This document shows, piece after piece, positions 1 to 34,231 of a stretch of DNA of 34,231 bases. Made by a program: the position numbers and the translations under genes. Positions within the stretch are counted from its first letter, which is position 1, and each line of letters opens with the position of its first letter. The stretch comes from Eremomyces bilateralis CBS 781.70. Taxonomy: Eukaryota. The stretch lies in assembly GCA_010015585.1 (NCBI GenBank), contig ML975191.1. One strand, written 5' to 3'. Below the pieces are notes generated by a model. The model did not search any database. It had not been told where the DNA came from and saw only the letters and a list, made by a program, of their open reading frames with translations.

Positions 1-3000
1 AACTGCGGTAATGCGAACAACGACAAGGCTAGGGCTACCTTCGACTCGATTGACCCTACCCGGTTCCCTATACTTGCAATTCAGGAACCGATGGTCGCCG
101 AAACCAAACCAACAGTCACCTATACACCAAAGAATTTTCACCCAAGCCGACCTATATACTACGGTATACGGGTCGTCTTCTTTATCCACGATAAGATCCT
201 TCTTACAGCTTGGGAATCAAAGCGAGCCTCCGACCACATCGAATGGATCCGCGTTATAACGCGTGACGGACCCCTCAACCTCGTTAACGTATATAATCCA
301 CCAGGGCACGTAGGCCAGCCACAGCTTGAGAAGTGGCCGGAGATCGCAGAAATTCTCTGCGAAATTGGCCAAGAGAACGTTATCCTCCTAGGGGACTTTA
401 ACTGCCATTACCCAGCCTAGGGTGGAACCGGAACCCTAAAGGAGCTAAAGGCAGACCACCTACTCCTCCAAACCGAGCAAGCTAACCTCCAGCTCCTCAA
501 CGAGCAAGGGGTAATAACATGGAAGCGGAACCAAAGCCAGTCGGTCATTGACCTAGCCTTTGCCTCGCCGGAGATCGCCTTACGGATCCTCCTCTACCAC
601 CCACGGCCGGAGTGGTCTACTACAAAGGACCACTTTCCAATCGAGATCCAACTAGATGCCAAGGTTTCCTCACACCAGACGAGCCCAAGGTTCACACTCA
701 AGGATGCCCCGTGGGAAAAAATCCGGGAAGATGTCTCTAGCTCCCAGTGGTATGTGCCAGAACCCCATACTGCGATTGACAACCTTATTAGACTTCTTTA
801 CGGCACCTTAGACAAGCACTGTAAACGGGCGCGACCTTATGACTGGTCTAGACCGGAGTGGTCACCACAGGCAGCAGAGTTCCTGGCTGGCGCCCGCCAG
901 GCCCGACGCCGGCTCCAACGGACCCAGGACCCGGACGACGAACGAGACTGGAAATACCAAAGGAATGCCCTAAGGAGGAAGATGCGTAGTGACGGCCGGA
1001 CGAGATGGAGAAAACTTATCCAGACACTTACTAAAGACGAGAATCACCCGGACTATATATACAACCGAGGGCTCTGGAGACTGAATAAGTGGAGCCAGAA
1101 GACCGCTGGGCAACCCGGTGGGCTTACAGCTATCCCACCACTTAGGCGCACGGAGAACGATCCCCCGACGGGAGACAACCAAGGGAAAGCAGAGATCCTT
1201 GCTACAAAGTTCTTCCCACGGAGCGGTGCCGCTGACCTCCAAGATATAACCAACGAACAGTTCCCACGATTCGATATCGGGCAAGAGGTCACCCCAGATG
1301 AGATCACCCGGATTATCCGCCGGCTACCGAACCAGAAGGCCCCCGGGCCTGACATGATCCCGAACGAGGTACTGAAGGCCCTCTCTGATATCCTAGCCGT
1401 AGACCTAGCCCGGACGGTCACCGCTCTCTTCCGAAGCGGGGAGCTGCNNNNNNNNNNNNNNNNNNNNNNNNNNNNNNNNNNNNNNNNNNNNNNNNNNNNN
1501 NNNNNNNNNNNNNNNNNNNNNNNNNNNNNNNNNNNNNNNNNNNNNNNNNNNNNNNNNNNNNNNNNNNNNNNNNNNNNNNNNNNNNNNNNNNNNNNNNNNN
1601 NNNNNNNNNNNNNNNNNNNNNNNNNNNNNNNNNNNNNNNNNNNNNNNNNNNNNNNNNNNNNNNNNNNNNNNNNNNNNNNNNNNNNNNNNNNNNNNNNNNN
1701 NNNNNNNNNNNNNNNNNNNNNNNNNNNNNNNNNNNNNNNNNNNNNNNNNNNNNNNNNNNNNNNNNNNNNNNNNNNNNNNNNNNNNNNNNNNNNNNNNNNN
1801 NNNNNNNNNNNNNNNNNNNNNNNNNNNNNNNNNNNNNNNNNNNNNNNNNNNNNNNNNNNNNNNNNNNNNNNNNNNNNNNNNNNNNNNNNNNNNNNNNNNN
1901 NNNNNNNNNNNNNNNNNNNNNNNNNNNNNNNNNNNNNNNNNNNNNNNNNNNNNNNNNNNNNNNNNNNNNNNNNNNNNNNNNNNNNNNNNNNNNNNNNNNN
2001 NNNNNNNNNNNNNNNNNNNNNNNNNNNNNNNNNNNNNNNNNNNNNNNNNNNNNNNNNNNNNNNNNNNNNNNNNNNNNNNNNNNNNNNNNNNNNNNNNNNN
2101 NNNNNNNNNNNNNNNNNNNNNNNNNNNNNNNNNNNNNNNNNNNNNNNNNNNNNNNNNNNNNNNNNNNNNNNNNNNNNNNNNNNNNNNNNNNNNNNNNNNN
2201 NNNNNNNNNNNNNNNNNNNNNNNNNNNNNNNNNNNNNNNNACAGAGGGGACTTAAGGCCTTCGACTCCCTGGCGAGGGTAACTTCATCGGTATGGGGACC
2301 ATCCGTCCGGAAATCGAGGCTACTCTACACAGCGGTTGCACGGCCTATTATGACATACGGCGCCCCTATTTGGGGAGTCTGTCAGCAGGGTGAGCCAATC
2401 TCTGAAGGCAAAATGAAAGACCTAGCCAAGGTTCAGAACAAGTGTCTACGAAAGATCCTAGGGGCTTACAAACGGACACCAATCGCCGCGCTTGAGAGAG
2501 AGGCGGACGTTCCCCCAATCGAACTCTACGTCCAAGAACGGGCCGCCCAAAGAGCAGCATCGACGAACACCCACAAGATCACTACCCAGATTGAGGGAGC
2601 CCTGACGCAAGTCTGGGATGCTGCTTCTGCTCCCCCGAGACGAACTCGAGGCCGACCCCGCCGTATCCGGTCTAAACCTGAACCCGCGATGAGTACGCTT
2701 CGGACCCAGTATGACAGACTTCTGTTCCCCCGGCCCGAACCAATTAGAGGATATCAGACACAACAGCGAAAAGGCCCGTACCGGATGATCCAGGACGAGT
2801 ATCGAGCGAAATGGAGGGAGAGATGGCAAGCCGAAGCGGCCAGACCAGGAAGGAGAGCAAGGACATGGAAGGACCCGTGGGAAACCCAGTGCCTTAACCG
2901 GTACGACGGCCTTCAGAAACACGAGGCCTCGGCGCTTATGGCACTACGGACTGAGGTAGTTGGAGTTAAAGGATGGCTCGCAAAAATTGGTGTCCCTGGA

Positions 3001-3276
3001 ATCCACCCAGCGTGTGAGTGCGGTGCCCCCCGACAGTCTCTCTACCATCTCCTTGCATTTTGCCCGCAGCGGACCGACCAGAGGATCGAGCTCCTCCAAC
3101 GAGCTGGAACAACGGACTTTAAGAGGATATTGCATGACAGGGACAAGGTGCGCCACGCAGCAAGGTGGCTGATCGATGCGGGAGGCCTAGAGCAATACCG
3201 GGTGGCCAAGGAAGTTGAGGAGGAGGTAATAGAGGACTGGAAACCGTTCCAGTTCCTCCACGACGTGCCAGAATAA
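1..3276 (+). pseudogene. LINE ORF2 (endonuclease-reverse transcriptase) with one visible premature stop
   Basis: Frame 1 is open except TAG at 418-420, where copy 2 has TGG. The RT core falls in the N gap. Confidence 0.88.
1448..2240. other. Assembly gap (793 N)
   Basis: Run of n. Confidence 1.
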
Positions 3277-3534
3277 GCTCTCCGCGTAGGCGGAAACACC
3301 GACTCTTACGGATAGATGATAAACGTTTAAGATAGTCTACTAAAGGGAGGAGGCGGGATTTTATGTACCCGCAGCCTCAGGGCTACGGGGAAACTTTTGC
3401 CCGCGGCAGACCAGATAGAATATCGTGCTCATAGACCCGAAAGGGATCCAGATAGTACGTTAAATTGATTCTTATTATTATAAATAACATATATTAAAAA
3501 TATTGATGGTATTGAGGTCTACGGAACAAGGAGA

Positions 3535-5428
3535 TCATTTTGGCGTAATTTCGCAGTCCTGTAGGTGTTTGGGGAGGCGTCGAACACGCTGTGGGCGCGC
3601 CCGGTGCCCGCCTTCTTCCACCCCCTCCTGTACCGCTTCTTCACTGATTTGGAGTTCTTGGGGCTGTAGATTTTGGTGTAAAGAGGTCTGTATACGAGGT
3701 TTCTTGACGGTCGGACGGGTTTTCGACTCCTTCTGTAATTGTTGATCCGCTAATCGTGCCTGACGTAATGCCTCTTTCTTCTTCGCTATATGTGCCTTTT
3801 CTTGTTCGCGCAAAGTGCGTGCCTCTAGGCGCTGAATCTTCCTTTCGAGTAGTAATCTTTCTTTCTCCTCTTTTAGCCGCATCCTCTCTAGCTTTTTCTG
3901 CTGTTTTTGGACTTGGAGATCGGATTTTTCCTGCTCTTTTTGTATCTGGAGTTCGCGAGCTCGCTGAATCTTCGAGGGACTAAAGAATTGGGCCTTAATA
4001 CCATCGTTTTCAGCACGAAGGTCATCAAAAACCGGTTTAGCCCGCTTACGTTTCATTTTTTCAGTAACGATAGCCTGCCTTAGGCCCTGATTCTCCGCCC
4101 GTAAGAGAACCATATCGGTTGAAAGCTGTGCGACCGCGGTATACAATTTTCGAGTCTCCGCGGTTACCACATCACCAACTGCCTCACGTACGATCTGCTT
4201 CACATGCCTCCAATCTGAAGAGGATAAGTGAGAATACCCCGATGAAGAATTAGAGCCCGGCCGATGCGGTTCTTCACTCATCCCTAGCGCCCCGAGAACG
4301 ATGGACTCATCCAGTGGATTCAGTCCGGTCTTCCGCCAACTACTCAAGATGTTTTCCTCGGTGAAGGCCTTGCCCCAAGCGATCCAAAATAAGCGGAAAA
4401 AGTCTCTTTTCGAGATAGAATAGAGCCCTTGGCTTTCGGAGATGTGGCGGTTGAGTTCCTGGCCGTAATATACCGCGAGGGGGCTGAAAAGACTGACATC
4501 AAGAGGCTGTAGTCGATGGGTGGTGTGAGGTGGATAACAGCACACTAATATCTTGTTTTTATCGCACCAATCCAGAAATCTCATATTAATGTGGCTTCCA
4601 TGCCCGTCAATCACCAGGAGCCGATACCGCCGCCGCGCTTTTGCCTTGGTATACCGATCGAACACGTTCGTCAGCCAGTTATACCCTAATTCGTCGTTCG
4701 TCCATCCCGTTAGTGATGATGCAAAAAAGGCGGCATGTTTCTGTGCGTCGAAGTCCTGTAACCAAGAGTCCTGGAGATTCCCTGAAACGGCCTGGTAAAT
4801 CAATCCAGGCGGTAGCCACGATCCATCCGCACAAATAGAGGCAAGTATGGTAATCCACTCGCGATTACCATCGGTCGTAGCTGACAAGCTCTTATTTTGC
4901 CTCATAACCTCTTTTGTGACGATGCGTTTCATCTTGGTCATCATCCCGATTAGGAAGCCCTTCTTATCCATATTGTACATATTCTCCGGTACGATCTCAT
5001 ATTCCGCGATTTTTAGGCGTAGTAACTCGTAGAAATCACAATAGTCCTTCGCCTTATCCGCATGAGTCCTGGAGCTTTCGATAATACCAAGATATTTGGC
5101 GTCGAGTAAGGTGGAGTGCCGTTCCACGAATCGGCCCACCCAATTTTTGCCCACCTCCTGTTTTGCGATATCCGACGCGAAATTCCATACCATCGCAGAG
5201 GTAGGGGGAAACCCATGCCTACATATGTCGTTTATATAGGTAATTAGCCTAGATTCTTGGTGGGCGCTCAGTTTGCCCTGGTGTTGGTAGGCTTCATGCC
5301 TGGAGGTAGACTTTCCGATGGCGCCTCGACAAAGTAGAACGATCGACTTGGAACTTCTTTGCAATCGCAGTATAATTAGGCTTTTCTTCCAAGGCTAACG
5401 CAGCAAGAGCTGCCTCAATTGGATCCAT
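3535..5428 (-). pseudogene. pogo/Fot1-family DDE transposase with a frameshift near the N-terminus
   Basis: ATG at 5428 gives the HTH (MDPIEAALAAL...FQVDRSTLSRRHR), out of frame with the 609-aa ORF (shift near 5315). The ORF carries the CENP-B HTH (GKNWVGRF), YNMD(K)KGF, LLVIDGHGSH and HRLQPLDVSLF. Confidence 0.9.
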
Positions 5429-5477
5429 TTTGGCAAAGTTATTACAATTGTAGTGTTCGAGTGTGCCGATATCAAAT

Positions 5478-5510
5478 CGTGCACGAGGTGGGACCGTGCA
5501 CGCCGCCGGG
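5478..5510 (-). repeat. Probable truncated 5' terminal repeat of the pogo element
   Basis: CGTGCACG occurs twice (CGTGCACGAGGTGGGACCGTGCACGCCGCCGG) about 50 bp upstream of the transposase ATG. No partner end is visible. Confidence 0.45.
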
Positions 5511-5967
5511 AAGACCTCTAGTTATTAATGGTACTGAAACCGCCATCTGTATTTGGTTCAACAAAGAGTACTCCACTACCACCAGGGGCGCCGCCACTAC
5601 CAAGCCATATAGGATTCCTGATCACATCACCTCCATTATCTTTATCTTTCCGAGCGCCGTCAATAGAGTCTAGTGTATCCGTTTCATGTACTGGAGCCGC
5701 GTTCGTTCGTGTCCCGGAGTCCGCCTTAGCAACTGTCGTGGCGTCGCGTATTGCCGGTAGTTCTTGAGTCTTCTTCTTCCTTTCTTCAAGTGTGGATCAG
5801 CCATAGCTTCGACGCGCCAAGGCAGAGCAGTGTAAACCAACCGAAATGCATCTCGCGGGTGGGATCGGATCAATGATGTCTTAATGCGCGCTTCGCGAAA
5901 CAGCACGCGAACGAATCCAATGAGCTACAGTAGAGGTAAGTTAACTAACTTAACTTATAGTTAGTTA

Positions 5968-6222
5968 CGGGACGGTCGAAAGAAGAGAAGGCACAAAGCC
6001 AACAGTACCTCACCCTATCGGAAGAGAAAGCCCTCGTAAAGTATCTATTACAAATGTCGAGGAATGGATTTCCTATTCCGGTTAAGTATCTAGGCTCGCT
6101 AGCATATATCATTGCGTGTCGGCGCTCCTCTGCCGTTCAACCTTCCGGGACGAACGTATCGATCGACGCTCCTGGCAAGAATTGGCCCCAGGCCTTCAAA
6201 AGACGCCATCCCACGGTACAAG
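5968..6222 (+). pseudogene. Fragment of a second pogo-like transposase (CENP-B-type HTH only)
   Basis: GRSKEEKAQSQQYLTLSEEKALVKYLLQMSRNGFPIPVKYLGSLA...PGKNWPQAFKRRHP. Confidence 0.8.
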
Positions 6223-6573
6223 TAATGCTTAACGGTTTATGGTTGCCCTTGATTTTGTCGTTCGAATAAGCTAGCATGTGGCAGTCTGCGACCAGTTTCT
6301 GTCTAGATCACAATTCGGATAAGGTTTGTCCTCTTTCTGGTAACCGATCAAATAATCTTGAGGACTAAATGGGAGAGCAACAAATAGCTCATCTTACTGG
6401 AGCCTTACTCCCCCTTGCTCTTGAAATTCACTGAACCTCACGTCCTATTCAGCCTCTTCGAGCCAACCCGGAGAGATCGCATCGAAAACATTGAAAGAAT
6501 TCAAGTTAAGACCCGAGTCACCAATGATATCGAACCCACCCGGAAAAGGACCCAGAGAAGGGTCCCACGGAGC

Positions 6574-8736
6574 CTACTCTGCTTGCGGCTCACCCTCGCT
6601 ATCGTTCCTGCTAGTACCTGTGGCGAGGAGTGTATCTACAAGCTCCCGAATAAATTTTCCGATGTTGCAAGCAACCGGGCACTCATCCATAACTCCCAGT
6701 ACTTCGATGGCTTGATTGATATACAGAAGAATTGCCGATTTCGGGCGAGCTATCGCTGGTTCTCGGGAAAACGTAGCTACGAGGATAGACAGACCGAAAG
6801 CAATGTATGTCGTATTATTCCACCTGTTACAAGTCAGTCTACTAGTCATACTCAATATGCTAACCCTTTAACGTACCAAGATCGGAAGAAATGATGCGCA
6901 GAATACGTCGAATGGATACACTCGATGATCTCGACGGCGGCGTTCTTGCAATTCGCGGAATATGCGGCTACCTTTTTTGCATCTCTTCCGTTCTTATGGC
7001 CTTTTTGCTCATGGAGAAAAAAAACGTAAAAGAGAACAATTCTTGTGTGTAAATACCCTGGAGCAACCTGTTAGAAGGTGTATGGGCAAGGAATATTTGG
7101 GGGGAGAAGGAGGAAGGTCGTACGCAAATGGAGGACGAGCCTTTGTAGCTCCGGCCAGTAATGATTTCCGAGCAGTAGGCGCGCTTTTGTCGCCCCAGAG
7201 AATGGCTTTGGTCGAATGTTCGGAGGAAGTTCTACTAACCAACTATTCAAGCGGCGTTCGTACTCACCGGCTCGTTCGAGTTTCTCTGACAGCGCTGTCT
7301 CTTCCCAGTAGATCTTCCTTGAGATCTCCTGCAAGATTCTGGACAGCCCAAGCATTACTGAAATGATTGTATTCTCGGATTCATTGTTTACGCTAACCAG
7401 TGGTGGCGGCCTGTTGTGATAAGAATCCAATCCGAGCATGTTTTCCCTGCCTAGGGTGATGCTTAACTCCGTTTCCATTGAGTAGAGATCCCACCACGTT
7501 CGAGAGACAACGACGCTGGGGGAGTCCTGTGGGAAATGGCGGGTTCGGAATGGTGCGATTCGATTGATACCCATTGAGAATGACGTCCGAAGGGCAGTTC
7601 CGAGATAGGTGTATGCAAGATTCGGGTTTAATTGGTGCTGGCAGACCTGTGCCATAATCATTGCAGCCTGAACCGCTTCTAGGTCGTTTAATGACCCTAG
7701 ACGACCCATCGCTAATTCGGCTCTTTCGAAAAGCATAAGCGCCCACGTATTCCGATCCATTCCGTTGATAGAATCCTCTATCCAAGTCCGTGTAAGTGCA
7801 CCAAGTGACAACACGGCGAAATACAATACCTTGAAGCTCTGATGGATCGAGATTCCGCGGCCAGTCCAAAGGGAAGAACATCGCTCTAGGAAAACATGTT
7901 GGTCAAGAATGGGATGGACGTAATGGAGAGTCTTGAAGTAGCTATCGATGAAGAGGAAGGCATAGTGTGGATAGTAGTTTTCTTGGACCTTATCGAAGAC
8001 CCTTAGGGTTTCTCGAAATTTCATAAATGCTTCGTTTTGGAATTCGATGACGGCTTGTCGGCTGAGAATAGGACATCCAAGAAATCGACTCGCAGAGTTT
8101 CTCTCCTTCAGTTTCATGAGGCGGTCTAGGAATGCCAGTGAAGAGGTTCGACCATGAAACTCGAATCTCCTACTCACACCATTGATGTCCATAACGTCGG
8201 TTGAGATGTCGTCCGGCGCTTCTTTGTTCGGTATGTCCACAGGTGCGGCACCCTGCCTTGCTGCTCCAGCGATAGAGTCGATCGTACTATCACCACTCTC
8301 GCTCGGCCATAGTACGTTCAGTTGCGATTGCTGTACTACCACATGTTCTTTCACACTTCCCGTCTGTTTTGGGTCTGTATTGCCTAGCTGTGGGATACCT
8401 TGAATATGAAGTGCAGCCTCTGCCCTCTCGAGGGACTTCTCCAGGTCCTTCACATATCTGTCCAATCATAAGTGTTCTGTCATAAGTACAGAGAGCGACT
8501 ATCTCTTACCGGATTGAATACGGGGAATGGCTGTTAACCTCCCCTTGAAAGATGCATTCCCGTCCTAGTCCTTCAGCAGTAGTGATTGCGGTTAGACCAG
8601 GGACGAGTCCAACATGAGATTATCACTCACTTTGACAATGAAAGCATGGAAGGTGGCCATCGCATTTGTACTTTTTGGCTCGACAAGTATTGCAGGCCTG
8701 GACTACACGTGGGTATCTCCTTTTGTTGACGGGCAT
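6574..8736 (-). CDS. Zn(II)2Cys6 transcription factor with fungal-specific TF (middle homology) domain, 5 exons, about 643 aa
   Basis: Exons 8736-8631, 8570-8510, 8457-7124, 7057-6877 and 6823-6574 splice in frame with GT-AG introns. Motifs: ACNTCRAKKYKCDGHLPCFHCQRLGREC, EFHGRTSS, YFKTLHYVHPILD, SRTWWDLY, FFRSWWNNTTY. Confidence 0.9.
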
Positions 8737-10010
8737 CTTTGGTTGGACGACACTGTGAGGGTCACGATGAATACGGTCGTTGCACCCTCTTCCATAATGA
8801 GATTTGGAAGATGTAGCGGAAGAGAGTTAGAGTGTGCGAATTTGCACCCAAATTCCATTGGCATTCCATGTACGGGTACGACGACAACCTGGCAGAAACG
8901 AATGGTCTGACATTGCGTAGGCGGTGAAGTCCACGACCTGGCAGGACCGCAGCGGAATCGTGCCCGTCGTGCTTTTGTTACGAATATATCAAGGCAATCA
9001 ATCTGGATCCTTGAAGTCCCAATTTGCATTAGTCTGAGTTCTGACACAATAGGCACATCCTAAGCGTATGATCCATAGATTAAAATGCGCTTGGGTGTCT
9101 TAGGCCCCGTGTTCATGCTCTAATTAGCGCACTGTCCCAGCGCAGCAAGGGGGCGGGCATAAACCGCCAAAGTCGGCTTACTTACTTGGAAGAGGAAAAT
9201 GCCAAAATGGTACCAATGCTGAGCCCAAGGCGAAGCCATCGTCTTCCACTCGCAGGTTAGAGCGCGAGGTTCGGTCAAACCCTTTAGTTCGCCACCGAGG
9301 CAAGAGGCGAAACGGAAGAAGATTTGGCGAATTCCAGGATAATGCCCATTTGAAAATTTCATCTTATGAGTTTATTAGAGATGTTGTGGTCTCCAATGTC
9401 CATTGGCGCAATCGCTTGTTATATCTATCTCCCATTCGGAAATTCCGAGTCCATACTACCCGTCCTTGCCACATACACTATCTATCTATGATGGACATGC
9501 TATATTCAATGAATGGTATCGCCTAGTAATAAGATGAACGACCTACAGATTGTCGTCTTCCTAGACAGCAGGTTTGTTAGTTCTTTTAAGAGCTTCGTGC
9601 GCTCTAATACAATTCCAACGCAAGGCGCCAAGCCATCATGCAGAACATGGCCTAAATTCGGGATCGTGGGCCATCCTGAGCAGAGCATGAGCAATCTGAT
9701 ACCAGTTAGATCAGATGTTAAGCAGGTCTAAGCAAGACGTGAGCGACCCTCTGGAGCGGACCGGAAGTGTACGACTCATCCCATTTTGTACTAGCTGTTT
9801 CAGTTTCCAGCCATTCAACCACTGTAATCTACTCGTCTCCTCCGTTCTATACTAAGTCTAGACACAGTCTTTACTGCAGATATCACAGAATCAGAGCACT
9901 TTCATCATCCTACTCATATAGTACGGAATCACTCGTGTTCCTCCTCGTCTGCACAGGCGAGTACAGCTTCAGGACTTCTCCGCGTCTGCTTACTAATATC
10001 GAGTAGCCAC

Positions 10011-10421
10011 TAGGGCACGCCGTCCTCATAAAGTCTTCATGAAATCTAACCCGATTTAGCCCTAGCGCTCATAAATGCCCTCATAAATACTAGCCCAATT
10101 GGGTATAGCATTACCCAAATGTAAGTGCCTGAGGCACCCACATCGGTATTTGTAGATTCTACCCATTCGTATAGCTCTCTCCAACTGTATATAGTCATGT
10201 AACCAACATTTTCATCACTTAAATGACCAAACCATAGCAGGAATGGACGTGTATATACGTAGCTTCAATCCTGAATTCTTCATAAAGAAGGCAGGTTACA
10301 TGACTCAGCGTGATGACTCATCATGCTGAATCAGCAACGCACGGGCCCATTACTGCCACCTTTTATGAGATCCCTCCGTAATTCATCATTTAATCCAGAT
10401 GAGCTCATTTGGACTGCCCTA
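10011..10421. mobile_element. Non-autonomous hAT-type element (MITE)
   Basis: Termini TAGGGCACGCC...GGACTGCCCTA; perfect 8-bp TSD GTAGCCAC (10003-10010 and 10422-10429); subterminal CTCATAAA repeats. Confidence 0.85.
10120..10282. mobile_element. Probable solo LTR nested in the hAT MITE
   Basis: TGTAAG...CTTCA termini, GTGCCTGAGGCAC palindrome shared with other LTRs in the window, TATATA box. Flanks are only an imperfect duplication (CAAA/TAAA). Confidence 0.55.
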
Positions 10422-10556
10422 GTAGCCACACGCACCCTGGAAAGTCCATCAGTAAGTAGTGGCGGTGTCGTAATGAGCCGAGGTTGAGCCGGGCGGGGAT
10501 TTTGCTGATCCGTCCCCTAAGAGAGTAGATTCGACCCGATAATAGCTTCATATATA

Positions 10557-10980
10557 ACGTATTCCACAAGCGAGTGGCCCATACAAGCGAGTGGCCCAGC
10601 TCATTTTACTAGTAAATTCGACAAAATTCGATATCAATATCTCAACAACCACTGGATAATATAGTCTGAAAACTTAGAGTTAGGTTTTCCTAGCCATTTC
10701 TAGCTTACTATTGAAATATTAAAGCCCTAGCTTTTACAGGTATAGAGATACCTACTTCTTGGCAAGATTTAGAGACCAAATCTCTATATCTTTATAACTA
10801 TAAAAGATAAAGCTCTAAGATTCTAATAATAAGCTAGAAATCGATAGGAAAACCTAATTCTAAGTTTTCAGACTATATTACCCAGTGGTTGTTGAGATAT
10901 TGATATCGAATTTTGTCGAATTTACTAGTAAAATGAGCTGGGCCACTCGCTTGTATGGGCCACTCGCTTGTGGAATACGT
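10557..10980. mobile_element. Fold-back MITE of the Tc1-mariner/Fot1 superfamily (424 bp)
   Basis: TA on both sides. TIR begins ACGTATTCCACAAGCGAGTGGCCCATACAAGCGAGTGGCCC; the inverted arms are near-perfect for more than 110 bp and recognisable for about 190 bp. Confidence 0.93.
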
Positions 10981-11042
10981 TATCAATTTGAGTGGTTATA
11001 ATGTCATATCTAATCTTGAGATACAACGCGTTGGTGAGGTGC

Positions 11043-11064
11043 GCCACTCGCTTGTGGTTGACAT
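11043..11064. repeat. Orphan right TIR of a related Fot1-like element
   Basis: GCCACTCGCTTGTGGTTGACAT+TA resembles the MITE right end GCCACTCGCTTGTGGAATACGT+TA. Confidence 0.65.
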
Positions 11065-11119
11065 TACCAATACAATATAATGATCATTTTTGCGACAAGG
11101 CCGGTCTGCGGCTCATCGA

Positions 11120-11232
11120 CTACAAGCAAGAATAATCCCCCGAAGGGAAGCGAGGCGACTTGGAGGATTGGCTTTCTCAACTAGACCTCTACTTCGCCTT
11201 CAACCCGGTAGAAGAAGTCAAGAAGACCCTCA
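11120..11232 (+). pseudogene. Ty3/Gypsy gag fragment
   Basis: EGKRGDLEDWLSQLDLYFAFNPVEEVKKTL resembles the N-terminal capsid region of fungal Gypsy gag. Confidence 0.55.
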
Positions 11233-11264
11233 CGCCAAGTATAATAAACGTTTCCTTCGATCAG

Positions 11265-12032
11265 TGTTGAACTTACGCCCCTTCGCGAGGGAAGCGAAGT
11301 TCGCTAGTGAGTTCCATTTTAGGATTTTGGCGGTGTCAACATTTCGACGAGACCATGTTGTGTATTGCAAGCCGAGAGAGAGAATAGTTCACTGGGCGAT
11401 GTCTACTGCAGACTTTTTTGGTTCTGCTCGAATTGGCGAGGTTGCACAATCATCAGCACGAGAAGATTCAAAACGGGAAAAGAGAGGCTTATATTTCAAG
11501 GTAGCACGATCACCCACTCCGATCGACTTCTTCTAAGATAAATGTCTAGGATGCACATATGTTTGCGATGTTCAGCAAGGACAGAGGGAAAACGGAGCTT
11601 TGTATTCGGTTCACAAAAGACGAGAAGGGAAAGAGTGAGGTACTACAAGACAGGTAGGCTGGCCAACAGGATTCCTTGCAAGATCATTCGCTTACATCTT
11701 AATAGGGGCCAGGTAACATTTTACGAAAATATGGAAGGTTCTCTTTACGAAAACTGCTTTCTCTTTTGCCTAGTAATACTCTTAGCCCGACCGACTTCAG
11801 CTTCTGCGACAGCTTTTAAATATCGAGATCAAAGAGCAACAGAGATTCTTTAAAATACACTGGAAGCATGGGTTCCGCAATAAACCCTTCTTTGAATGCC
11901 CAACGAATGACCTAGGAGAAGTTGAAAAGGCAGAAGCGGTCCACCGAAGGCATAAAGACGCATGTTATCGTGCAGGTTTACCCAATGCCCCAAACTTTCA
12001 CGACTTTAGGCGAACGGGCCTCAATAATGCTG
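11265..12032 (+). pseudogene. DUF3435-type tyrosine recombinase (Starship captain-like), 5' exons; N-terminus missing
   Basis: GSARIGEVAQSSAR...RGLYFK|D (first catalytic Arg), KDEKGK, KIHWK...KPFF, YRAGLPNAPNFHDFRR (HxxR). Introns at about 11501-11549 and 11653-11706; frameshift near 11830. Confidence 0.85.
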
Positions 12033-12184
12033 GTATATATATAAGATCTTTGCTACTGTGATTACTACTAATGAACATTTTTCTGCAAAACAGCCCACAA
12101 CTTAGAAATTAGCTGAGATTATGATCGTAATCGATTCTTCACACTTCATTCAATTATAATCAACTATTACAGCCCTCCCAAATA

Positions 12185-13765
12185 ATGGTTAGAGGGCGCA
12201 TGAGGGGGAAAGGCCCGCAGGCCAAAGACGCGTCCCCGACGCGTCCCCAGCAGGCGGACCACCCACGACCCAACACCCGCAACGGAGTAGGAGAACAAAA
12301 TGGACGGATGGATGAGGGGCGGATGCTCCAAATTATGGAAAACCATATAAAACTCGCGTTAGAGAGCTGCCGTGGATGGGCTAGGGCGGGGTCGCTCCGT
12401 GGAGTTCTTAAGGCTTACCTAACGCCCGTTCTCCGGCTTATTCCGGAGCTAGTATAGAGAAAGAGTATAGGAAAGGCGCAGGCGGGAATACCCGCCAGGG
12501 ACCCAGCGATAGGTTAAATATTAGAGCGTCTTAGACGTATTGAAGCTGGAATCGCGAAAGACCGCGGTCGCCCAGCCGCGGCCCTAACTACCGAGACACG
12601 AACCTAGAGTAAGATCGCCGTAGGGGGAAAGACCAAGGCGGTCGTTGAAGTACGCCTCTCTAAAATGGCAGGAGCCGTAGAAGAGACGACGGAAGAGAAA
12701 CTATAGAGAATCAAGAAGGTAATCCTAGACGCGAAAGCGATTATCCCCTACTACCGGGCAGCCGGTAAGGTGTCGGTCGTGGTTCCTACTACTACCCGAC
12801 GGGACTAGATTATCGCTACTGGAATCGCTAGGGATAACGGCATTAAACTAATCCGTCGCCCGAAGCTACTTATAGTAATGGGTATCCCGATTTACACATA
12901 GATTACAACCGGTAAAAGTAAGGGGAACACCGAATAGGCGAGACAGATGTCGAACTAAAACGCTATCAAAATTAAACGAATCTCCTGGCTCTATAAGAAA
13001 GAGAAGCTGGCGGCTATCCGGAATGCTGGGTCACAGACGAAGGGATCAATTATTATCGAGGTAGCTACCGAAACTGACGTGATACGTCTTATTAAGGACG
13101 GCTTCCTATATGGCGCCCTATAGCTCCTAGCCAAACTATAGGACGTTACTCTCCGGGCGATCTAGTGCTTCCGCTATTAGAAATAGGGCTATACGCAGTC
13201 CGTTTATAACGCGGACAGCGACACCTGTGGGCGCTGCGCAAAACACTACCCTATAAGGGGATATATAATACAAGACCTTTAAGAGGCAAGGTGCGCAGGG
13301 TATAAGAAACCTGGGCACTTTGCCTAGATGACCAGAAGCTACGCGGTATATAAATCCTTCGTAGCTGGCCAGCGAGCTATAGAAAACCGCCTTAATAAAG
13401 CTACCCTCGCCGTCTACCGGGGGCAAAACCAAAACCAAAACCAAAACCAAAACCAAAATGTCACAACCCACCAGTTCCGCCACGATAACGATGGATATAT
13501 CGTTATTAGCAACACCCAGAAGCGGAGGAGGGCGGGACCTAGGAGGCCCTTAGGAATCACGGTAGTAGCCCGAGCCCTAGGGTAGCAGCGACTCTAGCTC
13601 TCGGCTAGTTAACCGGAAGACTTTATATCCGGCATTAGTACTTCTACCTTTACGATACCTACCGGAAAGGATATAACCGGAGAGGACACGATATCTACCG
13701 AAAAGGACATAACCGGAGAGGATACGACACTTACCGGAAAGGATAATACCCCTAGTACTTAATAA
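12185..13765 (+). pseudogene. LINE ORF1 (gag-like, zinc knuckles), RIP-inactivated
   Basis: ATG at 12185; degenerate QCFRCQKWGHTQSVC knuckle near 13163-13207; (CAAAAC)n QN tract; many TAG/TAA stops. Confidence 0.85.
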
Positions 13766-16700
13766 TAGGGACCGGCATCCTCTAATATAACTGCGGTAAT
13801 GCGAACAACGACAAGGCTAGGGCTACCTTCGACTCGATTGACCCTACCCGGTTCCCTATACTTGTAATTCAGGAACCGATGGTCGCCGAAACCAAACCAA
13901 CAGTCACCTATACACCAAAGAATTTTCACCCAAGCCGACCTATATACTACGGTATACGGGTCGTCTTCTTTATCTACGATAAGATCCTTCTTACAGCTTG
14001 GGAATCAAAGCGAGCCTCCGACCACATCGAATGGATCCGCGTTATAACGCGTGACGGACCCCTCAACCTCGTTAACGTATATAATCCACCAGGGCACGTA
14101 GGCTAGCCACAGCTTGAGAAGTGGCCGGAGATCGTAGAAATTCTCTGCGAAATTGGCCAAGAGAACGTTATCCTCCTAGGGGACTTTAACTACTATTACC
14201 CAGCCTGGGGTAGAACCGGAACCCTAAAGGAGCTAAAGGTAGACTACCTACTCCTCTAAACCGAGTAAGCTAACCTCTAGCTCCTTAACGAGTAAGGGGT
14301 AATAATATAGAAGCGGAACTAAAGCTAGTCGGTTATTAACCTAGCCTTTGCCTCGCCGGAGATCGCCTTACGGATCCTCCTCTACTACCTACGGCCGGAG
14401 TAGTCTACTATAAAGGACCACTTTCTAATCGAGATCTAACTAGATGCTAAGGTTTCCTTATACTAGACGAGCCTAAGGTTCACACTCAAGGATGCCCCGT
14501 AGGAAAAAATCCGGGAAGATGTCTCTAGCTCCTAGTAGTATGTGCCAGAACCCTATACTACGATTAACAACCTTATTAGACTTCTTTACGGCACCTTAGA
14601 CAAGCACTATAAACGGGCGCGACCTTGTGACTAGTCTAGACCGGAGTAGTCACCATAGGCAGCAGAGTTCCTAGCTGGCGCCCGCTAGGCCCGACGCCGG
14701 CTCTAACGGACCTAGGACCCGGACGACGAACGAGACTAGAAATACTAAAGGAATGCCCTAAGGAGGAAGATGCGTAGTAACGGCCGGACGAGATAGAGAA
14801 AACTTATCTAGACACTTACTAAAGACGAGAATTACCCGGACTATATATATAACCGAGGGCTCTAGAGACTAAATAAGTAGAGCCAGAAGACCGCTAGGCA
14901 ACCCGGTAGGCTTACAGCTATCCTACTACTTAGGCGCACGGAGAACGATCCCCCGACGGGAGATAACTAAGGGAAAGCAGAGATCCTTGCTATAAAGTTC
15001 TTCCTACGGAGCGGTGCCGCTGACCTCTAAGATATAACCAACGAATAGTTCCCACGATTCGATATCGGGCAAGAGGTTACCCTAGATAAGATCACCCGGA
15101 TTATCCGCCGGCTACCGAACCAGAAGGCCCCCGGGCCTAACATGATCCCGAACGAGGTACTAAAGGCCCTCTCTAATATCCTAGCCGTAGACCTAGCCCG
15201 GACGGTCACCGCTCTCTTCCGAAGCGGGGAGCTACTAGCAGTTCTAAAGGAATCTACTACGGTGGTACTAAGGAAGGACAAGAAAAAGGACTACTCTCTT
15301 CTAAGCAGCTACCGCCCTATTACTCTTAAAAACACGGTTATAAAGCTAATCGAGAAAATCCTCGCAGATCGACTGATCACTGAAGCGGAAATACGAGATC
15401 TGATTCCCTAGAACCAAATGGGAGCTCGAAAGGAGAGATCTACTCTCTCCGCCCTAGAACTCCTTACCGGGACTATATAGACGGCGTAGCACGTAAAGAA
15501 GTCTGTGGTCTCTATACTTGGGCTTGACCTTGCTGGAGCTTTTGATAACGTCTCTTACCCCCGGCTGCTCTAGGTCCTTCGTCGGATAGGATATCCCGAA
15601 TAGATTATCTAGATAATCGCATCTTTCTTAACCGGACGGCGAACAAAGATTCTCTTCTCGGACTTTAAGAGCCGCTAGTTCGACACGGAGACAGGGATCC
15701 CGCAAGGCTCTACCCTATCACCCGCGCTGTTTATCCTATTTATTGAGATTGGAATATCTGTAGAGGCTCAATCTTCCACGATTGGAATATCTACAAAGGC
15801 TCAACCTCAGGCACAGTGGGTAAGGAACTCCATATAGTTCAAAGGAAGAAAGATAAGACGAAGAACGATACCAGCTGTAGCTGTTGTTCTCAGAATGACA
15901 GTCTAATATCTGTAGAATAGTTGAGTTGTGATTTACTAAATAACAGTACAGGACTGCTCATTATATAGCCTTCCTGCCTATCTGTTTGCAGCAAATTCCC
16001 TACCTTTGTCTTTAGAAGAATGTTCGTACAAAGGAAAGGTTGGTAAAAGAGATTGACCACCTTGAAAGGGGTCATCCAAACATCAAAGGATCTTGATGCC
16101 TGAGGCATCAAGTTCCACACAGGTTGGAAACAAAGACAACAGCTTGTCGTTGAAGACAGCCATGTCAACACTATTTATATCTAACCTACTATATCAGTTT
16201 AAGGATGTTCAGGGTAACGTGCTCGGGTTCGGGTTCGTTAATAATACTACACTGGTTACCTAGGGAGATACGGCAGTAGCTAACTGCCAACGACTAACTG
16301 CGGCCTACGATACTTGCCTGGAATGGGCGTCACGGTTCGGGGCTAAATTTGCCCCGGATAAGTACTAGATTATCTACTTTACTAAGAAACGTAATATTTC
16401 CGCTAATCTCCGGTCTACGATCTAAATATAGGGATATTAAGCTAAATTAGTTATATCCCTCCGGGTACTAGGAGTTTGGCTCGACCCTTCCCTCTTATAG
16501 AAGGACTATATCCTCCGGGTAATATAGAGGGGACTTAAGGCCTTCGACTCCCTGGCGAGGGTAACTTTATCGGTATAGGGACTATCCGTCCGGAAATCGA
16601 GGCTGCTCTACATAGCGGTTGCACGGCCTATTATAATATACGGCGCCCCTATTTGGGGAGTCTGTTAGTAGGGTGAGCTAATCTCTGAAGGCAAAATGAA

Positions 16701-17559
16701 GGACCTAGCTAAGGTTCAGAACAAGTGTCTACGAAAGATCCTAGGGGCTTATAAACGGACACCAATCGCCGCGCTTGAGAGAGAGGCGGACGTTCCCCCA
16801 ATCGAACTCTACGTCCAAGAACGGGCCGCCCAAAGAGCAGCATCGACGAATACCCACAAGATCACTACCTAGATTAAGGGAGCCCTAACGCAAGTCTAGG
16901 ATACTACTTCTGCTCCCCCGAGACGAACTCGAGGCCGACCCCGCCGTATCCGGTCTAAACCTAAACCCGCGATAAGTACGCTTCGGACCTAGTATAACAG
17001 ACTTCTATTCCCCCGGCCCGAACTAATTAGAGGATATTAGATATAATAGCGAAAAGGCCCGTACCGGATGATCTAGGACGAGTATCGAGCGAAATAGAGG
17101 GAGAGATAGTAAGCCGAAGCGGCCAGACTAGGAAGGAGAGTAAGGACATAGAAGGACCCGTAGGAAACCCAGTACCTTAACCGGTACGACGGCCTTTAGA
17201 AATACGAGGCCTCGGCGCTTATAGTACTACGGACTAAGGTAGTTAGAGTTAAAGGATGGCTCGCAAAAATTAGTATCCCTGGAATCCACCCAGCGTATGA
17301 GTACGGTGCCCCCCGACAGTCTCTCTACTATCTCCTTACATTTTGCCCGCAGCGGACCGACCAGAGGATCGAGCTCCTCTAACGAGCTGGAACAACGGAC
17401 TTTAAGAGGATATTGCATAACAGGGACAAGGTGCGCCACGCAGCAAGGTGGCTGATCAATGCGGGAGGCCTAGAGCAATACCGGGTGGCCAAGGAAGTTA
17501 AGGAGGAGGTAATAGAGGACTAGAAACCGTTCCAGCTCCTCCACGACGTGCCAGAATAA
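13765..17559 (+). pseudogene. LINE ORF2 (APE + RT), RIP-inactivated and interrupted by a solo LTR
   Basis: SYRPITL, LDLAGAFDNV, GIPQGSTLSPALFILFI; the catalytic FVDD reads FVNN (GTTAATAAT, about 16237-16245). Confidence 0.92.
15741..16170. mobile_element. Solo LTR (430 bp, Copia-like termini) inserted in the LINE RT domain
   Basis: T(A)TTGAGAT...ATGTCAACA termini (left TG altered to TA); 5-bp TSD CTATT; removal restores LFILFISN; internal TTGATGCCTGAGGCATCAA palindrome. Confidence 0.9.
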
Positions 17560-17791
17560 GCTCTCCGCGTAGGCGGAAACACCGACTCTTACGGATAGAT
17601 AATAAACGTTTAAGATAGTCTACTAAAGGGAGGAGGCGGGATTTTATATACCCGCAGCCTCAGGGCTACGGGGAAACTTTTGCCCGCGGCAGACCAGATA
17701 GAATATCGTGCTCATAGACCCGAAAGGGATCCAGATAGTACGTTAAATTGATTCTTATTATTATTATTATTACTACTAATTGTTCTCTCAG

Positions 17792-20136
17792 ATGGACAAA
17801 ACTCGGAACCGTCCCGCATGCGACTTGCAGGTCACGCCAAAGCAGGCATTTTCCGCGGGCATTACCAACCCAGAGAAACCATCGACGGGGCGGCAAACTT
17901 TCTTGACAAAGATAAGAGAACGGACGTCCTTGAAATTAGCCGACAGCTGAACATTCCCTACATCCCATATCTGCTGCAGTCCCTGCCCGCGGAAGAGCTC
18001 CATAACCTTCAGCGTAGCAGAGAATATCAGAAATTGCAAAGGCAGATAGATGGGGAAACGAAAATATTCGAAGTTACCAAGGATGCTGGAATCGCTAAAA
18101 CTAGATAGATTAAAACGGTTGCGGGCAAGCCAGGCCTACGATAATCCGCCCAGATACGAGCATGAGATATACTCTCGCTTCAGATTTATGCTGTCGCGAG
18201 AAAGGCGTCGCCTCGAGGTCAACTTGTTCGAAGAGGTGCCGTTAAGGAGCCCAATTGGTATGTAAGTTATCGAAGATCTCCTCACTCTCTACCTTCGGGA
18301 TAAAGAGGTGGAATTTCGACTGGGTTTAGAGCCAGACCGGTGCTTTTGTTCCCTGCCCAGTCACAAGTACGACTAGAGACATATTCTGGACTGCTACAAG
18401 GCCTATTACACTAAGATTCATGGATTCGCCGAGCTCTGCTTCCTTTACAATGTCTGGATTCATGACCGGGAGGAATGGGAGGGGCACTGCCAAGGCCACA
18501 TCGACTATATTGCCCAGTTTCCTATTTGGGTTGATCCGCTCGTATATGACGGAGTTCTTGCGGTTGCGGGATTTTGCGAGTGTTGCTTAATCAATCCGCG
18601 ATTACCAGCTTCTGCACGAATGCGTCAATTTCCGTGGCGCCATACCTGGTACCGTCATTATCAATCGCACTACGAGGATTCCAAGTTCGAACCGAAATGC
18701 CGCCATGGATCGTTTACTTCCCTCCTTGAGCTACAGCTCCACCTCCATGACCGCCACGGTGTGCGTATCCCTGAGATATCAAGGCAGTGTGGGCAAGGTA
18801 AGCGGCGCAGACCGGAAATTGCAGAACCTTACTTCCGCAGAAACTGCAAGCGACGCAAGGCCTGCAGTGACAACGAAGAGGAGCAGGAGACGACATGTGT
18901 ATTCCTAAATAGCACCGTTGATTCCATTGCCTCGAATCTAGTTGAACAACGCTCGGCAAAGTTGTCAGTAAGAACTCCTTCACCGCCAGCCGGCTTCGAC
19001 TGCGCACCGATATTCGACAGCGGTTGCTCTGTCTATCCTGATATTGATCTGGTAAACTCGGATGCTGCTTCTGGACCGTACTATACCTTGAGCGACGAGC
19101 CAAAACCCGGCCCTACCGACCAGGGTTCTCAGCGTATTCCTACGCCGGATTTCATTTCGGACGCTGAATTTATAGATATTGACGATTGTTCCGTTGATTT
19201 GGGAGATAACCTTGAATCAGCTGCTTTAATAACGGAAATCGAAAAGATCGACCTTACCGGCAGAGTTAAGATCGGAGAATTGGCGGACATGGTGTCTGAG
19301 CTAATCCAGGATAGAAGATGATCGCAAACACGATGGTAATCCGGCTGGGATCCTGGCTGAGCCGGATTTCGCTGCCATGTCCGGTCCGGATTCCGAGGAT
19401 GCTGCTGACCCTGAGAATGACACCTGCCTCTCCATTAAACATTTCGCTGGCCACAGGAGAGCTGATGTCTATGACGGCCACAATCGGACGGTGACGCTGC
19501 CGGATTATGCGTTCTCTAGTCTCAAAGGTGCTAGCGAGGTGCATAAACCTGATTATCTTGTGCTACGTGGAGCTCAGGGTGAGTAGCAAAACTTTTTCCA
19601 GAGGAGACAGAGTGGCTTAATTTGTTTTTAATGCAGACCATATCGCTACACCCGCACACGATGGGCGACGGGTCAGTGAGCATGACCGCGCCAATTGTGA
19701 ACAGCATGACAGCCGATCGCCGCACGACCGAGATGTTCCCATCGATCCACTGCTAGTATCGAATGGCGTTATCGCTACTTTTAGGAGTAGGTCTTCACCG
19801 TCGACTTTAAAGCTATATACAAGTTAATCAATTCTAGACAGCCTTCCAAAGGGTACAGGAGATTCTCCTATCGAGGGCATCGCCAAATACCCATTACTGC
19901 GGGTAGAAGATGATGAGGTGGAGTCAGAAGGTGACGAAGAGGAGTAAGAGGTTGAAGCTATTGTCGGTCATAAACCAACAGACGGGACGTATAGAGTAAA
20001 ATGGAAAGGATGGCCAAGTTCAGCAAACACGTGAGAGCCCATTGAGCACCTTCGAAAATGCCAGAATTTGATAGAAGAGTTTCATCGGCAATACTATCGT
20101 TGTCGTCAAAGGCCCAGAAAGAGGAGACGAGCATAG
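17792..20136 (+). pseudogene. DUF3435-type tyrosine recombinase, 3' exons: GH/Y motifs, Cys/His zinc-finger region, acidic linker, chromodomain, basic tail
   Basis: RMRLAGHAKAGIFRGHYQPRETIDGAANFL; LLQSLPAE; GFAELCFL..W......W..HC..H; AGFCECCL...RMRQF; LQLHLHDRHG. Stops and frameshifts at about 18106, 18263, 18374 and 19300. Introns 19579-19636 and 19787-19837 keep frame into the chromodomain. Confidence 0.8.
19936..20090 (+). pseudogene. Chromodomain (degenerate)
   Basis: EEE*EVEAIVGHKPTDGTYRVKWKGWPSSANT*EPIEHLRKCQNLIEEFH, with stops at 19945-19947 and 20032-20034 where conserved aromatic residues are expected. Confidence 0.88.
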
Positions 20137-20922
20137 AGAACAGGAGAGACGTTCCATATTCGTACCTAGCCCCGATCTCTCTCAGATCTGGGTGAAAATG
20201 CAAAGCTTGAGGAAGGATTCACTTATTAGAGCCTACTAGGTCGAATTCTCTCAAGGCTCGGAAGAGAATAGGGAGAGGACGTTAGATTAGAGGACAAGAC
20301 ACTTAGGATTGCGGTCTACTCTACGAAAGTACTCTTCATGACTTTCAAGAGTTCACAATTTAGACTATTAATAAGGATCGCAGGCTTTAACATTTAGCTT
20401 CAAATTCTAGAGCTCAGTGAAATGAGGTGAAGTCGAAGCGAAAAGCTAGGTTTTCGTTCGAGAAACCATCTCTATATCGCCTCCTTTGTACGATGAACGC
20501 TCAATCAGCGTGTACTCCATCAAAGTAGAAGTTATTCCGTTGAGCCTGACTTCCAGCTTCTCTAGATTGATCCGCCGGTTTTCGAGTCGAGTCCCAGCAT
20601 GAATCCTTACAGTCTAGGTCAGCTCCTATCCAGGGATCTTCAAGGGAGCATTACAGATCACTGTATCGGTTGAAGATTGCTGATGGCTTAGTGCTCATCG
20701 GGTTAATATAATCCTGTTTTACTGGGTCGCAGGAGTATCTCGATCATATGAAGGTGCAAACTTTGCAAAACTTGCGAAGAGCATTTCAAAATCCCCGGTA
20801 GTCTTATACATGTGAGTAGAGGGTGTTTCCTCTAATTGTTCCGGCACGCTCATGTGTTCCATCATGCAGGGGGAGATTACCAATGCATGGTCAGACAAAT
20901 TTTGTATATGCACCTACAAACA

Positions 20923-21651
20923 CTAAACAAATAGACACAAACTATGGAGGTAGTCCAATAATCGAGGAAAGGGTAACTCTGAATTGTCCTGGACGAAGCG
21001 AGCCGCTAAAACTATCTGCAGGCTGTGATTTGGCCGACGTTTGGTTAATGGTTTTGCCGCCGCTGGCGGTGGCTCAGCCGATTGAGCTGATTTGTTTAAA
21101 AGGTCTCCCATGGTCATGATACGTGGACCTGTGTCCCCTCTGACACATCCAGCTCCAAGGCGTCCGCCGTTCCCTGTTGTTTCCTTGTCGGTCGTCCGTT
21201 GCTGTTGCGTAGCACTGTCTATTTCATGGTTCTTGTTTTCAGTTCCCACATAAGTGTCATTCCGCGAACTACTTCCAAGTCTGCAACCGTGAGCTTTGAA
21301 GTGGCTGATTTTAGTACAGATATTAAACCCAATCGAGTTCAAATATATGTTTCCGTCCCTAAAGACCAGACTCTGAGCGAATTTCCAACTCTGAAGGCGA
21401 CAGTCTACCTTAGACTGCTCCCTTAATCTCGCTCTTATAATAGCATCCATTATACTCAAATCCCCGAGGGCTAGTTTGCAGATGTCGGTACAAATGTCGA
21501 AGGCTTGTAACTCGATGCAATCGGATCTTGTGTGCTGCGCGATTGTTCCTCTGCGGCGGGAGAATTCCGTTTCGAGGCCGGTTAGATCAGCTCGTCGTTG
21601 ATCTAGATCGTTGCTGATCCTACTTAGAATAGCTTTGAACGTTTCTGGCAT
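20923..21651 (-). CDS. Hypothetical protein (helical N-terminus); may be spliced and extend towards about 20420
   Basis: 242-codon ATG-initiated ORF with protein-like composition, convergent with the recombinase; no recognised motif. Confidence 0.45.
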   Translation of the reverse strand: MPETFKAILSRISNDLDQRRADLTGLETEFSRRRGTIAQHTRSDCIELQAFDICTDICKLALGDLSIMDAIIRARLREQSKVDCRLQSWKFAQSLVFRDGNIYLNSIGFNICTKISHFKAHGCRLGSSSRNDTYVGTENKNHEIDSATQQQRTTDKETTGNGGRLGAGCVRGDTGPRIMTMGDLLNKSAQSAEPPPAAAKPLTKRRPNHSLQIVLAARFVQDNSELPFPRLLDYLHSLCLFV

Positions 21652-21985
21652 GTTGGGATTCTAGGAGTGATCATTCGCGATATAGTAGTAAGTTAAATTG
21701 CTGGTTAGGCGGCCACGGTCCGAGATCCAAACACCGTCATTATTACAGCATAGCAAGCAATAGGATGATGACATCACTCGGCGATAACCGTTACCGTCTC
21801 TACAACTACAGCTTTCTCTTATCCATAAGTTTCCGATCCGAACCAGCTTATTATGATAGTAGAATGCAAACGCCAGGTCTTAACGCCAAATATACCAATC
21901 TACGTACTTCTAGATGGATATATATCAATCAGATCTAAATCAACTTCTTAGGGCGCAGACTCCACTAGCAAAACTTCTTCACAAC

Positions 21986-22118
21986 CTTCTATCGGCTTCG
22001 AGAACGGGTGCTAGGGGCTAACCATCCGTATTTCATTTCTTCCTCGAATACGTTAGCGGACTGGGATGCGGAACAACGAGGTGCTCGCACGGTGAAAGAA
22101 GTTAGAGCAAGACCCTGA
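21986..22118 (+). pseudogene. C-terminal TPR (kinesin-light-chain-like) fragment of the type found in fungal NLR-like proteins
   Basis: FYRLRERVLGANHPYFISSSNTLADW matches the R..VLG.DHP....S...L..W pattern. Confidence 0.5.
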
Positions 22119-22289
22119 CAAAAGCGGCTAGGATTGCTGTGGCTTGAGGGCACTCTTTTAATAGACCCAGCGGGTCCCAGTAAGTTACTGTACCATCGAA
22201 ATGTCCGGATTTGTGCCGCCAGCAAAGATCTCATTAGTCGATATTTGACGAGAGCCAGACGACTCCGGTGTCCTAGAGGAGGGCGGAGT

Positions 22290-22450
22290 TCCTCTCTGAG
22301 GGCTTTTACTACATCCTCTCTAAGGCCGCAGCGTAGAGCATACATGAGGTACGCCCTCAGCTGTCGAATATACTTCAGCGCCTCTTTGAAGCATCTCAAG
22401 GACGACCATCTCATTCTTCCATTTGGTAGCATATATATGGGTGCAAAATG
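22290..22450 (-). pseudogene. Possible degenerate ankyrin-repeat fragment
   Basis: Across frameshifts: ATKWKNEMVVLEMLQRGAEV and YLMYALRCGLREDVVKAL; abuts the LTR at 22462. Confidence 0.3.
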
Positions 22451-22461
22451 AGCCTTAATAG

Positions 22462-22769
22462 TGTCACAGAATAGAGGAAATCCCCAAGAATTATCCCCGT
22501 ATTGGTGATTATGTCACCAATGGGATAAATTCCGGACCAAGGAGGAAGATAAAACGCACGAACTCATAATGGAATCAGGGCAAGGACTGTAACGCGAAAC
22601 TCGGTTTATCGAAACAATACTAGGAAAGGGTCACGTGACGTAGGCACGTGACTTGGAGATGTCTCTGTCCTGTGTCCTCACAGATTAACAGCAGAGGGGA
22701 ATTCGGAGGTGGACCGGTTCACGAAAGAATAACTAGAGGCGTCTGTTCCCTGAATGGCGTTCCGTCACA
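22462..22769. mobile_element. Probable outer solo LTR hosting the nested LTR
   Basis: TGTCACAGAA...TTCCGTCACA imperfect inverted termini; flanks do not form a TSD (AATAG/CATCC). Confidence 0.45.
22512..22682. mobile_element. Solo LTR (171 bp)
   Basis: TG...CA termini with 5-bp TSD GATTA; shares a roughly 45-bp block (GTCACGTGACGTAGGCACGTGACTTGGAGATG core) with 33548-33756. Confidence 0.8.
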
Positions 22770-23508
22770 CATCCTGAGTTCTAATATATAGATGATGGTA
22801 GTATAATTGAGGTTTTGGTGTGGGTTGAGCGTTTGGCGTCGGAGTACCAATAACCGGAGGTTGTAGGGCGGTAATGGGGCACGGATATATAAGTACATGA
22901 AATTGTTGGGTGAAGCTTCAAGAGGTTCAGTTCATGTTTATGACTATGGTATCATTCTAAATTCTTTAAGTATGAACAAACGGTTACTCAAGTCTATATA
23001 TGAAGGTAGTGACCATCCGTAGGCGGAGAACCAGGAGATCACAATACATATCAGGCTGTTTTTTGACTTGAAAGACAATTCTCATTGGCTTGTGCAGCTT
23101 CTGACGTTGGCCGGTCATAATCCAATGTAGGAGCGGTAGTATTATGTATAATATGTCCCATCATGGGACTCGTTTCGTTACGCTGAATCGAATGCCATAC
23201 TCCCAGGACCATGAGTTCGGAATGCTTATCATATACAGCACTCCACTAATTCCTGACTCCGTATGTAAGGATCCTTGCAGTATATAAGGCCCAATACCCA
23301 GGTTCCGCCTGAGCATGGATACTGGTGTCTCTTTTGGCATTGTGTCGCAGTTGGTTGGGCCGTTGCGTCTCACACCGTATACTGATAACTCCAGTGTATC
23401 CGACTTTTTATACAGAATCTGCCTTGGGGGGAACGGTAGACACAGCGTATCCGCCGTGTAAATCTGAAAGGAGAAAAAGGGTAAGGAAGAACAAAATGTA
23501 ATAGCAAC

Positions 23509-24889
23509 TCAAGATTTCACGAATTCCGTGCGAATATCTAAGTCCGTCTGCTTCAGAACAACTCTGTCGGACTCAAGTAATTCGTATTCGCTGTTATCGT
23601 AGGTTCCTGGGTAACAATCGCTGGTATGGCCTGGCCAAGCACCCCTCGACCTTGGGCTCTCCGATTTTAAGTCATAAGCGCCCCGCCGCATCGTGGTCCA
23701 TTGACTTGGATGGGCCCCGCTGGTTCTGCTGCTCCCGTTGACGGTGATGCCGACACGTCTCAGGGCACGTTCAAAGAATGCCTTGAGACACGGCACGCAA
23801 GCGGCAACGATTCCAAGGTAGACCTCAACAAAGCCCCATACCAGTAGGTACACGCTATCCCAGGTGGGGTCCATGAGGGACGCGGTTGAACCATTATCGG
23901 GGGTTTTGAAGACGGAGACGCCGCTGACCACCCTAACGATGCTTGCAACTGATGCGCAGAGACCCATGGCCATGAGAATGGCGAGGACTATCTTTTCGCG
24001 GAGGGGTCGATTGATTTTGAAAATGAAGGTGAGCGGGATGAGAGAGAAAAACACGTCGCTGATGATAATAATGACTAGGTAGGACGCCGTTAGTAGGTGA
24101 CAATGATGGGAGAGGGCAGCAAGCACAGTACAAGGACCGCTCCTCGGTTCCACTATTCATTCCTCTTTGAACATGCGGAGTAGGAGCGGACGGTAAGAAC
24201 CGATTAAAGTGCATATAAAGGTCTGCTTGGATCGATTTCAGGTAGGACGAAAAATCAGTAACGCACTTGAAGTTGAAATTACGGTATAGAATCCTTTCTT
24301 TGGTTTTCTGCAGTGCGCTGCTAACTCAGGTTTCACAGCTCGGTTCCAAAAGTCGCTGGTCGGTATACATTCCGTTGATATAATGACAGTGTACGCGATG
24401 GCCGCTCCCATAAGAATGACGATCGAGCCCCACATGCCCCATATCCAGATCTTGCTTCGTCGGATGCGGAGGAGCATGAAGGCTACACTGATCTTCGTGA
24501 AGGTCACCGACCACATCAGCGCAAGCTGGGAGATGTAGGTCAAGAGCATAATCCCAACCATATGGTTGGGAGTGACGGTAATTGCATGGCGGCCAAAGCC
24601 GTAGGCCGCGCTCTGGCACGTCACACCAAACAGAATTATAGCCAATATCTACAGGCTTTAGCGTTGAAGAATTACTAGCACACGCAAAAGGACTTACAAC
24701 TGATAAGGTGATGCTATAATCATCCCAACTGACCCTCATCTTCGGCCGGATCCGTGAGTAGAGCCGTAAGCCATAAAACCCCAAGGAAAGGAGCAGTAGT
24801 ACTGTGAGAGGCCCAAGTAGAACGCCTTGTCGGGACTCATTTGGGTCGGGCGGAGGGGCCATCAATTCCGGGTTGACGTTAGCGGCCAT
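23509..24889 (-). CDS. Pth11-like integral membrane protein (fungal rhodopsin-like 7TM domain, no CFEM), 3 exons, about 379 aa
   Basis: Exons 24889-24698, 24648-24267 and 24074-23509 are in frame. Motifs: LRLYSR...WDDY, YGFGRH, KISVAFMLLRI, ECIP..FW, SDVFFSLIP, EVYLGIVAACVPCLK. Confidence 0.9.
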
Positions 24890-27348
24890 CAGGAGAGTAA
24901 ATTACGCTTGACGACGACGAGCGTAAGCAAAGGCGAGGAGACGGGTAAGGGTTGAAGTTCCAACAGCACGGTATCCTCCCAGTCATTGAGACGGAGCTGC
25001 CCGTTTCTCGTGCAGGGTCGATCATGAAGCTACTGTCGCCGGAATTTAACAAACGAATAGGATGATCGACAAATATCCCAGGGGACAAACAGGATGTAGA
25101 CACCGCGTCGTTTTAATGCACATCCTCCAGGTTTCAGAAGGTCCAATTTTCGCCTTCGGGAGGTAGGGTCGACCGGTCTGATCCCAGCCGAAAGCCTAAA
25201 TTCCTTAGCGTCTCGTGTGCCAGTAAATGGCAGGGGGGGGACGGGGGGTTGAACGGGCGTAGGAACTGAGTCAGAGCAGTAGCTCGAACCGTGGTACAAG
25301 TACGGGGTCATACGGTTACGCGACACAGCCATGAATCAATGGATCGCAGATTTGGCGGTTTTGTGCGTTGAACGGAGAATTCGAGGGTTACTGAGGCTTC
25401 TGAGTGACTCGCAGCAAGACCTAGCCGTGTGCTAGGGGAGCCGATGGGAACTGGGGAAACCTTGTCCCTGTCCCTGTCCCATGTTTACCTGACAACCTGC
25501 CCAGGCTGGAGAATCGTATTTCGCAACATCCTCTTATTTGTATCAATTTCTAGTGTCTCTGAAAATTCTGTGCCATACCATGCCTGCCATGCCCTCCCAA
25601 GGAATTGAATGGCTTATATCTGCATATCTCTACTTTAGATCCTGGGTTCGTGCCCGTTAAGATAACGGTGCGACCGACGGCGATCGAAAGTCACGAGTCT
25701 AGTCTCAGGCGATCAGGCGATCAGGCACCCAGGTTGCCATTGACAGAGTCTAAGTCAGGTACAAATTACTACTCTGGCTGAGCCATCAAAGCCATCCGAG
25801 TGCTCATCGTAACATAGTACTGCTTTTGCATTATGCTTATATAAATGCCATCGATTTCCTAACAGAGAACAGACTTTTTCATCCCTCATCCGAAACGGGA
25901 GCGGAACGTAGAAAAGCAGTGTTGTATGTGTGGCAATTCTTACGTCTGCTAGACTGCCAAATGTGCCACCAGCATTCTACCAGCGATCCTGAATATAAAC
26001 CAGCTGCCTCTTTCGGTTGTTCCACTTGCATGGTGCGTGGGTAGTCCGGAATGTCGGACCCATCTCCACGGCAATCCTGTATTTTCGGCATGCCCCTTGT
26101 CAGCTCATTCTGGCCTCTGCATGACTGGACGCCTCCGCAATTCTATTCAGTGTCGAAGTACCACGTCGTTAAGCTTCAGTTTATTGTTTCTATCGGCTGC
26201 TGTGACCTCCCATTTCTTGGTGAACAGCATGGCTTTGCAGGTTCCTGTAACCACAGACACTTTTTTCCGCCCGTGGCTCATCCTCGTGGCTTTTCGCTCC
26301 CGCATGAACGCGCTCACAATTGATGTATTACCTGCCATCGAGATCGCTCCAGTTTCAATGGATCATCGTATACTTGCACAAGAAAATAGGCGAGCAAAAT
26401 GTGGAAAGGCGGTTTGGAAATTAAACATGGCGTTGAGTCGAAAGAAACTTGTCAAATCGGATTCTATTGGGATTATATGTGAATCCATTGTGGCGCTTGG
26501 GCCGTGGCCCGGAATGGGAGGAGTCATGGCGGAAATAACGGAATGCGATTCATTGGTATTGACGGCGGCGCTGAGCCCCGATCAGACAGCCACTGATAAG
26601 GGGCACACACTGATACGGTTCATACCATCCGCCGGGCCAAGAGACTCTATTATTGGTCCCCGGGTGAGGAAATAATCATGTGACTGCTCAGGACAACGAA
26701 ATGAGCACGCGGCTCCACTTAAAATGCTCAGTTTAGCTTTACGTTGTGAATTGATTTAAGCTTACCAGCTTACTACCAACGCCTGTACTCCGTGATATTT
26801 GGTGTACAATATGATCCTTAGTTTTCGATTGATGAACAGCCTAGAAAGGTGGGAAGTCTGCAGGCTATATAATCCGCACCCAGATGCGGTTGACTAATCA
26901 CCCCTTCAACACTCCGTATAGATAATGAGTGTAACAGAATTACCGTTTGTACTTTAGCGCCATCATATCGGGTTATATCAGCGCCGTTTTCCGTTTCCAA
27001 TCCTCACGTCACTCACCCACTCGTCGTCCACCCACTGTTCGGGGCCCCGTTCGGGAGAGTCCGTTCCGTGGCGCACAGCGTTCCTTGGCACGTAGCGTTC
27101 TAAACCACACGTTGATGTTGCGATCCGTGGCACGTAGCGCTCCGAACCCTCACGCCGATAGCTGAGTATCCTCGGGATAGAACAATTTGACCCAAATGTC
27201 CCGGGAGGGACCTTCTGTCGCCATCCCAACCCTGATGATGTCGAATGTAGTTTGCTGGCGACCGTCTTACCGGTAGAGGGCAAGAAATTAAATTGCATAC
27301 AAAAGTTGTTCAAACTCCTAGTTCTGGACACTGACTCTTCGCGGTGAC

Positions 27349-28579
27349 CTAGATACTTTGCAAGTTCTTCACCGCTACGTCCCACCCTTCTTGTTGGGCA
27401 CCGCCGCCAGTGAGACATCGCGCTGCTCCTTGATCATCCTTTAGCAACCACATCAACCAATTAGTGCCAGCAACCCCGAATTTGCCACCGTCCTTGTCCG
27501 CCCAGGTCGCCATATGGCCAACAGGCAAGTTGCCTTTCCATGATGGAATATTGCTGGGTAGGTTTTTAAAATCACGTTCGCCCTGATAATAGATTAGCAT
27601 CGACTATGAGCTGCGGACATAGTGCCAAAAAACGTACATTTTCAAAGGCGATATCCGATGAACCACCAAGGAAATAGAAGACAGGCTGGTGCAGTTTAGC
27701 GACCGCTTGTTGTGATGCTGAGTCGCTGAATGCTCCGGAGTTGAAAATCCCAACGGCCGAGACGCGAGGATCGGGTGCGACATCGTATGCCTCGAGACTA
27801 CCGCAGCTCTGTCCTGCAGCAGCAATTTTGCTCGCATCAACATTAGCATATTTTCCTTTACCGGCGTTTTGAGTAATAAACTTAATCGATTAGAGCAACC
27901 ATTCCGATTTAGTCAGGCTAGAGCCGCCTAGACTACCATTAGCAATGACCAGGAAGCCGTAGGAAGCCCATTCGGTTAGAGCCCCTTAGAAACCGGTATC
28001 GTCGGCAATACAACCTCTATTCCCCAAACGAGTACAGGCAGCTTCAGATCTGCGGGAATCTCCTTAAGAAGATAGATGGTGTGTTAAGGTAGACCTGGTG
28101 TTGTGAAGACGACAAAAGTAGAAGACTGATTATATTGATTGACTTCTATGGAGCCTAACTAGTTGGGGATGTCTAGATACAGATGGTTGATCACCTGACT
28201 AGTGATGCCTGAGGCATCAATCCTTGAGGATAACCGTAACACCTGGGTCAGTTGAGTGTTCCTAAGAAGATCAGTTTATGTTCGTTTTCCGCGGCTTGGC
28301 TGGAGGGATACTCACCGCTGTATACGGGCCACTGCCACCAGTGCTAGGTCCCCCCAAAGCCCCTCCGATTCCGCCGCCTCCACCAAACAAACCCACCAAG
28401 AAGTCCTCCGAGGCTTCCGCTTGATCCGCCCAGTCCTCTAAGGCCTCCGCTAGATCCTCTAAAGGCCCCTCCCCAGAATAGTCCGCCACCAGAGCCGCCC
28501 AATCCACCACTACGCCCACCAAGCTGAGGGTAGCCTCACTTGCGGCGGCCAAAAGACTAAGGAGTGCCACTGACTGCAA
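27349..28579 (-). pseudogene. Secreted alpha/beta-hydrolase (esterase) with Gly-rich N-terminus; disrupted by a solo LTR, stops and frameshifts
   Basis: Signal-like VALLSLLAAASEA; GGSGPY; HTIY...LPVLVWG; ASYGFLVIANG; nucleophile elbow AGQSCG(S)LEAY; FLGGSSDIAFEN|GERDF; VGHMATW. Confidence 0.85.
28099..28241. mobile_element. Solo LTR (143 bp) in exon 2 of the esterase
   Basis: TGTTG...TAACA termini, TSD CCTGG (28094-28098 and 28242-28246), TGATGCCTGAGGCATCA palindrome. Confidence 0.9.
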
Positions 28580-29610
28580 TTTGACAGGAATAGACCAAGT
28601 GAAAAACGGAAGTATAAGCTCTGTAGCCTAAGAGATTTGTTGAGGAGACTGTGTGACCGGAGGAATAGAGGAAGCGTGATTCTGACTAGGAAGTTCATTT
28701 ATATCCCATTTGATTCCGGAATGACAATCAGATCGCACGAGTCCATCTCGACAAGCCTAACGACCTTGATATTCCATGATTTTAGCTAAAGCTCTTGGCA
28801 AACGTCGTCGCGTTTTCAGTGAACGATTCGATGTGGAGATGAGATGCTGTGTGGAGAAGAGACACCGTGCCTGCTGGTCCTAAAGCAACTTAACGAGATT
28901 TTGGTGCGAGCAGAGCTCAGGACCAGAGGTTAGTCCGCGAGGGAACCGGTTCTTCCGGTCCAGAAGCGAGAATATTACATTTACGGATGATAGGGCATAA
29001 CTTACCAAGATTTGCTCTAACGTTCCCGAGTATGAAGGTATTCCGTAAGGCTTAGTGGATGATCATGTTCGCTGATAGCAGTCATACAAACAGGGCGAAA
29101 GAGAAACGGGCATAGGTTTCAATCTTATCGTAGGCCCGAACCCTAGGTGCCGAGGTCTCCGCACCTGCGGTCAACTGCCTACGATAATAGATATCCATTT
29201 CTTTGCAAATTGAAGGCCGCGTAACAAAGATTATACCATATCGTTGTCAAGGGCCCAAACCACGAAGGATTTGGTAAGCTGGTAACGCTGTTGAATTGCT
29301 AAAGAGAGAAGGAGAAGATCTCTCTCACTGCGATCTGCTATTTACATCTGTGGGCAAACGGTCTACCCATCCCTTCTGCCTTAGGCCGCAAGGCCACAAC
29401 ACACAGACTGGGCAAAGCCCAAGACTGTCACAATCGTATCAAAATATCATCGTATTCTTGATCGGATTATCCGGAGTCTGCCCGGAGCACCCTCCATATT
29501 TCGATTAGCGTGAGAGTATCTCATTGGACCGATGTTGCCCGAACGCTTTCCAGAGGGGCGGGGCTTCCGGGAATCTAAGCCCCAACCTCTGGCCGCAATC
29601 CGTTAGAGTA

Positions 29611-29756
29611 TTTTAGCCCTCTCGCGTAACAGACCGAATAGCGCCAAACAGATCGTACTCTAACAACCTTGATCGCTGCACCTTGACTAGCAGAAGACCT
29701 CAAAATATGAAGAAAAGAGGGAAGCTGGGGGGTAATGAGGTGGATCGTCGGCTAAA
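29611..29756. promoter_or_regulatory. Candidate XlnR/Xyr1 sites (GGCTAAA, two copies) and a CreA site upstream of the xylanase
   Basis: TTTAGCC at 29612-29618, GGCTAAA at 29750-29756 and CTGGGG (SYGGRG) at 29725-29730. Confidence 0.5.
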
Positions 29757-30062
29757 TTGGTAGATCGCCCATTGGGACACCGGATGCGTGAATGCCGTGT
29801 CCTTCAAAGCTAAAATACATGAACGCGACCTAGCAACCAAAGAATCAACCTTCATCAACTTCATACAAGCATGAGAAAACAGCAATGCCCTGTATCCACG
29901 CAAAAGCGTGCCTTCGAGTGGTGGCATCGACGTTCAATTTGTTTTCGACGATGTTACCTCATTCTTAACTGTAATACGATATACGAATTACACTCCATGT
30001 TCCACATTAAGTAGCTCAGAGTCGAAGTAAAGCCATCCGAGCGGAGACGAGAGAATCTATAA

Positions 30063-30881
<819 letters not shown>

Positions 30882-31264
30882 TAGTGGTGTTTCCTAGGAT
30901 CGGTCTGCATACCGGAAAGCAGCGTTGCACCGTGCCTCAATTTGACGACGGGATTTACCAAATTCGAGAGACCCTATAGGTATCCGCCTGTTTCCAATGC
31001 AACGAGCAAAACCCACCTGATGCCTCCCATGGAGACTCATTAAACAGGCTGATTTCTCCTTTGTACTGATACATCGCACAGATGATTGACTCCACCCATT
31101 TCACATATAAATTGGCATATTCCTCATGTACATAGACAACTTCCTCCTCAGAGGATTCAATACGCCCCCCATCTGAGACGTCTTTGCTCTTCGTAGGCAT
31201 TTCATATCCCCCGTGTCCGCTGTGTAATCATGGATGAGTCATTAGATGACTAATCTCACGTATA

Positions 31265-31300
31265 GTTATCACTAAGTTAACTTAGGTTAGTTAACTTAGT
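31265..31300. repeat. Orphan TIR-like palindromic motif (probable DNA transposon end)
   Basis: TA+GTTATCACTAAGTTAACTTAGGTTAGTTAACTTAGT; a related inverted copy lies at 5937-5953, next to a pogo fragment. Confidence 0.45.
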
Positions 31301-31579
31301 TTCCGACAGGATTTTTGAATGAATTCGGCTAGGCCAATGATAGTCCTGGTAGTCACAGATGTAATCATCTAAGCTAGCGCGAAAAACTGAGCTACGGGTA
31401 TTCTGTTTCTATATGCTTAAAATACTCAAATACCGAGTAGAACTTTGCTACATGGGATCAGTCGGCACTTGTGATGTCTGTAGTTTTATCTTTCGTTGGT
31501 ATCACGAGCGGACTGAATCGCGCGTTCGATTTTGCGGATTGTGTTGTTTGCCAATTCCAAGACCTCTGGTCTAGAAGTC

Positions 31580-32367
31580 TCAGCTAAGCAGTATCTTGCT
31601 CTTAATGAATTCCATGGCTTGCGTGCCGTATTTTCCAACATATCCTTGGTGGGTTTGCTGATCATTTCCCTTGCAACAATACGGGTCAGGAGAATCGCAG
31701 TAAGACTGGATCTTGTCACCACCAGGGCAGCTGAAACCCTTGGGACGAGCGGCAAACTGGTAAAATTTAGCCTGAGATGCGGTGCCTGTAGATATCGGGA
31801 TAACTTACGCCACCAGTTTTGCAGGTGCCGACATTGTATGGAAGACCAGAAACATTGTGTGGATCTCCCATCAAGATCGCTGCCTTGACAGCAGCCAAGG
31901 CCGGACCGGAGAGCGGCGTTCCAGCACCTCCACACAGAGCATTGTCCATGATTTGGCCCCCCTTGAACTAGTAAGTATTCTTTTGAATCTCAAATCCGTC
32001 ACAATCATGTCCTCACCTGAGAGTATCCAACTAGAATGATCTGGGTATTGGGGCACTTCTTGTTGTAATTCGTAATAGCCTTCACCACCTCCGCCGTTCC
32101 TTGGGATGCCGAACTGTCATAGCTGATACCGCCGCAGCTTGCCTGGCCACCGCATGCCGGGTAAACAATGGCTTCTGCACCTGATCCGGGGAAAGCAGAC
32201 TTGATCTGGTTGACGAGAGCTCCAGCAGATCCATAGCCTTGAGAGACAGTGGTTTCACGGGCGCCAAAGGTGTAAACTTTTGGGCAGCCTTGTCGTTTAC
32301 TGAGTTCCGCTCCGTTCGCGAATGTAAGACCTCCGAAGAAAAACCCAATGGCTGTAAAGGACTTCAT
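31580..32367 (-). CDS. Acetylxylan esterase, carbohydrate esterase family 5 (cutinase fold), about 226 aa, 2 introns
   Basis: Exons 32367-32017, 31961-31809 and 31756-31580. Motifs: FGARETT, YPACGGQASCGG, VGYSQ|GG, MGDP, SYCDSPDPYCC, THQGY. Confidence 0.95.
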
Positions 32368-32477
32368 GGCGTGATAGAGGAACCATGCAACACTTCTGCC
32401 CTTCTATACAAGCGCCTTTCTAGAGAAGCGAAGGAACTGGCACTATTTATAATGTACGAATAGCAGCTGTTATTTTA

Positions 32478-32500
32478 TCTAGCCCTGTATTAGGGCTAGA
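32478..32500. promoter_or_regulatory. Everted pair of GGCTAG(A) XlnR-type sites upstream of the acetylxylan esterase
   Basis: TCTAGCCCTGTATTAGGGCTAGA, about 110 bp upstream of the ATG. Confidence 0.45.
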
Positions 32501-33547
32501 GTCGGCGTAAATTGCGTGTGAGATAGATGATTGTGAAAAGCAATCCGTGTCTAGGTGAACTACCCTGTTAAGTTTAGCGTGCCTAATCGAGAAGTTTACG
32601 CCCCGCGTTTTTAAAGAGGAAATCTGTAGGTACTGTAAGAGTCTCACTGTCGGGAATCTCCAATCGTGAGGCAAACATTGAATTGTTGCTATGAAGGAGG
32701 AATCTATCTAAGGTGTGCGAGGCGTTTATCTGTTCTGGTGTTTACAGAGCAAACGGGCCACAGGGCCACAAGGCATCCAGGTCTGCGGACCTCTGATCCA
32801 TCACAGGTACATCGCTTTCCACCCGTTCGCGTCGCCGTGCGTAGCCAGGGTATGAACCAGTCATTAACACACTTCCACGCAACGTACAAAAGGTGCAGCT
32901 TCGTCCTGGCTCTGCGGTCTCCTACTACTACTCATCGCCTACTCGTTGGAAGCACTAGGACCAGGAGACGGAGGTGTTTGAAGTGACTTGCGGGACTCGA
33001 GCGTTGATGTAGCTTCATTGCCTCATCGAGTAGATTTGCTGACACAGCAGCCGTCTTTCGTGACATGCTTGCGGTAGAACTTAGAATGTGCTCTCTGTAG
33101 CTCTCGGTGAGACTCAGCAATGGCTCAGTTAAGGCTCAGGCTGCTTTAGACTTTCGCTCACCCTCTAGGATAGGTACCCAGGATATGTCTTGCGACTTTC
33201 GGCAACTCGGTTAAGTCTATTAGTCGTGAGTCAAAGACAGTAAAGACTAGTATGATTTTCCAGGACACTCTTCCATGCAAACCAAGGATCGGACATATGC
33301 CAACGCAGCCGAATCTACACTAACGCTAGAAATGGTCCGCAAGCCGCATTGACGGTTCTGTGGGCCTTCAAGATGAGCAGAGCCCGCATACACCAAAACA
33401 ATCTCTGCATCGGGAGAAGTAATGCACAGTGTATGGGAAATCGTTTTGTCGCTTGTATAGACATCATTATGGTTGCTAAGAAGGCAGCTTACAAGTTACC
33501 CTAATTACAGTTATACTCTTCGCCGACATACCTAAATATATAATAAC

Positions 33548-33756
33548 TGTCAGAGCACACAGGGGTGGAATCAGGTGAGGAGTCAGCGAGTAGCTTGTGA
33601 GTAGCAAATATATAGAAAAGGGTGTGTGCCCCTTATGACTAGAGACTGATCCTTAAGGAATCAGGAACAAGAGGACGTTGGTATGCGTGCTAAGTACAAT
33701 GCTAGGAAGGAGTCACGTGACGTAAGCACATGACTTGGAGATGCCTCGTGGTGACA
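33548..33756. mobile_element. Solo LTR (209 bp)
   Basis: TGTCA...TGACA termini and a block shared with the LTR at 22512-22682; no TSD (ATAAC/GCTCG). Confidence 0.7.
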
Positions 33757-34231
33757 GCTCGGCTGACCCTGAAAAAGGTTCGGCTCACCATCCTAATCGG
33801 GTTAGGTTAATCACGTGAGGTCAGTTGACCTATGTCTATGATCGACGTTGGTCGGCTCACCTTTCTGGATACACACATCTCAATTCAACCCCACACTCCC
33901 TCTAACTATATGGAAAATGCGTAAGATGTTTCAAACATGTTTGAAATATGTATATTAATAACCATGCTGTAGCTCAATCTCCAATTCTTCTATCTGAAGA
34001 GAATTCTGATGATGAGAGTAATGAAGTCGACCAAGAAGATCTCCAGCTTATGTTTGATGATGATTTCTATGAAGAATCACATATTGCAATTGAGGATGGT
34101 GAAGTAAGTATCTTCCTGCGTAATATATTTAGAACATGTTCTGAAGCTAATCAACTATATCGATCGTAGGTATCACTCGATCAGATCACTATTCTATCTA
34201 AAGCAGTATATCACCCTCTATCGACGCTCTA

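What the first reader, a model, noticed from the sequence alone, without database searches (positions are those of the whole stretch)
19300..20136. Recombinase appears C-terminally fused to a chromodomain and NLS
Seen: one frameshift near 19300 plus two GT-AG introns (19579-19636, 19787-19837) carry the frame through an acidic linker (IDPLL, EDDEVESEGDEEE) into a clear chromodomain and RPRKRRRA-stop. Established: chromodomains read methylated H3K9/H3K27, and chromoviral integrases use them for heterochromatin targeting. Inference: a tyrosine recombinase-Zn finger-chromodomain architecture could steer integration or excision to heterochromatin, which fits this TE-dense locus. I cannot tell how often this fusion has already been described.
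Basis: partly seen in the sequence, partly recalled or inferred. Interest (0 to 1): 0.8.

Follow-up and report, generated by a model that had tools for sequence, protein, structure and literature searches.

The report
Dead Starship-type recombinase gene with chromodomain
This is a decayed copy of a fungal transposon recombinase gene whose family really does end in a chromatin-reading chromodomain, an architecture already published for the Enterprise/Kirc "captains" of Starship elements, so the locus is ordinary.

Summary
The chromodomain (19948-20088, Pfam Chromo 52 bits) and the basic tail ending at TAG 20134-20136 are real. Both proposed introns (19579-19636, 19787-19837) are spliced out in a 100%-identical contig of a public run.

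The "frameshift near 19300" is better read as a third short intron (19266-19314) that has lost its GT donor and is retained in the RNA contig. In a relative's locus (L001) the same stop lies inside a clean 52-nt GT-AG intron. A 7-exon model there gives one open 1,050-aa protein: tyrosine recombinase, Zn-finger module, linker, chromodomain, basic tail. P0047 (Apiospora phragmitis, 956 aa) has DUF3435 and Chromo in one annotated protein.

So the fusion is native to the family. Database models that stop at the 19321-equivalent (P0002, and probably P0005 and P0008) read into that intron.

The window copy is dead: a 5.7-kb LINE sits in an intron, and it has a frameshift, nonsense codons and a missing N-terminus; the LINE copy inside it carries the RIP mutation signature.

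The architecture and the heterochromatin-targeting idea are already published (PMC8092012; PMC11162782).

The parts
11234..12032 (+). Decayed front part of the tyrosine-recombinase (DUF3435-type) coding region. The motifs SARIGE and FHDFRR are still readable, and the middle part has several stops. The first ~90 residues of relatives were not found upstream.
   Evidence: tblastn with P0001 residues 90-345, 42% identity, E 1e-44. N-terminal pieces of 8 relatives found nothing significant upstream of 11234. P0001 itself carries PF11917 at 30.8 bits.
12033..17791 (+). Intron of the recombinase gene (GTATAT...TCTCAG, natively 51 nt) holding a 5.7-kb non-LTR retrotransposon (body 12073-17768). It has a 12-bp target-site duplication, ATTACTACTAAT, at 12061-12072 and 17769-17780.
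   Evidence: The duplication was found exactly twice in the window. Positions 13789-17764 are 95% identical to the LINE copy at 1-3481. The protein alignment resumes at 17788. L001 has a 56-nt intron at the same protein position.
17792..18066 (+). Recombinase C-terminal catalytic part (RMRLAGHAKAGIFRGHYQPRE, with the presumed catalytic Tyr). It ends in a true frameshift at about 18059-18066.
   Evidence: P0001 residues 345-437 match in frame 1 and residues 438-828 in frame 2, with overlapping ends and no missing residues. L001 has one uninterrupted exon here.
18059..19265 (+). Coiled linker, Cys/His-rich Zn-finger module (about 18377-18790) and acidic/Ser-rich linker ending in IDLTG. It contains nonsense codons at 18263-18265 (relatives have Q) and 18374-18376 (relatives have W).
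   Evidence: 225 homologues at E<=1e-3; invariant C/H columns; stops shown against P0001.
19266..19314 (+). Third intron (49 nt, ends GATAG) whose donor reads TT instead of GT. It is retained, so translation runs on to TGA 19319-19321.
   Evidence: It is homologous to the 52-nt GTGAGA...GATAG intron of L001, 7312-7363. Skipping it gives IDLTGR|EDDRKHDGN, against L001 IDLTGT|DDDKDDGD. It is retained in RNA contig 3.
19315..19578 (+). Linker exon. Frame 0 includes ATG 19377.
   Evidence: An open frame of 93 codons. No homologues were found among longer proteins. Similarity to the L001, P0007 and P0013 linkers is only weak.
19579..19636 (+). Intron, 58 nt, GTGAGT..CAG.
   Evidence: Skipped in contig 4 of run X1, which is 100% identical on both sides.
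19637..19786 (+). Linker exon carrying the family's IDPxL motif (PHDRDVPIDPLLVSN).
   Evidence: P0010 has PHDPD..YIDPALISN. IDP motifs lie in the tails of relatives.
19787..19837 (+). Intron, 51 nt, GTAGGT..TAG.
   Evidence: Skipped in contig 4 of run X1. L001 has a 47-nt intron at the matching place, after IDPILTKG.
19838..20136 (+). Last exon: acidic patch, HP1-type chromodomain (19948-20088), basic tail RPRKRRRA and stop TAG 20134-20136. It is broken by TAA 19945-19947 and TGA 20032-20034.
   Evidence: Pfam Chromo 52.1 bits. It is 44.6% identical to the intact chromodomain exon of L001, E 4.7e-15.

Best explanation
The region 11234-20136 (+) is a dead copy of a Kirc-like fungal tyrosine-recombinase gene, of the DUF3435 or Starship 'captain' type. 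Its native product is one polypeptide: recombinase, Cys/His Zn-finger module, a disordered acidic linker with IDLTG and IDPxL motifs, one HP1-type chromodomain and a basic tail. The chromodomain belongs to the recombinase gene and is reached by splicing three short introns, not by a frameshift.

In this copy the first of those three introns has lost its GT donor and is retained, so the message stops at 19319-19321. The gene is also broken by a LINE inserted into an upstream intron, a frameshift near 18060, at least four nonsense codons in the parts read here and further stops in 11500-11800, and loss or decay of the N-terminus. The LINE copy inside the gene bears the RIP signature. The locus is still transcribed and its two good downstream introns are still spliced.

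The following steps are inferred, not shown. In intact relatives the chromodomain would bind methylated histone H3 tails and the Zn finger would bind DNA, biasing integration towards heterochromatin, and the basic tail would act as a nuclear import signal. No protein with any of these functions can be made from this copy.
For: Family architecture. Of the 150 listed representatives homologous to the Zn-finger ORF (225 in all at E<=1e-3), 9 carry Pfam Chromo and 13 carry DUF3435 at E<=1e-4, and 1 (P0047) carries both. P0016 adds a sub-threshold DUF3435 match (E 0.005).

L001. It is 100% identical to P0002 over 5670-7364. The stop that ends P0002 sits just past a 52-nt GT-AG intron. A 7-exon model with six GT-AG introns of 47-61 nt gives an uninterrupted 1,050-aa ORF ending in a chromodomain, and that exon scores 43.7 bits for Pfam Chromo. 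The L001 linker exon has no ATG.

Independent model. P0013, a RefSeq model from Lindgomyces, runs through IDLTG without a break. It aligns with the spliced L001 tail at z 7.3, with 0 of 1000 shuffles as good.

Window. Both downstream introns are spliced in a contig of run X1, and the 19266-19314 stretch is retained in another contig. The window chromodomain resembles the L001 one (E 4.7e-15) and those of P0064 and P0055 (E 1e-10 and 4e-8 in a 157-protein set).

Decay. RIP: 132 of 132 differences between the two LINE copies are transitions, and 127 are C>T or G>A towards the copy inside this gene. Of 73 C/T sites 72 are followed by A, and of 59 G/A sites 57 are preceded by T.

Literature. Kirc is DUF3435/tyrosine recombinase + Zn finger + C-terminal chromodomain (PMC8092012). 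[quoted passage not shown]
Against: Three gene models (P0002, P0005 and the window's own P0008) stop at or near the 19321-equivalent. Only P0002's DNA could be inspected.

There is no RNA evidence that the 52-nt L001 intron is spliced. In the window the equivalent stretch is retained.

The linkers are barely alike. Window linker against L001 linker gives z 1.97, with 148 of 3000 shuffles as good. The L001 tail against the P0001 tail gives z -0.8. The 93-aa linker exon found no homologue.

Pfam found nothing directly on the window's recombinase pieces, so DUF3435 membership is by homology to P0001 and others.

Only 9 of 150 relatives show Chromo. Many relatives therefore lack it or are truncated models, and I cannot say which.

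Run X1 is only guessed to be RNA; the splicing itself is the evidence.

No element boundaries, no 5S rDNA or tRNA target and no typical Starship accessory genes were found in the window. A Starship around the gene is therefore not shown.
Confidence: 0.85

Rival explanations
1. There are two genes. The recombinase/Zn-finger protein truly ends at 19321. A separate small chromodomain protein starts at ATG 19377, comparable to the stand-alone CHROMO genes reported at the far end of the Sanctuary and Frontier Starships.
For: The stop at 19319-21 is present in RNA contig 3. ATG 19377 is in frame. P0002, P0005 and P0008 end there. RNA contigs 3 and 4 do not overlap, leaving a hole at 19370-19389. Stand-alone chromodomain genes in Starships are in print (PMC12506042 passages; PMC11857905 passages).
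Against: The intact relative L001 has no ATG anywhere in the linker exon or before the chromodomain core, and a canonical 52-nt intron joins the frames. P0013 and P0047 are continuous. Similarity to L001 begins upstream of ATG 19377: EDDRKHDG against DDDKDDGD.
Confidence: 0.07
2. The two forms are regulated. The stop-bearing intron is deliberately retained part of the time, or bypassed by +1 ribosomal frameshifting at the shared AGA-TGA-T. That would give a short recombinase without chromodomain and basic tail, and a long one with them.
For: The window and L001 both run into TGA within a few codons after the intron's 3' end, in the same AGATGAT context. Retention is seen in the window's RNA.
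Against: The TGA follows simply from Asp codons (GAT GAT) read out of frame. The window's retention is explained by its lost donor. P0007 reads straight through this stretch in frame and without a stop; if the stretch is the same intron there, as I infer from the protein sequence alone, its length would be a multiple of three, so a stop on retention is not conserved. No paper held the terms 'Starship', 'captain' and 'intron retention' together.
Confidence: 0.05
3. The chromodomain is a leftover of a Ty3/Gypsy chromovirus integrase that happens to lie downstream of the recombinase remnant.
For: Chromoviral integrases end in chromodomains (established knowledge; Gao et al. 2008, seen only as a reference-list entry). 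The locus is rich in transposable elements.
Against: No RT, RNase H or integrase domain appeared in the 54 window ORFs scanned (54 of 183 ORFs of at least 60 aa), or in the pieces upstream of the chromodomain. Two spliced short introns lie immediately upstream in the same transcript. The same chromodomain follows the same recombinase gene in L001 and P0047. The best solved matches to the L001 chromodomain are HP1 chromodomains.
Confidence: 0.01

Closest known systems
Kirc, the tyrosine recombinase ('captain') of the Enterprise Starship of Podospora, and Enterprise-family captains (Vogan et al. 2021, PMC8092012; Gluck-Thaler & Vogan 2024, PMC11162782)
   Same: The domain order is the same: DUF3435/tyrosine recombinase, central Zn-finger region, C-terminal chromodomain. 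Kirc copies are also reported degraded, interrupted by transposable elements and RIP-mutated. The heterochromatin-targeting idea is the same.
   Different: Membership of the Enterprise clade was not tested, because no reference captain sequences were at hand. No cargo element, target-site duplication or 5S rDNA target was found here. The IDLTG/IDPxL linker and the stop-bearing intron that truncates database models do not appear in the passages I read.
HhpA of Hephaestus, the experimentally mobilising Starship captain (Urquhart et al. 2023, PMC10104507)
   Same: It is a DUF3435-type tyrosine recombinase. HhpA-GFP is nuclear, it is required for excision, and its element is vulnerable to RIP (passages).
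   Different: The passages I read mention no chromodomain for HhpA. [quoted passage not shown]
Chromoviral (Ty3/Gypsy) integrases such as MAGGY
   Same: A C-terminal chromodomain on a DNA-integrating enzyme, proposed to tether integration to H3K9-methylated chromatin.
   Different: The catalytic domain there is a DDE integrase in an intron-less pol gene flanked by LTRs. None of that is present here.
HP1 chromodomain (Drosophila HP1, PDB 1kna/1kne)
   Same: This is the best solved match to the relative's chromodomain, E 4e-12. The three aromatic positions that form the methyl-lysine cage in HP1 (recalled knowledge) are F, W, Y in L001.
   Different: In the window the first cage position is the stop codon 19945-47. 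There is no chromo-shadow domain, and the domain is attached to a recombinase.
Cryptons (tyrosine-recombinase DNA transposons; Kojima & Jurka 2011, seen only as a citation in PMC8092012)
   Same: A tyrosine recombinase as the only recognisable mobility gene.
   Different: Classical Cryptons are small, and their accessory domain differs (GCR1_C-type, recalled). No Crypton boundaries were defined here.

Membership tests
Kirc-type / Enterprise-family Starship captain | DUF3435-type tyrosine-recombinase domain with the catalytic R..H-x-x-R..Y residues | tested here: met
   Window 11234-12031 and 17788-18066 align with P0001 (E 1e-44 and 3e-130), which carries PF11917 at 30.8 bits. ARIGE, HDFRR and GHYQPRE are readable. 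Pfam on the window pieces themselves gave no hit, so the evidence is by homology.
Kirc-type / Enterprise-family Starship captain | Central Zn-finger region | tested here: met
   There are invariant and near-invariant Cys/His columns in the 11-sequence alignment A1. Several relatives give zf-C2H2_jaz hits. The search found 225 homologues of this module.
Kirc-type / Enterprise-family Starship captain | C-terminal chromodomain in the same polypeptide | tested here: met
   Met for intact relatives: P0047 and the L001 1,050-aa model. In the window it holds only as an ancestral reading, because the copy has a retained intron and two stops.
Kirc-type / Enterprise-family Starship captain | First gene at the 5' end of a large cargo-carrying element bounded by direct repeats or a target-site duplication (a palindromic site or 5S rDNA in this family) | tested here: inconclusive
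   No 5S rRNA or tRNA was found. No terminal repeats link the flanks. No DUF3723, NLR or patatin-type accessory genes appeared among the 54 ORFs scanned. No whole genome is held for finding an empty site.
Kirc-type / Enterprise-family Starship captain | Phylogenetic placement inside the Enterprise captain clade | not tested
Chromo domain (Pfam PF00385) | Score above the curated cut-off (25.1 bits) | tested here: met
   52.1 bits with X at two stops. The intact L001 exon scores 43.7 bits.
Chromo domain (Pfam PF00385) | Three aromatic cage residues for methyl-lysine binding (positions recalled from HP1) | tested here: not met
   In the window the first position is the stop 19945-47 and the other two are W, W. 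L001 has F, W, Y aligned to HP1, so the feature is met in the relative only.
Chromovirus (Ty3/Gypsy) integrase chromodomain | RT, RNase H and rve integrase upstream in an intron-less pol, flanked by LTRs | tested here: not met
   No such domains were found. Two spliced introns lie directly upstream.

The most novel reading that the evidence does not exclude
The short intron right after the IDLTG motif, whose retention ends the reading frame a few codons later (seen in the window and in L001; P0005 only inferred from its protein model), is a conserved switch. When retained it gives a recombinase/Zn-finger protein without chromodomain and basic tail. When spliced it gives the chromatin-reading, nuclear form. 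Splicing would thereby control where or whether the element integrates.
Probability: 0.07. Interest if true: 0.55.

Novelty: new member of a known kind. Interest (0 to 1): 0.2.

Why it matters
For biology it matters little. A tyrosine recombinase with a Zn finger and a chromodomain, and the idea that it steers giant Starship transposons to heterochromatin, are already in print, and this copy is a RIP-affected pseudogene.

Two practical points follow. First, automatic gene models of this family can stop in an unrecognised 49-52-nt intron, shown here for P0002 and its locus L001 and inferred for P0005 and P0008. That hides the chromodomain, so counts of chromodomain-bearing captains made from predicted proteins (here 9 of 150) may be underestimates. 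Second, L001 and P0047 offer intact natural versions for testing the still untested histone-binding hypothesis.

Tried and rejected
- **Whole-genome search.** No genome is held for this window, so copy number, empty sites and element ends could not be examined.
- **Word-indexed protein search with the 93-aa linker exon.** It found nothing among 146 candidates.
- **Word-indexed protein search with the chromodomain exon.** It found 1 hit (an HP1-like protein, P0158) among 46 candidates. This is uninformative about the nearest chromodomains.
- **P0001 tail against the window tail.** No significant similarity. The L001 tail against the P0001 tail gave z -0.8.
- **ESM Atlas with the X-containing chromodomain translation.** The tool turned it away and I did not resend it. 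The Atlas search with P0047 returned DUF3435 clusters of Ascomycota, none of them listing Chromo among its common families.
- **Rfam and ARAGORN.** No 5S rRNA or tRNA was found as a possible Starship target.
- **Sequencing runs.** No RNA holder is listed on record. X1 is a guessed RNA run. X2-X4 hold next to none of the words.
- **Earlier findings of this scan.** Nothing on this genome or this sequence. The word search returned other DUF3435 cases that did not affect this reading.
- **Canonical GT..AG pair at 19240-19330.** Checked by hand for one that would join frame 2 to frame 0 in the window. None exists: the GTTAAG donor at 19265 gives the wrong frame.
- **Programmed +1 frameshifting at AGA-TGA-T.** Considered and ranked low, because a canonical intron explains L001.
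- **Literature on intron retention in captains.** No paper held all three terms.
Full report
**What is in the sequence**

The window is fungal DNA. It has intron-split GH11 xylanase, cutinase, fungal-rhodopsin and Zn-cluster transcription-factor genes, and its first 20 kb is rich in transposable elements. I scanned 54 of the 183 stop-to-stop ORFs of at least 60 aa.

In the flagged stretch the + strand reads as follows:
- Frame 2 is open from 18377 to TGA 19319-19321.
- Frame 0 is open from 19305 to 19586.
- Frame 1 is open from 19621 to 19827.
- Frame 1 then runs from 19837 to TAG 20134-20136.

Read with X at its two internal stops (TAA 19945-47, TGA 20032-34), the last piece matches Pfam Chromo at 52.1 bits, E 6.3e-14, residues 38-84, which is nt 19948-20088. 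The other five pieces match no Pfam family.

The two proposed introns have good fungal splice sites and keep the frame:
- 19579-19636 is GTGAGT...CAG, 58 nt.
- 19787-19837 is GTAGGT...TAG, 51 nt.

**RNA evidence**

One public run (coded X1) holds 73% of the sampled words of 18300-20200. Its type is only guessed to be RNA. Laid on 17700-20400, its contigs are 100% identical to the window. One 914-nt contig skips exactly these two stretches with GT..AG ends. That contig keeps both in-frame stops.

Another contig covers 18950-19369 without a gap. The stop at 19319-21 and the frame change are therefore in the transcript too. The locus is thus transcribed and spliced but cannot encode the fused protein. 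A hole at 19370-19389 separates these two contigs.

**The upstream gene**

Searches with the 314-aa ORF returned 7 longer proteins and 225 representatives at E<=1e-3, of which 150 were listed. P0001 (1,000 aa, carrying DUF3435) maps on the window in three pieces:
- residues 90-345 on 11234-12031;
- residues 345-437 on 17788-18066;
- residues 438-828 on 18059-19318.

The 5.7-kb gap between the first two pieces is a non-LTR retrotransposon. It is 95% identical to the copy at 1-3481. It sits inside a native 51-nt intron (GT 12033-34, AG 17790-91) and has a 12-bp target-site duplication at 12061-12072 and 17769-17780.

Further damage to the gene:
- a frameshift at about 18060;
- nonsense codons at 18263-65 (relatives have Q) and 18374-76 (relatives have W);
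- several stops in 11500-11800;
- no trace of the first ~90 residues upstream of 11234.

The two LINE copies differ at 132 of 2,684 aligned sites. All 132 differences are transitions, and 127 are C>T or G>A towards the copy inside this gene. Of 73 C/T sites 72 are followed by A, and of 59 G/A sites 57 are preceded by T. This is the RIP signature.

**Is the chromodomain part of the recombinase gene?**

P0002, P0005 and the window's own annotated model P0008 all end at the 19321-equivalent.

Other evidence points the opposite way. Pfam on all 150 listed representatives found Chromo in 9, DUF3435 in 13 and both in 1:
- P0047 (Apiospora phragmitis XP_066708206.1, 956 aa) has DUF3435 at residues 176-451, the Zn-finger module at 547-684, two chromo stretches and a basic tail.
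- P0016 has a partial, sub-threshold DUF3435 match, the Zn-finger module and two chromo stretches.
- P0055 and P0064 have a single chromodomain. It resembles the window's at E 4e-8 and 1e-10 in the 157-protein set.

**The decisive locus**

A metagenome scan returned one locus, L001. It encodes P0002 at 100% identity over 5670-7364.

In L001 the text that ends P0002 (…IDLTGTGEIYICQIFDISKLMKDR, then three stops) begins at a GTGAGA donor (7312). It contains a GATAG acceptor (7363). Removing this 52-nt intron joins IDLTGT to DDDKDDGDIRRASRDDSGFVSPS…SSIDPILTKG. A second, 47-nt intron (7526-7572, GTACGT…CTGAC…TAG) then leads into an acidic patch, an uninterrupted chromodomain and the tail RKAKRRRRCRK before the stop. 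That chromodomain exon scores 43.7 bits for Pfam Chromo.

Adding four GT-AG introns in the recombinase part gives a 7-exon model. It runs from ATG 4402 to TAA 7869-71 and yields one open 1,050-aa frame. The linker exon of L001 has no ATG, so its chromodomain cannot be a separately started protein.

P0013 (Lindgomyces ingoldianus XP_033548574.1) passes IDLTG without a break. It aligns with the spliced L001 tail at z 7.3, with 0 of 1000 shuffles as good. For the linker alone the figures are z 3.5 and 9 of 2000.

**Back to the window**

The stretch homologous to the L001 intron is 19266-19314 (49 nt, ending GATAG). Skipping it gives IDLTGR|EDDRKHDGN…, parallel to L001. Its first bases are TT, where the L001 intron begins GT. 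No canonical GT..AG pair in this neighbourhood joins the two frames. This fits its retention in the RNA contig.

The 'frameshift near 19300' is therefore an intron with a lost donor. I infer, but could not check without DNA, that P0005 and P0007 also read into this intron.

Weak points remain:
- The window and L001 linkers are barely alike (z 1.97, 148 of 3000 shuffles as good).
- The 93-aa linker exon has no detectable homologue.
- P0001's long tail resembles neither the window nor L001.

**What it works like**

The best solved match to the L001 chromodomain is the Drosophila HP1 chromodomain (1kna, E 4e-12). In that alignment L001 has F, W and Y at the positions I recall as the HP1 methyl-lysine cage. 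In the window the first of these positions is the stop codon. A basic C-terminal tail recurs in the window, L001, P0055 and P0047.

It is inference only that the intact protein binds H3K9-methylated chromatin and is imported into the nucleus by the basic tail.

**What is known**

- Vogan et al. 2021 (PMC8092012; section 7 read) describe Kirc, the first ORF of the Enterprise element. It has DUF3435/tyrosine recombinase, a central Zn finger and a C-terminal chromodomain. They give logos from 279 homologues and report Kirc copies degraded by transposable elements and RIP.
[quoted passage not shown] They also state that most Enterprise-family elements of Aspergillus target 5S rDNA.
- Urquhart et al. 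2023 (PMC10104507; passages) show that a captain is nuclear and needed for transposition, and that Starships are hit by RIP.
- Stand-alone chromodomain genes at Starship ends are also reported (PMC12506042; PMC11857905).

I found no 5S rDNA, tRNA, terminal repeats or typical accessory genes here. A surrounding Starship is therefore not shown, and clade membership was not tested.

**Verdict**

It is a published architecture, and this copy is an ordinary RIP-affected pseudogene. The one useful by-product is that an unrecognised short intron truncates at least one database model (P0002) and hides its chromodomain; the same is inferred for P0005 and P0008.

Noticed in passing
window 10554-10983: A 430-bp stretch that is 88% complementary to itself, a long-armed fold-back or MITE-like element. 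It lies just upstream of the recombinase remnant, where the gene's N-terminus should be. A further partial copy of its 'ccactcgcttgt' motif sits at about 11041-11062.
   Followed up: partly
window 1-3481 and 13789-17764: Two copies of one non-LTR retrotransposon, 95% identical. All 132 differences are transitions with the CpA>TpA RIP signature, almost all of them mutating the copy inside the recombinase gene. The first copy is cut by the window start and holds a run of 793 N at 1448-2240.
   Followed up: yes
window 3538-5394 (-): An uninterrupted 619-aa ORF with DDE_1 (90 bits) and Tc5 HTH domains. It looks like an intact pogo/Fot-type transposase.
   Followed up: no
relatives P0002-P0013, P0015, P0025, P0030 and window 19247-19261, 19741-19755: Two short motifs recur in the otherwise fast-evolving linker of this recombinase family. 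One is [IV]DLT, which resembles a SUMO-interaction motif (recalled). The other is [ILV]DPxL, between the Zn-finger module and the chromodomain. No function is known.
   Followed up: partly
proteins P0029, P0153, P0161: Relatives of the Zn-finger module carry other C-terminal partners. P0029 has Chromo plus a 2EXR domain. P0153 has DUF3435 plus an RTC4-like domain. P0161 (865 aa, named 'carbonic anhydrase', Ilyonectria robusta) shares a 90% cluster with the Zn-finger plus double-chromo protein P0095, which suggests a merged gene model.
   Followed up: no
L001 3321-3623 (-) and 10146-10856 (-): The neighbours of the intact relative's recombinase gene include an APH/choline-kinase-like fragment upstream and a ferritin-like-domain ORF downstream. 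I could not tell whether these are cargo or host genes.
   Followed up: no
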